Assembly (NCBI GenBank): GCA_038045945.1
Contig: JBBSXC010000004.1
Location: 35,077 to 99,076, forward strand
Length of the DNA: 64,000 bases
Source: Nanobdellota archaeon
GTDB lineage: Archaea; Nanobdellota; Nanobdellia; Pacearchaeales; GW2011-AR1
Direction of reading: 5' to 3'
Part shown: piece by piece, positions 1 to 64,000 of the stretch
Numbering within the stretch: the first letter of the stretch is position 1
How the letters are laid out: each line of letters starts with the position of its first letter
Position numbers and translations under genes: made by a program
The notes under the pieces: generated by a model
What the model saw: the letters and a program-made list of their open reading frames with translations, nothing else
Database searches by the model: none
Told to the model about the DNA's origin: nothing

Positions 1-521
1 GAAAAACTTTGAGCAGATTCGCCCTTAGAGAAAGTTAAAGGGCTAACAATAATGAAGTCCATCCTGTTAAGACTAAGATTCATAATTAAATCAGACCTTG
101 AAGAAGAGCTAGTAACAGCATAACCTTTACTTTCCATTTCCGAACGAAGAGAAGTTAAACAATCAAAAACGGCCGGCCTTAGATCATTAACGATTTCTTT
201 AGAAATAAAGTCTTTAAGGAAGGGTTGTTGTAAAACACAAGTCTTATAGTACTCATTAGTGTAACACAAAAACTCAATTTTACGACCGTTATAAAGATAA
301 TAGTTTTTGTTAACGCTGACACCACCACTAAGAAGAATTTTACTAACAGAATTCTTAATAGGATCACTTAAACATGTTTCTAAAAAACTTTGAGGGTTAG
401 TCTCGATAGTAAAAGTTTTAACATCATTCCAAAAATAAGAAAGAAGACCAACCAGAACCACAATAACTAGAGCGATAATAATGAAAATAGTAACCTGACC
501 CCTTTTATCGGCAATATTCAT
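1..521 (-). CDS. Pilin-like protein with class III signal peptide, partial (C-terminus lies beyond the window start)
   Basis: Reverse-strand frame is open from the ATG (complement of 519-521) to the window edge, 173 codons, no stops. N-terminus MNIADKRG|QVTIFIIIALVIVVLVGLL is a short basic leader, a KRG-Q cleavage-type motif, then a hydrophobic helix. Not in the ORF track because it is truncated. Confidence 0.45.
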   Translation of the reverse strand, partial: MNIADKRGQVTIFIIIALVIVVLVGLLSYFWNDVKTFTIETNPQSFLETCLSDPIKNSVSKILLSGGVSVNKNYYLYNGRKIEFLCYTNEYYKTCVLQQPFLKDFISKEIVNDLRPAVFDCLTSLRSEMESKGYAVTSSSSRSDLIMNLSLNRMDFIIVSPLTFSKGESAQSF

Positions 522-672
522 GATAAATAGTAACAAAAATTGTTTATAAATATTCCCCAAACAAGATAAAACAATTTTATTAGACCAAAAGTGAGGAGAG
601 GAGAAGTGTTACCTCCCAAAAATAACAATATATTCGTAACCGGCTAATAGTAACATTTATATACTAATTTAG

Positions 673-1113
673 ATGGAAAATGTCATGGTTAATGGGTTAA
701 AAGATATAGTTAATAAAGGAGTAGCTTCTTTAGGATTACTTGGAGTTTTAGCAGCTTCTGAAGGTTGCGTTGCTGTTACTACGCCTTCCGAGGCTCTTGG
801 AGTTATGTTCAACCCCTTAGGTTATCAAAAGACTGAGATTGTTGCAGTTCAGGGAGGGTATGTTGAGAAGAAACAATACGCCCTTGGCGGAGTTACATCA
901 ACCAAGTATGTTCAAACTACACCTATTGATTATAATGGTGATGGAATAATAAACCTCTGGGATATGGAACACACTGTGAGTAATGATTTTGGACAACCAG
1001 TTTGGACATGGAATCCACAAAGCCAACAATATAATGGCATAGGTTATACCCCCGGAACACTAAAAGGTGGCGCACCAAAACCTAATTCTCCTAACGAATT
1101 CTTAAATAAATAG
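673..1113 (+). CDS. Hypothetical secreted protein or lipoprotein
   Basis: N-terminal hydrophobic stretch VASLGLLGVLAASEGC, then a Gly/Thr-rich soluble part. Lipobox-like Cys, no recognisable domain. Confidence 0.35.
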   Translation: MENVMVNGLKDIVNKGVASLGLLGVLAASEGCVAVTTPSEALGVMFNPLGYQKTEIVAVQGGYVEKKQYALGGVTSTKYVQTTPIDYNGDGIINLWDMEHTVSNDFGQPVWTWNPQSQQYNGIGYTPGTLKGGAPKPNSPNEFLNK

Positions 1114-1125
1114 ACAATCAAAAAA

Positions 1126-1746
1126 ATGAGAGATAAAATTAAAAAACTTAAAAACACAGGACTAATAGGAATGTTAGCTCTTGCTGGATGCACAACTCAA
1201 GGATGGGGCGTTGGTATGAACACTTTTGGGGTAGGTTTAGGGGGAAGAACTGGTGCGATGTATCAAGCAATGGGACAAGGCGCCATTGCCATAGGTAATA
1301 ACGAAAGACTTTCTCAAAGTATAGAAAATGCTGGAGAGAATATTGCCAATAGACAATCTTCACAAAACTCCAATTTAGTTGGAGGTGAAGATGAGTTTTA
1401 CGATACTATCCTAATAATGAAAGACGGTAGAAGAATAAAAGGTTATTATGATGGGGAGAACGAAAATTTGTTAAGCTTAATGACATGGCACGGAGAATGC
1501 GCATATTCAAAAAACAACATTTGGAAAGTAGTCAATGATAACAAAGACTCCTTAGGTAACGATAATGATTATGACACAGTCTTAATAATGAAAGATGGTA
1601 GAAGACAAACAGGATACTTTACCACAGAAGATGAAAAGTTAGTTAATTTAAAAACATGGCACGGAGAATGCTCATACTCTAAAAATCAGATATGGAAGAG
1701 AATAGACACAAACAAAGAAAAACAAAGCACAGATGAAAAAAAGTAA
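1126..1746 (+). CDS. Lipoprotein with two tandem ~60-aa repeats
   Basis: LIGMLALAGC matches the lipobox (L-A-G-C). Two internal repeats YDT[IV]LIMKDGRR..GY...E..L..L.TWHGEC.YSKN.IWK. Confidence 0.5.
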   Translation: MRDKIKKLKNTGLIGMLALAGCTTQGWGVGMNTFGVGLGGRTGAMYQAMGQGAIAIGNNERLSQSIENAGENIANRQSSQNSNLVGGEDEFYDTILIMKDGRRIKGYYDGENENLLSLMTWHGECAYSKNNIWKVVNDNKDSLGNDNDYDTVLIMKDGRRQTGYFTTEDEKLVNLKTWHGECSYSKNQIWKRIDTNKEKQSTDEKK

Positions 1747-1837
1747 AAATACTAACTAAATCCCATCATCTATCCATTTCGTTACAATAAATGATAATTC
1801 TAATAAGTTTTATAAACGCTTCAGGCGTTAATAATCG

Positions 1838-4174
1838 ATGATGAAAAAGAGTGGTAATAAGCATAATAATTTATTCTCTAAAAAAACTGCTGCTATATCA
1901 ATAATTTTTAACTTGTTACTAGCAATTTTTGCTTTTAGCATTACATTATATAACACAAGTATCGTAAGTGCAGATGGAACACCAGGACAAACTGCACCAG
2001 TAAAATTAAACCCCTACTCAGGAGGATCTACGCCTACATCATCAGGTTCGCAATCAACTAACGTAGGAAAGTTTACACAAGATGCAACTATTGATGGAAC
2101 CTCAGTTTCTGCAGGAACAAAGGTCGTTAAGGTCCAGAATGGTGGAGCAACAAATTATTATGCCCAAGGAGCAGGCCCTAATGGTCAAGATTTGGATATA
2201 ACTAATAGCATTAACAAGAATAATGAATTAGAAGTAGGTAACCCAGCAAATGGGGGAGCGACATTAACACTTGACAATGCAGGCACTACTAAATACACCT
2301 CAGACATTTTTGGTAATTTAGGCACCGGAACAGGAGGATATGCTTTAAGTAATATATTATCAGGATTTCAAACAGCTTTATTCATTGTTGGTGGAATACA
2401 ATTATTAGGGGGACTTTTTGGTTTAGACTCAGCACTAACAAGTTCTCTTAGTGTTTCAGCATTTGCGGGAATAATGGGATATGAAGCAGCTAACACATTA
2501 CTTGTTGGAGGGGACGCACTATTCCCAAACACTATTGGCGGGGGAATACTAGGATCCACAGGAATAGGAGTAGCTATAGGAGTAATAGTTTTCTTAGCAA
2601 CATATAGTTCAACGAGCGAAGAAAAAGTAACATTCGAGTGTAACTTGTGGCAGCCACCAAAAGGAGGAGAAGCATGCGAAAAGTGTAACGTTGACGGAAA
2701 AAACTTCCCATGTAACGAATACAGATGTAGAAGTTTAGGAGCAGCATGCGAATTATTAAATAAAGGAACAGGTGAAGAAAAATGCACATGGATTAACGCA
2801 AGAGACGTTGAATCCCCAACAATAACACCAAACTACCAAAACCTAAGCAGCGGATACCAGTACTCAAACGTACACATAAGACCACCAGGATTAGGAATGG
2901 AAATAAAGAACCTAAACAACACTAACAACGAGGACGGATGTATAGAAGCATTCTTCCCAATAACTTTCGGAGTAACAACTAACGAACCAACAAGTTGTAA
3001 AGTAGACTATAACCACACAGCAAACTTTGACGATATGGGATACTACCTTGGCGGAAGTTCAACATTCAAGTACAACCACACACAAACACTATCATTACCA
3101 AGACCAGCATCAAACTCAAGCGACACTGCCGACCCAGGAATAAAGAATGATGGAAACTACAACTTACTGATAAGATGCTCAGACCCTAACGGAAATTACA
3201 ATGAAGACGAATTCGCAATAAAGTTTTGCGTAAATAAAGGCCCGGACACAACACCAGCAAGAATAGAAGCAACAAGCCTGATTAACGAAATGCCAATATC
3301 ATTTGGCACCGACAAACTAAACATGACAGTTTATACTAACGAACCAGCAGATTGCAAGTGGAGTAATGAAGACAAAGATTACAACGTCATGGAAAACACC
3401 CTTACGTGCTCTCAAAGCGTAACAGAATTCAACACTAACATGCTATACGCATGTAAAGGACAATTAACTGGAATAAAAGACAGAGAAGAAAACAAGTTTT
3501 ATTTCAGATGCAAAGACCAACCAGGAAGAGCAGATAATGAAAGAAATATTAACCAAGAAAGTTACGAATTCAAAGTTTTCGGAACACAACAATTAAACAT
3601 AGTACGCCAAGGACCTAACGGAACAATAATGGGAAGTTCATCAATAGTACCTGTAGACTTACAAGTAGAAACAGCTAACGGGTACAGAGACGGAGAAGCA
3701 ACTTGTTATTACAGCACAACAAACCAAGAAAAAGATTACGTAAAATTCTTTGATACAGGATCATTCATTCATAGACAAAGACAAAACCTAAAAGCAGGAA
3801 CATACGACTACTACTTCAAATGCGTAGACTTAGGAGGAAACGCAGATTATAACAAAACAAGAATAAGAGTAGAAATTGATGAAAAAGCACCAATAATTAT
3901 TAGAGCAAAACACGACAGCGGAGAAAGCAGCGTTTGTGGAAACTCAGGATGCTTACAAATAACAACAAACGAAGATTCAACATGCACTTACAGTACAACA
4001 ACTTGCAATTACGAAATAACTAACGGAATTAAAATGTCAGATGATAACACTCGAGTCCACTTCGTAGAATGGAACACTAATTACAACTACTATATAAAAT
4101 GCTCAGACAGAAGCGGAAACCAACCAGCAACAACAAGCTGCTCAATGACTGTTAAAGCTTATAACAACAAATGA
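1838..4174 (+). CDS. Large Cys-rich cell-surface protein (putative adhesin) with repeated ~100-aa modules
   Basis: 778 aa. N-terminal basic leader plus hydrophobic segment. Gly/Thr-rich stretch. Two glycine-zipper hydrophobic segments (GGIQLLGGLFGL; GILGSTGIGVAIGVIVFLA). Then four modules each starting TNE[PD]..C and ending [YF][NYF][LFY][LFY][IF][RK]C[SKV]D..GN. Stop overlaps the next start (ATGA). Confidence 0.6.
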   Translation: MMKKSGNKHNNLFSKKTAAISIIFNLLLAIFAFSITLYNTSIVSADGTPGQTAPVKLNPYSGGSTPTSSGSQSTNVGKFTQDATIDGTSVSAGTKVVKVQNGGATNYYAQGAGPNGQDLDITNSINKNNELEVGNPANGGATLTLDNAGTTKYTSDIFGNLGTGTGGYALSNILSGFQTALFIVGGIQLLGGLFGLDSALTSSLSVSAFAGIMGYEAANTLLVGGDALFPNTIGGGILGSTGIGVAIGVIVFLATYSSTSEEKVTFECNLWQPPKGGEACEKCNVDGKNFPCNEYRCRSLGAACELLNKGTGEEKCTWINARDVESPTITPNYQNLSSGYQYSNVHIRPPGLGMEIKNLNNTNNEDGCIEAFFPITFGVTTNEPTSCKVDYNHTANFDDMGYYLGGSSTFKYNHTQTLSLPRPASNSSDTADPGIKNDGNYNLLIRCSDPNGNYNEDEFAIKFCVNKGPDTTPARIEATSLINEMPISFGTDKLNMTVYTNEPADCKWSNEDKDYNVMENTLTCSQSVTEFNTNMLYACKGQLTGIKDREENKFYFRCKDQPGRADNERNINQESYEFKVFGTQQLNIVRQGPNGTIMGSSSIVPVDLQVETANGYRDGEATCYYSTTNQEKDYVKFFDTGSFIHRQRQNLKAGTYDYYFKCVDLGGNADYNKTRIRVEIDEKAPIIIRAKHDSGESSVCGNSGCLQITTNEDSTCTYSTTTCNYEITNGIKMSDDNTRVHFVEWNTNYNYYIKCSDRSGNQPATTSCSMTVKAYNNK

Positions 4175-4674
4175 TAAGAAATAAACGCGCCCAACAAACA
4201 ATGGGCATGCCATTCTCAGTAATTTTTTCAATAATACTAATAGTAGTATTCATAATAACAGCAGGAATAGTAGTAAGACACTTTCTCGGACTTCAAAAAT
4301 GTTCTGAAATGAGCATATTTCTCAAAGGTTTACAAGATAACGTTGACAAAGTATGGCAATCATCTGCAAGAGAAGAAACATTCACAGTAGGATTACCATC
4401 ATCAATTAAAGAAGTATGCTTCACAAACATGACAGAGCCATTAACAGATAACAAGTATTCTGACGTAAAAGTAAGATACGGATTTTATAACCCGAACTTT
4501 TTCTTCTACCCACCAGAAAAAGCATGCGAAATACCATACCACACGATAAAACACCTAAACATAAGCAGTGTAACAAAAGGAAGAAACCCTTACTGCATCA
4601 CAAACGAAAACAACCCAAAAATGAAAATAAGTAAAGGATTCTACGAAAGCCTAGTAAGAATAGAAAAAGTATAA
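4171..4674 (+). CDS. Pilin-like protein (class III signal peptide)
   Basis: MIRNKRA|QQTMGMPFSVIFSIILIVVFIITAGIVV is a basic leader, A-Q junction and hydrophobic helix. Start overlaps the upstream stop by 4 nt. Confidence 0.5.
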   Translation: MIRNKRAQQTMGMPFSVIFSIILIVVFIITAGIVVRHFLGLQKCSEMSIFLKGLQDNVDKVWQSSAREETFTVGLPSSIKEVCFTNMTEPLTDNKYSDVKVRYGFYNPNFFFYPPEKACEIPYHTIKHLNISSVTKGRNPYCITNENNPKMKISKGFYESLVRIEKV

Positions 4675-4737
4675 GGATTCTAAAACAAAAACATTGCAAT
4701 AAAAGAGTATAAAAAGTGTTTATTGATAGTTATCATA

Positions 4738-5721
4738 ATGGAAAAAAGGGGTTTTGAATTCTCATTCAATTGGATATTCGCACTAATCGCAGGAGCAGCA
4801 ATACTGTTCATAGCAATATACGCATCAGGAAAATTTCTAAACACAGGAGAATTCCAACAAAGTACAGAAACAGCAAAAAAGTTAACGACACTATTCGAAC
4901 CATTAGGAGTCCAAGGATTAGGAGAAGCAAGAACAGGAAAAATAAGTCTACAATCAGACATAAAAATATATTCAGATTGCTTCACGGACGGCAGCCTAGG
5001 AAGACAAAGAATATCAATAGCAGAAAAGAAAAGCTTTAATGATAAAGAATACGGCGACAAAGGTGTAGGAATAGAATTCTCAAACAAGTACATATTCTTT
5101 ACGGAAGAATCAGAAGGAAGAGAATTTGACTATTTCACAAAAAGCTTAAACTTACCATTCAAAACAGCAAACCTTCTGGTAATAACAGACAAAAATTATT
5201 GTTTTGTTAAACCACCAAGATTCGTAGAAGATGAAATAAACGATTTAGGAATGAAAAACATAATAATAAAAGAAACAGTAGGAGACTGTATAAAAAACAT
5301 GACGATGATAAACAAGAGTCAAGTAGTATGCTTTGATACAGGATCAACAAACACTTGCGGCAGCATGGTAACGGACACATCAGGAGCAGGAGAAGAAAAA
5401 TATAGTAGAGGATACGTAAATAGCCCCTCCGGGACAAAATACTTCGTAAAAGAATTATTGTATCCGGCAATATTCTCAAAAAAGACAGATTATGAGTGTA
5501 ATGTAAAAAGAATAATGATGAGAACAAGCAACTTAGCAAAACTTTACACAGAAAAATCAAAATTGTTATCAATAAGAGGAGTATGCGAAAGCGGACAAGA
5601 AACAGCACTACTAACACTAGACACAGCAGCAAGAACTCTAAGAACATCACAAGACCTATCAGGCGTAAAATCAATAGCTGACGGAATAAACCAAAACGGA
5701 ATATGCGAATTATGGAACTAA
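4738..5721 (+). CDS. Pilin-like protein (class III signal peptide); start moved to internal ATG
   Basis: Starting at 4738 gives MEKRG|FEFSFNWIFALIAGAAILFIAIY, a canonical short class III leader. The track ORF starts at 4723. Confidence 0.5.
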   Translation: MEKRGFEFSFNWIFALIAGAAILFIAIYASGKFLNTGEFQQSTETAKKLTTLFEPLGVQGLGEARTGKISLQSDIKIYSDCFTDGSLGRQRISIAEKKSFNDKEYGDKGVGIEFSNKYIFFTEESEGREFDYFTKSLNLPFKTANLLVITDKNYCFVKPPRFVEDEINDLGMKNIIIKETVGDCIKNMTMINKSQVVCFDTGSTNTCGSMVTDTSGAGEEKYSRGYVNSPSGTKYFVKELLYPAIFSKKTDYECNVKRIMMRTSNLAKLYTEKSKLLSIRGVCESGQETALLTLDTAARTLRTSQDLSGVKSIADGINQNGICELWN

Positions 5722-6230
5722 AAAAAATAACAAACAAAAAAGCACAGTTCAAAATACAACAAACAGCATTCATGATACTAGGAACAGTATTATTCTTTGT
5801 ACTAGTAGGATTATTCTGGTTAACACTAAAATCATCAAGCATTAACAAAAGCGCGGCAAACATAAAACAAGAAGAAGCAATAACCTTAGCACTAACAATA
5901 GCAGACTCACCAGAACTAACGTGCGGAACACAATGCATAGACTATGACAAGGCACAAGCACTAAAAAATACAAGACTATTCGAAGCAGTATGGCCAATAA
6001 GAAGCATAGAAATAAGAAAGATATACCCAAAAATAGGGGGAGGAACAATAATTGAGTGTAATAGCGGAAATATAGACAGTTGCAACCTAATAAGAATTGA
6101 AAACAAAGGAATAACATCCAGTAATGGGGGAACGGCATCAAGTTATGTAAAAATATGCAGAAAAGAAAAAAATGCTGAAGGATACACATACGACAAATGC
6201 CAGTTCGGAGAAATAACAATAAAAACATGA
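5712..6230 (+). CDS. Pilin-like protein (class III signal peptide)
   Basis: MELKKITNKKA|QFKIQQTAFMILGTVLFFVLVGLFW. Start overlaps the end of the upstream gene. Confidence 0.5.
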   Translation: MELKKITNKKAQFKIQQTAFMILGTVLFFVLVGLFWLTLKSSSINKSAANIKQEEAITLALTIADSPELTCGTQCIDYDKAQALKNTRLFEAVWPIRSIEIRKIYPKIGGGTIIECNSGNIDSCNLIRIENKGITSSNGGTASSYVKICRKEKNAEGYTYDKCQFGEITIKT

Positions 6231-6745
6231 AGAACAAGCGAGGACAGGATGAAATAGTAGGATTCATAATAATAGTTCTGCTAGTAAGCGTGGTAGCATT
6301 AGTGTTCTTTGGGATAACCCTAAGAAAAACAGCGCCAATAGAAAGCTCAGTAAGACTAGAAAACTTTGCAGGGGCGGCACTCGGAGTAACAACAGATTGT
6401 AGCATAAAAAAAGTGCCAAGCTACTTAGACTTAGAAGACCTAATAAAAGAGTGCAGAAAAGGAACAAGTTGTTATGATGGGAAGAAAACGTGTGAATTAT
6501 TAAACAAAACAGTAGGAGAATTATTAGATTCAACATTCCCAATAAACGGCCAAGCACCAACAAACTATTACAGTTTTAAAGCATACTACCAACAAAACAC
6601 AAGCCAAGGAAGCAGCGGAGGAGTAGAATTCTACACTACAGAAAAAGGAAAATGTGAAGGAACAAAGAGCGGAAACACTCAAAGCATAAGCAGCCTGCCA
6701 GGGGTAATAAGAGTAGAAACACAAATATGCAGCAGTAGTGCCTAA
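6227..6745 (+). CDS. Pilin-like protein (class III signal peptide)
   Basis: MKNKRG|QDEIVGFIIIVLLVSVVALVFF. ATG at 6227 overlaps the upstream TGA (ATGA coupling). Confidence 0.5.
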   Translation: MKNKRGQDEIVGFIIIVLLVSVVALVFFGITLRKTAPIESSVRLENFAGAALGVTTDCSIKKVPSYLDLEDLIKECRKGTSCYDGKKTCELLNKTVGELLDSTFPINGQAPTNYYSFKAYYQQNTSQGSSGGVEFYTTEKGKCEGTKSGNTQSISSLPGVIRVETQICSSSA

Positions 6746-7101
6746 AAGTTAAGATTAATAGAAAGCTGAGAAACTTCAACTTCCGGCCTAACAGTCTTAC
6801 GGTTACCCTTACGCTCAGAAATAAGCTTAACAAAACCGAAACGTTCAAGGATTTTAAGATCCTTAGTAACAGCCTTAAAGTCACGACTTAACATTTTAGA
6901 AAGAGAATAAATAGATAAAGGTTTTTGGTTCTTAATAACATAAAGCATTTTAGCACGCTCATTACTAAGAAGCTTACGCAGGTCAGTAATACCAGAAAAG
7001 TCGTAATCCTCAGCCTTTTTACCACTAATTTTCTTAAATAAGAAACTAAAGGACGTGGGAGTAATGTATAAATCAATAATACGCTTCTTCTTCGACGCCA
7101 T
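6742..7101 (-). CDS. Winged-helix transcriptional regulator (small archaeal wHTH family)
   Basis: 119 aa with a helix-turn-helix-like segment LSIYSLSKMLSRDFKAVTKDLKILERFGFV. Convergent with the pilin-like operon. Confidence 0.45.
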   Translation of the reverse strand: MASKKKRIIDLYITPTSFSFLFKKISGKKAEDYDFSGITDLRKLLSNERAKMLYVIKNQKPLSIYSLSKMLSRDFKAVTKDLKILERFGFVKLISERKGNRKTVRPEVEVSQLSINLNF

Positions 7102-7331
7102 TTTAAATAATTAAAAGCATACTTTGCTCATAGTGGTTTAGTAAAGCCATATATGTACATTTAGAACCCCCATACTTATAAATCTTTCTATAACAACTGT
7201 TAATAGGACATTAATTTAACCGAAAGCTTTATAAAGAAAAATAGTAAAAAACTCATCAGCGAGGCTGAAATAGGGGGTAAAGGACGAAAGGTTTTTAAAG
7301 GGGTAAGATTTAGTGGTATTACAAATATCGC

Positions 7332-7354
7332 GAATACTGGCTAGATCAGTATTC
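7332..7354 (+). promoter_or_regulatory. Perfect 8-bp inverted repeat GAATACTG-N7-CAGTATTC in the long 5' region of the S-layer gene
   Basis: Read directly. Lies in the 360-nt intergenic/leader region 7102-7462, which also carries TATA-like TTTATAAA motifs. Confidence 0.35.
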
Positions 7355-7462
7355 TAATAGGGACAACAGAGATACAACCAAAATACACATGGCAAATACC
7401 CTATCATGCCAAGTGTTAGGTTTCGAAAATAGATGAAAGGAGGTTTATAAAAAAAATAGAAA

Positions 7463-10051
7463 ATGGTTATGTTTAAAAAAATAGCATCGATTTTGGCGAG
7501 CGCAGTAATGCTTGGAAGCACTATGGGTGCAGCATTCGCAGCTAATTACCCAGCACCTTTCGTGTCGGGTGGAGCAGCAGATGTAGCAATCGTTTATGGT
7601 TCTAACGCAGCTGTTAGCGACTTATCGGCAGCTATAGATATACAAACAAACCTTCAAAGCAAAGTAACAAGTTCCTCAGGTTCATCAGCATCAAGTACAG
7701 GTGGAGATTCTGCAGATTTGGCTTCTTCAAGTCAGAAACTGTACGTAAACTCTACTTTAAGTGCGGCAAGAACAGTTCTTACAAAGGACTACTTACCAAC
7801 ACTACTAGCTGATGGTTCCGCTTACGACAATGCAGGAACAGAGTACAAATATACACAGGTAATTTACCCAGGTATAAACACTAGAAAAATTACTTTCGGA
7901 AAATCTTCTGAAAGTGTCGACCCTGCCCTAATCTTAGATTTGGGTTATTCGGGAACAAGCGCACCAACGTATAACTATACTTTGACATTCTCTAAGATTC
8001 TTAATGTATCAAGTTCTGACGTAGTTGGAACAGCCGACATTATGATTTTAGGAAACAAGTATACTATTGGTTCGAATTCCGATTCTAACACTCTGTACCT
8101 ATACGGAAGCGGTACAACAACCACTGTCGAGGAAGGCAATACTGCAACAGTAACAGTTGGCGCTAAAGACCACACAGTAATGTTGGTTGGAACTTCTGCA
8201 ACAAATACTGCTACTATCGAAGTTGATGGATCATCAAGATCCGTTACTAAGGGTAACAGCTACAAGTTCGCAGACGGTTTCGAAGTTTACGTCAAAGATT
8301 TATTCCACGCAACAAAGACTGGAACACTTTCCAGAGCTGAACTTTTAATAGGTTCAACTAGTCTACACTTCGAAGACGGACAATCCGTCAGAGTTGGTGC
8401 AGATGACACTTCGTTGTTAGGAACTAATGCTGAAATAACAGGAACTGCTGGTGCTGGAATCAGTGCAATAATGGTTTCACAATCAGCAGAATCAAGTATA
8501 GGAGACTACCTTAAAGCTGGTCAATCCTACACTGACAGAGTTTTCAAGAACTTAGTTCTTGATCACGTTGGTCCTGTTCCATCATTAGATGCTGAAAGCA
8601 GAGATATGCTAAGATTCGACACGGACAACTCCGTAGCTGCAAGAGCAACCTTTACAACAGATTTATCTGATAAAGAGTACACTCTAAACTACGCGAGGGA
8701 CTCAGACCAAACCGCAGATTCAGCTCTTGCTAGAGTTGACTTCTCTTACGACAACAACCTTAATATGACAAATATTGAGGGTGGTAATGCTAAGATGCAA
8801 GAATACCTTATCGTTAATGATAACGATTATGGTGTGATTCTTCGTGTTGACTCAATCCCAGCGGGAACGAGCACAAACGATCAATTAACGTTTTCGGATG
8901 CCATAACAGGAGAACAATATAAGTTCACTGTAGGTAACCTTAACACAACAACAGCAGTTGCAAACATCCGCGGCGGAGAATACTATGTTAACACAAACCC
9001 TTCAAACGCTGACAGCGCCTTATGGACTGTTAACGTAACTTGGGGTGCGGGTTCTGCTGCCGGTAATCCTGGTACGCAAACAACATTGTATCCTAGAATA
9101 AAGTTGCAAAACGGTGAGTGGATTTCATTCTTAACACAAGCAACAGTTAATAATGCTACCACTTATTCACTTCCAGGATTATATACACTATCTGATTACA
9201 AATCAGGTAGCATATTAACTGGTGGTAACGCTACAAACGCATACAACAGAAACTCAACGAGTTTCGGTAACGTAGCATTTAATGTAACATGGACTACTAA
9301 CAGCACGGCTAATCCTGCTGCAGGTACCCTAGATTCATTGAATCTTGGCGGAAGTAGTTGCATCTTTAACTCTACTATGGGTCCAGCTGTACTTTTACAG
9401 GAAGAGAAGACTGTTGATACAACAAACGGTCACGCTATCTGTATTCCATTGACAACGTCAAGCGGAAGTAACAGAATGCCTGCAATAGGCACTCCACTAT
9501 TCTCTGACACTTTAGGAAGCTTCGCAACACTGCAAAGCAATTCTTACAAGAGTCAGGCAATGGACAAGTTTGGTACATGGGTTGAGAGGGACACTACTAC
9601 AAACACCAACGGTGCTGTAGCTATAAGTTATCCAAGTGAACAGATGTATGTTGATGTATTCTTCCGTGGGAAGGAAACAACACTAACTCCAGGTTCCGAG
9701 GGCTCACAAGGCACTGGGAATGTTCTTATATTTAAGGACTCTGAGAGTGAATCGTTCATGAACAAGAACTTAGTAGTTATAGGTGGAAGCTGTGTTAATA
9801 CGGTAGCAAGGAAACTTGTTGACGCTAGCGCAAATTCACCAATCTGTGGTGCTGACTTTACAGCTAAGACAAACGTAGGTGCTGGTCAATACATGTTAAA
9901 GGCAATGGAATCTCCATATAATGTGGGTAAGGTTGCAATGCTTGTAGCAGGTTACGAAGCAGCAAATACTGCAACTGCAGCTGCAAAGTTGAAGGAAGGT
10001 CACGCAACGGACAAGGGAACGTCAAACGTTTACCCTGTTCAATCTGCTTAA
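7463..10051 (+). CDS. Putative S-layer / major cell-surface protein
   Basis: 862 aa. Signal peptide MVMFKKIASILASAVMLGSTMGAAFA. Ser/Thr/Gly/Asn-rich with no Cys-rich domains. Codon usage is less A-rich than neighbours, suggesting high expression. Long 5' leader and strong hairpin stack downstream. Confidence 0.55.
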   Translation: MVMFKKIASILASAVMLGSTMGAAFAANYPAPFVSGGAADVAIVYGSNAAVSDLSAAIDIQTNLQSKVTSSSGSSASSTGGDSADLASSSQKLYVNSTLSAARTVLTKDYLPTLLADGSAYDNAGTEYKYTQVIYPGINTRKITFGKSSESVDPALILDLGYSGTSAPTYNYTLTFSKILNVSSSDVVGTADIMILGNKYTIGSNSDSNTLYLYGSGTTTTVEEGNTATVTVGAKDHTVMLVGTSATNTATIEVDGSSRSVTKGNSYKFADGFEVYVKDLFHATKTGTLSRAELLIGSTSLHFEDGQSVRVGADDTSLLGTNAEITGTAGAGISAIMVSQSAESSIGDYLKAGQSYTDRVFKNLVLDHVGPVPSLDAESRDMLRFDTDNSVAARATFTTDLSDKEYTLNYARDSDQTADSALARVDFSYDNNLNMTNIEGGNAKMQEYLIVNDNDYGVILRVDSIPAGTSTNDQLTFSDAITGEQYKFTVGNLNTTTAVANIRGGEYYVNTNPSNADSALWTVNVTWGAGSAAGNPGTQTTLYPRIKLQNGEWISFLTQATVNNATTYSLPGLYTLSDYKSGSILTGGNATNAYNRNSTSFGNVAFNVTWTTNSTANPAAGTLDSLNLGGSSCIFNSTMGPAVLLQEEKTVDTTNGHAICIPLTTSSGSNRMPAIGTPLFSDTLGSFATLQSNSYKSQAMDKFGTWVERDTTTNTNGAVAISYPSEQMYVDVFFRGKETTLTPGSEGSQGTGNVLIFKDSESESFMNKNLVVIGGSCVNTVARKLVDASANSPICGADFTAKTNVGAGQYMLKAMESPYNVGKVAMLVAGYEAANTATAAAKLKEGHATDKGTSNVYPVQSA

Positions 10052-10091
10052 AAACAGAAAAAGTAAATTTTTATTTTTATTTTTTTGCTTT

Positions 10092-10195
10092 TTGAGGACT
10101 TTAAAGTCCTCAAAGCCCTGAAAATCGAAAGCCAAGATTTTCAGAGTTTTGAAGAATCCTTTAGGATTCGAAGGAATCAGCAAATTGCTGATTCC
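10092..10195 (+). terminator. Stack of four different perfect hairpins directly downstream of the S-layer gene
   Basis: 10092-10113 TTGAGGACT/TTAA/AGTCCTCAA; 10118-10144 CTGAAAATC/9-nt loop/GATTTTCAG; 10154-10169 GAATCCT/TT/AGGATTC; 10173-10195 GGAATCAGCA/AAT/TGCTGATTCC. T-tracts upstream at 10065-10091. Confidence 0.5.
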
Positions 10196-10287
10196 TTAAT
10201 TTTTTGTCATTAAGCGTTAGCTCTCGTCGATAAACTACACCATATCAGTTCATAAAGTTTAAAAGGCTTAGTCAGTAATAACTAATT

Positions 10288-10920
10288 ATGAGAGAATTAA
10301 CAAGCAGAGAAGAAATAGAAAAGAAAGAAAAAAGAAACAAGACAACCCTGGGAATAATAATGGTCCTACTAATGCTTCTAAGCACAGCAGGATACGCATT
10401 ACTAAACTACCAATCAACAAGCACAGACACATCATCAGGAACACCAATAGCCAGTAATCCTAGCGGACAAATAGTTGAATACAACAAAATAAAGTTTGTA
10501 GGACAAGAAAGCGGACTGTGGCTATTTGAAGTACAAGGAAACACATTTTATTCATCGTACACACCGGAAGAAGTAAAACACATTAACGTACCATTCATAA
10601 ACATACAAGCATTCTCAGGACAAACAGTCTATTACTCAGGAAACATACTAGCAGCAAGAGAAATACTAACAAACATTAACCCATACATAATTAGATCGCA
10701 AGAAGCATGCTTACAAGAATCAAACATAAGCAACCAAAAATGCGAAGATAACCTGCCAATAAAAGACTGCACAAATACGTTCCTAGTAATAACAGAAGTA
10801 GGAGAAAATGAAACATCAAGAGTAACAACAGATAATAAGTGTATAATAATAAAGAGTAAAGATACAGAACTTTTAAAAACCGCTGACGCATTACTTTTCA
10901 GAATATTAGGAGTACAATGA
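10288..10920 (+). CDS. Membrane-anchored secreted protein (paralog of the next gene)
   Basis: One N-terminal TM (LGIIMVLLMLLSTAGYALL). Cys-containing C-terminal part shares a ...ETSRVTTDNKCII motif with 10925-11602. Confidence 0.4.
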   Translation: MRELTSREEIEKKEKRNKTTLGIIMVLLMLLSTAGYALLNYQSTSTDTSSGTPIASNPSGQIVEYNKIKFVGQESGLWLFEVQGNTFYSSYTPEEVKHINVPFINIQAFSGQTVYYSGNILAAREILTNINPYIIRSQEACLQESNISNQKCEDNLPIKDCTNTFLVITEVGENETSRVTTDNKCIIIKSKDTELLKTADALLFRILGVQ

Positions 10921-10924
10921 AAAC

Positions 10925-11602
10925 ATGACTAAAAAAAATATTAAGAAAGAAAAAGAAGAAGTGAACATTAATAGTGAAGCCTTCAGAAACAAACAATTAA
11001 GAAACATAACACTAATAATGGGAGTAGTAATACTAGTAACAATTATAGCATACTTAGTAACTAACAATTTATCAAACCCCAGCTATAGAGGTTTACAATT
11101 TACAAAAAATACTCAAGGTGGAGTAGACTTCTACATTGTTAAAGTGCCCGCAATTGATCCACTAACAGGAAAAACGCAAGGATACTACGACATGATCCTA
11201 AGAACAAACCCAAAAGAATTAGACAAAATAGAATATGATGGTAGAACAAAAATCTTAAGAAACGTGATAATGTCATTTGATAGAGCAATCGAAGGATGCG
11301 AAGACAACGTAATAGCAGTAGCAAACATGGCAAGATTCTTAACCGATGCAGGATTCCAGGTTAAAGGAGCATCACACGAGTACGAATACGCACAAGAAAC
11401 AAACATGACATACGCAACATGCGCGGACGCAGAAAACTCAACAGTCATAGTGTTACAAAAAGCTTTAAACGGAGAAACAACAAGCGTTAGAGAAACAGTG
11501 AATAATTGTTACATCGTTAATATTGCAGAGTGCCAAACACTACCAGCCCTTGAAAGAATGATGACTGAGATAGCTATTGAAGCATCAAAACAAGGACAAT
11601 AA
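10925..11602 (+). CDS. Membrane-anchored secreted protein (paralog of the previous gene)
   Basis: One N-terminal TM (ITLIMGVVILVTIIAYLV). C-terminal ...TTSVRETVNNCYIV resembles the upstream gene. Confidence 0.4.
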   Translation: MTKKNIKKEKEEVNINSEAFRNKQLRNITLIMGVVILVTIIAYLVTNNLSNPSYRGLQFTKNTQGGVDFYIVKVPAIDPLTGKTQGYYDMILRTNPKELDKIEYDGRTKILRNVIMSFDRAIEGCEDNVIAVANMARFLTDAGFQVKGASHEYEYAQETNMTYATCADAENSTVIVLQKALNGETTSVRETVNNCYIVNIAECQTLPALERMMTEIAIEASKQGQ

Positions 11603-11613
11603 AAAAAGATAAA

Positions 11614-12261
11614 ATGGTGTCAATAATTGATTTATTATTACACATTGATAAGTATATAGGAATATTCTTACAACAAAGCGGGCCACTAACATACTGGATA
11701 CTATTCCTAATAATATTTATAGAAACAGGAGTAGTATTCTTCCCATTCCTACCAGGAGACTCACTATTATTCGTCGCCGGAACATTCTCAAGCCAGGGAT
11801 TACTAAACCCAATAATATTATTCATAACTTTATCAACAGCAGCAATACTAGGAGATGGACTAAACTACTACTTAGGAAAATTCTTCGGAGAAAAAATAAT
11901 AAGAAAATTCCGATTCCTAAAAGAAGAATACTTAGAAAAAACTAAAGAATTCTACAAGCTGCACGGAGGAAAAACAATAATTTACGCAAGGTTCATACCT
12001 ATCGTGCGAACATTCGCACCGTTCGTAGCAGGAATTGGGGGAATGGAATACAAAAAATTCTTATCATACAACGTCATAGGAGCAGTATTATGGGTAGGAT
12101 TATTAGTATTCTCAGGATACTTCTTCGGAAACATAACACTAGTCAAAGAAAACTTACACATAATAATATACCTAATAATATTCGTTTCATTAATACCACC
12201 AATAATAGAGTGGTTAAGACACAAAATAAGAAAGAAAAAACAGCCTAAAAGCCATAAGTAA
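11614..12261 (+). CDS. dedA: DedA-family membrane protein
   Basis: Hallmark FIETGVVFFPFLPGDSLLFVAGTF and multiple TM helices. Confidence 0.75.
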   Translation: MVSIIDLLLHIDKYIGIFLQQSGPLTYWILFLIIFIETGVVFFPFLPGDSLLFVAGTFSSQGLLNPIILFITLSTAAILGDGLNYYLGKFFGEKIIRKFRFLKEEYLEKTKEFYKLHGGKTIIYARFIPIVRTFAPFVAGIGGMEYKKFLSYNVIGAVLWVGLLVFSGYFFGNITLVKENLHIIIYLIIFVSLIPPIIEWLRHKIRKKKQPKSHK

Positions 12262-12798
12262 TCATTTTTTGAGATATCTTAATAAAAACTTGAAGTCATC
12301 ATAAACAGGAATACCACTTATAACAAAAACTTTTGTTGTAGTAAACCAAACCCCTAAAACTATTATAATACTAAGAAAATACCAAGAAAACAAGTGTAAA
12401 GTATCAAAATAGTTACTACCTCCTTCGGAAACAGCAATAAGAGAAAAAATCGTTATTCTAATAACATTAATAATTAGGAATAAAGAAAGAGAAAAAACCA
12501 CGGCCTTGACCCTCTTATGAAGGATCATAGGCGTCGTTAAACAAAGAGCTAACAGTAAATAATAAGCTGCTCCAGCAACACAAGCATCTACTAATCCTAT
12601 TGTTAAACCATTAAAAACTATTAATTTTTCTAAGAAAAATCCTTGAGTAGAACCCACCAACCCCAACATAAACAAGGATAAGAAGTAAGTTATCGGGCTC
12701 ATAAAATAATAAATAATGAATAAGCCATTAATAGAAATAAGAAATAAAGAAAGATACCTACTTATTAAAGCAACAAAAAAACTATTAGAGTAATTCAT
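12262..12798 (-). CDS. Exosortase/archaeosortase-family membrane protein (short form)
   Basis: 178 aa polytopic membrane protein with VDAC-V-AG (Cys in a CxG context), an N-V-I-R-I motif and a downstream His (DTLHLF), in the order of the exosortase/archaeosortase Cys-Arg core. Sits in an operon with a surface protein carrying a C-terminal sorting-type tail. Confidence 0.45.
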   Translation of the reverse strand: MNYSNSFFVALISRYLSLFLISINGLFIIYYFMSPITYFLSLFMLGLVGSTQGFFLEKLIVFNGLTIGLVDACVAGAAYYLLLALCLTTPMILHKRVKAVVFSLSLFLIINVIRITIFSLIAVSEGGSNYFDTLHLFSWYFLSIIIVLGVWFTTTKVFVISGIPVYDDFKFLLRYLKK

Positions 12799-12832
12799 AA
12801 TACTAATATAAAGACTTGATTAATAAATAAAA

Positions 12833-13261
12833 CTATTTGTCATTAAGATTAGCCCAAATCCATCTTTGACGGAAAGATCTTGAATGGTCCTCTTGAGCAT
12901 CCCACAAAACACTCATCTCAATCTTACTAGAATCAACCTTTTCCCCTTCAGGCAAATTGTCATTATAACCAAGCTCTTTAGCAAGCCTACTCTCAGTTAA
13001 TTGTTCTTCTCTTGATTCACTTCGCTCATATTTATGAACATCGTGCCTTATGCCCCTACGAACATAATCAACAAGTCTTTCTTTAATAATAGGAGAATCA
13101 CCAACTAAAGAATTATAAGAAGTTCTCATTAGGTCAATAGGACCATGAGTAAAAGAACCTATTAATTCAGCTAAAAAAACTCCCGCAGTAACACCACCAA
13201 ATACAACACATGCTGTTAAACCAAGACAAGAAGAGCAACCGTCATTATTTTCATTAGCCAT
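12833..13261 (-). CDS. Hypothetical small membrane-anchored protein
   Basis: 142 aa. N-terminal CSSCLGLTACVVFGGVTAGVFLAELIG is hydrophobic, the remainder charged. Lies between the surface protein and the sortase-like gene. Confidence 0.35.
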   Translation of the reverse strand: MANENNDGCSSCLGLTACVVFGGVTAGVFLAELIGSFTHGPIDLMRTSYNSLVGDSPIIKERLVDYVRRGIRHDVHKYERSESREEQLTESRLAKELGYNDNLPEGEKVDSSKIEMSVLWDAQEDHSRSFRQRWIWANLNDK

Positions 13262-13278
13262 AGAATTAATAGAAATTT

Positions 13279-15213
13279 TTATTCTCTTCTTGAAAGTCTT
13301 ACAGCTGCAATTATTATTGCTGCTATTAAAATAATATTAGCTAATACTATAACCCAAATAACCCAGTTTTCCTTAATGCTGTCAATTATTGCTGAACCTG
13401 AAGGTGCAGATGAACCCTTAATGAATACAACTGCTTCTTGATCAGTAATAACACTACCTTTTGATGCTCTAATAGTGAATTTTTGTTCTCCAGAAGTGCC
13501 GCTCTTAGGAGTTAAAGTTATTGTAACGTCTCTGCTTTCTCCTTTAGCTAAAACTACTGATGAAGGCTCAACACCATCAAGAACAGCCCATGATTCGTAA
13601 CTGAAAGGAATTATTGAGAAAGTACCAGCATCAGAGTTAACATTTCTAATACTAGCTCTAATAACTAATTCTTTACCAGCAACAGCCTCAGACTCTAAAG
13701 TTGGGGAAATTGTTAATAAACCATCGGAAGATGATCCATCATCTACACAGTTACCTTCAACTCTGAAAGATCTTAAGACACGATCATTAACAGACTCATA
13801 GTTATCATTTCTTGAGTTGTATTCGTGTCTTGCTTCAATACCTAACTGGAATAATTTTTCATCAGCATCTTGGGGTATGTCAATATTGAATATTACTCTC
13901 TTGCTTTCACCAGCGTCAAGGTTACTTAATAATACTTCTTGGTCTATTCCTAATTCATCATTAGTTACACTTACAAGAACTCTCTTCTGATCTTTGTCGC
14001 CAATGTTGTGAACTTGTGCTTCAAGACTAGCGCTTGAACCACACATTAAAGGACTTTCAATCTCTAAATCAGTTATTCCAACTTCGTAATCATCACGATC
14101 ATTAATGCTTATACTTTCAAAAGCCCTAGAGTCCCAACGGTTATCGCATTGTTCGTCTTGGTCACCGTCAAAGTAAGCTTTAACGTATAATCTTGCATTG
14201 TCAGGAGTGTCAGCTGGAAGAGTGAAGTTGAAAAGGAATGTTTCCTCATCATCATCATTTATTGAGATTGTTTGTTCGTCTTCGAATAAGTTGTCGCCGT
14301 TTTCTGGGTCGTAAAGAGTGATAGCAACAGTTACGTCTTGTTCATCATTATCATTGTTTCTAGCTTCTATTTCAAGTTCTATTTCTTCAAGAAGATCCCA
14401 ATCGAAGTTACCATTGCTTGATGTTTCATCTTGAACTGAGACTATCTCAACATCGTTACCTATTTCACCAGACTCACAGAAGTCTTGGTTGAATGTTAAA
14501 ACAGTTGAAGTGCTGAATAATGTTGAAGCAGCTCTAATAGTAGTGCTTGCTGAACCAAGAAGTAAATCAATGTCTTCAGGATCTTGGGAGTAAGTAACAT
14601 TAATTATTTTAGTCTCTTGAGGGTTAAGATTGAAAGACTCAGTTGGAGTAAAGCTTAATGATAATTCTTCATCATCAGAATCTCTAACAGCGTTATTCTC
14701 AATGGAAACAACAATATTAGTTATAGGTTGATTACCATCATTCTTTATAGTTACAGAAGCATTATTACTGCTCTTGTTAAGAATAACAGGGCTTTTTAAG
14801 AATTTTAATGAAGCAAAAGAATTAACAGCAACTGATACAGGAATAGAAGCTATTGGAACACCACTACTGTAATTAACAAAAATTGTTCCAGATGTAGGAT
14901 TAGTTGAATACTTAGGAACAGTCAATTGTAAAGAGTAAGAATTAGTACCACTTGGTACAATAATATCACTAGTCTTGCTTAAAACAGGATTCCATGAGGA
15001 AAACCCAGAAGTTCTTATTATTACATTAGCATCAGCTACATCAGAACTTGCAAGAGTGAAATCAAAGGAAATTGTTCTAGTAGTACTATCATCACTAGGA
15101 TTAGTAGAGTTTGAAAAGCTTGTTTGCGAAGCAGTTATTGTAGCACTAACGGAAACTACAGCTAAAAGCAATATTAAACTTGCAAAAATTATACTAAATA
15201 ATCTCGATTTCAT
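13279..15213 (-). CDS. Cell-surface protein with N-terminal signal peptide and C-terminal TM plus basic sorting-signal-like tail
   Basis: 644 aa. MKSRLFSIIFASLILLLAVVSVSA signal. Ser/Thr/Asn-rich N-terminal part and an Asp/Glu-rich middle. C-terminus KENWVIWVIVLANIILIAAIIIAAVRLSRRE is a short motif, hydrophobic helix, then basic cluster, like exosortase/archaeosortase substrates. Confidence 0.6.
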   Translation of the reverse strand: MKSRLFSIIFASLILLLAVVSVSATITASQTSFSNSTNPSDDSTTRTISFDFTLASSDVADANVIIRTSGFSSWNPVLSKTSDIIVPSGTNSYSLQLTVPKYSTNPTSGTIFVNYSSGVPIASIPVSVAVNSFASLKFLKSPVILNKSSNNASVTIKNDGNQPITNIVVSIENNAVRDSDDEELSLSFTPTESFNLNPQETKIINVTYSQDPEDIDLLLGSASTTIRAASTLFSTSTVLTFNQDFCESGEIGNDVEIVSVQDETSSNGNFDWDLLEEIELEIEARNNDNDEQDVTVAITLYDPENGDNLFEDEQTISINDDDEETFLFNFTLPADTPDNARLYVKAYFDGDQDEQCDNRWDSRAFESISINDRDDYEVGITDLEIESPLMCGSSASLEAQVHNIGDKDQKRVLVSVTNDELGIDQEVLLSNLDAGESKRVIFNIDIPQDADEKLFQLGIEARHEYNSRNDNYESVNDRVLRSFRVEGNCVDDGSSSDGLLTISPTLESEAVAGKELVIRASIRNVNSDAGTFSIIPFSYESWAVLDGVEPSSVVLAKGESRDVTITLTPKSGTSGEQKFTIRASKGSVITDQEAVVFIKGSSAPSGSAIIDSIKENWVIWVIVLANIILIAAIIIAAVRLSRRE

Positions 15214-15377
15214 TTTGTGTTGTAATTGTGGAGTTATAACCTTTTATAAACTTTTCGGTAATTTGAAACAGAGCATTATAGGACTTATTAGTAAGAGGTA
15301 TTATTCTAGACTAATGGATTAGGACAATGTTTATAAACGGATTATACGTCTATAAATCATCTAAAAGGAGGTAAAAT

Positions 15378-15728
15378 ATGGCAGCAAAAAATAGCAGGTC
15401 GAACGCTATAGGCGCTTGGGCTTTCCTTATTGGTGTGGTTTTAGCAATCGTTTTAGGACTATTCCAATCAAGCCTTGGCAACGTTACTTGGATCCCAATA
15501 GTCTTAGTACTTATTGGTTTAGTGGTAGGATTGTTAAATGTTGGAGCAGCTGAAAATAGTAATTTCTTACTGGCTTCAGTTTCTCTAGTTATCGTATCCT
15601 TCATGGGTAGCGCAGTCTTAGCAGTTGTTCCTCAAGTTTCACTAATACTCTCTGCTCTAATGATTCTTTTCGTTCCAGCAGCAGTTATAGTAGCTTTAAG
15701 AACAATTTTCGTTATAGCTAGAGACTAA
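15378..15728 (+). CDS. Small polytopic membrane protein
   Basis: 116 aa, about four hydrophobic helices. Strong SD AGGAGGT 8 nt upstream. Divergent from the surface-protein operon. Confidence 0.5.
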   Translation: MAAKNSRSNAIGAWAFLIGVVLAIVLGLFQSSLGNVTWIPIVLVLIGLVVGLLNVGAAENSNFLLASVSLVIVSFMGSAVLAVVPQVSLILSALMILFVPAAVIVALRTIFVIARD

Positions 15729-15798
15729 AGTCTCTATAATTTTTATTTTAAAATTTTTTAAATTTTTGAAGAAAGGGGATTGAGAAGTACCTCTAGTT

Positions 15799-16344
15799 TT
15801 ATGATGAGTAAAAAGCATGCATCCCAAGTGTTATACCAGAAAGGGTTGTAACTTCTCCAATAACTCTTCCACCCCGGGCAGCACTAAATCTTATCGCTCG
15901 TTCATTCTTCCACGGCCCATGACTAATTGCACCAATCACAACCCTGCCATCAACAGAAGAGCGTAAAGCTCTTACAAGTCCATGAACAGTACGCATTCCA
16001 ACGAGTTTATCACGACCCTTAACCGCCAATTGATCTATATAAACGAAATCTCCAGACAGGTCTGAAAGAAAATTAAAAACAGGGTCATCGCTCAGAGTAG
16101 TTTCTTTTCCTCTTAATCGATTTGTGAATGCTCGATCATAGGCTAAGCAAAAACCACCAAGCACACTTGGTTGGCTAGAAACAAGAAAAAGAGGACTTTC
16201 TAATCTTCTCTTATATTGATCTAACGATAGGGAATAACAATAAAAGCCCGCGTCTTGATCAGAAGATGGCGAATCAACTAAAAGAGAATCAGCGAGTAAC
16301 TTTACTTCAGATAAATCTGTCTCAGCAGCTTTCTTAATCACCAT
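15799..16344 (-). CDS. Hypothetical protein with atypical (higher) GC and GC-rich codons
   Basis: 181 aa. DNA is visibly GC-richer than its flanks (by-eye estimate ~43% vs ~33%) and uses GCG/GCC/CGG codons that are rare elsewhere. ATG overlaps the upstream stop (TAAAATG). No confident domain. Confidence 0.4.
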   Translation of the reverse strand: MVIKKAAETDLSEVKLLADSLLVDSPSSDQDAGFYCYSLSLDQYKRRLESPLFLVSSQPSVLGGFCLAYDRAFTNRLRGKETTLSDDPVFNFLSDLSGDFVYIDQLAVKGRDKLVGMRTVHGLVRALRSSVDGRVVIGAISHGPWKNERAIRFSAARGGRVIGEVTTLSGITLGMHAFYSS

Positions 16345-16345
16345 T

Positions 16346-16984
16346 TTACTCCAAATCCTTCATCTTTGTTATTCTGTCTAAGCTTATTATTCTTGAGTCA
16401 TCTTCTTCTATTCTTGGGCATGCAGTGTTTACCCAGAAGTCTATGGGGAAATTTTCGAATTCTCTTACATTAATGTTGTTTGTTAAGAACAAATACATGT
16501 TTTTGTCCGTGTTTTCTGGTAGTTTAACGAAGTCTATGGCCTTACCCAAGTCTTGCTGACCATACTTGTTCGATACTAATAACCCTAAGCTGTTAGCCGA
16601 ATAATACTTTGATAGTTTAGCTTTCCTTGTCTTTTCTGCTTCTAACATATAATTAGGATCTACCTTCGTTATTGAGTAACCATCAAATAATGTGATGTTT
16701 TTTGATATTCTGAAAAGGTTAGGGTTTGTTGCGTGAAACTTGCCTGAACCTACGTGTAAGATAGGCATTTCGCTTATTCCTAACTGGCGACAACCTATTA
16801 TTTGTAAAAATTTGCCTACCTTTACCCCCCCTTTCTCTAATTCTTCTTTTACGTGCTTTGCAAGGTTATAATACTGTATAGAATAGGTTATGTGTGTCTC
16901 TTTTGGTGACTGCTTGACTAAACTTTGCAGTTTTGCTTCATCAAAATCAAGTTTCTTAACAGCACGAACAAATATAGTCTTCAT
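16346..16984 (-). CDS. Dph2-like (diphthamide synthase family) protein; apparently only the second and third domains
   Basis: C-terminal FWVNTACPRIEEDD matches the conserved V-x-x-ACPR-x-x-x-DD Cys motif of Dph1/Dph2. IIGCRQLG...HVGSGKFH resembles the middle-domain Cys region. Only 212 aa against ~340 for archaeal Dph2. Confidence 0.45.
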   Translation of the reverse strand: MKTIFVRAVKKLDFDEAKLQSLVKQSPKETHITYSIQYYNLAKHVKEELEKGGVKVGKFLQIIGCRQLGISEMPILHVGSGKFHATNPNLFRISKNITLFDGYSITKVDPNYMLEAEKTRKAKLSKYYSANSLGLLVSNKYGQQDLGKAIDFVKLPENTDKNMYLFLTNNINVREFENFPIDFWVNTACPRIEEDDSRIISLDRITKMKDLE

Positions 16985-17022
16985 AAGAATGTGAGATAAA
17001 GAGGAGATTATAAAGTTAACCT

Positions 17023-17430
17023 TTATTCTTCAAACATTGGGTCTTTCTGTGCTTGTGGTTGTTGGAACTGCATTCCAGGCTTGTATATCTCTGCGAATGA
17101 TGGTGTTGCTATGATAGTGTTTTCTCCAAATCCTGCTACACTACCATCTAAAGCTTCAACCGTCTTCTTAATTTTAGAAATTGCCCTCTTAAGTTCGACA
17201 ATGTCTCTTGATTTGATTTGTCTAATATCAATAACTGCTATTGTGTATCCTTCTCTTAAAGCAGCTAGTATGTCATTTATGTCTTCAAACTTCTTTATTA
17301 CGAAAGGTCTGATAATGATTTTTGATTTTTTCTCTTTTTGTTCAACGTCTATTTCAACATAATCTTCGTCGAATGATGAGTCTCTACCGAACAAGTTTGA
17401 AAAACCCTTTTTTAATGTGTCCATTGCCAT
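17023..17430 (-). CDS. sepF: Cell division protein SepF
   Basis: 135 aa. The core IIIRPFVIKKFEDINDILAALREGYTIAVIDIRQI...DGSVAGFGENTIIATP fits the SepF/DUF552 fold. FtsZ is encoded in the window. Confidence 0.65.
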   Translation of the reverse strand: MAMDTLKKGFSNLFGRDSSFDEDYVEIDVEQKEKKSKIIIRPFVIKKFEDINDILAALREGYTIAVIDIRQIKSRDIVELKRAISKIKKTVEALDGSVAGFGENTIIATPSFAEIYKPGMQFQQPQAQKDPMFEE

Positions 17431-17496
17431 GGATAGTTTAATAATTCAATGGTATTTAAAGATTTCTATAAAATTTTAGTATATTATTCCTCGTCG

Positions 17497-17829
17497 TTAC
17501 TTCGACGGCTTCTTCTTTGTGAATTCTTCACGAATTTTTTCTGCTCTTTCTGATAATTGTTTTTCTTGTGAATCCATTGCTTTAAGTCTTAAATTCAATA
17601 ATTTAACTTTTTTTTCTATTTCTGTCTTTATTGAGTCTTTATCTGACTTAATCATTACAGAACCTATAATTTTGAATACTTCCCCATCAGAGTTTTCTAA
17701 TTCTTCTAATGCGTGCTCACTCTCACTTAACTCAAAATCAAATGCTTGTTTCTGCATGCTTATGGAATGAAGATTTTGCTCAAGCATTTGTATTTCAGCT
17801 AGACTTTCAGAATCTATTTTCTCAGACAT
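17497..17829 (-). CDS. pfdB: Prefoldin beta subunit
   Basis: 110 aa coiled-coil protein with the central EVFKIIGSVMIKSDK beta-hairpin signature. In the conserved L37Ae-RpoP-prefoldin neighbourhood. Confidence 0.65.
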   Translation of the reverse strand: MSEKIDSESLAEIQMLEQNLHSISMQKQAFDFELSESEHALEELENSDGEVFKIIGSVMIKSDKDSIKTEIEKKVKLLNLRLKAMDSQEKQLSERAEKIREEFTKKKPSK

Positions 17830-17834
17830 TTTTG

Positions 17835-17972
17835 TTATATTGCCTTAATTTTCTTAACCGCTGTTCTTGGCTTGAAGAATATTTTTGACCCACAGTTAGG
17901 ACAAACAAACCTTGCTTCCAAGATTTTGTGTGTTGTTTTCTTATCGCACTTAAAACATTTATATGCTGCCAT
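17835..17972 (-). CDS. rpoP: DNA-directed RNA polymerase subunit P (RpoP/Rpc10)
   Basis: 45-aa ORF MAAYKCFKCDKKTTHKILEARFVCPNCGSKIFFKPRTAVKKIKAI with a CxxC...CxxC zinc ribbon. Below the ORF-track length cutoff, found by manual translation. Confidence 0.6.
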   Translation of the reverse strand: MAAYKCFKCDKKTTHKILEARFVCPNCGSKIFFKPRTAVKKIKAI

Positions 17973-18012
17973 TGATTATTTGTTGATTAACTTCCCTTTT
18001 AAATTTATTGAT

Positions 18013-18228
18013 TTATTTTAGGTAGTAAGCACTTGATGCGAATTCTTTACCACACTTCTTACAGTTCCATATTCCAGCTGATCTTCTCTTAGCTGTTGGT
18101 GACTTGCAGAATGGGCATACTTGTTTTCTTCTTTGTTTGCTTTCAACATTAACAAAGTTATCTCTAACCTTTCTACCGTAACCTACGGCGAATTTTCCCG
18201 CATGCTTTACTCTCTTTGTGTGTGCCAT
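18013..18228 (-). CDS. rpl37ae: Ribosomal protein L37Ae (eL43)
   Basis: 71 aa, KFAVGYGRKVRD...CPFCKS...AGIWNCKKCGKEFASSAYY is the typical eL43 zinc ribbon. Confidence 0.85.
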   Translation of the reverse strand: MAHTKRVKHAGKFAVGYGRKVRDNFVNVESKQRRKQVCPFCKSPTAKRRSAGIWNCKKCGKEFASSAYYLK

Positions 18229-18337
18229 GATTAAATAGTTGTAATCTCTCTAGAAAAAGAGGGTTTTTAAACCATTTGCTTTTACTTCTCTAAAATAGTC
18301 TCGAAGAGATTATATACTTTCTGACCTTTATTTATTA

Positions 18338-19219
18338 ATGGTAAAATTATACTATTCTAGGCTCTCTAATGAAGAAAAGTCGACGATTAAACAATTAACA
18401 GAGGATGGTAAAAGTTTGAGAGAAATAGCAAAAATAATGAGTCTTGGGATAACCACTATTTATTATTATACTAGAAAATTTAAACCAAAAGTAAAAGAAC
18501 CATTTGTTAATAAACTAAAAGATTTTGAAGTAGGCGAGCTTATTGGAGCTTTTGCTGGGGATGGGAGCTTTATTCATCGCTTTAAGACTAATGGTGGTAG
18601 AAACTCTCAATACACAGTCAGATACCATCTTTCTTTAATAACTGATAAAGAATATGCTTCATATCTAAGCTCATTACTAGAGAAAATTAATTTAAACCCG
18701 ATGACATCATTTGTAGAAAAGTCGCATAGGCTAGATGTTACAATAAACTCAAAAGATTTCTATAATCTTGTTAAAGAGTACTTAACCTGGAAGGAGGATA
18801 AAACACTTAGCATAGAATTATCAAAACCAATCAATGAATATTATGATGATTTCTTAAGAGGTTTTGCTAGAGGGATTATGGACACTGACGGTTTTTTAAA
18901 TGATGCTAACGCTGGATGCGCATGTATTTCTGAAAGATTGATTGATAACCTAGCAGAAATATTTATGAAGTTTAATCTAAATATCTCAAGAAGTTGCATT
19001 CAAAGATCTGGAAATAGAAGACAAATATTTTATATCAGAGTTTTAAGAAAGAGTCTTGAGGATTATATCAGGGATATAGGTTTCTCTAATTTGCACAAAT
19101 CAAAAAAATTAGAATTCTTGATAAATAAAAATGGGGCTGCCCAGATTCGAACTGGGATCATGAAGTCCCAAACCTCAGATACTAACCAAGTTGTACTACA
19201 GCCCCATCTGAATAGTTGA
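18338..19219 (+). CDS. Free-standing HTH plus double-motif LAGLIDADG endonuclease-like protein
   Basis: N-terminal HTH (LTEDGKSLREIAKIMSLGITTIYYY). First LAGLIDADG motif LIGAFAGDGSF, second FLRGFARGIMDTDGFL. The open frame runs ~88 nt antisense through the tRNA-Pro gene, so the true C-terminus is uncertain. Confidence 0.55.
   Translation: MVKLYYSRLSNEEKSTIKQLTEDGKSLREIAKIMSLGITTIYYYTRKFKPKVKEPFVNKLKDFEVGELIGAFAGDGSFIHRFKTNGGRNSQYTVRYHLSLITDKEYASYLSSLLEKINLNPMTSFVEKSHRLDVTINSKDFYNLVKEYLTWKEDKTLSIELSKPINEYYDDFLRGFARGIMDTDGFLNDANAGCACISERLIDNLAEIFMKFNLNISRSCIQRSGNRRQIFYIRVLRKSLEDYIRDIGFSNLHKSKKLEFLINKNGAAQIRTGIMKSQTSDTNQVVLQPHLNS
19132..19205 (-). tRNA. tRNA-Pro (anticodon TGG)
   Basis: Manual fold: acceptor GGGGCTG/CAGCCCC, D stem GTAC/GTAT, anticodon stem TGAGG/CTTCA with loop TTTGGGA, T arm CCCAG-TTCGAAT-CTGGG, discriminator A. 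74 nt, CCA not encoded. Confidence 0.8.
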
Positions 19220-19269
19220 ATTTAGAAGCGTTTTTAATCCTTTTGTATAACAAACTCAGAAAATAAAAA

Positions 19270-20028
19270 TTACTTCTTAGCTGCCGGTTTCTTAGCAGCT
19301 GCTGCTGGTGTTGCCACTGCCCCTGCTGCCGGCTTTCCTGCAGCTGCTGGTGTTGCTGCTGCCTCTCCAGGTTTAGCTGCTCCAGTACCGACTGTGCCTG
19401 CTGTTTTTCCAGCTGCGGCTGTTGCTGCAGCCTTTGCTGCTTCTTCTTCAGCCTTCTTCTCTTGCTCTTTCTTGAGCTCTAGTTCTTGTTTAGTCTTTAA
19501 TTCACTAAAGTATTTGTCTAAAGCTTTTCTTTTTTCTTCATCTACTTCTGTTTTTTCCAGCTTTATTTCCTTATCATAAATTCCCTTATCTATTTCTTTC
19601 ATTACTTCTTTAGGGTTTTTACTCTCTATAAGTATCCCAGCACTTACGCATGACCCTACGACTATTTTTACTGCTGATTTGAATCCCGATACCATCATTC
19701 CTTGCTGCTTAATCTTTGCTACACCAATTATTTGTTCTATTGCTAAGTTTCCCACTTTTTGCGTTTTTGCGCTTCCTGATGCACTCTCTATTCCTAACTC
19801 TTTCTTAAGTAAAGCCGAAGTTGGAGGTGTTGATACTTTTACGTCGAATGCTTTTGTTTTTGTGTTAACGTCTAATGCTACTGGTACTTTCATTCCTTTG
19901 AATTCTTTTGTTGATGCATTAACTTTTGCTATTACTTGGCCTATGTTTACTCCAACAGGCCCTAGTTGCTGAGCTATTGTTGGTCCTGGCTTCATGTCCC
20001 CACCATCTACAAGCAATTTAATTATCAT
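19270..20028 (-). CDS. rpl11: Ribosomal protein L11 (uL11) with a ~90-aa Ala/Lys/Pro-rich C-terminal extension
   Basis: The N-terminal 160 aa (KPGPTIAQQLGPVGVNIGQV...KVPVALDV) is canonical uL11. The C-terminal tail ...AAKAAATAAAGKTAGTVGTGAAKPGEAAATPAAAGKPAAGAVATPAAAAKKPAAKK is low-complexity and histone-H1-like. Confidence 0.8.
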   Translation of the reverse strand: MIIKLLVDGGDMKPGPTIAQQLGPVGVNIGQVIAKVNASTKEFKGMKVPVALDVNTKTKAFDVKVSTPPTSALLKKELGIESASGSAKTQKVGNLAIEQIIGVAKIKQQGMMVSGFKSAVKIVVGSCVSAGILIESKNPKEVMKEIDKGIYDKEIKLEKTEVDEEKRKALDKYFSELKTKQELELKKEQEKKAEEEAAKAAATAAAGKTAGTVGTGAAKPGEAAATPAAAGKPAAGAVATPAAAAKKPAAKK

Positions 20029-20528
20029 GTGAATAAGTCCTCATCATCTGTGTCGTTTTCTTCGCTTTTTAATTCTTCCGCTTCATCTCTTCTTATGATT
20101 CTTAAGTTGTCTAACTTTACTGTTACTGGTATTGGTATCGCTGCTGACAGTATCGTTACTACTACTTCTCCCTTTTGTTTGTCTACTCTTACTACCTTTG
20201 CTTTTTCTTTCTTGAATGGTTCCGCAATCATTTCAACAATGTCATTCTTCTCAATATTTATGTCTTCAACAGTTGGTTCTAACATAGTCTTTATTTCTTC
20301 ATAAGTTACTGTTTTTCCGATTATTCCTTTCACGTATTGTAAGTTGAATGCTGCTTCTTCTGCATTAGCTCGATCAAGTGCTTCTAGAAGTACGTATCCT
20401 CGTAAACCATGAGGTCTTGACATTGCATAAACTGCTAATCCTTTCTTTCTAACTCTGTCAGCTATCGATTCTAATGCTCGATCTTCCTTGTTTGTTGTTA
20501 CTTTTATTACGAATATTGATGATGCCAT
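20025..20528 (-). CDS. spt5: Transcription elongation factor Spt5 (NusG homolog)
   Basis: 167 aa with NGN plus KOW architecture. In the conserved SecE-Spt5-L11 arrangement. Confidence 0.75.
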   Translation of the reverse strand: MASSIFVIKVTTNKEDRALESIADRVRKKGLAVYAMSRPHGLRGYVLLEALDRANAEEAAFNLQYVKGIIGKTVTYEEIKTMLEPTVEDINIEKNDIVEMIAEPFKKEKAKVVRVDKQKGEVVVTILSAAIPIPVTVKLDNLRIIRRDEAEELKSEENDTDDEDLFT

Positions 20529-20623
20529 ATTATTTGTTTTTTAATCCCAGATAAGTGTTTAATTTATCTAGAATAAAGATTAAAGTGAAATTAGGGTATT
20601 TATAGGTTTCTATAAAAAAATTG

Positions 20624-20815
20624 TTATTTGAACAAGCTCAGAATTATTGATATTAGGAATCCTAATAGTCCTAAAGCTAATATTCCTAAACCAGAAATTT
20701 TTGCTATTGACTTAAACTCATTCATGCTTGGTTTTCTAAGTAGAGACCAAACTCTTGCACATTGAACGAAGAAAGACTTCAAATCAACAATTTTATCCTT
20801 AACAGTCATAAACAA
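20624..20815 (-). CDS. secE: Preprotein translocase SecE (Sec61 gamma)
   Basis: 63 aa with a single C-terminal TM (ISGLGILALGLLGFLISIILSLF). Conserved position upstream of spt5. Confidence 0.6.
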   Translation of the reverse strand: MFMTVKDKIVDLKSFFVQCARVWSLLRKPSMNEFKSIAKISGLGILALGLLGFLISIILSLFK

Positions 20816-20862
20816 ATATGAGAAAAGAATGTTTTTAAACTTTGAGATTAAGAGATGACTAT

Positions 20863-22671
20863 ATGAACGAAGAGATTAATATGTCAAAAACAGAATGGGA
20901 TTTAGAAATACTAAAAACTAAAGGGGATGAACAGTTCGATAATTATTGGAACAAACTTGAAAGAAGCTATCAAGAGTTCATAAAAAAATGGAAAGAAAGA
21001 AAAGACTACTTAGAAAAACCAGAAGTACTAAAAGAAGCGTTAGATGAATACGAATTATTATTACAAGAATACGCTTCAGGTGGAAGAATAACTTATTATT
21101 ATGCTCTAAGAAACCAACAAGACCAAAACGATATAGAAATAAAAGCAAAACTAGCAAAAATCGAGGATAAAGCAACAAAACTAGGTAATGAAATACAATT
21201 CTTCTCACTAAACATAGCAAAAATACCGATAGAATCACAAAAATCTTTCTTAACAAGCAAAAGTTTAACAGATTACAAACACTTTTTAGAAAAATCTTTT
21301 TCTGAAAGCGCGCACTTATTAACAGAACCTGAAGAAAAAATAATGAACCTAAAAGCTAGCACTTCACACTCAAAATGGGTTGAAATGGTAGAGAGACTGA
21401 TATCAAAAGAAGTAAGAAAAATAATCATTGATAAAGAAGAAGTAGAAAAAAACTTTTGGGAATTAGTAAGCTTAACAAGCGACACAAAAAAAGAAGTTCG
21501 AGACCAAGCAGCAAAATATGTTAATGAAATAATAGTGAAAGTTTATGATGTCGCAGAAGAAGAAATTAACGCCATCTTAACAGATAAAAAGGTAGATGAC
21601 GAATTAAGAAAGTTTTCTCGACCAGACCAAGCAAGACACTTAGGTGATGACTTAGATACTAGAGTTGTTGATTCCTTAGTCAGAGCAGTAACTAAAAACT
21701 TTGATATCCCAAAAAAGTTTTATGAACTAAAAGCAAAACTCCTGGGGCAAAAGAAGCTTGCTTATCACGAAAGGAATGTCCCTTATGGAAAAATTGAAAA
21801 AAAGTATTCTTATGAAGAATCAGTAAGACTAGTACACGAAGTGCTTAATAATTTAGACCAAGAATTTGGAGAAATATTTAAAGGATTCGTCCAAGGAGGA
21901 AACATTGACGTTAAACCAAGAAAGGGTAAGAGTGGAGGAGCCTTCTGCATCCACTTCGGAAAAAACTTACCAACATACATACTACTAAACCACACAGAAA
22001 GACTGCAAGATGTATTAACAATAGCCCATGAAACAGGCCATGGAATTAATAATGAACTTATTAAGAGGAAACAAAACTCTATAAATTTCGGGACACCAGT
22101 ATCAACAGCTGAGTGCGCTAGCACATTCATGGAAGACTTCGTACTACAAAAACTAATGAATGATGCTGACGATGAACTTAAGCTAACACTTATGATAATG
22201 AAGCTAGGTGATGACGTAAGCACAATATTCAGACAGATTGCTTGTTATAATTTTGAATCAGAGCTTCATAAAGAAGTAAGAGATAAGGGCTTCTTGTCAA
22301 AAGAAGACATCGGCAAAATTTTTCAGAAGCATATGTCCGCGTACATGGGACCTGCAGTTGAACAAGACCCGGGCAGCGAAAACTGGTGGGTTTATTGGAG
22401 CCATATTAGAAGAATGTTCTACGTTTATTCTTATTCCTCTGGGCTTCTAATCTCTAAATCAATGCAGAACAAGGTTAAAAACGATAAAAAATTTGTTGAG
22501 AAAGTTAAAGAATTCTTAAGCGCAGGAGAAGCCGACTCTCCTAAAAACATCTTCTTAAAAATGGGCATAGACATCAGCGACGAAAATTTTTGGGAAGAAG
22601 GAATAAAAGAAGTAAGAACACTCTTAGTTGAAACTGAAGAATTAGCAAAGAAACTAGGAAAAACAAAGTAA
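20863..22671 (+). CDS. pepF: M3-family oligoendopeptidase F-like metallopeptidase
   Basis: About 600 aa with the HExxH zinc motif IAHETGHGI. The track ORF starts at TTG 20842; the first ATG is 20863. Confidence 0.75.
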   Translation: MNEEINMSKTEWDLEILKTKGDEQFDNYWNKLERSYQEFIKKWKERKDYLEKPEVLKEALDEYELLLQEYASGGRITYYYALRNQQDQNDIEIKAKLAKIEDKATKLGNEIQFFSLNIAKIPIESQKSFLTSKSLTDYKHFLEKSFSESAHLLTEPEEKIMNLKASTSHSKWVEMVERLISKEVRKIIIDKEEVEKNFWELVSLTSDTKKEVRDQAAKYVNEIIVKVYDVAEEEINAILTDKKVDDELRKFSRPDQARHLGDDLDTRVVDSLVRAVTKNFDIPKKFYELKAKLLGQKKLAYHERNVPYGKIEKKYSYEESVRLVHEVLNNLDQEFGEIFKGFVQGGNIDVKPRKGKSGGAFCIHFGKNLPTYILLNHTERLQDVLTIAHETGHGINNELIKRKQNSINFGTPVSTAECASTFMEDFVLQKLMNDADDELKLTLMIMKLGDDVSTIFRQIACYNFESELHKEVRDKGFLSKEDIGKIFQKHMSAYMGPAVEQDPGSENWWVYWSHIRRMFYVYSYSSGLLISKSMQNKVKNDKKFVEKVKEFLSAGEADSPKNIFLKMGIDISDENFWEEGIKEVRTLLVETEELAKKLGKTK

Positions 22672-22711
22672 TCACAACTATTCTTTTAAACTAATAAAAT
22701 ATTAAGTTTTT

Positions 22712-23461
22712 ATGCCAGAACTAAGAAGACTTGAGGAATATGGACCATTCTTTACCAATAACGATAAACCTTTAGACATTGAGAGGTTGAGAAAACTTCA
22801 TGAACTCGTAGGAGAATTTAGAGAACAATTTCTAACAAATAAAGACTTACAAGATTTACTCATGAATAGAGGGTACGAATTAGAGGAGGAAGACAGACCA
22901 AGTTCATGGTATGAACTAACTGGCGGACCGCCAACATTAAGAGTTCAAAACGCTAGGCATCTAACAGCAGTTGAGGTAATGATGGATTTAGCAACAAGAC
23001 CAAGACTTGTAGCACTGGAAAAAACTAGGATACTAATTCCTGGAAAAAAAGACGAAACTAGAGTAATTACTCCTGAAGGTTATGACGCAGGAAAAGTTGA
23101 AATTCTTCAAAGAGAATGGATGGAAAACAGCGATATAACACCAACAATTAGGGAATATAGAGATTTGTTAACTGCTTCTTTAGACGAATTCAATTTACAA
23201 TTAGTTCTAAGTATGACCTTTAATGCAAGTAGAAGCGCATTCATCGATGAAAAATGGGAATCAGGAAGACTTCAAAGACGAACGCAAGAAATAGTTTTTC
23301 CGAATGGATATTCCGCCCTTGACAACGGATATTACAATTTTGCTAGAAGAAAATTCTTCCATTGTGCGGCAACATACGAAAAACTTCAGGAATCAGGATT
23401 TGCTAGAAGATTCACTTTAACACAAAAAGAAGCAATAACTGGAAAAATCGAGAATAGATAA
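22712..23461 (+). CDS. Hypothetical protein
   Basis: 249 aa, soluble, no motif recognised. Confidence 0.4.
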   Translation: MPELRRLEEYGPFFTNNDKPLDIERLRKLHELVGEFREQFLTNKDLQDLLMNRGYELEEEDRPSSWYELTGGPPTLRVQNARHLTAVEVMMDLATRPRLVALEKTRILIPGKKDETRVITPEGYDAGKVEILQREWMENSDITPTIREYRDLLTASLDEFNLQLVLSMTFNASRSAFIDEKWESGRLQRRTQEIVFPNGYSALDNGYYNFARRKFFHCAATYEKLQESGFARRFTLTQKEAITGKIENR

Positions 23462-23556
23462 TAAATTTAATAACAGAAACGGAGGAATTAGCAAAGAGGT
23501 TAAGGAAGATAAAATAGACTTATAGCCTAAACTAAGCTCTTAACTTTTTAATGATC

Positions 23557-24312
23557 TTATTTATTTTTGAAATATTCTCTTAATACCGGTTCTTGCATTA
23601 CTGCGTGTAATGATCCCATAACTGCTAAAACTCTCTTTTCTTTCTCTAGTTCCATCGGTATAATCTCCACACAATGAAGATCTCTCAAGACACTTGAGCG
23701 ACGCGCTACACTATTAAAAACTGAAGGTTTGCTCGAGCCATATGGGCGAAACATTGCTCCGTTGAGCGAGGTTATATCAAAGTCTTCTCCAAATATCTCT
23801 TTGTATGTTCCTTTTATGTTTTCGAACGAGTAATCAAATTCTTTCCAGGGACTCTTATCCTTGAAACTTCTTATTATGCGTTCTATATCTGCAGTTTCTG
23901 GACGAAACTTAAGAGCTTGTCGTAAATTTCGTAAGACAAAAAAAGCAAATAACGTCTTTTGAGAGTATTCACTTTCTAACGCAGATAGTTCTTCTCTTCT
24001 CGTTAGGTCCCATCCTCTCACCTGGAGGTTATCCTTTTTTGCTAGAAATCCCGCATAAGCGTTTTCTCCTTTGTGTATTGCTTCTTTCTCTGTTTTACTC
24101 TCATCTGTTTGCCAGTTTCCTTCTAATAATACTACTTTTGGCTTGAAACTCTCAAGCTCTCTTTCTAGGATTGATAATTGAGGATCTCGAGGATTATTAG
24201 TATGACTCGTTCCAAAGACACAAAGATCAAAAGCATTAGCCCTTAGTCTGTATGTGTATGGTAGATCATACTTTATTGCGATACATTCTTCATGTGTAAG
24301 AAGTTTGGCCAT
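23557..24312 (-). CDS. TraB/GumN-family protein
   Basis: N-terminal CVFGTSHTNNP...KPKVVLLE and C-terminal RVLAVMGSLHAVMQ resemble the conserved GTxH...E and GxxH blocks of the TraB (PrgY-like) family. Confidence 0.45.
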   Translation of the reverse strand: MAKLLTHEECIAIKYDLPYTYRLRANAFDLCVFGTSHTNNPRDPQLSILERELESFKPKVVLLEGNWQTDESKTEKEAIHKGENAYAGFLAKKDNLQVRGWDLTRREELSALESEYSQKTLFAFFVLRNLRQALKFRPETADIERIIRSFKDKSPWKEFDYSFENIKGTYKEIFGEDFDITSLNGAMFRPYGSSKPSVFNSVARRSSVLRDLHCVEIIPMELEKEKRVLAVMGSLHAVMQEPVLREYFKNK

Positions 24313-24336
24313 CTATTTAGACCCTGCCTGGATTTT

Positions 24337-25437
24337 TCATTCAACGAATTCTATTCCTAATTCGTCGCTCATCTCCATTTGTTTTCTTTCTTCAGGAGTT
24401 GATGATGAACTACCAACTATTTGTGATGATTTAACACCAGTAACAATTACTAAAACCCTTATTGATTTATCCATGTCCTCAGATATTTGTGCTCCACCAA
24501 TCATTCTAGCATCAGGGTTAAGTCTAGTACCAACGTATTCCAAAACCGTTTTGTACTCATCAAGACTTAAATCGTTACCACCGATAACATTAACTAAAGC
24601 TCCTTCAGCGTTACTAATATCAACATCTAATAGAGGATTCTGAATTGCTTTCTCAACAGCTTCAGTCGCTCTCTGAGCAGAATCAGATTCTCCCATACCA
24701 ATCATTGAAACGCCACCATTAGACATAACAGCCCTAACATCAGCAAAATCCAAATTAACAAGACCTGTTTTTGTAACTAATTCAGTAATACCTTTAACGG
24801 CATTGGTTAATATTTCATCAGCAATTTTGAAAGCAGTAGGTAAAGGTAATTCTGGGGCTAATTCTAAAAGTTTATCATTAGGAATAACTATCAAGGTATC
24901 AACAATTCCCTCAAGTCTTTCAAGACCATAATAAGCATTCTCGATTCTCTTATTACCTTCAATAGTGAATGGTAGGGTAACAACACCTATTGTTAGCGCT
25001 CCTTGTTTCTTAGCCAAGTCAGCTACAACTGGCGCTGCACCAGTACCTGTTCCACCACCAAGACCACAAGTAATGAATATCATATCAGCACCACTCAACT
25101 TCTTCTTAATTTCTGATTCTTGCTCTCTAGCTGCTTCCTCACCGATTTTAGGATTAGAACCAGCACCTAAACCCTTAGTTAGTTCTCTACCAATGAGTAT
25201 TTTGTGATCAGCATTAGTGTATAATAAGTCCTGAGCATCTGTATTAATAGCGATGAAGTCTCCGCCTTTAATTCCGACCTCTTTCATACGACTAAGAGTG
25301 TTATTACCACCACCACCTATACCAACAACTTTAACCTTAGCTGACTGTTTCTTAATAAGCTCCTCTAATTCCTTATCAACCTCTAAAAGTTCAGCGCTAG
25401 AACTATCATCTCCCCTTTTAGAAAAAATCTCTGCCAT
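24337..25437 (-). CDS. ftsZ: Cell division GTPase FtsZ
   Basis: VVGIGGGGNNTLSRM, the tubulin signature GLGGGTGTGAAPVVA, and NTDAQDL. Start set to ATG 25437; the track uses TTG 25455. Confidence 0.95.
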   Translation of the reverse strand: MAEIFSKRGDDSSSAELLEVDKELEELIKKQSAKVKVVGIGGGGNNTLSRMKEVGIKGGDFIAINTDAQDLLYTNADHKILIGRELTKGLGAGSNPKIGEEAAREQESEIKKKLSGADMIFITCGLGGGTGTGAAPVVADLAKKQGALTIGVVTLPFTIEGNKRIENAYYGLERLEGIVDTLIVIPNDKLLELAPELPLPTAFKIADEILTNAVKGITELVTKTGLVNLDFADVRAVMSNGGVSMIGMGESDSAQRATEAVEKAIQNPLLDVDISNAEGALVNVIGGNDLSLDEYKTVLEYVGTRLNPDARMIGGAQISEDMDKSIRVLVIVTGVKSSQIVGSSSSTPEERKQMEMSDELGIEFVE

Positions 25438-25482
25438 GAAATTAAAAATTGTCAAATAACTATATAAAGATTTATGTGATAT

Positions 25483-26121
25483 TTATCCAAAACTTCCGTC
25501 AGGAAATAATCGACTTATGTCAGAAGAAACTTTAGGAATTTTCTGCCCAGCATCCACAACACGAACTAAACCCTTTCCCAAGTAATGTTTAACAACAGGC
25601 TCGGTTTCCTTAGAGTAAAGGTTTAGTCTTTTCCTAATAGCTTGCGGCTTATCATCATCCCTAACAACTAGTTCTGAATGGCAAGCATCACACTTACCCT
25701 TCTTACTACTAGGTTTTGCAGGACCATAAATAGCCCTACAATTTGAACATTGTTCTCTGCCAGAAAGCCTCTTAATAGCAGAATTTTCGTTTAAGTCTAA
25801 AAGAATAACCCCACCAAGAGAAAAATCTTGATCAAACATTCTTGCCTGATTAAGAGTTCTAGGAAAACCATCCAATAAAACATTTTTATCATCACCAATA
25901 CTTAACAGTTTTCCCTTAATCATAGAATAAGTTAAATCATCAGAGGCAAGCTCCCCTCTAGCCATTGCTGACTCTATACTTCTGCCAATCTTTGTTTTAC
26001 GACTTATCTCATCACGAATCATTTCACCAGTGCTTAAAACAGTATAACCATAACTTTTCGCAATATAATCAGCTTGAGTGCCCTTACCAGAACCCTGAAT
26101 ACCCATAATTGTAAGAATCAT
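25483..26121 (-). CDS. adk: Adenylate kinase (long form with zinc-binding lid)
   Basis: P-loop GIQGSGKGTQ plus a CSNC...CDAC lid motif. Confidence 0.9.
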   Translation of the reverse strand: MILTIMGIQGSGKGTQADYIAKSYGYTVLSTGEMIRDEISRKTKIGRSIESAMARGELASDDLTYSMIKGKLLSIGDDKNVLLDGFPRTLNQARMFDQDFSLGGVILLDLNENSAIKRLSGREQCSNCRAIYGPAKPSSKKGKCDACHSELVVRDDDKPQAIRKRLNLYSKETEPVVKHYLGKGLVRVVDAGQKIPKVSSDISRLFPDGSFG

Positions 26122-26149
26122 AAAAAAATTATAGAAACAAGACTTTTTA

Positions 26150-26821
26150 TTACTTATTATTAGAAACTTCTGCTTTCTTCACTTCTTCTTTCTTTTCTTT
26201 TACGTCTAAAGTCATTCCTAATATCTCTTTGAATTTTCCGCTGAATGCTTCAAGGAAAGGCTTTATTTTAGGATCAATATCCAAAACAACGACTTTTTCT
26301 TTTATTTCAAAAGCAATATTATTCCTAAAATAAAAAAGTATTAGTGACTTAACTTGTTCTTTCAAATCATCAACTTTTTTCACAACTTTTAGATCATAAA
26401 CTAAGTCCTTACCAGCTAATGGATTATTGAAGTCTACAGTTACTCTTCCACCAGAATAAGCCGTGATTTTTGCTGGCATATCATCAAAAGAAAACACTGC
26501 TCCAACAACAGGCCTTAAATTTTGTTTGACGAATACTTCAATAGGCAAAACCTTCATCATCTCTCTCTTTCTTTCACCAAAACCTTCTTTTGGCGTAACA
26601 TTAACATTATAATCCTTATATAATTCCTTACCTATTAAAAATTCGTCAAGCTTAGGTAAAATCATTTGGTGACCAACACATATCACTACTGGTTTGCTTT
26701 CCATCTCTAGTCCCATAAGTTTAGCACTCTCGGGGATATTAGTATCAAAGATTTCTCCATCCTTAACTTTACCAGTGAATCGGAACTCTACAAAATCATT
26801 CTTAGCGATAACATTAGTCAT
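26150..26821 (-). CDS. FKBP-type peptidyl-prolyl cis-trans isomerase (SlyD-like)
   Basis: FKBP core VEFRFTGKVKDGEIFDTN...VVICVGHQMILPKLDEFLIG with a long C-terminal extension. Confidence 0.75.
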   Translation of the reverse strand: MTNVIAKNDFVEFRFTGKVKDGEIFDTNIPESAKLMGLEMESKPVVICVGHQMILPKLDEFLIGKELYKDYNVNVTPKEGFGERKREMMKVLPIEVFVKQNLRPVVGAVFSFDDMPAKITAYSGGRVTVDFNNPLAGKDLVYDLKVVKKVDDLKEQVKSLILFYFRNNIAFEIKEKVVVLDIDPKIKPFLEAFSGKFKEILGMTLDVKEKKEEVKKAEVSNNK

Positions 26822-26903
26822 AAAAACTAAAGAAAACAGCGGTTTAAAAATTAATCTGTTGGTAAACCCAATAGTCCAGCCAGTCCATAAGCACCAGAAC
26901 GAG

Positions 26904-27155
26904 TTACTTACTCTTATCTGCTGTTTGCGTTTCCACTTTTATACCTAAATCTTTTAGTGCTTTTAGGTGCGCTTGCATTAAGCTCTCTGTTATTTGAACG
27001 ATTTTTAGTAATTCGTTACGTTCAGAAACTAAAGTGTTAAGACAACCCTTATGGTAACCAACAACTTCATCACGACTAACAGAAGGATTAACAGAAGAAT
27101 CTTTCTTAACAGCCATAAATAATTGGTATGCGAAAAGGTTTATAAACGCTTTCAA
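26904..27155 (-). CDS. Hypothetical small protein (real start may be an internal Met near 27113)
   Basis: ORF only. Divergent from aIF5A. Confidence 0.3.
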   Translation of the reverse strand: MKAFINLFAYQLFMAVKKDSSVNPSVSRDEVVGYHKGCLNTLVSERNELLKIVQITESLMQAHLKALKDLGIKVETQTADKSK

Positions 27156-27156
27156 T

Positions 27157-27561
27157 TTGAATCATTTAATGGCACGAGGATTAATTAACGCAACAGCAGC
27201 AAGAAGCGGAACAGGAATAATAGTTGATGGAAACGCATGTATCGTAAGAAGTAATGACATATCAAAATCAGGAAAACACGGAGCAAGTAAGTGTAGAATA
27301 GAAGCAATTGGAGTAATTGATGGAAAAAAGAGAGTATTAGCAGTTCCTGGAAGCGTAAGGTTTGAAGTACCAACAATTGAAAAACTTAAAGGACAAGTAT
27401 TATCAGTAAATAACGGAATGGTAAACATGATGGATTTAGAAACATTCGAAAATTTTGATGTACCATTAACAGAAGATGCTAAAGAACTAGGAGTAAAAGA
27501 CGGAGACAGCATAGAATACTGGAATGTTGAAGGAATAAAAATGATAAAGAGAGTAATGTAA
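27157..27561 (+). CDS. eif5a: Translation initiation factor 5A (aIF5A)
   Basis: Hypusination-site signature SKSGKHGASKCR (consensus KtGKHGhAK) plus a C-terminal OB-fold region. Start may be at MARGL (27169). Confidence 0.8.
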   Translation: MNHLMARGLINATAARSGTGIIVDGNACIVRSNDISKSGKHGASKCRIEAIGVIDGKKRVLAVPGSVRFEVPTIEKLKGQVLSVNNGMVNMMDLETFENFDVPLTEDAKELGVKDGDSIEYWNVEGIKMIKRVM

Positions 27562-27565
27562 TAAT

Positions 27566-27730
27566 ATGGCAACAAAAATACCAGAAGCAATGAACAGGCT
27601 ATACAAGAACGTTTTTGTATGCAAGAATTGCTCATCAAAAATAAGAGTAGACCCAAAAAAAATATTAACTAAAGTAGTTAAGTGTCGAAAATGCGGAAAA
27701 AGAGCATTTCGAGCAGTAAAGAAGAAGTAA
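27566..27730 (+). CDS. rpl40e: Ribosomal protein L40e
   Basis: 54-aa ORF MATKIPEAMNRLYKNVFVCKNCSSKIRVDPKKILTKVVKCRKCGKRAFRAVKKK. C4 zinc ribbon and size match L40e. Below the ORF-track cutoff. Confidence 0.55.
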   Translation: MATKIPEAMNRLYKNVFVCKNCSSKIRVDPKKILTKVVKCRKCGKRAFRAVKKK

Positions 27731-27750
27731 ATGTTAAGGAATAAAAGAGG

Positions 27751-29109
27751 ATGAGCATTCTAATAATATCAGACTTAAGTTTTTTAGTATTATTCACACT
27801 AGGGGTAGTATTGTTCTTATATGCTAATAGAAAAAACATTCATAGAGAAGGGATAATGTACCTTTACAAAACACAATTAGGAGTAAAACTAATTGACATA
27901 ATAGGAAAAAAGTTCGGCAAAACTATAAGATCATTACACTACACAGTCATAGCGTTAGGATACTTATTATTCGCAGGAATGATGTTCATAATAGGTCAAA
28001 CAATATACATTTATTTAGCAATACCACAAATAACAGAAACAATAAAAACACCACCATTACTACCACTAATACCATACTTCCCACAATTATTCGGAGCAGA
28101 AAGCCTATTCCCACCATTCTACTTCATATACTTCTTACTAGCACTAATAGTAGTAGCATTCAGTCACGAATTCTCACACGGAATATTCGCTAGAGCAAAC
28201 AACGTAAGAATAAAATCAACAGGAGTAGCATTCTTAGGACCAATACTAGGAGCATTTGTAGAACAGGACGATAAACAAATGACAAAAAAAGACAAAGTAC
28301 CACAAATGGCAATCCTAGGAGCAGGAGTATTCGCAAACACAATAATGGCAATAATATTCTTCCTACTACTAGTATTAACATTCAACACAATGTTCCAACC
28401 AAGTGGAGTAATATTCTCATCATACAGCTATGGAATAGTAAACATGAGCCAAGTAACAAACATCACAAATAACACTGACGGAGTAATGTACATACAAACA
28501 ACAACACAAAAATACATCACAGATAACTCAACATTTAACAAACAAATGAGCAGCAATGAGCAACTAATAATAGCATTCTTAGACGCACCAGCAGTAAGAA
28601 ACAACATTAGCGGAGCGATAAAAGAGATAAACGGAATAAAAACAACCAGTTTTGAATCATTCTTAGAAGAATTCTCAAAATACAAACCATCAGATACAGT
28701 AACAATAAAAACAACAGTTGGCCAGTACGAGATAGTACTAGATAAACACCCACTAAACAACTCAAACCCGTTCTTAGGAGTAGGATTTCGAAACACAGAT
28801 AACCAAAAAATAATAAGTAAAATATTCTCATTCAAAAAAGCGAACGTGTATTACGAAGCAAAATTCATGGGAGCAAACTTCACTTACAACTTATTCTGGT
28901 GGATAGCAATAATCAACATAATGGTAGGAATGTTCAACATGTTACCATTCGGATTCCTTGACGGAGGAAGATTCTTCTATTTAACAGTATTAGGAATAAC
29001 AAAATCGGAAAAGAAAGCAGAAAAAGCTTTCAAAATAGCAACAAAAATAATTTTAGGATTATTCATAATACTAATGCTAGTATGGTTATTAGCATTTAAA
29101 ATAAGATAA
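27751..29109 (+). CDS. Site-2 protease, M50-family intramembrane metalloprotease
   Basis: HEFSHGIF (HExxH) and NMLPFGFLDGG (M50 LDG motif) in a polytopic membrane protein with a central soluble, PDZ-like segment. Confidence 0.8.
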   Translation: MSILIISDLSFLVLFTLGVVLFLYANRKNIHREGIMYLYKTQLGVKLIDIIGKKFGKTIRSLHYTVIALGYLLFAGMMFIIGQTIYIYLAIPQITETIKTPPLLPLIPYFPQLFGAESLFPPFYFIYFLLALIVVAFSHEFSHGIFARANNVRIKSTGVAFLGPILGAFVEQDDKQMTKKDKVPQMAILGAGVFANTIMAIIFFLLLVLTFNTMFQPSGVIFSSYSYGIVNMSQVTNITNNTDGVMYIQTTTQKYITDNSTFNKQMSSNEQLIIAFLDAPAVRNNISGAIKEINGIKTTSFESFLEEFSKYKPSDTVTIKTTVGQYEIVLDKHPLNNSNPFLGVGFRNTDNQKIISKIFSFKKANVYYEAKFMGANFTYNLFWWIAIINIMVGMFNMLPFGFLDGGRFFYLTVLGITKSEKKAEKAFKIATKIILGLFIILMLVWLLAFKIR

Positions 29110-29282
29110 AAAATATTTGCAAAAAACACAAAAAATATTTCTCGACGATAAAAAAAACTTAAAAAAATGATTTTTTAGAAATTTTTCAAAAAAAGAAGAA
29201 AGTATTTAAAGAAAAAAATACTAATAATTATAATAAATTTCACAAGCAGTTGTGATAACCAAACAAAAAAAGAGGTAAAAAT

Positions 29283-29330
29283 ATGGCAGCAAAGAAAAAA
29301 GCAGCAACTAAGAAAAAAAAGAGAAGATAA
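29283..29330 (+). CDS. Candidate 15-aa poly-basic micro-ORF (MAAKKKAATKKKKRR)
   Basis: ATG is preceded by AAGAGGT at ~7 nt. Sits in the 480-nt A-rich region 29110-29592. Highly speculative. Confidence 0.2.
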   Translation: MAAKKKAATKKKKRR

Positions 29331-29438
29331 TCTCTTTTTTCACTGATTTAAATTATTTTATTTAAGCCGCGAACTTTTTTTAATAATTTTTCAGAAAAAA
29401 TTATTTCGTTAAACTTCTAAAACAAAAAGAGGGAAAAA

Positions 29439-29513
29439 ATGGCACAAAACAAAAAAAGAACAACAAACAAGAGACCACCAAGAGCTTACGTTAAGAAAAA
29501 GAAGAACAGATAA
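29439..29513 (+). CDS. Candidate 24-aa poly-basic micro-ORF (MAQNKKRTTNKRPPRAYVKKKKNR)
   Basis: ATG is preceded by AGAGGG at ~7 nt. Similar upstream context and N-terminus (MA..KK) to the first micro-ORF. Composition recalls very small basic r-proteins such as L41e, but this is unverified. Confidence 0.25.
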   Translation: MAQNKKRTTNKRPPRAYVKKKKNR

Positions 29514-29592
29514 AATTTCTTAAAAAAACTAATTATTTTTTTATTTAATCCTAGAAATTTTTATAAAAATTAGCTTTTTACAAGTAGACCGT

Positions 29593-30024
29593 CTACAAGT
29601 AGACTATTCCTTCTTGAGTTAATACGGAGAACCTTATACCAACAGGCAAAGACAATAAAGCCGAGATTAATGCCATGTGCTCTTTCCCAGTACCAGAAGC
29701 TATTGACAACGCTACTTCTATTCCACCAATTTTTCCTTTAAGTTTACTCATTAGTGTTTCTTTCATCTCAACAAGCTTTTGCTCAGTATCTAGCCTTATG
29801 AACTCGTGAGGCGTCTCTGAACCCGTAGTCAATTCTTCAGCTGAAGAGTCACCTATAAGTATTACTTTATCCCACTCACCTTTCTTTATTAGACCTGAGA
29901 CTTGAGCCCAAGTACCTTTACCAGAGGATAATAGCGCTACTAATTCCATGACTGACTTACACCAAAACCTCTTATAAGCTTTGAGATTCTCCAGTATACA
30001 GAATCTCAAGGCCCAAAAATCCAC
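29593..30024 (-). CDS. Hypothetical protein
   Basis: 143 aa (or ~118 aa from the internal MELVALL start). No confident motif. Confidence 0.4.
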   Translation of the reverse strand: MDFWALRFCILENLKAYKRFWCKSVMELVALLSSGKGTWAQVSGLIKKGEWDKVILIGDSSAEELTTGSETPHEFIRLDTEQKLVEMKETLMSKLKGKIGGIEVALSIASGTGKEHMALISALLSLPVGIRFSVLTQEGIVYL

Positions 30025-30079
30025 AGGATTATGAAGCTTTTATATAGTATAATCATGATTATAATTTAGGTGATAAAAA

Positions 30080-30523
30080 ATGGCTCGTGACATCCCACTT
30101 AATGAAGTTATTCTTAGAAAGTACGAAAAGCCTTACTCCGCCGATAAAAGAGAGATTGTTAAGAAGGTTTGTTTAAGCTTAGGATTATTACAACCAGGCG
30201 ACTCTAGAGACATAATCATTGATATTCTTTGGGTTCTCATTGATTCTCAAAAAGTTAAAGAAATGATTTCTAGTGATGAAATAAGGCTTCGCGTAGAAAA
30301 AATAAGAAAAGAGGGCGGTTTTGAGATGAAAGGTATTGCTGAGAGTAATATTCGCCGTCAACTTAAACGCCTTGCTGATTTAATGATTATTGACAAGTTA
30401 GAAAACACTTATCGCCTTAGCGAATTCGAAACTTTAGAAACAATCTTTAACGACAAATTCGAAAAGTTCATAATTCCACAAACAATAGAGCGAATAAAAG
30501 AATACCTAAGAGCAGTAAACTAA
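30080..30523 (+). CDS. Hypothetical protein, possible winged-helix regulator
   Basis: 147 aa. HTH-like SNIRRQLKRLADLMIIDKLENTYRL. Confidence 0.4.
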   Translation: MARDIPLNEVILRKYEKPYSADKREIVKKVCLSLGLLQPGDSRDIIIDILWVLIDSQKVKEMISSDEIRLRVEKIRKEGGFEMKGIAESNIRRQLKRLADLMIIDKLENTYRLSEFETLETIFNDKFEKFIIPQTIERIKEYLRAVN

Positions 30524-31029
30524 TTAATCTTGTAATGATTCTGCACTACACCATCACCAATAACTTCTGAACTCAAAAGTTTCATATTAACCACTTTTTT
30601 ACAACCAGAAAATAATTTTATACCATCACCAAGTATTAACGGATGAAATGTTAAGAAAGCCTCATTAAGCAATCCACCATTAACGAAAGAGCCGCTTACA
30701 AGACCCCCACCAGCTAATAAAACGCTCTTAAAACCCTTACCATTTGCTATAGCTAAAGCCCCTTTAGGCGTATGAGCAATCAAAACGTTTGCTTCATCAT
30801 AAGAAACAGGCTTACTGGTTAAAACAATATTAATCACACCCTTTACTGGATAAATCTCTCCTCTATACTGATCAAAAGTTTTTCTTCCAACAATCACACA
30901 ACCCGCATCTTTACACCTCTGAACAAAGGATTTCTCAGTAATAGGTGAAACCCAATTAGAATCACCATCAACTTTAGCAACAAAACCGTCAGAAGAAACA
31001 GCCATGTCAAGAATAACCTTCATAAACAA
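30520..31029 (-). CDS. Dihydrofolate reductase-family / RibD C-terminal-like reductase
   Basis: MKVILDMAVSSDGFVA...NWVS...IVGRKTF...LLAGGGLV matches the RibD_C / DHFR-like fold signature. Confidence 0.65.
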   Translation of the reverse strand: MFMKVILDMAVSSDGFVAKVDGDSNWVSPITEKSFVQRCKDAGCVIVGRKTFDQYRGEIYPVKGVINIVLTSKPVSYDEANVLIAHTPKGALAIANGKGFKSVLLAGGGLVSGSFVNGGLLNEAFLTFHPLILGDGIKLFSGCKKVVNMKLLSSEVIGDGVVQNHYKIN

Positions 31030-31053
31030 TTAATTTTTCAGAACTATAAAAAC

Positions 31054-32142
31054 TTATTCAAACTTTACTCTTTTTCCGTATTCAGGGTTTAAATCAACAG
31101 CTCTCTTGAAAGCGAGTCCTGCTTCTGCTTTTCTATTAGAAGAATTAAGAGCTAAACCTAGATTAAAACAAAAATCGGCGTTTTTAGGATTAATCCTTAT
31201 AGCTTTTCTCAAATAATCAATAGCTGCATCATAATCACCCATTCTAGCATAAACAATGCCTAAATGACCATAAACCATTTCGTGCTGACCTAAGCTTGAA
31301 GCCTCCAAAAGACACTTCTTAGCCTCATCAAAATTTTCTTTCTCTAAAAAAATAGTTCCTTTCTCAAGCCAGGCTAAAAGAAAGTTTTTGTTCATAACCA
31401 AGCATTGATCAAGCCAATCTAAGGCTTCATCACTCTTACCTAAACTATGAAGCTGGGAAGCTATTTGGTAACGTTGAAAAAAGTCTTTGGCGCGAAGATT
31501 ATTCCTCTCCATATCAACATACATTCTAGTTCTTTCATCATTATTCCTGGTAAGAGGACCGTAATGGTGAATAGGAATAGACGTTTCTTCAACTATACGA
31601 CTCCTAAGTATGGATTTTTCAACACTATCATGAACTGTTCCTTCAAAAAAGATTTTTTCCTCATTACGAAAAATTCTAACTATTCTTCTAGGAACAAAAC
31701 CAGAAGCAACACTAGATTCAGAGTAAGAATCATCTTTTGTTGAAACAAGACCAAACTTACCAATATCGTTAGTATAGTTTCTCTGAATTAAAGAAAAACC
31801 ACCAATATCTAAAGAAGCGTTATTTATCATGTCTAGAATTATTTTATGATCAGATTTTGATAAACTCTCATCAGCATCTAGATTAATCACCCATTTTCCC
31901 GCCGCCCACTTAAGAGCATAATTCTTAGCTTCAGAAAAGTTATCATTCCATTTATAATCAAAAACTTTGTAAGTATACTTATCAGCGATTTCCTTAGTCT
32001 TATCAGTAGAACCAGTATCAACAACCACTATTTCATCAACAAGACCCGTAACGCTTGACAAACACTTATCTAAGTCTTTATCATTATTCTTAGTAATAAC
32101 TATCAGTGAAAGCAATAAGTCTTTTTTATCATCCTTAACCAT
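31054..32142 (-). CDS. Family-2 glycosyltransferase fused to C-terminal TPR repeats
   Basis: LSLIVITKNNDKDLDKCLSSV...DEIVVVDTGSTDKTKEIA...NLDADE (GT2 DxD region), then TPR-like repeats. Paralog at 43187-44254. Confidence 0.75.
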   Translation of the reverse strand: MVKDDKKDLLLSLIVITKNNDKDLDKCLSSVTGLVDEIVVVDTGSTDKTKEIADKYTYKVFDYKWNDNFSEAKNYALKWAAGKWVINLDADESLSKSDHKIILDMINNASLDIGGFSLIQRNYTNDIGKFGLVSTKDDSYSESSVASGFVPRRIVRIFRNEEKIFFEGTVHDSVEKSILRSRIVEETSIPIHHYGPLTRNNDERTRMYVDMERNNLRAKDFFQRYQIASQLHSLGKSDEALDWLDQCLVMNKNFLLAWLEKGTIFLEKENFDEAKKCLLEASSLGQHEMVYGHLGIVYARMGDYDAAIDYLRKAIRINPKNADFCFNLGLALNSSNRKAEAGLAFKRAVDLNPEYGKRVKFE

Positions 32143-32325
32143 TAATAATCTTTCATAGTAAGGTTTAAAGATATTTTCATATCTTGAGACTTTTTGTTAA
32201 GAAACACAACCAAAGGTTTATAAATAGTTTTTCTTTCGCTAAAATAAGAAACATACTACATAGTTGTGAGGCATTAGTTCTTGCCTTTAGCAGCTTCCTG
32301 TAGAAGTTTTACAAGGAAAAACACA

Positions 32326-32955
32326 ATGGAAATAAAAGAAGAAATACTCAAATCACTGAAAAGTTTAAGGTCACAAGAGAAGAGAGGATTTGACCAAACA
32401 GTAGACCTAATTATTAATCTAAAAAAGTTCGACGTCAAAAAAGAAAACGTTAATCTTAACATATCACTACCACACAAATTTAAGGATTACAAAATTGGAG
32501 CATTCTTAGAAAACAAAAGCGGAGTAATAGACACAATCAAGAGAGACGAACTAAAAAAGATGACAGATAAGAAAATTATAAAAAACACTCTGAAAAAGTA
32601 TGATTATTTCATATCACAAGCAAGCATAATGCCAGAGTTAGCTAAAACATTAGGTAAGTACTTAGGACCATCAGGAAAAATGCCAGTACCAGGAAGAGGA
32701 GTAGTGCTTCAAGATGATGAAAACAGCATTAAGAAAGAACTTGCAAAATTCCAAGGATCATTAAGAATTAAGACTAAAGAACCAAGCATCAAAGTAACAG
32801 TAGGTAAAGAAAGCATGAATGATGAACAACTAGCTGAAAACATCGAAGTAGTATACAAAGCAGTATTCGCAGCATTAACTAAAGGTAAAGAAAACCTTAG
32901 AAGCGTGCTAATAAAATTCAGTATGAGTAAACCGGTAAAAGCACTAATAATATAA
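32326..32955 (+). CDS. rpl1: Ribosomal protein L1 (uL1)
   Basis: FDQTVDLIINLK...LGPSGKMPVPGRGVV is typical uL1. Start set to ATG 32326; the track uses TTG 32281. Confidence 0.85.
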   Translation: MEIKEEILKSLKSLRSQEKRGFDQTVDLIINLKKFDVKKENVNLNISLPHKFKDYKIGAFLENKSGVIDTIKRDELKKMTDKKIIKNTLKKYDYFISQASIMPELAKTLGKYLGPSGKMPVPGRGVVLQDDENSIKKELAKFQGSLRIKTKEPSIKVTVGKESMNDEQLAENIEVVYKAVFAALTKGKENLRSVLIKFSMSKPVKALII

Positions 32956-32960
32956 AAAAA

Positions 32961-33752
32961 ATGGCAACTAAGAGAGAAACACCAATACCTGAAATAAAGA
33001 AAAGAACAGTTAAAGAATTAGTAAAAACTTTCAAAGAAAGCCCAACATTTCTAATAGCATCAATAAGAAATTTGCCAGGAGGACAATTCCAAGCAATAAA
33101 ACAAAAACTTAGAGGAACAGCAACAGTTAAAGTTTTGAAGAAAAGCCTAGTAATAAGAGCTATTGAAGAATTTGGAGGAAACCTTAAAGAAATAGCACCA
33201 TTCGTTAAAGAAGACTGCGCACTTCTAATGTCAGACGTTGACCCTTTCGAATTATCATTATTCTTATCTAAAAACCAAAGTGCTGCTAAAGCAAAGATAG
33301 GACAAGCTGTACCTGAAGACATAAGAATAGAACCAGGACCAACAGATCTAGTACCAGGACCTGTAATCAGCGAACTAGGAGCATTAGGAATACCAATACA
33401 AATAAAAGAAGGTAAGATAGAAATCAAAGAAGCAAAGGTCATTCTTAAAACAGGAGATAAAGTAACAGCAGCAGCTGACGCAATAATGGGAAAACTAGGA
33501 ATAATGCCATTTAGAGTCGGCTTCGAACCCTTAGCTGCTTACGACTCAAAAACAGGAAAAGTTTACTCAAGCATAAGAATAAACAGCGAAGAAGCATTAG
33601 AACAACTTAAAGATGCTAACTCAAGAGCACTAGCAATAGCAGTAAAATTCGCATACCCTACAAAAGAAACAATACCTTTCATACTAGCAAAAGCAAACAG
33701 TCAAGAAAAAGCTTTAGCTAAACTAATTAAATCAGACAATCAACAAAATTAA
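32961..33752 (+). CDS. rpl10: Ribosomal protein L10 / P0 (uL10)
   Basis: TFLIASIRNLPGGQFQAIKQKLRG is the P0 signature. Follows L1. Confidence 0.85.
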   Translation: MATKRETPIPEIKKRTVKELVKTFKESPTFLIASIRNLPGGQFQAIKQKLRGTATVKVLKKSLVIRAIEEFGGNLKEIAPFVKEDCALLMSDVDPFELSLFLSKNQSAAKAKIGQAVPEDIRIEPGPTDLVPGPVISELGALGIPIQIKEGKIEIKEAKVILKTGDKVTAAADAIMGKLGIMPFRVGFEPLAAYDSKTGKVYSSIRINSEEALEQLKDANSRALAIAVKFAYPTKETIPFILAKANSQEKALAKLIKSDNQQN

Positions 33753-33772
33753 TACAGGAGGATAAAAAAAAT

Positions 33773-34063
33773 ATGGAGTACGTTTACGGAGCATTATTAT
33801 TGCATAAGCTAGGTAAACCAGTTGACGCAGAACACCTAACAAAAGTTGTTCACGCAACAGGAGTAAGTGTTGACGACGCTAAAGTTAAAACTTTAGTTGC
33901 AAGCCTTAAAGAAGTTAACATCGAACAAGAACTAGCAAACGCAAGCTTAGCAGTGGCAGCACCAGCAAACGCAGGAGCAGCACACGCACCAAAGGCAGAA
34001 GAGAAGAAGGAAGAGAAGAAGAAGGAAGAAGCTGCCGAAGGATTAAGCGCATTATTTGGATAA
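33773..34063 (+). CDS. rpl12: Ribosomal stalk protein L12 / P1
   Basis: 96 aa. MEYVYGALLLHKLGKP... with an acidic C-terminal tail ending GLSALFG. Confidence 0.85.
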   Translation: MEYVYGALLLHKLGKPVDAEHLTKVVHATGVSVDDAKVKTLVASLKEVNIEQELANASLAVAAPANAGAAHAPKAEEKKEEKKKEEAAEGLSALFG

Positions 34064-34197
34064 TTTTTTATTTTAATTTTTCATTTGTGTTTTGATTAGC
34101 ATTAATGAAAAGCGCTTAACCTTAGATAATCATAGAAAGAAACCTTTAAGGAAAAACAATAGTAAGAACGAGAAAGAATAATTCTAAAAAAAAGTTT

Positions 34198-34668
34198 TTA
34201 AGGAACAATAAGTCTTTTACCTGATTCAACTATCTTTTCATAAACTAATTGATTAACATCCATTTCCCAGAGTAACCTTTTTTCACAAAGAAATTTTTCC
34301 CTATCAACACCAAGCCCAAAAACATCATTCATCCCAAGAAGAAGACCACTAGACCTGTTTTTACCCCTCATACAATGAACAAGTAGCGCCTGAACAGTTT
34401 TATGATAAGGAATAAAATCGGAAACAACTCTATTAGCAGTTTCTTCATCAATAGCCTTACCCTCACCAGGCCTTAGACCAGTAAAGACACCTTTATCAAT
34501 ATCATCAAAAACGTACTCATTAACAGCAACCCATAATCCAGACTCTTGAAGTTTAAACTTTTCATAATCCCAGTTCATACGACCATAACCGTTAATCCTA
34601 ATAGCATAAGTTGGAACTGTAGGAACAAAATCCATAGCGTCATCAAGACTAAGCATATGGATATCCAT
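34198..34668 (-). CDS. Protein tyrosine / dual-specificity phosphatase
   Basis: Active-site P-loop HCMRGKNRSSG (HCx5R[ST]). Confidence 0.65.
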   Translation of the reverse strand: MDIHMLSLDDAMDFVPTVPTYAIRINGYGRMNWDYEKFKLQESGLWVAVNEYVFDDIDKGVFTGLRPGEGKAIDEETANRVVSDFIPYHKTVQALLVHCMRGKNRSSGLLLGMNDVFGLGVDREKFLCEKRLLWEMDVNQLVYEKIVESGKRLIVP

Positions 34669-34723
34669 AAAATATTAAATGACAGTATTCTTTAAAAAGA
34701 AAGTTATGATCAGATAGATATAA

Positions 34724-34804
34724 GCCTTCGTGGCGCAATGGTACCGCGACGGTCTCGAAAACCGTGCCCGCAAGGGCTTCCAGGTTCGATTCCTGGCGAA
34801 GGCG
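34724..34804 (+). tRNA. tRNA-Ser (anticodon CGA), type II with long variable arm
   Basis: Acceptor GCCTTCG/CGAAGGC. Anticodon stem ACGGT/ACCGT with loop CTCGAAA. Variable-arm hairpin GCCCGCAAGGGC. T arm CCAGG-TTCGATT-CCTGG. Discriminator G. 81 nt. Confidence 0.8.
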
Positions 34805-34815
34805 TAAAATTAATC

Positions 34816-35226
34816 ATGAAAATAAAACTTTATCATGTAGCAGCATTGTTTGTGATAATAATCATACTGCAGGTATCAGGGGAATATGCGGGATTATTAG
34901 ACCCATCAAGAAACATAATATGGTATGATAATGTAATGCACGCATTAGCAGGGGTGCTTAGCGGAATATTTGTGATGTGGGCTGTAGAGAAAGAATCAAT
35001 AAAAATAAGCAAGAAAAGATTAGGAATATACATAGTAATAGTAGCATTTCTAATGGCTGTGTTCTGGGAATTATTTGAACTAGCAATATTCAAAATGCTA
35101 AAAGATTACGCTATAAGTTATAACTACTCAACAACCCTAGCAGAAGCAATACTTGATTCATTATCAAACACTATTGGAGCAAGCATACTAGCAATAATAA
35201 ACTATTATATTTTTAAGAAGAATTAG
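34816..35226 (+). CDS. Small polytopic membrane protein
   Basis: The track ORF (34738) begins inside the tRNA; the first ATG downstream of the tRNA is 34816. Four hydrophobic helices. Confidence 0.45.
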   Translation: MKIKLYHVAALFVIIIILQVSGEYAGLLDPSRNIIWYDNVMHALAGVLSGIFVMWAVEKESIKISKKRLGIYIVIVAFLMAVFWELFELAIFKMLKDYAISYNYSTTLAEAILDSLSNTIGASILAIINYYIFKKN

Positions 35227-35252
35227 GTTAACTTATAAAAGTACTTAAAGTA

Positions 35253-36080
35253 TTGATAAATAATACGATGATGAATTCTAGAAAACTCGTACATTTCTTT
35301 GGGCTTAAAAGGAGTGGAAACCATGCAATAACAAACTGGATTATTAAAAATGTAGAAGCCGATAACTCTGGTGTTTCTTACTTTAATAATGTTATAGACC
35401 CGTTTTCTAATGATGGGAAAATTCTAAAACGACCCTTTAAAAAAATTAAAGATATAATTGACAACCAAAAAGGCGGACCAAAACAATTAACAATAATAAC
35501 TTATGAAGATTACAGCCTTAAAAATATCAAAACCGCAATTACGATAAAAAATCAAAGAAAAATAATGAAAAAAGGAGTCATTTCAAACATTCTCCTCATA
35601 AGAGACCCCTTTAACACATTTGCAAGTCGTATGAAAAGGATTGAAAATCTAGATAAAGAAGGATTAAAAAGACCTATTCAAAACGTAGAATGGCCAAAAG
35701 TAATAAGTTTATGGAAACAGTATGCTAAAGAATACTTAGGAATAACTAATTATTTAGAAAGAAAAATAATTGTTAATTACAATAATTGGACTAGTGATAA
35801 ATCTTACAGAGATAAAAAATTGAAGGAGATAGGGCATAAAAACATGGATTTAGGAATAGAAACAGTACCAAACCAAGGCCATGGAAGCTCATTTGACCTA
35901 TTGAGTAAAGATGGAAATGCATCATCAATGAAAGTTTTAGAAAGGTGGGAAGAATTCAAGAATATAAAAAAATATAGAGACTTGTTTAGAGATAAAGAAA
36001 TAAAAACTTTATCAGAAAAGATATTTGGGCAGATTAAAGGAACAGAAGAAATTTTTAGTTCAAACCGAAAGAATCAGTAA
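35253..36080 (+). CDS. Sulfotransferase-family-like protein
   Basis: GLKRSGNHA resembles the 5'-PSB loop and LLIRDPFNTFASR the 3'-PB motif (RDPxxxxxS) of PAPS-dependent sulfotransferases. Tentative. Confidence 0.4.
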   Translation: MINNTMMNSRKLVHFFGLKRSGNHAITNWIIKNVEADNSGVSYFNNVIDPFSNDGKILKRPFKKIKDIIDNQKGGPKQLTIITYEDYSLKNIKTAITIKNQRKIMKKGVISNILLIRDPFNTFASRMKRIENLDKEGLKRPIQNVEWPKVISLWKQYAKEYLGITNYLERKIIVNYNNWTSDKSYRDKKLKEIGHKNMDLGIETVPNQGHGSSFDLLSKDGNASSMKVLERWEEFKNIKKYRDLFRDKEIKTLSEKIFGQIKGTEEIFSSNRKNQ

Positions 36081-36097
36081 AAGAAGCTTAACTAGCG

Positions 36098-36379
36098 TTA
36101 GTTCAGTCCAAAACTATCAGTAAACTCCATTACTAGCTTATACTTAGACAAATACTCATCACCCTTACGAGTTATCTCATAAGTACGAGTCTTACCATCA
36201 GGAAGATTAATTTGCTTAATGAAACCCTTACTAATAAGCTCCTCTAAATAATCAGACATCATACTATAAGAAAGATTAGACTTATACAAGATATGAGTAG
36301 GTTTAATACGACCACTCTTAAGTTTGATTAATTGCAAAATGTCACGAATAATTTCCAGCTTACTTCTTTTCTTGGCCAC
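36098..36379 (-). CDS. Small winged-helix DNA-binding protein
   Basis: 93 aa, typical archaeal wHTH pattern (MMSDYLEELISKGFIKQINLPDGKTRTYEITRKG). Overlaps the upstream membrane protein gene by 20 nt. Confidence 0.5.
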   Translation of the reverse strand: MAKKRSKLEIIRDILQLIKLKSGRIKPTHILYKSNLSYSMMSDYLEELISKGFIKQINLPDGKTRTYEITRKGDEYLSKYKLVMEFTDSFGLN

Positions 36380-37037
36380 TTTTCAACACCGTTAAAAGAT
36401 TTATTAGGAGAACACCATAACCTAAAAGTTCTACACTATGACCAATCATATAATGTAAATAACTATCAGCACTGAAGAATAATTCTAATCTGCCAATAAG
36501 AATTAGAAGGAAAGAAATGAATGTTAATAACCTTCTAACATTCCTTCTTCTGAAGTATTCTAAGTAGTAATGAACAAGCATCATAAAGACTAAAAATATT
36601 GAAACATAATAAAAAGCCACGGCTTTATTAGCACTCAAATAAACCGTTAGCAAGCTTAAACCGATAAGTAAAACATAATTTCTTAAGCCCTTAGACTTAA
36701 AGGTAGCATAATTAAGAGTGACCCAACCAATGATTAACAAAACAAAGTAAGAAACAAGAAGAGTGGCACCAAGAGTTTGAATACGAGAAACCTTCAAAGC
36801 AGAAATACCACCACCAGCCCCTGTAAGCATAACTAAATTAAGAATGGACCATAAAAGGTAAGAAATAGCAATAGATAAGAAACCAAGACTGAAAAACTTA
36901 ACTTCTCTCTCATTACTAATTTTGTAAACCTTCCAAGAGATGAAAGCGATACCAAAAGAAACAAGAGTAATGATAAGCTCCATAAGAATTGAGATATTAA
37001 TAAACCACTCCGGGATAAGGTACAGTTGAACCATCAA
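36360..37037 (-). CDS. Polytopic membrane protein of unknown function
   Basis: 225 aa, about seven hydrophobic helices. Confidence 0.5.
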   Translation of the reverse strand: MMVQLYLIPEWFINISILMELIITLVSFGIAFISWKVYKISNEREVKFFSLGFLSIAISYLLWSILNLVMLTGAGGGISALKVSRIQTLGATLLVSYFVLLIIGWVTLNYATFKSKGLRNYVLLIGLSLLTVYLSANKAVAFYYVSIFLVFMMLVHYYLEYFRRRNVRRLLTFISFLLILIGRLELFFSADSYLHYMIGHSVELLGYGVLLINLLTVLKSGQEKK

Positions 37038-37208
37038 ATAAGAGTTAAGAACTAATATTTAAGCATTATGTAAGAACCATCTAGAAATAGAATCACTATT
37101 ATTCTTTAATAATCGCTTTAAAAAGGAAAACCTTAACCATTTTAGGAAAAAGAACAAGAGGCGAACAATATGCACAAACAAACAACATAAAAAAAAGATT
37201 GTGAGAAA

Positions 37209-37227
37209 GAAAACATCACAAATCATA
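37209..37227 (+). repeat. 19-nt direct repeat copy 1 (GAAAACATCACAAATCATA)
   Basis: Identical 18-19-mer recurs at 37295-37313. Confidence 0.5.
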
Positions 37228-37252
37228 CTCAACATAACCCTTTTCACAGATC

Positions 37253-37393
37253 ACGCTCAGGGGGGCAGAATATCGCCCCCTTCGTGTTTTGTAGGAAAAC
37301 ATCACAAATCATAATAAATCCAGGATTACCCGGATTTAAAAAATCAACACCACCTTTTCCCCACCAAACCCCTCGAAAGAGGGGAGGACGGGG
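37253..37393. other. GC-rich structured intergenic element (candidate small RNA or regulatory structure)
   Basis: Nested or tandem perfect hairpins: CACG-CTCA-GGGGGGC/AGAATATC/GCCCCC-TT-CGTG (37253-37287), AAATCC/.../GGATTT (37317-37338), CCCCTC/GAAA/GAGGGG nested in AAACCCC...GGGGTTT (37367-37396). This stands out in an otherwise A-rich 400-nt divergent intergenic region. The two reverse ORFs listed here are probably not coding. Confidence 0.3.
37295..37313 (+). repeat. 19-nt direct repeat copy 2
   Basis: Identical to 37209-37227. 67-nt GC-rich hairpin in between. Confidence 0.5.
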
Positions 37394-37443
37394 TTTTACA
37401 GCAGAAAAAATAGGCTTAAAAACTTCTAACAACTAACACTTTA

Positions 37444-38166
37444 ATGAGTAAAGAATGGCACGAATTAGGACAACACGAACTAAAAAACCCTAGTTTATTC
37501 CAGCCTTACTTGGATAATAATGATGAAGTATTAGAAATAGGGGCAGGAAGAGGAGGAATAACAACAATTCTAGCAAAAAATTGCAAGAAAGTCTTATCAT
37601 TCGAAATAGACAAGGCTTATGAGGAAGAATTAGCGAAAATTTCTGGTAAGAACACAAAAATTATTTTAGGAGACTGTTTAGACTACGATTGGATAGGAGT
37701 CAAAAAAATTGTTTCAAACCTACCATTCCACTTAGCAGAACCAGTAATAAAAAAAGCGATAAGATCAGAAATACCAGAATTATTACTGTTATTATCAGAA
37801 AAATCAAGATACAAACTATTATCAGATGAAGATTTTGGATTCATAATAAGAAAATATTATGATACAGAAGTATTAGAAGAAGTAACGCCAGGGAATTATG
37901 AACCAGAACCAAGCACAACAACATGGCTAATAAGAATGAAAAAAAGAGAGAATACAGGAGAAAACGATAAAATAATCCTAAATGTCTATTTAGGAAAGGG
38001 AAAAATAAAGAATTCAATAATAAAATCATTAGTTAGTATTGGGATGACAAAGAATCAGGCTAGAGAAAAGATAACAAGCATGAAAATGAGTGAAGTTACA
38101 CTGGACAAACAGTGCAACAAAGCAACAATAAAACTCCTAAAAATTATTAATAAAAAGTTAGAGTAA
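37444..38166 (+). CDS. ksgA: 16S rRNA (adenine1518/1519-N6)-dimethyltransferase KsgA/Dim1
   Basis: GQHELKN (GQHFL), SAM-binding VLEIGAGRGGITTIL, and SNLPFHLAEPVI (NLPY motif). Confidence 0.8.
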   Translation: MSKEWHELGQHELKNPSLFQPYLDNNDEVLEIGAGRGGITTILAKNCKKVLSFEIDKAYEEELAKISGKNTKIILGDCLDYDWIGVKKIVSNLPFHLAEPVIKKAIRSEIPELLLLLSEKSRYKLLSDEDFGFIIRKYYDTEVLEEVTPGNYEPEPSTTTWLIRMKKRENTGENDKIILNVYLGKGKIKNSIIKSLVSIGMTKNQAREKITSMKMSEVTLDKQCNKATIKLLKIINKKLE

Positions 38167-38197
38167 AAAAAGAAAAGAAAAAAATAAAAATTCTTAT

Positions 38198-38380
38198 TTA
38201 CTCAGCGTCTTCTACAGATTCGCCATCTTCTAACTGCGAAATTCTTTCAGCGATACCCTTAGACTCTTGGTCAAGACTTTTCTTGTACTCTCTAAGCATC
38301 TCAATCTTTTCATCACGAGTCAAGAAGTTTCTACCAATAGGGAAACTACCGCAAGAACTTCCATAACAAGATCCATTCAT
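38198..38380 (-). CDS. Small Cys-containing coiled-coil protein
   Basis: 60 aa. Strong SD GGAGGT 8 nt upstream. N-terminal CYGSSCGS. Divergent from the PadR gene. Confidence 0.4.
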   Translation of the reverse strand: MNGSCYGSSCGSFPIGRNFLTRDEKIEMLREYKKSLDQESKGIAERISQLEDGESVEDAE

Positions 38381-38463
38381 ATTTTTTTAACCTCCTGTAC
38401 ATATCGTACATACGATAATAGAAATTAGTTATATTTAAATATATCGGTCATCCAATAAGAAGG

Positions 38464-38766
38464 ATGGATAAAAGAGACAAAAATAATTGTTGCGACATGA
38501 GAGGATTCTTATCTTTCCTCATACTCTTTATCCTATCAAAGGATAATTTGAGCGGCCAAGAAATTGCAAAAGAGCTTGAAAAGAGAAGAGGAGACAAACC
38601 AAGCCCAGGAACGATTTATCCCGCCCTTAAGTCGTTAAAGGATTGCGGATGGATTAGCGAAAAGAAGAGCGGCAAATCTATTATTTATACATTAACCACT
38701 AAAGGTAAGTCTGTTCTCAAAGAAGCTAAGGCTCAGTTTTGTAGAACATTTACAGACATATTCTAA
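38464..38766 (+). CDS. PadR-family transcriptional regulator
   Basis: GFLSFLILFILSKDNLSGQEIAKELEKRRGDKPSPGTIYPALKSLKDCGWI is the PadR wHTH signature. Confidence 0.7.
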   Translation: MDKRDKNNCCDMRGFLSFLILFILSKDNLSGQEIAKELEKRRGDKPSPGTIYPALKSLKDCGWISEKKSGKSIIYTLTTKGKSVLKEAKAQFCRTFTDIF

Positions 38767-38772
38767 AAATTA

Positions 38773-39120
38773 TTATAAGTTACTGCAACCGTCCGCTTGT
38801 CGATCCGTGTGACCACACTTAGCACACTTGAACAAGTACACGTTTGATTCATCTCCTAAGAATGCTCCCAAGTCTTTTACGTATCCTTCTCCGTGACCAC
38901 ACTTACTACAAACATGAGGGAATACTCCTTCTGCCGGAGCAGAGTTAGAATCAGCCACTTCCTTACTTACATGAGGCTTAGCTTCTGTTTTATTTTTTGC
39001 TATTACTCCCGATAATAATAGTTTTGCCTTTCCGCAAGTGCAGCTAGCTGTTGCGAAACCACCATTCTTTAAAACAGTCATTATTTTTCCACATTCATCA
39101 CAAAAATGCATTGCTGACAT
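38773..39120 (-). CDS. tfs: Transcription factor S / RpoM-like (TFIIS-type zinc ribbon)
   Basis: N-terminal CDECGKIM...CTCGK ribbon. C-terminal CSKCGHGEGY...DES..YLFKCAKCGH matches the TFIIS C-terminal ribbon with its acidic loop. Confidence 0.6.
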   Translation of the reverse strand: MSAMHFCDECGKIMTVLKNGGFATASCTCGKAKLLLSGVIAKNKTEAKPHVSKEVADSNSAPAEGVFPHVCSKCGHGEGYVKDLGAFLGDESNVYLFKCAKCGHTDRQADGCSNL

Positions 39121-39230
39121 CTTGTGAATTACAAAAACAAGGTTTAAAGATTCTCCGAATCTTGAGACCTAAAAATTGCAAATGATGAGCAATATTAAGG
39201 TTTAAATATCTCTCTTGCGATTTTCTCGTA

Positions 39231-39614
39231 ATGGTACTTGATACTTTCAGAAACTTTGCTATTGCTATACTAATATTTATTATGCTTGATGGAGTATGGC
39301 TTGGTCTGATAATTAAACCGACTTATAGCAAGCTCCTTAATAAATTCAAACTAAAGAAGATTAATCTCTTATCAGCCCTTATTGCTTACTCATTCTTAGC
39401 TTTAGGTATTGCATTGTTTGTTATTCCTAGAGTTATTACTCCCCTTCCAGCTTTCTTTTTCGGTGTTATTTTCGGGCTAATAATTTATGGGTTTTACAAC
39501 TTTACTAACTTCGCCATTTTTGATGGTTACGAGTTTTCATTCTTAGCTATTGATGTTTTGTGGGGCGCTATTGCTAGCGGTATAACAAGCATACTCGTGT
39601 TTTTATCAATTTAA
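39231..39614 (+). CDS. Small membrane protein of unknown function
   Basis: 127 aa, four hydrophobic helices. Confidence 0.45.
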   Translation: MVLDTFRNFAIAILIFIMLDGVWLGLIIKPTYSKLLNKFKLKKINLLSALIAYSFLALGIALFVIPRVITPLPAFFFGVIFGLIIYGFYNFTNFAIFDGYEFSFLAIDVLWGAIASGITSILVFLSI

Positions 39615-39674
39615 AACTATTAATTCTTAAGTAATAACGTCGATTATTTATACTTTCTACCTAATTATTATATA

Positions 39675-40253
39675 ATGGAAGCAAGTAAAGACTTAGCATT
39701 ATTTTTAGGAATGTTATGCGGAGATGGATGGCTGTCACTTGTTACAAGAGGGGATGGTTATCATAATCACAAAGTATGCTTTTGCAATACAGATGTAGTC
39801 GTTATTAATAACTTTAAAGACTTATTTTTTAAAATATTTGGTGCTAAGATCAACACATATATCAGAAAAAGGCCCCTTAGAAAAAAGATTTTTGAGCTCT
39901 CCTCATATTCAAGAGAAGTTTTCAGTAAGATTAAGGAAATGGGCTTTCCTATTGGGGTTAAGCGGGATGTTCTAAGAATTCCCGAGATAGTAAGAAATGG
40001 TTCCAATCAGGAGAAGCTAACTTTTATTTTTGGCCTCTATTTAACTGATGGTTGTCTGAAGAAAGATAACTTTATTCATTTTCACTCTGGGAGTAAGTTA
40101 CTATTAGAAGATGTTTCTGAAATTGTGAACGAGTTATTCAAGGACAAAAGAGTAGTAAAATCTTACATACAACAACAGAAATATACCTCTTATCAATTAG
40201 GTTTAAATAAGGAAGAAACTCGAATGATATTATCGTGTGCCCACATCGCGTAA
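39675..40253 (+). CDS. Free-standing double-motif LAGLIDADG endonuclease-like protein
   Basis: First motif LALFLGMLCGDGWL, second FIFGLYLTDGCL. ~190 aa, the size of single-chain LAGLIDADG enzymes. The last 15 nt including the stop lie inside the 5' end of tRNA-Ser(TGA) on the same strand. Confidence 0.6.
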   Translation: MEASKDLALFLGMLCGDGWLSLVTRGDGYHNHKVCFCNTDVVVINNFKDLFFKIFGAKINTYIRKRPLRKKIFELSSYSREVFSKIKEMGFPIGVKRDVLRIPEIVRNGSNQEKLTFIFGLYLTDGCLKKDNFIHFHSGSKLLLEDVSEIVNELFKDKRVVKSYIQQQKYTSYQLGLNKEETRMILSCAHIA

Positions 40254-40319
40254 TGGTATCGCACTAGTCTTGAGAACTAGGCCAGAAATGGCATCCCCGT
40301 TCAATTCGGGGTGTGGGCG
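40239..40319 (+). tRNA. tRNA-Ser (anticodon TGA), type II
   Basis: Acceptor GCCCACA/TGTGGGC. Anticodon stem CTAGT/ACTAG with loop CTTGAGA. Variable-arm hairpin GCCAGAAATGGC. T arm CCCCG-TTCAATT-CGGGG. Discriminator G. 81 nt. Confidence 0.8.
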
Positions 40320-40359
40320 TTCCCAATCATTTATAAAATAACTTTCTTAACAACAATTT

Positions 40360-40749
40360 ATGAGCTTCTTAAAATTTGGTGATGACGGAAAACTATTATT
40401 GACAGGAAGTATGAAAAGAGAGAAAGATGAAGAAGAATCAAGTATTATCTTAACAAAATTGCAAGTTAGTGAAAGTAGTCCAGCAATAGCACAACTAAAA
40501 ATAAGGTTAGGAAGGAAAATTTCTGGAGACAGGAAACTTTTCACTTCACTAAGAGAACAATGCGAAAAATATGTACAATACAAACAAGCATCATCACAAA
40601 CAAATATCACCACAACAGAGGAGGAAATAACTGTAGAGTCTAAGTCATCATGGGACATGTACACATACCTAAAAGAATTAATGATGAACATAAAAAATAA
40701 TAATTACGGGAACAAAGTAGTAGTCAGAGGAAGCTGGGCCAAGGAATAA
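40360..40749 (+). CDS. Hypothetical protein
   Basis: 129 aa, no motif recognised. Confidence 0.35.
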   Translation: MSFLKFGDDGKLLLTGSMKREKDEEESSIILTKLQVSESSPAIAQLKIRLGRKISGDRKLFTSLREQCEKYVQYKQASSQTNITTTEEEITVESKSSWDMYTYLKELMMNIKNNNYGNKVVVRGSWAKE

Positions 40750-40752
40750 TTT

Positions 40753-41172
40753 TTACAAGGACCCAGACTTATCAAACCATTCTATTGGAGTTATAAAACC
40801 AGTATCTCTCCTAAACCCCTCTATTTTATCTAAAAGTTCTTTAGCGCTATAAACTCTACCAGGAACTAAATCATACTTCTCAATGCATAATCTGTCCTTA
40901 AAACCGTCCTTTAGACAAAATGCTTCCCTTAAAGGACAGGGAGAAGATGACTCCTCACATAAAGAATCTAAACCCTTAACTATCCTAACCTCTAATTCTG
41001 GGCTACTAATAACCTTTTTGTAAGATGATTCTACAACACGACTAAATTCTTTACCATATTCTTCATTCTCTTGGAAAAAATCAGCAAAAGAGTTAAAATA
41101 ATTCCAAGCCAAATTTGCAACATGATGACCCCTCAAAGTTAAGACTTCTACCATGAAACACTGCTCAAACAA
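40753..41172 (-). CDS. Hypothetical protein
   Basis: 139 aa, soluble, His/Cys-containing. No confident family. Confidence 0.4.
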   Translation of the reverse strand: MFEQCFMVEVLTLRGHHVANLAWNYFNSFADFFQENEEYGKEFSRVVESSYKKVISSPELEVRIVKGLDSLCEESSSPCPLREAFCLKDGFKDRLCIEKYDLVPGRVYSAKELLDKIEGFRRDTGFITPIEWFDKSGSL

Positions 41173-41243
41173 TATTTAATAAACATATAGATGATTACCA
41201 AGTCACGCGACTAATTTATAAATACTAAAATAATAATCATAAA

Positions 41244-41828
41244 ATGAAAGAGATGATAAAAAGTCATAAGGGAAAGTTTATAATGGGAGTAATTATTGGG
41301 ATAATAATAATTGGGATAATAATCATGGTAAAAACAAACGAATCAGGCGTTAAAGTAAGTGAAGGAAACAAACTAGCAGTTCTAGAAACAAATTATGGAA
41401 TAATAAAGATTGAGCTTTACTCTAAAGAAATGCCGATAACAGCAGGAAATTTTGAAAGTTTAGTAAATAAAGGGTTTTATAACAACGTAATTTTCCATAG
41501 AATAATTGATGGATTCATGATACAGGGAGGAGACCCTACAGGAACAGGAATGGGAGGACCAGGATACGAAATTAAAGATGAATTCACAAGAAAAGCTTTA
41601 GATCAGAATAATAGGGGAACAATAAGTATGGCTAACGCAGGACCAAACACCGGAGGAAGCCAATTCTTCATAAACCTAGTCAATAACAACTTCCTTGATG
41701 GAAAACACCCAGTTTTCGGAAAAGTAGTAGAGGGAATGGAAGTGATAGACAAGATAGCTAAAGTACCAACAAACCAAAACGATAAGCCACTAAAAGACGT
41801 CAAGATAGAAAAAGCTTACATACAATAA
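41244..41828 (+). CDS. ppiB: Cyclophilin-type peptidyl-prolyl cis-trans isomerase, membrane-anchored
   Basis: FHRIIDGFMIQGGDPTGTGMGGPGY and SMANAGPNTGGSQFFI are the cyclophilin signatures. N-terminal TM. Confidence 0.9.
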   Translation: MKEMIKSHKGKFIMGVIIGIIIIGIIIMVKTNESGVKVSEGNKLAVLETNYGIIKIELYSKEMPITAGNFESLVNKGFYNNVIFHRIIDGFMIQGGDPTGTGMGGPGYEIKDEFTRKALDQNNRGTISMANAGPNTGGSQFFINLVNNNFLDGKHPVFGKVVEGMEVIDKIAKVPTNQNDKPLKDVKIEKAYIQ

Positions 41829-41905
41829 AAAAATTCTTTTTATAAAATTTTACAACTAGAGAAGTTTTTACAAATACAGCTCCTCTTTAAGAATAAGAAA
41901 ACTTT

Positions 41906-42256
41906 TTGTCAATAATGGCAAATAAAAACAACAGAGTAAGAGACAATGAAGGATTAGAAAGGTCTCAAGGAAGTTTTGAAAGCTCTGCTAGAGGAAGTAA
42001 CCAAGCCAGAGGACTGCAAGCAGTGGAAGTAGAGAGAGATAGTGCTATGAGCTCAGAATCAGGCACTAACAACTCAGCAGACAGACTTTACGACAATTGG
42101 CCAATGGACAAGTTGAAGCAGAAAGCTGAAAAGCTTGGAATAGTAGACATTGGAGAGATGGGAAGAAAAGAGATAATATCGGCTATTAGTGAGCTCGAGT
42201 CAGAAGATGTAGAAGTAGAAGAAGGAACATCAGACGACGATGAAGAGATGAATTAA
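41906..42256 (+). CDS. Acidic hypothetical protein
   Basis: 116 aa, disordered and acidic. Segment MDKLKQKAEKLGIVDIGEMGRKEIISAI resembles a SAP/Rho-N-like helix pair. Confidence 0.35.
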   Translation: MSIMANKNNRVRDNEGLERSQGSFESSARGSNQARGLQAVEVERDSAMSSESGTNNSADRLYDNWPMDKLKQKAEKLGIVDIGEMGRKEIISAISELESEDVEVEEGTSDDDEEMN

Positions 42257-42426
42257 GAAGAAAGCATCTATTGACACCAATAAGTCGCCCTTGATAAACC
42301 AAAAAATCTTTTTTTATTTAAATTTATTTTTAAACATACAGAAAAAGTAAAAATTTGACACCTAAACAATAAGAAGTCTTTTATTATACTAATCTCCTTT
42401 AATAAGCGAAAAACGTTAATTAACAT

Positions 42427-42591
42427 ATGGGTCTATTAGGATGGGCATTAATATTTTTGGTAGTAGCATTAATTGCTGCAGTTTTCGGATTTGGAATGGT
42501 AGCAGGAGTTGCTGGATCGATTGCTAAAGTAATATTCTTCGTGTTCTTAATATTACTAATAATATCACTTGTGAAACACCTAGCAAAATAA
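42427..42591 (+). CDS. UPF0391 (YtjA/DUF1328-like) small membrane protein
   Basis: 54 aa: [54 protein letters not shown]. Pattern WALIFL.VAL.AAV.GF matches the family. Below the ORF-track cutoff. Confidence 0.5.
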
Positions 42592-42598
42592 AAAAACT

Positions 42599-43132
42599 TT
42601 AGAATTTTTTTGATATCCAGCCAACTAAAAATCCGATTGAGGCAGATACTAAGCCGATTAACATTAACCTAGAACCTTTACTAAACCATTTGCCACTATG
42701 AGTAACTTTTGATTCTAAAGCACCAGTAAGGAATAATGCTAAAGCGGTGATTATTGAAGAAACAACCATCGCATTATTAATACTAATGAAGAAGAACGGT
42801 AATAAAGGTATTAATGAACCAATTATTGATGCTATTAGAACTACCCAGGCACTCCTAAGAGGATGAATGAGCTTTTTTGACAAACTGGCGCTTACATTCA
42901 TATTTTTATAATAATCTCTTTCTGCTTCACTAGAGGTATAAGCAACAGCACTCATGGATATGCTTTCAGAAAATGTTGATGCTAAACCGGCAATAATAAC
43001 GATTCTAGAGTCACCAGTGGCTATACCTAAACCTAATGAAAGACCGAGAACCTCAACAAGCCCGTCTTGACCTCCAAGAATTAAGTCTTTAAAGAAAGCA
43101 CCAGAATCATCACCCTTAACCCTTTTATTCAT
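42599..43132 (-). CDS. VIT1/CCC1-family (vacuolar iron transporter-like) membrane protein
   Basis: LILGGQDGLVEVLGLSLGLGIA is the VIT-family signature, followed by TM helices. Confidence 0.7.
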   Translation of the reverse strand: MNKRVKGDDSGAFFKDLILGGQDGLVEVLGLSLGLGIATGDSRIVIIAGLASTFSESISMSAVAYTSSEAERDYYKNMNVSASLSKKLIHPLRSAWVVLIASIIGSLIPLLPFFFISINNAMVVSSIITALALFLTGALESKVTHSGKWFSKGSRLMLIGLVSASIGFLVGWISKKF

Positions 43133-43186
43133 GATTCTAGTAAAGAATAGAGGTATATAAAAAGGTAGCTTAACAACAAAAGGTTT

Positions 43187-44254
43187 ATGACAATAAGCGC
43201 AAGCATGATAGTTAAGAATGAATCACTATTCTTAGAAGAATGCTTAGAATCAATAAAAGACGTAGTTGATGAAATAATAATTGTTGATACTGGCTCTACT
43301 GACAACACCAAGGAAATAGCAAAAAAGTACACACAAAAGGTTTATGATTTTGAATGGTCAGGAGACTTTAGTAAAGCAAGGAATTATGCCTTAAGCAAAG
43401 CAACAAGTGATTGGGTTTTATCAATTGATGCTGATGAAAAAATATCAGTTGTTGACAAAAAAAAGTTGTTAGAATTAACAAATAATAATGAGGTTGATGC
43501 TTATTACTTAAAATGGAGAGATTACAGTAACAGTGAAGGAACTCAAGGTTGGAAGTCGAATAAAAATGATAATTATAAAGAAAACAAAGGTTTTTTAGGG
43601 TTTACAGAAACACCAGTATTAAGATTATTCAAAAATAATAGGTCTTACAAATTTGTCGGAACAATACACGAAACTATCGCAGAATCAATAAAGAACAATA
43701 ATGGAATAATTTATGATTGCGACTTGGTAATACACCACTACGGACACTTAAGAACTAAGGAAGAGCAAGACTACGCTAAGATGCTTAAGGAGAGAATTAC
43801 AAAAAAAGACTTTAATGATGAAGAAGAATACTTCATCCTTTACGAAATTGGGAGAGAATTAACAATTAAGAATAATTTAGAAGAAGCAAAAAAGTATTTC
43901 GAGTTATCAATAGAAAAAAATCCTGATTATGCACCGAGCCTATCATCACTTGGAGCAATACACATAAATTTTGGCGACATTAACAAAGCAGAATCACTAA
44001 TAAAAAAGTCCTTAATAATTAACGGTAATGACGACTCAGCACACGCAAACCTAGGGGTTATTTACTCAAAAAAAGGAGAGTATAACAAATCATTAAGAAA
44101 GTTTGAAAGAGCAATAGAGATTAACGATCAATCAGCAGACCATTACTATAATCTTGGAGTTATTTATGAGAAAATGAAAAAATCTTCTAAAGCTAAAGAT
44201 TTTTATGATAAAGCAATAGAACTTAACCCTAACTACAAAAAAATAATTGTTTAA
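43187..44254 (+). CDS. Family-2 glycosyltransferase fused to TPR repeats (paralog of 31054-32142)
   Basis: SASMIVKNESLFLEECL...DEIIIVDTGSTDNTKEIA...SIDADE, then C-terminal TPR-like repeats. Confidence 0.75.
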   Translation: MTISASMIVKNESLFLEECLESIKDVVDEIIIVDTGSTDNTKEIAKKYTQKVYDFEWSGDFSKARNYALSKATSDWVLSIDADEKISVVDKKKLLELTNNNEVDAYYLKWRDYSNSEGTQGWKSNKNDNYKENKGFLGFTETPVLRLFKNNRSYKFVGTIHETIAESIKNNNGIIYDCDLVIHHYGHLRTKEEQDYAKMLKERITKKDFNDEEEYFILYEIGRELTIKNNLEEAKKYFELSIEKNPDYAPSLSSLGAIHINFGDINKAESLIKKSLIINGNDDSAHANLGVIYSKKGEYNKSLRKFERAIEINDQSADHYYNLGVIYEKMKKSSKAKDFYDKAIELNPNYKKIIV

Positions 44255-45735
44255 GCTATAGGATTAACACGAACAAAAAAATTCACTGCCTCTTTTAATT
44301 CAGCTGCAGATTGAGAGTAAATAGTCGTTATTTTTTCTCCCTTAATGACTTTATCACCTAAGTGCTTGTAAAGGTATAATCCTGAAGCTTTTCTTGAAGG
44401 GCAACCAGCAATTATTGCTGTTTGGTTTATTCTTTTAATATCAATATTTTTTATAGTAAAGTTTTTTTCTGCTATTATATCCTTTGAAAACTTTCCGGGT
44501 TTGAGTGAAGAAAACTTTTTTGGGTCTCCCCCTTGAGCTTTAACTATTTCTTTAAACTTCTCATAAGCTTTACCAGAGGATAATATTTCCTGCGCTAAAA
44601 ACTTACCTTTACCCTTTTTACACTTCCCTATTAACTCAAAAATGTCAGCTGACATTTCTATAGCCAGTCTCCTCATGTGATGACCCTCTGATCGTCCGCT
44701 TAATACTTCAATTACTTCTTTAGCTTCTAGTAACGGTCCAACACCACTACCCCTAGGCTCTCTTTCGTGGAATAAGAAGCATTTTAGTTTAATCCCGACC
44801 TTTTTCCCTACTGACTCAAACTTTTTTTCTAATTTTAAAGCATCAGACTTATCCTTAACTTTCGCTGTTACACCATAAGGTATATCGATAATTGCGTATT
44901 TGGCTCCAACTGACAACTTCTTTGATATTATACTAGCTAAAAGTTGTGGTTCTGGGTCTAAATGTAACATTTTTTCAACTTTTATTAGTTTATCATCAGC
45001 TGGTGCGAATCCTAATGTTCCACCCCAGACTATGCAGGCATTAGTTTTATGAATTATTCTTCTAAGCTGAGCAGGACTGAATGATACGTTACACAATACT
45101 TCCATACAGTCAGCAGTCCCTGAAGGACTAGTTATGGCTCTGGAGGAAGTCTTAGGCATCGTTACTCCAGCAGCAGAACAAATAGATATTACTATAGGCG
45201 TTATCCTACCAGAAACTCCGCCAATACTGTGTTTGTCAACGATTAACTTCTTTTTTAGGTTTAATTTAACTCCCGTATCAACCATTGCACGAGTTAAATC
45301 AACTGTTTCTCGCAAAGACATACCACAACGATAAATTGCTGCAACAAAATAAGCTATTTCAGCACCAACTAAAACATTATTTGTTATGTCTTTCATAACC
45401 TTCTCTAATTCTTCATAACTTAGAGGCGCACATGACAACTTTTTATGTATTAATTCAACACTTTCTTCATGAGTTGTTAAATCAACTTTTATCATGTCAC
45501 CAGCTTTAACATTTAATGCTAATACTGCTTCAGTTGATAAAATAATCTCATCTTTTTTTACGAATCCATCAGCAATATCAACCATAGCTACAGTTTTACG
45601 AGAATTTTTTGATATTAGCACTCTTCCATCAATCTCCACACCTATGCTTTTTGACAATGATTCGTTCAGCATTACTACAGCACCACCTGCTGACCAATTT
45701 AGAATTTTTACTCTTAATAACAAATTATTTTTCAC
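44251..45735 (-). CDS. AMP phosphorylase / thymidine phosphorylase-family (DeoA-like, long archaeal form)
   Basis: DKHSIGGVSGRITPIVISI (DKHSTGG pyrimidine-nucleoside phosphorylase motif). ~100-aa N-terminal extension and ~494 aa overall, as in archaeal AMP phosphorylases. Confidence 0.75.
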   Translation of the reverse strand: MKNNLLLRVKILNWSAGGAVVMLNESLSKSIGVEIDGRVLISKNSRKTVAMVDIADGFVKKDEIILSTEAVLALNVKAGDMIKVDLTTHEESVELIHKKLSCAPLSYEELEKVMKDITNNVLVGAEIAYFVAAIYRCGMSLRETVDLTRAMVDTGVKLNLKKKLIVDKHSIGGVSGRITPIVISICSAAGVTMPKTSSRAITSPSGTADCMEVLCNVSFSPAQLRRIIHKTNACIVWGGTLGFAPADDKLIKVEKMLHLDPEPQLLASIISKKLSVGAKYAIIDIPYGVTAKVKDKSDALKLEKKFESVGKKVGIKLKCFLFHEREPRGSGVGPLLEAKEVIEVLSGRSEGHHMRRLAIEMSADIFELIGKCKKGKGKFLAQEILSSGKAYEKFKEIVKAQGGDPKKFSSLKPGKFSKDIIAEKNFTIKNIDIKRINQTAIIAGCPSRKASGLYLYKHLGDKVIKGEKITTIYSQSAAELKEAVNFFVRVNPIA

Positions 45736-45788
45736 CTCTCAAGGTGATAAACAGTAAAGCGTTTTTATACCTTTGTGATAAACCCTTC

Positions 45789-46919
45789 TTATTCGAATAG
45801 TGATGACAACTCTTTCTTACGGTAAGCTTCGAATAATACTATTAGGTATGATAATATTAGCGGTCCTAGTATGAATCCTAGTATTCCGAAAGCGAATAAT
45901 CCTCCAACCATCCCTATTAGCCCTATTGCTGTGTGCATCTTACCGTTTTTTGATATGTAGTATGTTCTTAGTATTCCTTCAACCACTATTGTGACTACGA
46001 CCGCATAAATTGCTAATGCTACTCCGTAACCCACATGATCATTAGAGATTAAGTAAATTGATGCTGGAACCCAAACCATCCATATCCCTAGTATTGGTAT
46101 TATCCCGAAAAGTATTGCTACGAACGTTAATAGTAGTGCGCTTGGTACTTTGAATGCGAATAATCCTATACCTATAAGTATTCCCATAACCACACTCACG
46201 ATTATTGAACCGTAAATTACTGCGTTAGTAATATTTTTGAATTCTGACATAAGCTTTTGTTCTGTCTTTTCTGTGAATGGCGATATGCTTTTAATGTACT
46301 CACCAAAATTCTTAGAGTCTTTTAGAGAGTAGAATAATGAGAATAACACTATTAATCCCTCAAGTATTAGCGTTGGTAAATCAAAGAGGAAGTTTGAGAA
46401 TGTTCCTGAGAATCCTCCAGCTGCCTTCCCAACTAATGCTGATAGTGCTGCGCTTAGATTAGCATAAAATACTTCGTTAAACACCCCATCTGCGAACAGG
46501 CGCCTCATAAACGATACTAAATCCACCTTCTGTATCATTATGAAAAAGTCAAATACTTGTTGACTTATCACTGGGAACAAAAACCATAACGGTAAAAAGA
46601 TTATTAGAAATACTAAGAAAATGATTATTAATGCAGAAATATTTCTTTCTTTAACGAATGATAAAATCTTGTTATATAAAGGCCTAAAAATGTACCCTAA
46701 TAGAAGACCGGTAATTATTGCTAAAAATATTGGTTTTACTATTATAACTGACAAAACTATCAAACAAAGAATCAGTGCTACCGATATATACTTTCTAAGA
46801 TGTATTTCTGAGGACATAAATGTAGCAGTAGTAACAAACTTATAAACCTTATTATAACTACGATGATAATCAGAGTTATCATGAAAAGAAATAATTTTGT
46901 AGTAACAAATTCTTATCAA
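45789..46919 (-). CDS. AI-2E family (PerM/UPF0118) transporter-like membrane protein
   Basis: Eight or so TM helices with an IPILGIWMVWVPASIY region typical of AI-2E transporters. Start uncertain. Confidence 0.5.
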   Translation of the reverse strand: MIRICYYKIISFHDNSDYHRSYNKVYKFVTTATFMSSEIHLRKYISVALILCLIVLSVIIVKPIFLAIITGLLLGYIFRPLYNKILSFVKERNISALIIIFLVFLIIFLPLWFLFPVISQQVFDFFIMIQKVDLVSFMRRLFADGVFNEVFYANLSAALSALVGKAAGGFSGTFSNFLFDLPTLILEGLIVLFSLFYSLKDSKNFGEYIKSISPFTEKTEQKLMSEFKNITNAVIYGSIIVSVVMGILIGIGLFAFKVPSALLLTFVAILFGIIPILGIWMVWVPASIYLISNDHVGYGVALAIYAVVVTIVVEGILRTYYISKNGKMHTAIGLIGMVGGLFAFGILGFILGPLILSYLIVLFEAYRKKELSSLFE

Positions 46920-46954
46920 TTAGATTTATAAATATAAAATCACGTTTTATTATT

Positions 46955-47674
46955 ATGAATAGTACAATTAACAAAGTTTTTTCTGGAAAAATCGATGATG
47001 AAGCTCATGGCGACTTCGTAAAGTTTAGTAAAGGACTTTTTACTGATAAGTTCTTAGTTGATGCTAAGAAACAGAAGGGCGGAATTTTCTCTTTTAAGAC
47101 TAGTTACGAGTTTGCTAACTACTTGGTTAGGACTTGCGCTAGTGAAGTATCCGATAATTCACCAATTGAGGTTACAGGAGTTGTTGTTTCTACTCGTAAC
47201 TTAAAGAGCGAACTACCTTTCCCAATTAGTAGCGTTAAACAATTCGCTGGCGTTAAACAAGCAATCATTAAAGCTTCTATTAAGCCTTCAGACATATTGG
47301 CAGCTACTGAAAAACTCCCTAAAGCTTTTTTTGCATTATCATTCAAAACTAGTAAGAGTCAACTAAAAATTAAAGCTAAGGCCCCTAAATCAGGAAAGCC
47401 ATCAACTAAGGGAGACGTTAAAGCTGTTCCAGACTTTTGCAGCCTTAAAACCACAAACCACGTTATAGTTCACGACTTATTATTTGACATTAAAGATAAA
47501 GTTTTTGATTCAGCAAGCATCTCTCACAATTTTGAGATTAAGAGGATTAATGTTCCTAAAGGAGTAACTGACCCTGTTGCTATGAGAGAGAAAGCAACAA
47601 GAGAAGGAACAATTAAGAGAAGAATAATTCTTGGAGAAGAAGTATTTGAAGAAAGTAAAGAATTCAACATTTAA
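46955..47674 (+). CDS. Hypothetical protein
   Basis: 239 aa, soluble. No motif recognised. Confidence 0.4.
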   Translation: MNSTINKVFSGKIDDEAHGDFVKFSKGLFTDKFLVDAKKQKGGIFSFKTSYEFANYLVRTCASEVSDNSPIEVTGVVVSTRNLKSELPFPISSVKQFAGVKQAIIKASIKPSDILAATEKLPKAFFALSFKTSKSQLKIKAKAPKSGKPSTKGDVKAVPDFCSLKTTNHVIVHDLLFDIKDKVFDSASISHNFEIKRINVPKGVTDPVAMREKATREGTIKRRIILGEEVFEESKEFNI

Positions 47675-47730
47675 TAATTATATTCTTGAGAATAATTAAT
47701 GTTATAAGCTAACCAATCGCCCACCATAAC

Positions 47731-48141
47731 ATGAGCTACTCTCCACAAACTGGTAAAACAATCCTAGAAAAGCTTAGAGAAAAATCATGGAACCCTTATG
47801 ATTCAACTAATACTAGAAGCATCGGATCTGATGGGGTTATAAGAAACGGCCCTGCCGAGGAATTTGCAATAGGCAATAAGTACGTTTTGTTACCAGTAGC
47901 TAAAAACCCAAGAGATCCAGAACAGGTCATGAGTAAACTTGAGAAATTATCCGTAAAAATCGGTAGAGAAACTCCAACAATTATGGTTAGAGGCGAAAGA
48001 ATGGGGTGGACAGGTTTTAGAATAGGAGCACAAGACATTAAAGTAATTAATGAGATGGGGCAAATTGTTCCATACGAAGAATTCTTAAGATGTTTAGAAA
48101 CAATTGTTGATGCAAGAACAGGCATTTATCCAGCAGACTAA
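47731..48141 (+). CDS. Hypothetical protein
   Basis: 136 aa, soluble. Tandem with the previous gene. Confidence 0.4.
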   Translation: MSYSPQTGKTILEKLREKSWNPYDSTNTRSIGSDGVIRNGPAEEFAIGNKYVLLPVAKNPRDPEQVMSKLEKLSVKIGRETPTIMVRGERMGWTGFRIGAQDIKVINEMGQIVPYEEFLRCLETIVDARTGIYPAD

Positions 48142-48198
48142 TCAGCCCATAACGCTTTAATACTTACTCAATGCTTAATTACTCAAAGGTGATGAAAG

Positions 48199-49629
48199 TT
48201 GAATTCTGAAAAAAATAAGAAAATCTCAGCTCTAAAAACAAGTATTTACGAAGGAGGAGGATTTGAGGTTATGAGCGGTTTTGGAACAAGGTACTTATCA
48301 CCCTTCGCTGTTGCACTAGGAGCAGGCAACACTTTTATGAGCTTGTTTGCAACCTTGCCAACTCTAATAGCAGGGCTTTTCCAAATACTAACACTAAAAT
48401 CCTTTTATGATCACTCAAGAAAAAAAGTTGTTATGTTCAGCGTTGCAGCACAAATAATTTTTTGGCTCCCACTAGTTTTTTGCGCATCATTATTTTATTA
48501 TGATAAAATAAGTGTTAGTTTATCACTAATAATACTCTTCTTGTCATACACACTACTATCAATATTTGGTGCTTTAGCAAGCCCATCTTGGAATTCTTGG
48601 ATGAGGGACCTTGTACCTAAAAAATCCGGGAACTATTTTGGCAAGAGAACAGCAATAATTGGAACTATTGGAATAATATCAATGGTTATTGGTGGAATAA
48701 TTTTAGACTTTTTCAAAAAATCATCCCCTAACAAACTAATGATTGGTTTCTCAGTAATTTTCATAATAGCAATAATTGGAAGATCAGTATCATTATCGTT
48801 TTTTAGGAAACAGTATGAACCAAAACATAAAAGTTATAAGTCATCATACTTCAGCTTTTTTTCATTTATAAAAAACATTGAAAAACATGGTAACAACTTC
48901 GGAAAGTTTTCTGTGTTCATAGGAATTTTTGGTTTAGGAGTGGCTATTGCTTCACCATTCTTCTCAGTTTACATGTTAAAAGACATAGGATTCTCAAACT
49001 CATACTTGTCTTACACAATAATATCAATTGTTTCCTTAGCATCAATAATGGCTTTTTCTCCATCATGGGGAAGAATCATTGATAAGCATGGTAACGTAGC
49101 AGTGATGAAGTTTTGCTCAATAGGGATAGCATTCGTACCATTACTGTGGGCTTTCTCTTTTATGATATACAACAACTTCGGCTTTTCAGTAACTGCTGCT
49201 TACTTATTCTTTATTGAAATATTCACAGGTTTCGTTTGGGGCGGTTATAACCTATCATCAGCAGTTTTTATTTATGAAGCAGTAACTAAAGAAAAAATGG
49301 CTTTGTGCGTTGCTTACAATGGAATTATTGGTGCAGCAGGAGCTGTAATAGGATCGATAATTGGGAGAATAATGATGAACTATAGTGGGCCAATACCAAT
49401 TTTAGGAAATGTAAACTACTTCGTTTTCGTGTTCTTAATCAGTTTTGTTGCTAGACTAACAATAGCAATATTTTTCTCCTCAACCTTTAAAGAAGTAAGA
49501 AAAGTCAAGAAAGCGAGCCTTAACCTTAAAGACGTCCAAGAAGCAGCACTTTACCCACTAACAATAATAAAAAAGTACACTAACAACCACCAATGGTCAT
49601 TATTCCACCCGCCATGGAAAGCAATATAA
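48199..49629 (+). CDS. MFS-type transporter
   Basis: About 12 TM helices in two blocks. Start uncertain. Confidence 0.65.
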   Translation: MNSEKNKKISALKTSIYEGGGFEVMSGFGTRYLSPFAVALGAGNTFMSLFATLPTLIAGLFQILTLKSFYDHSRKKVVMFSVAAQIIFWLPLVFCASLFYYDKISVSLSLIILFLSYTLLSIFGALASPSWNSWMRDLVPKKSGNYFGKRTAIIGTIGIISMVIGGIILDFFKKSSPNKLMIGFSVIFIIAIIGRSVSLSFFRKQYEPKHKSYKSSYFSFFSFIKNIEKHGNNFGKFSVFIGIFGLGVAIASPFFSVYMLKDIGFSNSYLSYTIISIVSLASIMAFSPSWGRIIDKHGNVAVMKFCSIGIAFVPLLWAFSFMIYNNFGFSVTAAYLFFIEIFTGFVWGGYNLSSAVFIYEAVTKEKMALCVAYNGIIGAAGAVIGSIIGRIMMNYSGPIPILGNVNYFVFVFLISFVARLTIAIFFSSTFKEVRKVKKASLNLKDVQEAALYPLTIIKKYTNNHQWSLFHPPWKAI

Positions 49630-49631
49630 TG

Positions 49632-51017
49632 CTATTCTTTCAAAAAACTTAGTCTGTCACAAGCCTTGCATACGATGTTGAATCCGTCATTCTTAGCTAA
49701 ATTACTAGTTGAAGTATGCTTTTTACAAATAATGCATTGTTTAAGACATCTAGTACAACCAGATTTACCATTACTAAAATCTTCCCTAGAATGATTCTTA
49801 CAAACTCCAGATTTGCAGATATTACAATAAGAAAAGCACTTACCACAAAGCTTCTTAGCGCAATAATCACAGTTCTTGGTTGAACACTTCTTACACATTG
49901 GGCTGTAACAATCAGAACAATTCCATGAACAATTAACACAAGAAAGGTGAGAAGAGTTACAAAGACTTAATTCAACAGTTTCTCTCTCGCACGAATCACA
50001 CTTGAAAGGGGGGGAAAGCTTTTGTGTGAAAGGATCATAATTCTTATCAACAAACTTAGTCTTATCCTTAGACTTAATTTGAAGAGTAAAAGTGTAAAGA
50101 GGACAAGCAATCAGTGTTGTGCTTAACAACTTATTATTAACATTAAGTCCGTGCTTTTGAGACTCCTCAAGCAAAAAGAAAGATTCTTCATGCGTTAGAT
50201 TCTTCAAATAATCAGAATTTTTTAGTTCATCAATGCTCTTCTTAACCTTAAGGATTTTTTGAGAAATAGTCAATAAGTCACCAGGCTTAGCCTTAGACTG
50301 CTGTTTTTCTAGATCATTAGCTTGAGCTTGTAGTCTAGTAATAGAAACTTCGTATTCTGCTCTTTGTTTAGAATAATGCTCCTTAATCCGCGCCTCCTCC
50401 TTAGCCAACTTATCAGTTAATAACACACTTGTTTGATCAATTCTAGAACTAACAAGCTCCTTAAGGTGCTTTTTTGCAGAATCATAATTATTCTTAGACA
50501 TGGTAGGATCAGCCGCAATCTCAAAAGGCTCAGACTTATAATTGTCTAACAAAAAATTAACAACTTCACCATTCTTAATGAATAATTGGTTAACAACCTG
50601 CTCCTTCTCATTAAGATACTGTAAGAGTGTTTGAAAAGTGAATCGGTAAACAAAATCATAATTCTCCTTAGTTGTGAAACCAACAATTTCAGCATTCCGC
50701 AAGCGTAAATGCCTCTTAAAAGCGCCTAAGTAGTCATCAGGAAAAATAATTCTAACACAACTAGTACTGCCCTTCTTTTCTAAATAATCAGAAATTTTTT
50801 GCAAAATAAGACTGCCTTTAGTAACAAGTTCTGTGAAAGACTTACCACTAATAATAGAAGGATCATAATTGAAAGAGTAAGGTCCAGCCTTGCCGTAACT
50901 ATTCTCAAAATCCTTAGGAACGCTAGTAATATCACTAGAAACAGAATCAGAATTTACAGTTGCACCTATACCCTTAAAGAATTCTTCAACTAAGGGTCGC
51001 AAATCATTATTATCCAT
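49632..51017 (-). CDS. Coiled-coil protein with a C-terminal array of CxxC zinc ribbons; partner of the SNF2 helicase
   Basis: 461 aa: N-terminal alpha/beta region, central coiled coil (QRAEYEVSITRLQAQANDLEKQQ), C-terminal ~160 aa with nine CxxC pairs. Start overlaps the upstream helicase gene by 8 nt. Confidence 0.55.
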   Translation of the reverse strand: MDNNDLRPLVEEFFKGIGATVNSDSVSSDITSVPKDFENSYGKAGPYSFNYDPSIISGKSFTELVTKGSLILQKISDYLEKKGSTSCVRIIFPDDYLGAFKRHLRLRNAEIVGFTTKENYDFVYRFTFQTLLQYLNEKEQVVNQLFIKNGEVVNFLLDNYKSEPFEIAADPTMSKNNYDSAKKHLKELVSSRIDQTSVLLTDKLAKEEARIKEHYSKQRAEYEVSITRLQAQANDLEKQQSKAKPGDLLTISQKILKVKKSIDELKNSDYLKNLTHEESFFLLEESQKHGLNVNNKLLSTTLIACPLYTFTLQIKSKDKTKFVDKNYDPFTQKLSPPFKCDSCERETVELSLCNSSHLSCVNCSWNCSDCYSPMCKKCSTKNCDYCAKKLCGKCFSYCNICKSGVCKNHSREDFSNGKSGCTRCLKQCIICKKHTSTSNLAKNDGFNIVCKACDRLSFLKE

Positions 51018-52857
51018 TGTTTAATACCTCTAATTTTTCTTCGTCAGGGACTTTTGTTTCATCAAATTTTCCTTTATCAAGTATTTCCTCATTCTTAGTC
51101 TTTGTTTCTTGATAATCCTTAATGCCTTTTTGCACGAGCTCCGAAATCTTTTTTACGTCAGCAGCAAAAACGTCCAGGTTATTCTTAGACTCAATAAAAG
51201 CATCCATTAACATCTCCTCAATCTTATTCCTACCAGACTCCATATCACTATCAAGACCAAGATTAAACAATATGATAGGCAACTCCCCAATAACTAAACC
51301 AATACAACACATCTTATTAATTATTAAGTCAACAACGTGTTCCTCCATAGTCTTCTTAGTTGCTAAACTATAAACGTTCATGTCATGACTTTGACCAATC
51401 CTGTCAAGCCTCCCAATTCTTTGCTCAACAGACATGGGATTCCAAGGCAAATCATAATTTATTAGGTTATGACAAAACTGAAAGTTTAATCCCTCAGCAC
51501 CAGTCTCAGTAGAAATCATTATGTTAGCACCATTACGAAAAGCTAAAACTCTTTTACTTTTCTCTTCTCTATCAAGACCGCCCAAGTATTCAACAATACT
51601 AAGTTTTATTTCACCTAACTGACTAAGCTTCTCAACCATATACCTTAAGGTTGTTGGGTGACGAGTATAAATCAAAACTTGTTCTTTAGGGTTATCTTTA
51701 AATATTCCTCTAATTATTTCTAGCAACTTCTCCATTTTAGAGTCCTTCTGGATAGCTTTATACTTAGCCAGAACTCTTAAAGCAGAAATCTTTGTTTTTG
51801 CATGATACTTATGCTCACTTGCTATAATGTTTTCTAAAGTTTCCATAGCAGACTTTATAGAACTAGTCATTTTTGGAAGCATAGCAAAAATTATTAGACG
51901 ACCATTCATCTCCATGCCATCTAAAGAAAAATATTCTTTCTTAAGTAACTCGCACATGGAGTTGTAAGCGTCCAGTTCCTGAGGTGTTAATTCTACAGCT
52001 ATGATCTTAGCTACTCTTTTTTTGTAATCAACCTTTGTTTCGTCACGCCTCCTACGAATCATTACTTCATCAAGCTTCTTTTTCAGTTCTCTAGGCTTAA
52101 GAGGATGCCTCTTATTCCCGCGATAAAAAAACTCTTTTTTGAATTCGTTAATTGTTCCTAAATGACCTCTCTTTAACAAATGAAGAAGATTATAAAGTTC
52201 TAATAAATCATTTTGGAATGGTGTGGCCGTTAACACCAAAAACCTCTTCTTTTGTATTTTGTCAACAAACTCCCACCTCCTAGTATTCCTATCCTTGAGT
52301 TTGTGTGCTTCATCAACTATTAACAAATCCCAAGCAATTTTGTGTGCTTCGCTGTGTCGAAAATCTCCTTTATCCTTATCAAATACTTTCACTCTATCCA
52401 TTGACGCTACGACCAAGTTCGCTGTCAACCAGTCTTCTTCTTTCTCTATTATTTTAAAGTCTAACTCAAACTTTTCTTTAAGTTCAGCAACCCACTGATC
52501 AACTAAGCTTGGAGGCGTTAGTATCAAAGCCTTCTTTACTATCCCCCTATGCAAACACTCCTTTATCACGATCCCAGCAGTTACTGTCTTTCCGAGTCCC
52601 ACTTCATCAGCAAGCAGCCCAGAACCTTTTAAGTCTCGTAAAATTTTTAGTGCTCCCTCTTTTTGGTGAGGTAACTCATACAAGAGATTTTTTCTTATTG
52701 CTTCATAACTCATTATTTCTTTTATTTCAGAATCATGCATTACTTCTTGAGAGCTAAGATTAAGTTTTGCTAGTGCTGGACTATCATACTTCTTTTCATC
52801 TAATTTTTTTAGCATTTCGCTATCATCATCAAATGATTCATTAATAGTTATCACCAT
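51010..52857 (-). CDS. SNF2/Rad54-family helicase, core only
   Basis: Walker A LADEVGLGKTVTAG, DEAH box LIVDEAHKLKD, LVLTATPFQN, helicase-C TETGAEGLNFQ, and motif VI QRIGRLDRIGQ. Confidence 0.9.
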   Translation of the reverse strand: MVITINESFDDDSEMLKKLDEKKYDSPALAKLNLSSQEVMHDSEIKEIMSYEAIRKNLLYELPHQKEGALKILRDLKGSGLLADEVGLGKTVTAGIVIKECLHRGIVKKALILTPPSLVDQWVAELKEKFELDFKIIEKEEDWLTANLVVASMDRVKVFDKDKGDFRHSEAHKIAWDLLIVDEAHKLKDRNTRRWEFVDKIQKKRFLVLTATPFQNDLLELYNLLHLLKRGHLGTINEFKKEFFYRGNKRHPLKPRELKKKLDEVMIRRRRDETKVDYKKRVAKIIAVELTPQELDAYNSMCELLKKEYFSLDGMEMNGRLIIFAMLPKMTSSIKSAMETLENIIASEHKYHAKTKISALRVLAKYKAIQKDSKMEKLLEIIRGIFKDNPKEQVLIYTRHPTTLRYMVEKLSQLGEIKLSIVEYLGGLDREEKSKRVLAFRNGANIMISTETGAEGLNFQFCHNLINYDLPWNPMSVEQRIGRLDRIGQSHDMNVYSLATKKTMEEHVVDLIINKMCCIGLVIGELPIILFNLGLDSDMESGRNKIEEMLMDAFIESKNNLDVFAADVKKISELVQKGIKDYQETKTKNEEILDKGKFDETKVPDEEKLEVLNNG

Positions 52858-52961
52858 GTTATATGTTTGTTATTACCTCTTACCGTTTTTCCTCTTTTGA
52901 AAGTTATTTATCAAATAATTAGTGGTTTTTAAGAATGATTATAATGAAAAAGTTAAAATAA

Positions 52962-53495
52962 TTACAAGCCAAGAACAAAATCAGCGAATTCTCTTCTCAC
53001 AATAGCAAGTTCTCTCATTCCTTCTTTACCAAGGCCAATTGCAATTGGGGAGTCAGATTGAGGAGATTCAGAAGGATTATCAATAGTTATTAGATAATCC
53101 TTAGACTTTTTATCAATACTAAAAACTTCATAATTAGTACTGTTATAATGTCTAAGTCCGTATAATTCCATAAAACCATTAGAAACAATTACTCTTGGAC
53201 CAAGACTATCAGACCTAAAATTTGCAGAAACACTTGAAGATTTTCCAGCCCCGTCAGAGTTAACCCCAGACCAAGAAAGAACTTCACCAGGGAGAATCAT
53301 GTTCTCCAGAACGTAAGCCCTTACTGAATCCCTACCCGCACTTTTCAAATTGCAGTAAAACAAAGGATCATCTTTTAATTTACGCCCATCATCAGACCTA
53401 TGAAGATCTAAATCAATACCCCTTTTCCTAGACTCCTCAATAACTTTAGCTACTTGCTCAGCACTAAGACTTTTATCTAATAGGAATATACTCAT
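52962..53495 (-). CDS. Hypothetical protein
   Basis: 177 aa. Divergent from the Ntn-hydrolase gene. Confidence 0.4.
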   Translation of the reverse strand: MSIFLLDKSLSAEQVAKVIEESRKRGIDLDLHRSDDGRKLKDDPLFYCNLKSAGRDSVRAYVLENMILPGEVLSWSGVNSDGAGKSSSVSANFRSDSLGPRVIVSNGFMELYGLRHYNSTNYEVFSIDKKSKDYLITIDNPSESPQSDSPIAIGLGKEGMRELAIVRREFADFVLGL

Positions 53496-53588
53496 AATAA
53501 AACTAAAAATAACAGCTATATAAACCTTACCCTTTAGATTAACTTATTAGTAGTAACATTTATATATCCTCCTTCCTCTTATTTTTTT

Positions 53589-54278
53589 ATGACTACTGTT
53601 GTTGGCATATCTCATGAAGACCCTAATGTAGCATTGCTTGCGGCTGACAGGCAGGGAACAATAATGCTTGAGGGCAGAGCTCAGGAAAAGAGCATGGGGC
53701 ATAGAAAACTATTCTTAGATAAGGATGGAAATTATGCTCTTGGACACTCCGGCGCTTATGACGAAAAAACTGCTGAGCTTATAGAAAAAATTCAATCAGG
53801 AAAAATTGATATGAAAGCAGTTGTTGAAAGCGGCAAATTTGAAGAATTAAGAGAACTGAATCTTGGTAGATTGGGGAGAAAGACTCCAGATCTTGAAAGA
53901 ATGAGCTCATTCTTATTAATCAGCAGGTATGACGGAAAGACCAGACTTCAAACCTGTTGGCCCTTAGGAGATGTCGAGAATAGAGGCCTTACTTATATCG
54001 GCTCTGGAAGTCAAAGGGCCGCAGAATACTTCAACGCAAGAAAAACATTGTCGCAAACAAGAGATTACAGAAGGTTGAAGAATGATAAAACAGAGATAGC
54101 AGACATAATTGTTGCGGGTCTTGAAGCCGTGAGATATGCTCAAATGATTGACATACACTCCTCAGGACTAGACCTAGTTGTTGCAACCCCAGAGGGTTTG
54201 AAAGACCATGAGACATCTCTTAGTGATGACTTCTTTGCAAGAAAACTAAAGACTATATGCAGAGACTATAAGAAATAA
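53589..54278 (+). CDS. Stand-alone proteasome-beta/HslV-like Ntn hydrolase
   Basis: Thr directly follows the initiator Met (MTTVVGIS...VALLAADRQGT), with a later YIGSGSQRA (GSGS motif). No propeptide and no proteasome alpha or HslU gene nearby. Confidence 0.5.
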   Translation: MTTVVGISHEDPNVALLAADRQGTIMLEGRAQEKSMGHRKLFLDKDGNYALGHSGAYDEKTAELIEKIQSGKIDMKAVVESGKFEELRELNLGRLGRKTPDLERMSSFLLISRYDGKTRLQTCWPLGDVENRGLTYIGSGSQRAAEYFNARKTLSQTRDYRRLKNDKTEIADIIVAGLEAVRYAQMIDIHSSGLDLVVATPEGLKDHETSLSDDFFARKLKTICRDYKK

Positions 54279-54297
54279 CCAACTGGTAAACCACTAA

Positions 54298-54609
54298 CTA
54301 TTTCGGGCATTCTCCATCAGTCCAGTATGACACGTCAAGGTTATGACAGGCAAAGCAAGAATTACTGTACGTTTGTGCGCAAGGATACTTTATACACTGT
54401 ATCTTTTCTGGATCACTCCATCCACAAACTGGTTTGTAGAGCTCTACACAAAAATCTCCCAGCCTTGATTCATTATCACAATAATTATTTATTAGTACTG
54501 GTGGCTCTTTAACGGAGTAATAATAGTAAGCTACCCATAAACCAGATAATAATAAGATTATTATCACCCCTACAGCTATTATCAAAAAGTTTATCTTTTT
54601 CATCTTCAT
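54298..54609 (-). CDS. Membrane-anchored Kazal-like Cys-rich small protein
   Basis: N-terminal TM. Eight Cys with ...CVELYKPVCGWSDPEKIQCIKYPCAQTYSNSCFAC..., matching the Kazal spacing C-x-PVCG-...-TYsNsC-x-x-C. Confidence 0.45.
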   Translation of the reverse strand: MKMKKINFLIIAVGVIIILLLSGLWVAYYYYSVKEPPVLINNYCDNESRLGDFCVELYKPVCGWSDPEKIQCIKYPCAQTYSNSCFACHNLDVSYWTDGECPK

Positions 54610-54685
54610 TGTTAAGGTTTTTAGAGTTTATTAAAATAACTTTTCTTTCCATAACGCTTTTATATCGTGAAAATGAACAATTTGT

Positions 54686-55597
54686 ATGATCAAGATACTA
54701 CTATACTACAAGTACGTAAATATTAATGATATTGAATCGTTCAAGAATAAGCACTTAGCTGATTGCGAATCACTAGGCTTAAAAGGAAGAATTCTACTGT
54801 CAGCCGAGGGAATTAACGGATCTGTTAGCGGTACTGCCCAGCAAACAGAGTCGTACAAAAAACTCCTTACTTCTGACTCGCGATTTAGCGATATTAAATT
54901 CAAAGAAGATGACGGCGTTTCTCACCCTTTCAAAAGAATGATTATTAAGGTTAAGAAAGAGATTGTTCGTTTCGAACATGACGTTAACCTAAAAAACACC
55001 GGTAAGCATATCTCTCCTAAACAATTCTTAGAAGTTTACGAATTAGATGATAATGATAAACCTTTGATTATTGATGCTCGTAATAATTATGAGGCCAGGG
55101 TTGGACGCTTCAAAGATGCTGTTATTCTCCCCATTAAGACTTTCTCTGAATTCCCTAAAGCTATTAATGACCTTAATATTCCTAAAAATAAACCTGTTGT
55201 TATGTACTGTACTGGTGGTGTTCGCTGCGAAAAAGCCAGCGCTTTCATGAAAGAGCAAGGTTACAACGATGTAAGCCAGCTTTCTGGCGGTATTCTTACT
55301 TTTGGTAAAGAATTTCCTGATACGGTTTGGGAGGGTAAGTGTTTCGTTTTTGATAAACGCCTTCTTTCTCCGATTAATAAAAAGGACGTTAATAACATCC
55401 CCCTTACTTCTTGCGAGTCTTGCAGCATTCCTTGTGACTTGTATAAGAATTGTCGTAATGTTACGTGTGACAAGTACACTATCATGTGCATATCATGCGA
55501 TGATAAGTTAGCAGGTAACTGCAGCGAAAAATGCAAAAAAGAATACTTAGCTTCTAGAGAAGAAAGAATGGAAGATGAAATAGAGATAAAAAATTGA
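54686..55597 (+). CDS. trhO: Rhodanese-domain tRNA uridine(34) hydroxylase TrhO (UPF0176/YceA family) with Cys-rich C-terminal extension
   Basis: LLYYKY...ESLGLKGRILLSAEGINGS and rhodanese active site MYCTGGVRCEK. Confidence 0.7.
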   Translation: MIKILLYYKYVNINDIESFKNKHLADCESLGLKGRILLSAEGINGSVSGTAQQTESYKKLLTSDSRFSDIKFKEDDGVSHPFKRMIIKVKKEIVRFEHDVNLKNTGKHISPKQFLEVYELDDNDKPLIIDARNNYEARVGRFKDAVILPIKTFSEFPKAINDLNIPKNKPVVMYCTGGVRCEKASAFMKEQGYNDVSQLSGGILTFGKEFPDTVWEGKCFVFDKRLLSPINKKDVNNIPLTSCESCSIPCDLYKNCRNVTCDKYTIMCISCDDKLAGNCSEKCKKEYLASREERMEDEIEIKN

Positions 55598-55732
55598 TCA
55601 TTATTTATTCGTGATTGTGCGTGTCTAAACCTAACTCTAACTTAGCTACATCAAGCTTTAACTTTGCTATTTCTTTCTTTAACTGTCCTATTTCTTCTTT
55701 AGTTTCTTTATCCATGATTTGCGTTAGGATAT

Positions 55733-55789
55733 GGCTATATAAAAAGTAATCAGTTACAAAGCCATTCTTCCCGTAACCTTTATATAGCC
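55733..55789. promoter_or_regulatory. 11-bp perfect inverted repeat pair GGCTATATAAA-N35-TTTATATAGCC (TATA-containing, candidate divergent promoters)
   Basis: Read directly. Lies between a possible 36-aa reverse ORF (55605-55715) and the r-protein operon. Confidence 0.3.
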
Positions 55790-55970
55790 TCTTTTTTATA
55801 GTATTTGAGGTTGTAGAAAGCCTAGTTGAAGAAGTATCAGAATCGCGGACAATTCAGCCGTATAAGATACAAAAATAATCGTTATTAGTTATAGCGAATA
55901 ATTCTAAGGTTGAAAGAAATAACTAAAAAAACGAAACAAAAAATAATCAAATAATAAAAGGATAAAAATA

Positions 55971-56948
55971 ATGGCAAAAATACATAGACCAAGACACGGA
56001 ACATTACAGTTCTGGCCAAAGAAAAGAGCAGACAAAATGCTCCCAGGAGTAAACTGGACACCAATCATAGAAAGAAATCCAACAGGAAAACTATTAGGAT
56101 TCATAGCATACAAAGTAGGAATGAAAACAGCATTCGTAAAAGACATCACACCAAACTCTATGACAAAAGACAAAAAAATGGTAATGCCAGCAACAATAAT
56201 AGAAGTACCAGGAATGAAAGTATTCAGCATAAGACTACACAAAAACGGTAAGACAGTAACAGAAGTATTAGCACAACACTTAGACAAAGAACTACAAAAA
56301 AAGGTAAAACTACCAAAAACTCACGAAAGCAGAATAGAAGAAGTAGAAAAAGACTTGAGCAAGTACGATAGAGTAACAATAATAGCATACTCACTAGTAA
56401 AAAAGACAGGAATAAAGAAAACACCAGACATAGCAGAAATAGGAATAGGATTAGCACAAAACGTAAGCGAACAATTCCAATTCGCAAAAAGCCTACTAGA
56501 AAAAGAAATCAAAGCAAGCGAATACTTCAAAGATAACAAAATGGTAGATTTACGAGGAGTAACAACAGGAAGAGGACTGACAGGACCAATAAAAAGATAC
56601 GGACTTGAACTAAAACAACACAAATCAGAAAAAGGAAGAAGAAGACCAGGAAGCCTAGCACCATGGCACCCAGCAAGAACAACATACATGAGCCCAAACG
56701 CAGGACAACACGGACTATTCACAAGACCAATATACAACAACCAAGTAATAACAATGAACGACGCAACAAAGAATCCAGCAATAAACCCAAATGGAGGATT
56801 CAAAAATTACGGAGTGGTAAGAAACGAATACATGGTAATAAGAGGAAGCGTACAAGGACCAAGCAAGAGATCAATAATAATAACAACACCACTGAGAAGA
56901 ACAAAGTCACAAGAAAAGAAAAAATACGAATTCATAGACCTAAGATAA
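55971..56948 (+). CDS. rpl3: Ribosomal protein L3 (uL3)
   Basis: MAKIHRPRHGTLQFWPKKRA... is canonical archaeal uL3. Confidence 0.9.
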   Translation: MAKIHRPRHGTLQFWPKKRADKMLPGVNWTPIIERNPTGKLLGFIAYKVGMKTAFVKDITPNSMTKDKKMVMPATIIEVPGMKVFSIRLHKNGKTVTEVLAQHLDKELQKKVKLPKTHESRIEEVEKDLSKYDRVTIIAYSLVKKTGIKKTPDIAEIGIGLAQNVSEQFQFAKSLLEKEIKASEYFKDNKMVDLRGVTTGRGLTGPIKRYGLELKQHKSEKGRRRPGSLAPWHPARTTYMSPNAGQHGLFTRPIYNNQVITMNDATKNPAINPNGGFKNYGVVRNEYMVIRGSVQGPSKRSIIITTPLRRTKSQEKKKYEFIDLR

Positions 56949-56956
56949 AAAAAACA

Positions 56957-57751
56957 ATGAAAACAAAAACATTAACATTAACAGGGCAAGGAAAAGAAGT
57001 AGAAGTGCCAAAAATATTCTCAAGTACAGTAAGAGAAGACTTAGCACAAAAATTCCATGAAATAAACAAAGAACAAGCACCATACGCACCAGGAGAATAC
57101 TCAGGAATGAAGTACAGTGCAAGCGGAATAGCAAAACACAGAAGACACTTGTGGAAAACACAATACGGACACGGAATAAGCAGAATACCAAGAAAAATAA
57201 TGTGGAGAAGAGGAACACAATTCTACTGGGTTGGAGCAACAATCAACAGCGCAAGAGGCGGAAGAGCAGCACACCCACCAAGAGTAGAACACTTCCTAGC
57301 AGAAAAAAAGATGAACAAGAAAGAAGCAGAAATGGCAATAAAAAGCGCAATAGCAAGCACAGCACAAGAAAAACTAATAAGAAAAAGGTATAGCAGCATA
57401 AGTAAAGAAACAAAAATGCCACAATTACCAATAATAGTTGATGAAACAGTAATGAAAACAAACACTAAAGAACTAATAAAATTCCTAAAAGAAAATCTAA
57501 AAGGCTTAGAACAAGTAATTTTCAGAAACAGAGCAGTAAGAGCAGGAATAGGAAAAAGAAGAGGAAGAAAATACAAACAAAACGCAGGATTACTAATGAT
57601 CACAGGAAACGAAGAAGAAAAAAAGTTTAGCGGAATAGAAATAAAGAAACTACAAGACCTAGAAATAGCAGACGTATTCCCACTAGGAAGACTAACAATA
57701 TACACAGAAAAAGCAATAAAAGAATTAAACGAAATAAAGGAGAATAAGTAA
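56957..57751 (+). CDS. rpl4: Ribosomal protein L4 (uL4)
   Basis: MKTKTLTLTGQGKEVEVPKIFS...YGHGISRIPRK...ARGGRAAHPP. The track ORF 56663 is an over-extension in the same frame. Confidence 0.9.
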   Translation: MKTKTLTLTGQGKEVEVPKIFSSTVREDLAQKFHEINKEQAPYAPGEYSGMKYSASGIAKHRRHLWKTQYGHGISRIPRKIMWRRGTQFYWVGATINSARGGRAAHPPRVEHFLAEKKMNKKEAEMAIKSAIASTAQEKLIRKRYSSISKETKMPQLPIIVDETVMKTNTKELIKFLKENLKGLEQVIFRNRAVRAGIGKRRGRKYKQNAGLLMITGNEEEKKFSGIEIKKLQDLEIADVFPLGRLTIYTEKAIKELNEIKENK

Positions 57752-57753
57752 AA

Positions 57754-58002
57754 ATGTCAATGTTACTAAAACCAGTCACAAGCGAAAAAGCAGTGAGAAT
57801 GATAGAAGGAGAAAACACACTAGTATTCGCACTAGACAGAAGAGAAACAAAAGAAGAAATAAAGAAAGAAGTAGAAAAAACATTCAACGTAAAAGTAGAA
57901 AGAGTAAACGTAATAAACAAAAAGAACGAAAAACACGCATTAGTAAAACTAAAAAAAGACTTTAAAGCAATAGACGTAGCAACAAAGCTAGGAATGATAT
58001 AA
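57754..58002 (+). CDS. rpl23: Ribosomal protein L23 (uL23)
   Basis: 82 aa: LKPVTSEKAVRMIEGENTLVFALDRRETKEEIKKEVE. Confidence 0.9.
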   Translation: MSMLLKPVTSEKAVRMIEGENTLVFALDRRETKEEIKKEVEKTFNVKVERVNVINKKNEKHALVKLKKDFKAIDVATKLGMI

Positions 58003-58007
58003 ACAAT

Positions 58008-58394
58008 ATGGGAAACATACAATATAACGATCCAGGATTCACTGAAGGCGGACCAGTAGCCAAGTCAAGAAAAGAAGAAAAAATAAGAAGAGTAGCAAAT
58101 GAAGGGGAATTAGAACTAGCAGCATTATCAAGAGAACTAGTAGGAATAATAGCAAGAGATGGATTATACACAGCATTACCATTACCAAGAGGAGAACAAA
58201 GAATAAGAGAATACGTGATGAGAGATGAAGATAACATGATAATGATACTAGACGAAACAGCAGGAGCAGAAAAGTATAAGTCAGGATATGTAGAGTTAAG
58301 CGCACAATCAGGATCAAGACTAATAGGACCAAGAACAACAGGGTACTCACAAATAATGGAGATATTACAAGAAGCAGGAGGATGGAATAACTAA
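58008..58394 (+). CDS. Hypothetical 128-aa protein inserted between L23 and L2
   Basis: Native A-rich codon usage, tight spacing (5 nt after L23, 6 nt before L2). No recognisable family. Segment ELVGIIARDGLYTALPL faintly resembles Roadblock/LC7 folds. Confidence 0.5.
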   Translation: MGNIQYNDPGFTEGGPVAKSRKEEKIRRVANEGELELAALSRELVGIIARDGLYTALPLPRGEQRIREYVMRDEDNMIMILDETAGAEKYKSGYVELSAQSGSRLIGPRTTGYSQIMEILQEAGGWNN

Positions 58395-58400
58395 TTTACC

Positions 58401-59123
58401 ATGGGAAAAAGAATAATACAACGAGCACGAGGTCACGGAGGACCAGTATACAGAGTAAGAAAGAAAGCATTCGTATACGAAATAGGATTCCCAAGCATGA
58501 TGAACGGAAACGAAGCAGAAATAATAGAACTAGTACATTCAAGAGCACACACAGCACCACTAGCAAGACTAAGAATACACAACAAAAACGGAGTAACACA
58601 AACATTTTACGCACCAGCATTCGAAGGAGCATACACAGGACAAAAAATAGCATTCGACATGGAAGGAAGAAAAGCAATGGGAGACATAGTAAAAGTAGGA
58701 ATACTACAACCAGGAGACAAATTATACAACGTAGAAAGAAACCCAGGAGACAGAGGAAAACTACTTAGAGCAGCAGGAGCACACGCAGTAGTAGTAAGAA
58801 CAAGCAAAGGAAAAGTATACATAAGAACACCATCAAAAAAAGAAGTCATACTAAGCGAAAACTGCCTAGCACAAATAGGAATACCAGCAGGAGCAGGAAG
58901 ACTAGAAAAACCAGTAATGAAAGCAGGAAAAATGCATCATATTAAAAAAGCAAAAAGCAAACTATGGCCAAGAACTTCAGCCGTAAAGATGAACGCCATA
59001 GACCACCCATTCGGAAGTGGAAGAGGAAAGAGAATAAAGAGCAAGATAGCAAAGAGAAACGCACCAGCAGGAGCAAGAGTAGGACATCTACGTCCAAGAA
59101 GAACAGGAAGGACAAAAAGGTAA
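58401..59123 (+). CDS. rpl2: Ribosomal protein L2 (uL2)
   Basis: MGKRIIQRARGHGGPVYR...GRNAPAGARVGHLRPRRTGR. Confidence 0.95.
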   Translation: MGKRIIQRARGHGGPVYRVRKKAFVYEIGFPSMMNGNEAEIIELVHSRAHTAPLARLRIHNKNGVTQTFYAPAFEGAYTGQKIAFDMEGRKAMGDIVKVGILQPGDKLYNVERNPGDRGKLLRAAGAHAVVVRTSKGKVYIRTPSKKEVILSENCLAQIGIPAGAGRLEKPVMKAGKMHHIKKAKSKLWPRTSAVKMNAIDHPFGSGRGKRIKSKIAKRNAPAGARVGHLRPRRTGRTKR

Positions 59124-59130
59124 ATAAAAA

Positions 59131-59553
59131 ATGGCAGAAAACAAACAACACTCAAACTTAGACTTAACAAAGAAAGAATTCCTATACAGAGGAAAAACAC
59201 TAGCAGAGCTAAAAAAGTTAGACGTAAGAGAATTCGCAAAGTATTTACCATCAAGAGAAAGAAGAAGCGTGCTAAGACACTTCGAAGTAATAGAACAATT
59301 CGTGAAAAAGTTCGAAGTAGTAGGTGGAAAAGACAAACAAGTAAAAACACACTTGAGAGACTTAGTAATAGTCCCAGGAATGATAGGACAAACAATCAAA
59401 GTACACAACGGAAAAGAATTCGTAGCAACAAAAATAACAATGGAGATGTTAAGCCACAGATTAGGAGAATTCGCAGCAACAAGAAAGAGAGTAACACACG
59501 GAGCAGCAGGAATAGGAGCAACAAGAAGTAGCGCTTCAAGATCAGTAAAATAA
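59131..59553 (+). CDS. rps19: Ribosomal protein S19 (uS19)
   Basis: ...LVIVPGMIGQTIKVHNGKEFV... Confidence 0.9.
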   Translation: MAENKQHSNLDLTKKEFLYRGKTLAELKKLDVREFAKYLPSRERRSVLRHFEVIEQFVKKFEVVGGKDKQVKTHLRDLVIVPGMIGQTIKVHNGKEFVATKITMEMLSHRLGEFAATRKRVTHGAAGIGATRSSASRSVK

Positions 59554-59572
59554 AGGTAATAAAATAACAAAA

Positions 59573-60253
59573 ATGGAAGACTTAAAAAAACAAGGCGGAG
59601 AAAAAGCAAGAAAAATGGAAAGCAAAATAGATAGCAAGAGCCCTACACACACAAAACCAGTAGACAAAATCAAAGAAAAAGTAGAAGAACAAATAGTGAA
59701 AGAAATGGCAAAAGAAATAAAAGCAGAAGCAACAACAGACGAAACAAAACCTGCAACTGAAACAAAAGTAACTGAGAAGAAAGAAGCAAAGAAACCAGCA
59801 GTTAAGAAAGAAATGGCATTCGTAAGAATGAACGGGTTATCAATGTCAACAAAACAATCAAGAGAAATATGCAGATTCCTAATGGGAAAAACAGTAGACA
59901 AAGCAATAGAAGATATGACAAAAGTAACAAAGATGAAAATAGCAGTACCAATGAGAGGAGAAATACCACATAGAAAGGGAGACATAATGGCAGGAAGATA
60001 CCCAATAAACACTGCAAGAGTATTCATAAACGTACTAAAGTCGCTAGCAGGAAACGCAAACGTTAACGGAATAGCAAACCCAGTAATAACAATAGCAAGC
60101 GCAAGTTGGGCAGCAAGACCACAAAGAAAAGGCGGAAGGAGATTTAAAAGGACACATTTGTATATGGAAGTAAGAGAAGCAAAAAATTACGTAAAAGAAA
60201 ACAATAACAAAAAAATGCACAATAAAACAAAAACAATGGACGGTAAAAAGTAA
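59573..60253 (+). CDS. rpl22: Ribosomal protein L22 (uL22) with ~80-aa Lys/Glu-rich N-terminal extension
   Basis: Core from MAFVRMNGLSMSTKQSREICRFLMGKTVDKA. A low-complexity extension precedes it; an alternative internal start at 59813 cannot be excluded. Confidence 0.8.
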   Translation: MEDLKKQGGEKARKMESKIDSKSPTHTKPVDKIKEKVEEQIVKEMAKEIKAEATTDETKPATETKVTEKKEAKKPAVKKEMAFVRMNGLSMSTKQSREICRFLMGKTVDKAIEDMTKVTKMKIAVPMRGEIPHRKGDIMAGRYPINTARVFINVLKSLAGNANVNGIANPVITIASASWAARPQRKGGRRFKRTHLYMEVREAKNYVKENNNKKMHNKTKTMDGKK

Positions 60254-60996
60254 TGGAAGAAAGAAAATTTGTAGACTTCAAGAAAAGAGAATTCAGAGTT
60301 AAAGAATTCATAAAAAACAATTTAGGAATGGGAAAAGTAAGCAGAGTAAAACTAGAATACACTCCCGTTGGAGAAAAAGTAGTAGTATTAACAGACAAAC
60401 CAGGATACATAATAGGAAAACAAGGAGCAAAAATAAACGAGTTAACAATAAAACTGAAAAAAATGTTTAAGTTAGAAAACCCGCACATAGAAATAGCAGA
60501 CATAGGAAACCCAGATTTAGACGCACAAACAGTAGCTGACGAAATAGCACTAGGACTAGAAAGATTCGGAAACATAAGATTCAAAGCAATAACATACAAA
60601 TACTTAGTGAAAATAATGGCAGCAAAAGCATTAGGAGTAGAAATAAGAGTAAGTGGAAAATTACCAGGAGAAAGAGCAAAAAGTTGGAGGTTCGCACAAG
60701 GATACTTAAAGAAAACAGGAGAACCAGCAAACCAAGTAGACAAAGCAAAAGCAGTAGCCAAAACAAAAACAGGAATAATAGGAATAAAAGTAAGCATACT
60801 GCCACCAACAGCATTCATAGAAGATAGAATAACAATAGATGAAGAGATGAAAAGCAAAATGAGAACAAACTTAGCAAACATGGAAACAGAAGAAAAAGCA
60901 CAAGTAGAAGCTAAAGAAGTAGCAAAAGAAAAAAGAAAAGCAGCAAAAACTAAAAGTAAAAAAACAGAAGAAGTAGCAGTGGAGGAAGAACAATAA
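60253..60996 (+). CDS. rps3: Ribosomal protein S3 (uS3) with Lys/Glu-rich C-terminal tail
   Basis: KH domain (GYIIGKQGAKINELT) and S3 C-domain. Tail ...EEKAQVEAKEVAKEKRKAAKTKSKKTEEVAVEEEQ. Confidence 0.9.
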   Translation: MEERKFVDFKKREFRVKEFIKNNLGMGKVSRVKLEYTPVGEKVVVLTDKPGYIIGKQGAKINELTIKLKKMFKLENPHIEIADIGNPDLDAQTVADEIALGLERFGNIRFKAITYKYLVKIMAAKALGVEIRVSGKLPGERAKSWRFAQGYLKKTGEPANQVDKAKAVAKTKTGIIGIKVSILPPTAFIEDRITIDEEMKSKMRTNLANMETEEKAQVEAKEVAKEKRKAAKTKSKKTEEVAVEEEQ

Positions 60997-61000
60997 AAAA

Positions 61001-61174
61001 ATGGCAGTAATAAAAAACAGCGAAGTGAAAAAGATGAATGCTGAAGAAAAAAAATCAAAATTAGAATCATTAAGAATGGAGCTAATAAAGAAACACGTAC
61101 AAGCAAACAAGGCAGGAAAAGTTAAGACCAAAGAGATTAAAAAGGCAATAGCCAGAATACTCACAAGTACTTAA
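61001..61174 (+). CDS. rpl29: Ribosomal protein L29 (uL29)
   Basis: 57-aa ORF MAVIKNSEVKKMNAEEKKSKLESLRMELIKKHVQANKAGKVKTKEIKKAIARILTST. Position between S3 and SUI1 is conserved. Below the ORF-track cutoff. Confidence 0.7.
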   Translation: MAVIKNSEVKKMNAEEKKSKLESLRMELIKKHVQANKAGKVKTKEIKKAIARILTST

Positions 61175-61175
61175 C

Positions 61176-61475
61176 ATGGATATATGCCCAAAATGTGGCC
61201 TGCCCAAACAGGCGTGTGTTTGCAACGAGATTGCAAGAAGTGAACAGCGAATAACCGTTGAGTCGGTTAAGCGCAGATTTGGCAAGTATGCGACACTTGT
61301 CAAAGGGTTAGAGAATGTTGACCTAAGAGAAATAGCAAGAGAGCTTAAAGAAGAGCTAGCTTGTGGGGGAACAGTGAAGGACAACATAATAGAATTACAA
61401 GGAAACCATTTATCAAAAGTAAAACAAACATTGATAAGACTAGGATTCCCGGAAAGTTCAATAACAGGAGAATAA
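61176..61475 (+). CDS. sui1: Translation initiation factor SUI1 (aSUI1/eIF1) with N-terminal zinc ribbon
   Basis: CPKCGLPKQACVC ribbon, then ...LACGGTVKDNIIELQGNH... Confidence 0.85.
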   Translation: MDICPKCGLPKQACVCNEIARSEQRITVESVKRRFGKYATLVKGLENVDLREIARELKEELACGGTVKDNIIELQGNHLSKVKQTLIRLGFPESSITGE

Positions 61476-61488
61476 GGAAAGAAAAAAC

Positions 61489-61911
61489 ATGAAAACAGAA
61501 AAAAAACAAGAAGGAAAAAAAGTAAGCAAAGAAAGCAAAAACTTAGCAGGAGCTACAAATAACCACGTAGCAGGAGAAAGAGAAGTATCAACAAGAGGAA
61601 GAATATTCGAAGGAAACGTAACAAAAAAGTTCCCTAGAAGAGTAGTAATAGAGTTCGAAAGACCAATATACGTAAGAAAATATGAAAGATACCTAAAACT
61701 AAAAACAAAATTACACGCAAGATTACCAATAGAATTAGAAGACAAAGTAGTGATAGGAGACTACATACAAATAAGAGAATGCCGACCATTGAGCAAAATA
61801 ATACACTTCATAGTAACCAAAAAAATAAGAAGCGCAAGCGAAGAACACAAAAACCAAAGTGAGGAACACAAAAACAAAATGAAAACAGAAAAAATGGAGA
61901 AAGAAAAATGA
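61489..61911 (+). CDS. rps17: Ribosomal protein S17 (uS17) with N- and C-terminal extensions
   Basis: GRIFEGNVTKKFPRRVVIEFERPIYVRKYERY...IGDYIQIRECRPLSKIIHFIV (ECRPLSK signature). Confidence 0.8.
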   Translation: MKTEKKQEGKKVSKESKNLAGATNNHVAGEREVSTRGRIFEGNVTKKFPRRVVIEFERPIYVRKYERYLKLKTKLHARLPIELEDKVVIGDYIQIRECRPLSKIIHFIVTKKIRSASEEHKNQSEEHKNKMKTEKMEKEK

Positions 61912-62309
61912 AAGCAATATCAGCAAAAGTAACAAGAGGAATGAACATAGGTTCCGTAGTAGTAGCAAGTGATAATAGCGGAGCAAGAATAGTAAGAATA
62001 GTATCAGTAAAACACGGAAAAACAAGAAAAGGAAGACAACAATACGTAAAAGTAGGAGACTTCGTAAAAGTATCAGTAAGAGAAGGAGACCCAAAAATGA
62101 AAGGGGAAGTATTCGAAGCAGTAGTAATAAGACAAAGAAAACCATACAGAAGAAGAACAGGAGAAAGAGTATGCTTCACAGACAACGCAGTAGCATTAGT
62201 AAAAGATGAAAAAGGAAACCCAAAAGGAACGCAAATAAAGGGGCCTGTAGCAAGAGAAATTCAAGAACGATGGAAGGAGGTTAGCAAAATAGCACAATTC
62301 GTATTCTAA
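61908..62309 (+). CDS. rpl14: Ribosomal protein L14 (uL14)
   Basis: ...VASDNSGARIVRIVSV... Confidence 0.9.
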   Translation: MKAISAKVTRGMNIGSVVVASDNSGARIVRIVSVKHGKTRKGRQQYVKVGDFVKVSVREGDPKMKGEVFEAVVIRQRKPYRRRTGERVCFTDNAVALVKDEKGNPKGTQIKGPVAREIQERWKEVSKIAQFVF

Positions 62310-62321
62310 AAAATACGAATT
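62296..62321 (+). promoter_or_regulatory. Perfect 10-bp hairpin AATTCGTATT/CTAAAA/AATACGAATT between L14 and L24 inside the r-protein operon
   Basis: Read directly. Overlaps the L14 stop region. Confidence 0.3.
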
Positions 62322-62339
62322 ATTTTGCGATTAATAATC

Positions 62340-62759
62340 ATGAAAGAATACTCAGCAAGCTGGAATTCAAGCAGAAGCAAAAGAAAACAAAGAAAGTTCA
62401 GATTCAATGCACCTTTACACACAAGACACAAACTAATGAGCAGTCAAGTAAGCAAAGAAATAGAAAAGAAAGAATCAATAAAAACAATACCAGTAAGAAA
62501 AGGAGACGAAGTAAGAATAATGATAGGAAAATTCAGAGGACAGATAGGAAAAGTAAAAAGCGTAGACACAAAAAAACTAAGAGTAACAATAGACAAAATG
62601 CAAAGGCAAAAGAAAGACGGAACAAAAATAGACGTATACTTCCACCCATCAAACTTACAAATAAAAACATTAGTAATGGATGACAAAAAAAGAATAAAAA
62701 ATAAGAAAGAAACACCTAAAGAAGCAAAAACAGAAAACAAAACAGGAGAAAAAAAATAA
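62340..62759 (+). CDS. rpl24: Ribosomal protein L24 (uL24)
   Basis: SKRKQRKFRFNAPLHTRHKL...IPVRKGDEVRIMIGKFRGQIGKV (KOW). Start set to ATG 62340; the track uses TTG 62325. Confidence 0.8.
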   Translation: MKEYSASWNSSRSKRKQRKFRFNAPLHTRHKLMSSQVSKEIEKKESIKTIPVRKGDEVRIMIGKFRGQIGKVKSVDTKKLRVTIDKMQRQKKDGTKIDVYFHPSNLQIKTLVMDDKKRIKNKKETPKEAKTENKTGEKK

Positions 62760-62760
62760 A

Positions 62761-63405
62761 ATGTACCTAAAACGAGCAAAAACACCAACAACTTGGCCAA
62801 TAGCAAGAAAAGGAACAAAGTACGTAATAGTACCAACACACAACATAGAGAAAGGAGTATCATTAATGCTAATGCTAAGAGACCACTTAGAACTAGGAAA
62901 TACAAGAAGAGAAGTAAGAAAAGCAACACTATCAGGAAACGTACTAGTAAACGGTAAAGAAGTAAAAGACGTAAAGTACGGACTAGCATTAAACGACGTA
63001 ATAACACTAAAAGCAGCAGGAGAAAACTACCGTTTAACATATTCAGAAACAAAAAAATTCGTACTAGAAAAAATATCAGCAGGAGAAGCAGTAGAAAAAG
63101 TATCAAAAATAGTAGGAAAAAAGATACTAAAAGGAAACATAATACAAATATCACTACTTGACGGAAGAACAATGATAGTGAAAACAGACGCAAAAATAGG
63201 TTCTTCAGCACTAATAGACCTAAAAACAAACACGATAAAAAAAGTAATACCAATGGAAAAAGGAGCAGAAGTAATAGTAATAGCAGGAAAACACTTAGGA
63301 AAGAAAGGAAAAATAGAAGAAATAAAAGACGAAGTAGCAAGAATAACATTCAGCCACGGAAAAAAGATAGGGCTAAAAGTAAACAACTTAATGGTACAAA
63401 AATAA
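62761..63405 (+). CDS. rps4e: Ribosomal protein S4e (eS4)
   Basis: MYLKRAKTPTTWPIARKGTKYV... Confidence 0.9.
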   Translation: MYLKRAKTPTTWPIARKGTKYVIVPTHNIEKGVSLMLMLRDHLELGNTRREVRKATLSGNVLVNGKEVKDVKYGLALNDVITLKAAGENYRLTYSETKKFVLEKISAGEAVEKVSKIVGKKILKGNIIQISLLDGRTMIVKTDAKIGSSALIDLKTNTIKKVIPMEKGAEVIVIAGKHLGKKGKIEEIKDEVARITFSHGKKIGLKVNNLMVQK

Positions 63406-63406
63406 A

Positions 63407-63910
63407 ATGAAAACAAACACTATGAAAAACATAAAGATGGAAAAGATCATATTGTCAGCTGGAGCAGTAGGAGACCAATTAGACAAAGCATACAAACTAC
63501 TAGGAAGAGTATCAGGAGAAAAAATAGTAAAAACGATGACAACAAAGAGAATACCAACATGGGGAGTAAGACCAAAACTAGAAGTAGGATGTAAAGTAAC
63601 AGTAAGAGGGAAAAAAGCAGAAAAATTACTAAAAAGACTACTAGCAGCAGTTGATAACGTAATAAAAGAAAAACAAATAGCGAACAACCACTTCTCATTC
63701 GGAATAAAAGAATACATCGAAATACCAGATATGGAATACCAAAGAGACATAGGAGTAATGGGATTCAACACAACAGTAGACTTCGCAAGACCAGGAGTAA
63801 GAGTTAAAAGAAGAAGAATGAAAAAGAACGGGATACCAAAAAGACAAGAAGTATCAGTAGAAGAAATAAAAACATTCATGCAAGATAAATACGGAGTGAA
63901 AGTAATATGA
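63407..63910 (+). CDS. rpl5: Ribosomal protein L5 (uL5)
   Basis: ...IPTWGVRPKLEVGCKVTVRGKKAEKLL... Confidence 0.9.
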   Translation: MKTNTMKNIKMEKIILSAGAVGDQLDKAYKLLGRVSGEKIVKTMTTKRIPTWGVRPKLEVGCKVTVRGKKAEKLLKRLLAAVDNVIKEKQIANNHFSFGIKEYIEIPDMEYQRDIGVMGFNTTVDFARPGVRVKRRRMKKNGIPKRQEVSVEEIKTFMQDKYGVKVI

Positions 63911-64000
63911 CAGCAAGCGACTGGCAAAAAATACTAAAGCAACTAAAGAATAAGCCAGCAGTAGCAGAAAAATACAAAAGGTTTAACAAGCCAAAAGACA
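63907..64000 (+). CDS. rps14: Ribosomal protein S14 (uS14), partial at window end
   Basis: Position after L5 and basic N-terminus MTASDWQKILKQLKNKPAVAEKYKRFNKPKD. Truncated by the window. Confidence 0.55.
   Translation, partial: MTASDWQKILKQLKNKPAVAEKYKRFNKPKD

What the first reader, a model, noticed from the sequence alone, without database searches (positions are those of the whole stretch)
39675..40319. Second LAGLIDADG gene terminating inside the 5' end of tRNA-Ser(TGA) on the same strand
A ~190-aa double-motif LAGLIDADG protein (LALFLGMLCGDGWL and FIFGLYLTDGCL) ends with codons that are the first 15 nt of a perfectly folding type II tRNA-Ser (acceptor GCCCACA...). Two independent LAGLIDADG genes in 64 kb, each welded to a tRNA, and a third tRNA (Ser-CGA at 34724) abutting a membrane-protein gene, make a pattern. 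The LAGLIDADG ORFs may be co-transcribed with the tRNAs and released by tRNA processing, or they may be selfish elements targeting tRNA flanks.
Basis: seen in the sequence. Interest (0 to 1): 0.65.

Follow-up and report, generated by a model that had tools for sequence, protein, structure and literature searches.

The report
Homing-endonuclease gene fused to tRNA-Ser promoter
In this DPANN archaeon, a small LAGLIDADG endonuclease gene sits directly in front of the tRNA-Ser(UGA) gene, carries that tRNA's promoter inside its last codons and has no stop codon until inside the tRNA; relatives show the same layout, in few genomes, and it behaves like a selfish gene.

Summary
ORF 39675..40253 encodes a 192-aa double-motif LAGLIDADG protein. 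Its TAA stop (40251-40253) lies 15 nt inside tRNA-Ser(UGA) (40239..40319, Rfam 52.8 bits).

The overlap is not chance. In 14 of 17 orthologous loci the ORF has no stop before the tRNA and ends 15-96 nt inside it.

A TTTAAATAA box lies at -32 to -39 from the tRNA start, within codons Leu-Asn-Lys. It is fixed at the DNA level, so I read it as the tRNA's TATA box embedded in the ORF.

The protein looks functional:
- both catalytic Asp are invariant
- dN/dS is about 0.1-0.2
- the predicted fold resembles I-DmoI and intein endonucleases

The gene is rare: about 42 protein clusters, against more than 7,700 for the neighbouring L12. It was absent from all 7 sampled relatives. One relative (L155) keeps only the 3' stub that carries the promoter.

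A second, unrelated HTH-LAGLIDADG family (18338..19219) is tied to tRNA-Pro(UGG) in the same way. It occurs on either side of that tRNA.

Best reading: these are free-standing homing-endonuclease genes anchored to tRNA genes. I rate it a new variant of a known kind. The cleavage target and the transcript structure are untested.

The parts
39647..39654 (+). TATA-like box (TTTATACT) of the LAGLIDADG gene, centred about 25 nt before the ATG. This fits a leaderless or near-leaderless mRNA.
   Evidence: Read from the sequence. Every orthologous locus has an A/T box 25-35 nt upstream of its ATG. The promoter function is inferred.
39675..40253 (+). LAGLIDADG endonuclease ORF, 192 aa. The conserved protein core is 39675..40235 (aa 1-187, ending ..MILS). 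The last 4 codons and the stop are tRNA sequence.
   Evidence: AlphaFold model pLDDT 92, pTM 0.89, with two alpha-beta-beta-alpha-beta-beta-alpha halves. Foldseek matches an intein endonuclease domain and I-DmoI at TM 0.72-0.77, E about 1e-10.
39693..39734 (+). LAGLIDADG motif 1 (LALFLGMLCGDGWL). The catalytic Asp17 codon is 39723-39725.
   Evidence: G16, D17 and G18 are invariant in 26 sequences.
40023..40058 (+). LAGLIDADG motif 2 (FIFGLYLTDGCL). The catalytic Asp125 codon is 40047-40049.
   Evidence: T124, D125 and G126 are invariant in 26 sequences.
40202..40210 (+). TTTAAATAA, the inferred TATA box of the tRNA-Ser(UGA) promoter. It lies inside the ORF: the last base of codon Gly176, then Leu177-Asn178-Lys179. 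It starts at -37 from tRNA +1.
   Evidence: The box is at -32 to -39 in 13 of 14 overlapping loci. Codon counts over 18 sequences are TTA 18/18, NNT 17/18 where the amino acid varies, TTA 17/18 and AAT 17/18, against 48% TTA and 36% third-position T elsewhere in the gene. The box has decayed in 2 of the 3 loci that have a separate promoter. The other tRNAs of the window have A/T boxes at about -33/-34.
40239..40319 (+). tRNA-Ser(UGA), class II, no intron. The anticodon is at 40271-40273.
   Evidence: 52.8 bits.
40239..40253 (+). The 15-nt ORF/tRNA overlap. Codons Ala-His-Ile-Ala-stop are the acceptor stem and D-arm, and the stop TAA is in the D-loop (GTAATGG).
   Evidence: The closest homologues P0002 and P0023 end ..ARIA and ..ASIA.
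18338..19219 (+). Second gene, HTH_38 + LAGLIDADG, 293 aa. The conserved core ends at about 19129 (..FLINK). The last 29 codons are the antisense of tRNA-Pro.
   Evidence: D75 and D184 are invariant.
19132..19205 (-). tRNA-Pro(UGG), convergent with the second LAGLIDADG gene and wholly covered by its ORF.
   Evidence: 57.5 bits.
34724..34804 (+). tRNA-Ser(CGA). It has no LAGLIDADG partner. The downstream DUF2238 gene most likely starts at 34816.

Best explanation
This is a free-standing LAGLIDADG homing-endonuclease gene, of the I-DmoI / intein-endonuclease kind, lodged directly upstream of the tRNA-Ser(UGA) gene of a DPANN (Nanoarchaeota) archaeon.

Shown:
- The ORF has absorbed the tRNA's upstream region. 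A TTTAAATAA box about 37 nt before the tRNA is encoded as Leu-Asn-Lys, at the turn before the C-terminal helix.
- The ORF has no stop codon of its own. It runs on until one happens to occur inside the tRNA.
- The layout recurs in 14 of 17 orthologous loci.
- The protein is under purifying selection and keeps both catalytic Asp.
- The gene is rare among relatives.
- One relative keeps only the 3' stub that carries the promoter.

Inferred:
- The tRNA is transcribed from the internal box. The endonuclease is transcribed from its own box about 25 nt before the ATG, with read-through into the tRNA.
- The enzyme cuts alleles that lack the gene, at or next to the tRNA gene. It is then copied in by repair, with the conserved tRNA serving as one homology arm.
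- Because the gene's 3' end carries the promoter of an essential tRNA, only deletions that spare that end are viable. This would slow its loss.

The ORF/tRNA overlap itself is a by-product of this tight packing, not a device. A second, unrelated HTH-LAGLIDADG family does the same with tRNA-Pro(UGG).
For: Identity and integrity:
- Pfam LAGLIDADG_3 match.
- Model pLDDT 92.
- Foldseek to TliVMA intein, I-DmoI and PI-PfuI.
- PDB profile hits to PI-PkoII and I-DmoI.
- Invariant GDG and TDG.
- dN/dS 0.10-0.18.

Conserved linkage:
- 15 of 18 genome loci have tRNA-Ser(UGA) immediately 3' of the ORF.
- 14 of 17 ORFs stop 15-96 nt inside the tRNA, at varying positions.
- The LAG+tRNA unit lies between the L1-L10-L12 operon and a conserved 90-aa gene, in both orientations, so it inverts as a block.

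Embedded promoter:
- Position and codon-level conservation of the box.
- Sites in relatives without the gene use different boxes (GGTTTAAAAG, GATTTATAAG) at a similar distance.

Rarity and loss:
- 42 protein clusters, against more than 7,736 for L12.
- 15 representative clusters at E<=1e-30 among 1.84 billion.
- 0 of 7 relatives chosen by L12 similarity have the gene; 5 of them have L12 followed directly by tRNA-Ser(UGA).
- L155 retains 'LYLNKEKRQVLLS', with the LAG-type box, directly before tRNA-Ser.
- L155 also retains 'RKSLEDYRQQIGFSNDYKLNTSNQILEKV*', the last ~29 aa of family 2, before tRNA-Pro (E about 4e-10).

Mobility of family 2:
- It is always next to tRNA-Pro(UGG), between L11 and L37ae.
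- It lies either upstream on the same strand or downstream and convergent. Its 3' end faces the tRNA in both cases.

Other checks: no integrase or transposase nearby, no match to known defence families, not found on viral contigs.
Against: - No cleavage site is known. tRNA-Ser sequences next to the gene (the intron-less ones) do not differ consistently from those without it. A target inside the tRNA would therefore leave the host open to self-cleavage.
- No polymorphism for presence or absence within one species was found.
- The protein is as conserved as, or more conserved than, the host's L1+L10, and roughly tracks them (Pearson 0.57). That also fits a long-retained host function.
- The left boundary of the element could not be defined, because upstream DNA is not conserved.
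- Promoter use and transcript ends are inferred from sequence only.
Confidence: 0.6

Rival explanations
1. A domesticated LAGLIDADG protein with a host role at its tRNA gene. It could be a DNA-binding regulator of tRNA-Ser transcription, as WhiA is a LAGLIDADG-derived transcription factor, or an RNA chaperone/maturase for the intron-bearing pre-tRNA. On this view it is kept next to its target for co-regulation.
For: - Strong purifying selection.
- Identity equal to or above that of ribosomal proteins L1+L10, and loosely co-diverging with them.
- Fixed syntenic position.
- WhiA appears among the fold matches.
- Family 2 carries an extra HTH domain.
- 10 of the 16 tRNA-Ser genes found next to an intact gene carry an intron.
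Against: - The gene is absent from the great majority of relatives, and from all 7 sampled. These have the same tRNA genes and no replacement.
- Both catalytic Asp are invariant in both families. WhiA and most maturases have lost them (from general knowledge).
- L155 lost both genes and kept both tRNAs.
- The introns are ordinary bulge-helix-bulge introns, which the splicing endonuclease handles.
- The window's own tRNAs have no introns.
Confidence: 0.2
2. A polycistronic ORF-tRNA unit. The endonuclease mRNA is made only as the 5' leader of the pre-tRNA and is released by RNase P. tRNA processing therefore sets its level, and the overlap is a functional coupling device.
For: - There is no oligo-T terminator between the ORF and the tRNA.
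- There is no stop codon before the tRNA in 14 of 17 loci.
- Protein conservation ends within 0-3 codons of tRNA +1. That would fit a C-terminus defined by RNA cleavage.
Against: - The tRNA has its own conserved box at the usual distance, so it does not depend on the ORF's promoter.
- RNase P cleavage would leave the mRNA without a stop codon.
- Three loci have their own stop, a ~50-nt spacer and a separate promoter, with no change to the protein.
- In this window family 2 is antisense to its tRNA.
Confidence: 0.12
3. Collaborative homing. The endonuclease cuts the intron-less tRNA gene at the anticodon loop. The tRNA intron interrupts that site and gives immunity, so the gene and the intron spread together.
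For: - 10 of the 16 tRNA-Ser genes found next to an intact gene have a canonical 37/38 intron, against 0 of 5 gene-free tRNA-Ser genes.
- tRNA-Pro genes next to family 2 often have introns, some at unusual positions.
Against: - The window, L007, L012, L013, L015 and L017 have an intact gene beside an intron-less tRNA.
- The 5 gene-free sites all come from the window's own clade, so the comparison is not independent.
- Intron presence varies within each protein subclade.
Confidence: 0.06
4. An annotation or assembly artefact: the real stop lies upstream, or the gene is a decaying pseudogene that happens to abut a tRNA.
For: The ORF's last residues are not conserved as protein. Tails differ in length and frame among homologues.
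Against: - The same ORF is on record from 5 contigs in three archives.
- 14 of 17 orthologues also lack an upstream stop.
- The full-length fold is confident, catalytic residues are invariant and dN/dS is low.
Confidence: 0.02

Closest known systems
I-DmoI and other archaeal monomeric double-motif LAGLIDADG endonucleases, and the endonuclease domains of archaeal inteins (PI-PfuI, PI-PkoII, TliVMA)
   Same: Size of about 190 aa, two LAGLIDADG motifs each ending in a catalytic Asp, and the same fold (TM 0.72-0.77). NCBIfam matches only the intein-bearing models.
   Different: Those enzymes are encoded inside rRNA introns or inteins and home into the interrupted gene. This one is free-standing, lies outside the tRNA, and shares only about 20% identity with them.
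Free-standing homing endonucleases in phage tRNA gene clusters, such as T4 SegB (PMC2988022, PMC13096335; the other details are from general knowledge)
   Same: A free-standing endonuclease gene sits among or next to tRNA genes. It is thought to cut the tRNA region of genomes that lack it and to be inherited together with the flanking tRNA DNA.
   Different: SegB is a GIY-YIG enzyme in a phage. It does not share coding sequence with a tRNA promoter or a tRNA. The genes here are LAGLIDADG enzymes in cellular archaeal chromosomes, each tied to one tRNA across many genera.
Free-standing LAGLIDADG/GIY-YIG genes near tRNA genes in fungal mitochondrial genomes (PMC6506933, PMC5626475)
   Same: LAGLIDADG ORFs lie outside introns in intergenic DNA near tRNAs and are patchily distributed.
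   Different: Those are organellar, are not tied to a particular tRNA, and no embedded tRNA promoter is described.
Collaborative homing: a free-standing endonuclease plus a neighbouring intron that lacks one
   Same: A free-standing endonuclease gene lies next to a gene that often carries an intron.
   Different: Here the intron is optional. Intact genes sit beside intron-less tRNAs, so the defining logic of intron-as-immunity is not met.
WhiA (bacterial LAGLIDADG-derived transcription factor)
   Same: LAGLIDADG scaffold joined to an HTH domain, as in family 2. It appears among the fold matches.
   Different: WhiA lacks the catalytic residues and is universal in its clade (from general knowledge). 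Here the catalytic Asp are invariant and the genes are rare.
SSV-type integrases, whose gene overlaps a tRNA attachment site (from general knowledge)
   Same: The ORF of a mobile element shares nucleotides with a tRNA gene.
   Different: Those are tyrosine recombinases that overlap the tRNA's 3' part and mark the ends of a provirus. There is no integrase or provirus here, and the flanks are conserved housekeeping genes.

Membership tests
LAGLIDADG endonuclease superfamily (monomeric, double-motif) | Two LAGLIDADG helices, each ending in an acidic metal-binding residue | tested here: met
   ..LGMLCGDG.. (D17) and ..GLYLTDG.. (D125). GDG and TDG are invariant in 26 sequences. Family 2: D75 and D184 are invariant.
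LAGLIDADG endonuclease superfamily (monomeric, double-motif) | Profile match to a curated LAGLIDADG family | tested here: met
   PF14528 at 33.7 bits (cut-off 22.5). PF03161 is below its cut-off.
LAGLIDADG endonuclease superfamily (monomeric, double-motif) | Pseudo-dimeric alpha-beta-beta-alpha-beta-beta-alpha fold with a beta-sheet DNA saddle | tested here: met
   pLDDT 92, with the secondary-structure order as expected. Foldseek E about 1e-10 to I-DmoI and intein endonuclease domains.
Homing endonuclease gene (selfish, mobile) | Site-specific double-strand cleavage of the allele that lacks the gene | not testable with these tools
   This needs an enzyme assay. No target could be deduced from comparing sites with and without the gene.
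Homing endonuclease gene (selfish, mobile) | Patchy presence at one fixed site, with empty and degenerate sites among relatives | tested here: met
   Same site relative to the tRNA in all loci. 0 of 7 sampled relatives carry it, and L155 has 3' stubs of both families.
Homing endonuclease gene (selfish, mobile) | Horizontal spread: gene tree at odds with host tree, or polymorphism within a species | tested here: inconclusive
   Protein identity only loosely tracks L1+L10 identity (Pearson 0.57), and several pairs are more alike in the endonuclease than in the ribosomal proteins. There are only 11 loci and no same-species comparison. Family 2 changes side relative to tRNA-Pro even within a subclade.
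Archaeal intron-encoded endonuclease (I-DmoI type) | The gene lies inside a bulge-helix-bulge or group I intron of the target gene | tested here: not met
   The ORF lies wholly 5' of the tRNA. Where tRNA introns are present they are 14-56 nt and hold no ORF.
Collaborative homing pair | The intron is always present beside the endonuclease gene and interrupts its target | tested here: not met
   Six intact genes, including the window's, sit beside intron-less tRNA-Ser.
Archaeal tRNA gene with an upstream TATA promoter | A/T-rich 8-bp box about 25-35 nt upstream of the mature 5' end | tested here: met
   TTTAAATAA at -37 in the window and -32 to -39 in 13 of 14 loci. The other tRNAs of the window and the gene-free sites have boxes at a similar distance. 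Actual start-site use was not tested.

The most novel reading that the evidence does not exclude
DPANN archaea host a radiation of LAGLIDADG homing endonucleases, each specialised on one tRNA gene. So far: tRNA-Ser(UGA), tRNA-Pro(UGG), and at least one more class-II-like tRNA with G73.

These genes persist by capturing the tRNA's promoter inside their own coding sequence. Deleting the selfish gene outright would then silence an essential tRNA, a form of addiction by promoter capture. Their attack on tRNA genes would be one of the pressures behind the many introns, some at odd positions, in these archaeal tRNA genes, with introns acting as target-site immunity.
Probability: 0.12. Interest if true: 0.8.

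Novelty: new variant of a known kind. Interest (0 to 1): 0.55.

Why it matters
Free-standing homing endonucleases are well known in phages and organelles. They are much less well described in cellular archaeal chromosomes. Full-text searches of the paper library found nothing linking LAGLIDADG genes to tRNA genes in DPANN archaea.

The locus shows a compact three-way overlap:
- a protein's C-terminal helix
- the TATA box of an essential tRNA
- the tRNA itself

Comparative evidence shows that the DNA-level signal constrains codon choice.

If the endonucleases are active, there are three further points:
- They would be new natural enzymes with long recognition sites at or near tRNA genes.
- They would give a concrete way to test how selfish genes persist in very small genomes.
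- They would make testable the older idea that mobile elements shape how archaeal tRNA genes are built.

For annotation, the result explains why gene callers give these proteins odd tRNA-encoded tails ('MPPSHNGIAPVLS', 'NGAARI', 'AGVAEWPNG'). It also explains why default tRNA scans miss the intron-bearing partners.

Tried and rejected
1. DNA-pattern scan for tRNA-Ser(UGA) 5' halves (AATGGTANNNCNNNNNGTCTTGAG), to find gene-free sites. All were chance matches in coding DNA: no tRNA and no LAGLIDADG. Gene-free sites were instead found by walking from L12 homologues.

2. Default ARAGORN found a tRNA in only 5 of 18 loci. Rerunning with introns allowed, and reading the junctions directly, showed 15 of 18.

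3. Intron versus gene association: 10 of 16 against 0 of 5, Fisher one-sided about 0.02 by my hand calculation. Rejected as evidence, because the gene-free sample is all from one clade in which the window's own tRNA, next to an intact gene, also has no intron.

4. Looked for base differences between tRNA-Ser genes with and without the neighbouring gene that could mark a target or immunity site. None was consistent.

5. Looked for a conserved left boundary upstream of the ATG. None found.

6. Viral contigs hold no family 1 relatives, and only distant LAGLIDADG matches to family 2. PADLOC defence models gave nothing meaningful.

7. The shared 10-mer TATACTTTCT in the upstream regions of both LAGLIDADG genes of the window is not significant by shuffling. 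CTTTCT also lies upstream of the ORF at 40360, so it is probably a general promoter feature.

8. Tried to identify the tRNA next to the distant relatives P0263 and P0298 (L165, L166). Rfam gave no match, and ARAGORN after trial deletions of a single segment gave conflicting calls. Left unresolved.

9. The two window proteins are only remotely alike (E 0.004), so they are not recent duplicates.
Full report
**1. What is at the coordinates**

The window is AT-rich (34.6% G+C) and archaeal. It encodes ribosomal proteins L37ae, L11 and P1/L12, and Spt5. The protein of the finding is 100% identical to an NCBI entry from a 'Nanoarchaeota archaeon' genome bin.

ORF 39675..40253 (+) encodes 192 aa. It matches Pfam LAGLIDADG_3 above its cut-off.

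ARAGORN finds tRNA-Ser(tga) at 40238..40320. Rfam's tRNA model gives 52.8 bits at 40239..40319, against a gathering score of 29. The acceptor stem pairing fits the Rfam coordinates.

The stop TAA is at 40251-40253, in the D-loop (GTAATGG). The same protein is on record from five contigs in three archives, so this is not a one-off sequencing error.

**2. The overlap is conserved, not accidental**

A search of 5.8 billion protein clusters found 42 homologues at 42-59% identity over the full length. Their C-terminal tails, such as 'MPPSHNGIAPVLS' and 'MPTWDNGTPLAL', are conserved. They are simply a tRNA's D-arm and anticodon arm read in another frame.

Eighteen loci were fetched from species-representative genomes. 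Most are labelled Pacearchaeota, Woesearchaeota or Nanoarchaeota; three carry other labels.

Read with introns allowed, 15 of the 18 have tRNA-Ser(UGA) immediately 3' of the ORF on the same strand. The other three are an assembly gap, a truncated tRNA and a gene fragment.

In 14 of 17 ORFs, counting the window, there is no stop before the tRNA. The ORF ends 15-96 nt inside it, at varying positions. The other three (L010, L013, L016, one clade) have their own stop, a homologous ~50-nt spacer and a separate TTTTTAAA box at -31.

Protein-level conservation ends at '..ILS', 0-3 codons before tRNA +1.

**3. The tRNA's promoter lies inside the ORF**

TTTAAATAA starts at -37 in the window (40202-40210). 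It starts at -32 to -39 in 13 of the 14 overlapping loci. That is the usual distance for an archaeal TATA box followed by a short leader.

The window's other tRNAs have A/T boxes at about -33/-34. Sites without the gene have boxes at about -30 to -38.

The box is encoded as Leu-Asn-Lys, preceded by the last base of a variable codon. Across 18 sequences:

| Codon | Count |
|---|---|
| Leu (before the variable codon) | TTA 18/18 |
| Variable (N, S, C, L, G or Y) | ends in T 17/18 |
| Leu | TTA 17/18 |
| Asn | AAT 17/18 |

Elsewhere in the same genes TTA makes up 48% of Leu codons, and T makes up 36% of third positions. A fixed third base under a changing amino acid points to a DNA-level constraint.

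In two of the three loci with a separate downstream promoter, the internal box has decayed to ATTAAACAA and TCTAAATAA.

In the predicted structure these codons form the turn between the last beta-strand (170-176) and a C-terminal helix (179-191).

Use of the box as a promoter is inferred. No transcript data were available.

**4. The protein looks like a working endonuclease**

- The AlphaFold model is confident (pLDDT 92, pTM 0.89). It shows two alpha-beta-beta-alpha-beta-beta-alpha halves.
- Foldseek's best matches are the endonuclease domain of the TliVMA intein, I-DmoI and PI-PfuI (E about 1e-10, TM 0.72-0.77, about 20% identity).
- A profile search of PDB sequences finds PI-PkoII and I-DmoI.
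- NCBIfam matches only intein-bearing models.
- The GDG and TDG triplets holding the two catalytic Asp are invariant.
- dN/dS for the closest pairs is 0.10-0.18, though dS is near saturation.

**5. A second, unrelated family does the same with tRNA-Pro**

ORF 18338..19219 (+, 293 aa) has an N-terminal HTH_38 domain and a LAGLIDADG_3 domain. It is only remotely similar to the first protein (E 0.004).

Its 84 homologues end at about aa 264. The window's last 29 codons are the antisense of tRNA-Pro(UGG) (19132..19205, minus strand).

Contexts place the family between L11 and L37ae, always beside tRNA-Pro(UGG). There are two arrangements:
- downstream and convergent, with the conserved core ending 0-2 nt from the tRNA's 3' end (window, L023)
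- upstream on the same strand, with the stop codon inside the tRNA's A/T box (L019, L021, and the L155 remnant)

About 26 of the 84 proteins have tails that are antisense tRNA T-arm peptides ('..NGxARI', 'GFEP', 'DLN'). This shows the convergent form is common.

Both arrangements occur within one subclade: P0122 is upstream and P0118 is convergent. The gene has therefore moved relative to the tRNA more than once. In both arrangements the gene's 3' end faces the tRNA.

One untested idea follows from tRNA structure. The two ends of a tRNA gene are an inverted repeat (the acceptor stem). An enzyme, or a repair event, keyed to the acceptor sequence would see both ends alike.

**6. Position in the genome**

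The LAG+tRNA-Ser unit lies between the L1-L10-L12 operon and a conserved 90-aa gene, which is followed by a phosphorylase-like gene and a permease-like gene. It occurs in both orientations relative to these flanks, so gene and tRNA invert together as a block.

In the window's own lineage L12 is followed by tRNA-Ser(CGA). The unit lies 5.6 kb further on.

No integrase, transposase or viral gene is nearby.

**7. Rarity, empty sites and remnants**

L12 has more than 7,736 homologues at E<=1e-10, against 42 for the endonuclease. An exhaustive profile search of 1.84 billion representatives finds only 15 clusters at E<=1e-30.

Seven relatives were picked by L12 similarity (57-87% identity). None has the gene:
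- Five (L155, L157-L160) have L12 followed by tRNA-Ser(UGA), and L11 followed by tRNA-Pro(UGG). All of these tRNAs lack introns.
- Two (L154, L156) have tRNA-Ser(CGA) after L12, as the window does.

Four of the gene-free tRNA-Ser sites have ordinary boxes (GGTTTAAAAG, GATTTAAAAG, GCTTTAAAAG, GATTTATAAG).

L155 is different. Directly before tRNA-Ser it keeps 'AGTTATATTTAAATAAGGAAAAA...'. This reads LYLNKEKRQVLLS, the last 13 residues of family 1 including the LAG-type box.

Before tRNA-Pro, L155 keeps 'RKSLEDYRQQIGFSNDYKLNTSNQILEKV*'. This is the last ~29 residues of family 2 (57-63% identity, E about 4e-10 against the small test set). Its stop lies in the GTTTAAAAG box.

Both genes were therefore deleted in that lineage, and the stubs that carry the tRNA promoters survived.

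Rare presence, intact active-site residues where the gene is present, and decayed remnants where it is absent together form the classic profile of a homing-endonuclease gene. They argue against an essential host gene.

**8. What remains open**

I could not deduce the cleavage target:
- Intron-less tRNA-Ser genes next to the endonuclease gene do not differ consistently from gene-free ones.
- The DNA upstream of the ATG is not conserved.

Ten of the 16 tRNA-Ser genes found next to an intact gene carry a canonical bulge-helix-bulge intron at 37/38 (CUUG/CAAG helix with 3-nt bulges). None of the five gene-free ones does. That sample is phylogenetically biased, and six intact genes, including the window's, sit beside intron-less tRNAs. 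Intron-based immunity is therefore not supported.

The endonuclease is as conserved as the host's L1+L10, or more so, and only loosely tracks them (Pearson 0.57 over 55 pairs; for example 0.58 against 0.42 for L002/L012). This fits either transfer among relatives or a retained function. I therefore keep a domesticated role as the main rival (0.2).

Co-transcription with release by RNase P is possible but unnecessary. It would leave the mRNA without a stop codon.

**9. Wider pattern (partly followed up)**

Among more distant free-standing LAGLIDADG representatives, at least 13 of about 95 end in 'AGV[AP]E[WRS]..NG'. Back-translated, this is GCNGGNGTNGCNGARTGG, the start of a tRNA (acceptor stem, U8, D-stem, A14, R15, GG).

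Two such proteins, P0298 and P0263, were located in L165 and L166:
- They lie next to Trm112.
- They have a 'FPLKN' box (CTTAAAAAT / CTTTAAAGAAT) about 35 nt before the junction.
- They run into a class-II-like tRNA with discriminator G. That tRNA is interrupted by more than 100 nt of intervening sequence, parts of which the two loci share.

Its identity could not be settled. The architecture is probably more general than the two families seen in this window.

**10. Comparison with what is known, and verdict**

By sequence, active-site residues and fold, the protein belongs to the LAGLIDADG superfamily. It is not an intron-encoded or intein-encoded enzyme, and it does not meet the definition of a collaborative-homing pair.

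It works most like the free-standing endonucleases of phage tRNA clusters (T4 SegB) and of fungal mitochondria. It differs in four ways:
- it is chromosomal and archaeal
- it is tied to one particular tRNA across many genera
- it shares codons with the tRNA's promoter
- it usually also shares codons with the tRNA itself

Searches of the paper library found no description of this.

I rate it a new variant of a known kind, with interest 0.55. The architecture is well supported by comparison. The selfish homing mechanism is inferred, with confidence 0.6.

Noticed in passing
L155:10292-10420 and L155:1383-1577 (minus strand): A relative (GCA_964573625.1) lacks both LAGLIDADG genes. It keeps short 3' stubs of each directly upstream of tRNA-Ser(UGA) and tRNA-Pro(UGG). 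Each stub contains the tRNA's A/T box.
   Followed up: yes
L165:1101-2231; L166:1680-2790: Distant relatives with a ~100-aa N-terminal extension, next to Trm112, also run into a tRNA-like 5' end (GCYGGGRTGGCWGA). That tRNA is interrupted by more than 100 nt containing blocks shared by the two loci (GGCGAAACTTGAG, GGCTTGACYCTGATT). Rfam finds nothing, and the tRNA's identity is unresolved.
   Followed up: partly
proteins P0255-P0389: At least 13 more distant free-standing LAGLIDADG representatives end in 'AGVAE(W/S/R)..NG'-type tails. Back-translated, these give the first ~25 nt of a tRNA. More LAGLIDADG subfamilies are probably joined to tRNA genes in the same way.
   Followed up: partly
L021:3780-4115; L023:3793-3900; L019:3833-3947: tRNA-Pro(UGG) genes beside family 2 carry introns. 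These include what looks like an intron in the T-arm/variable region (L023) and several interruptions (L021). The window's tRNA-Pro and those of five relatives without the LAGLIDADG genes have none.
   Followed up: no
window 34724-35226: The listed ORF 34738..35226 starts at an ATG inside the D-loop of tRNA-Ser(CGA). The likely true start is 34816, which gives 136 aa, the length of the called orthologue in L156. There is no real overlap.
   Followed up: yes
window 19270-20028 (minus strand): Ribosomal protein L11 carries an extension of roughly 100 aa beyond its Pfam domains: a Lys/Glu-rich stretch followed by an Ala/Pro/Gly/Lys-rich tail. Similar tails appear in relatives (L157, L158 upstream sequences).
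   Followed up: no
L001-L017: The LAG+tRNA-Ser unit occurs in both orientations between the same flanking genes (the L12 operon and a 90-aa gene). It is inverted as a block.
   Followed up: partly
window 18313-18327 and 39649-39662: The upstream regions of the two LAGLIDADG genes share TATACTTTCT(G)ACCT. This is not significant by shuffling, and CTTTCT also lies upstream of the ORF at 40360, so it is probably a general promoter feature.
   Followed up: partly
L002, L016, L018 (record titles): Three loci carry the family 1 archaeal gene but are labelled 'Paceibacterota bacterium', 'Dojkabacteria bacterium' and 'Methanosarcinales archaeon'; L002 and L016 also carry archaeal L1-L10-L12 ribosomal genes. 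These are probably mis-binned or mislabelled contigs. L018 holds only aa 1-124 of the gene, followed by repetitive DNA.
   Followed up: no
window 33773-34804; L154; L156: In the window's lineage L12 is followed by tRNA-Ser(CGA). In most relatives tRNA-Ser(UGA) holds that position. The two tRNA-Ser genes of the window are not close copies of each other.
   Followed up: no
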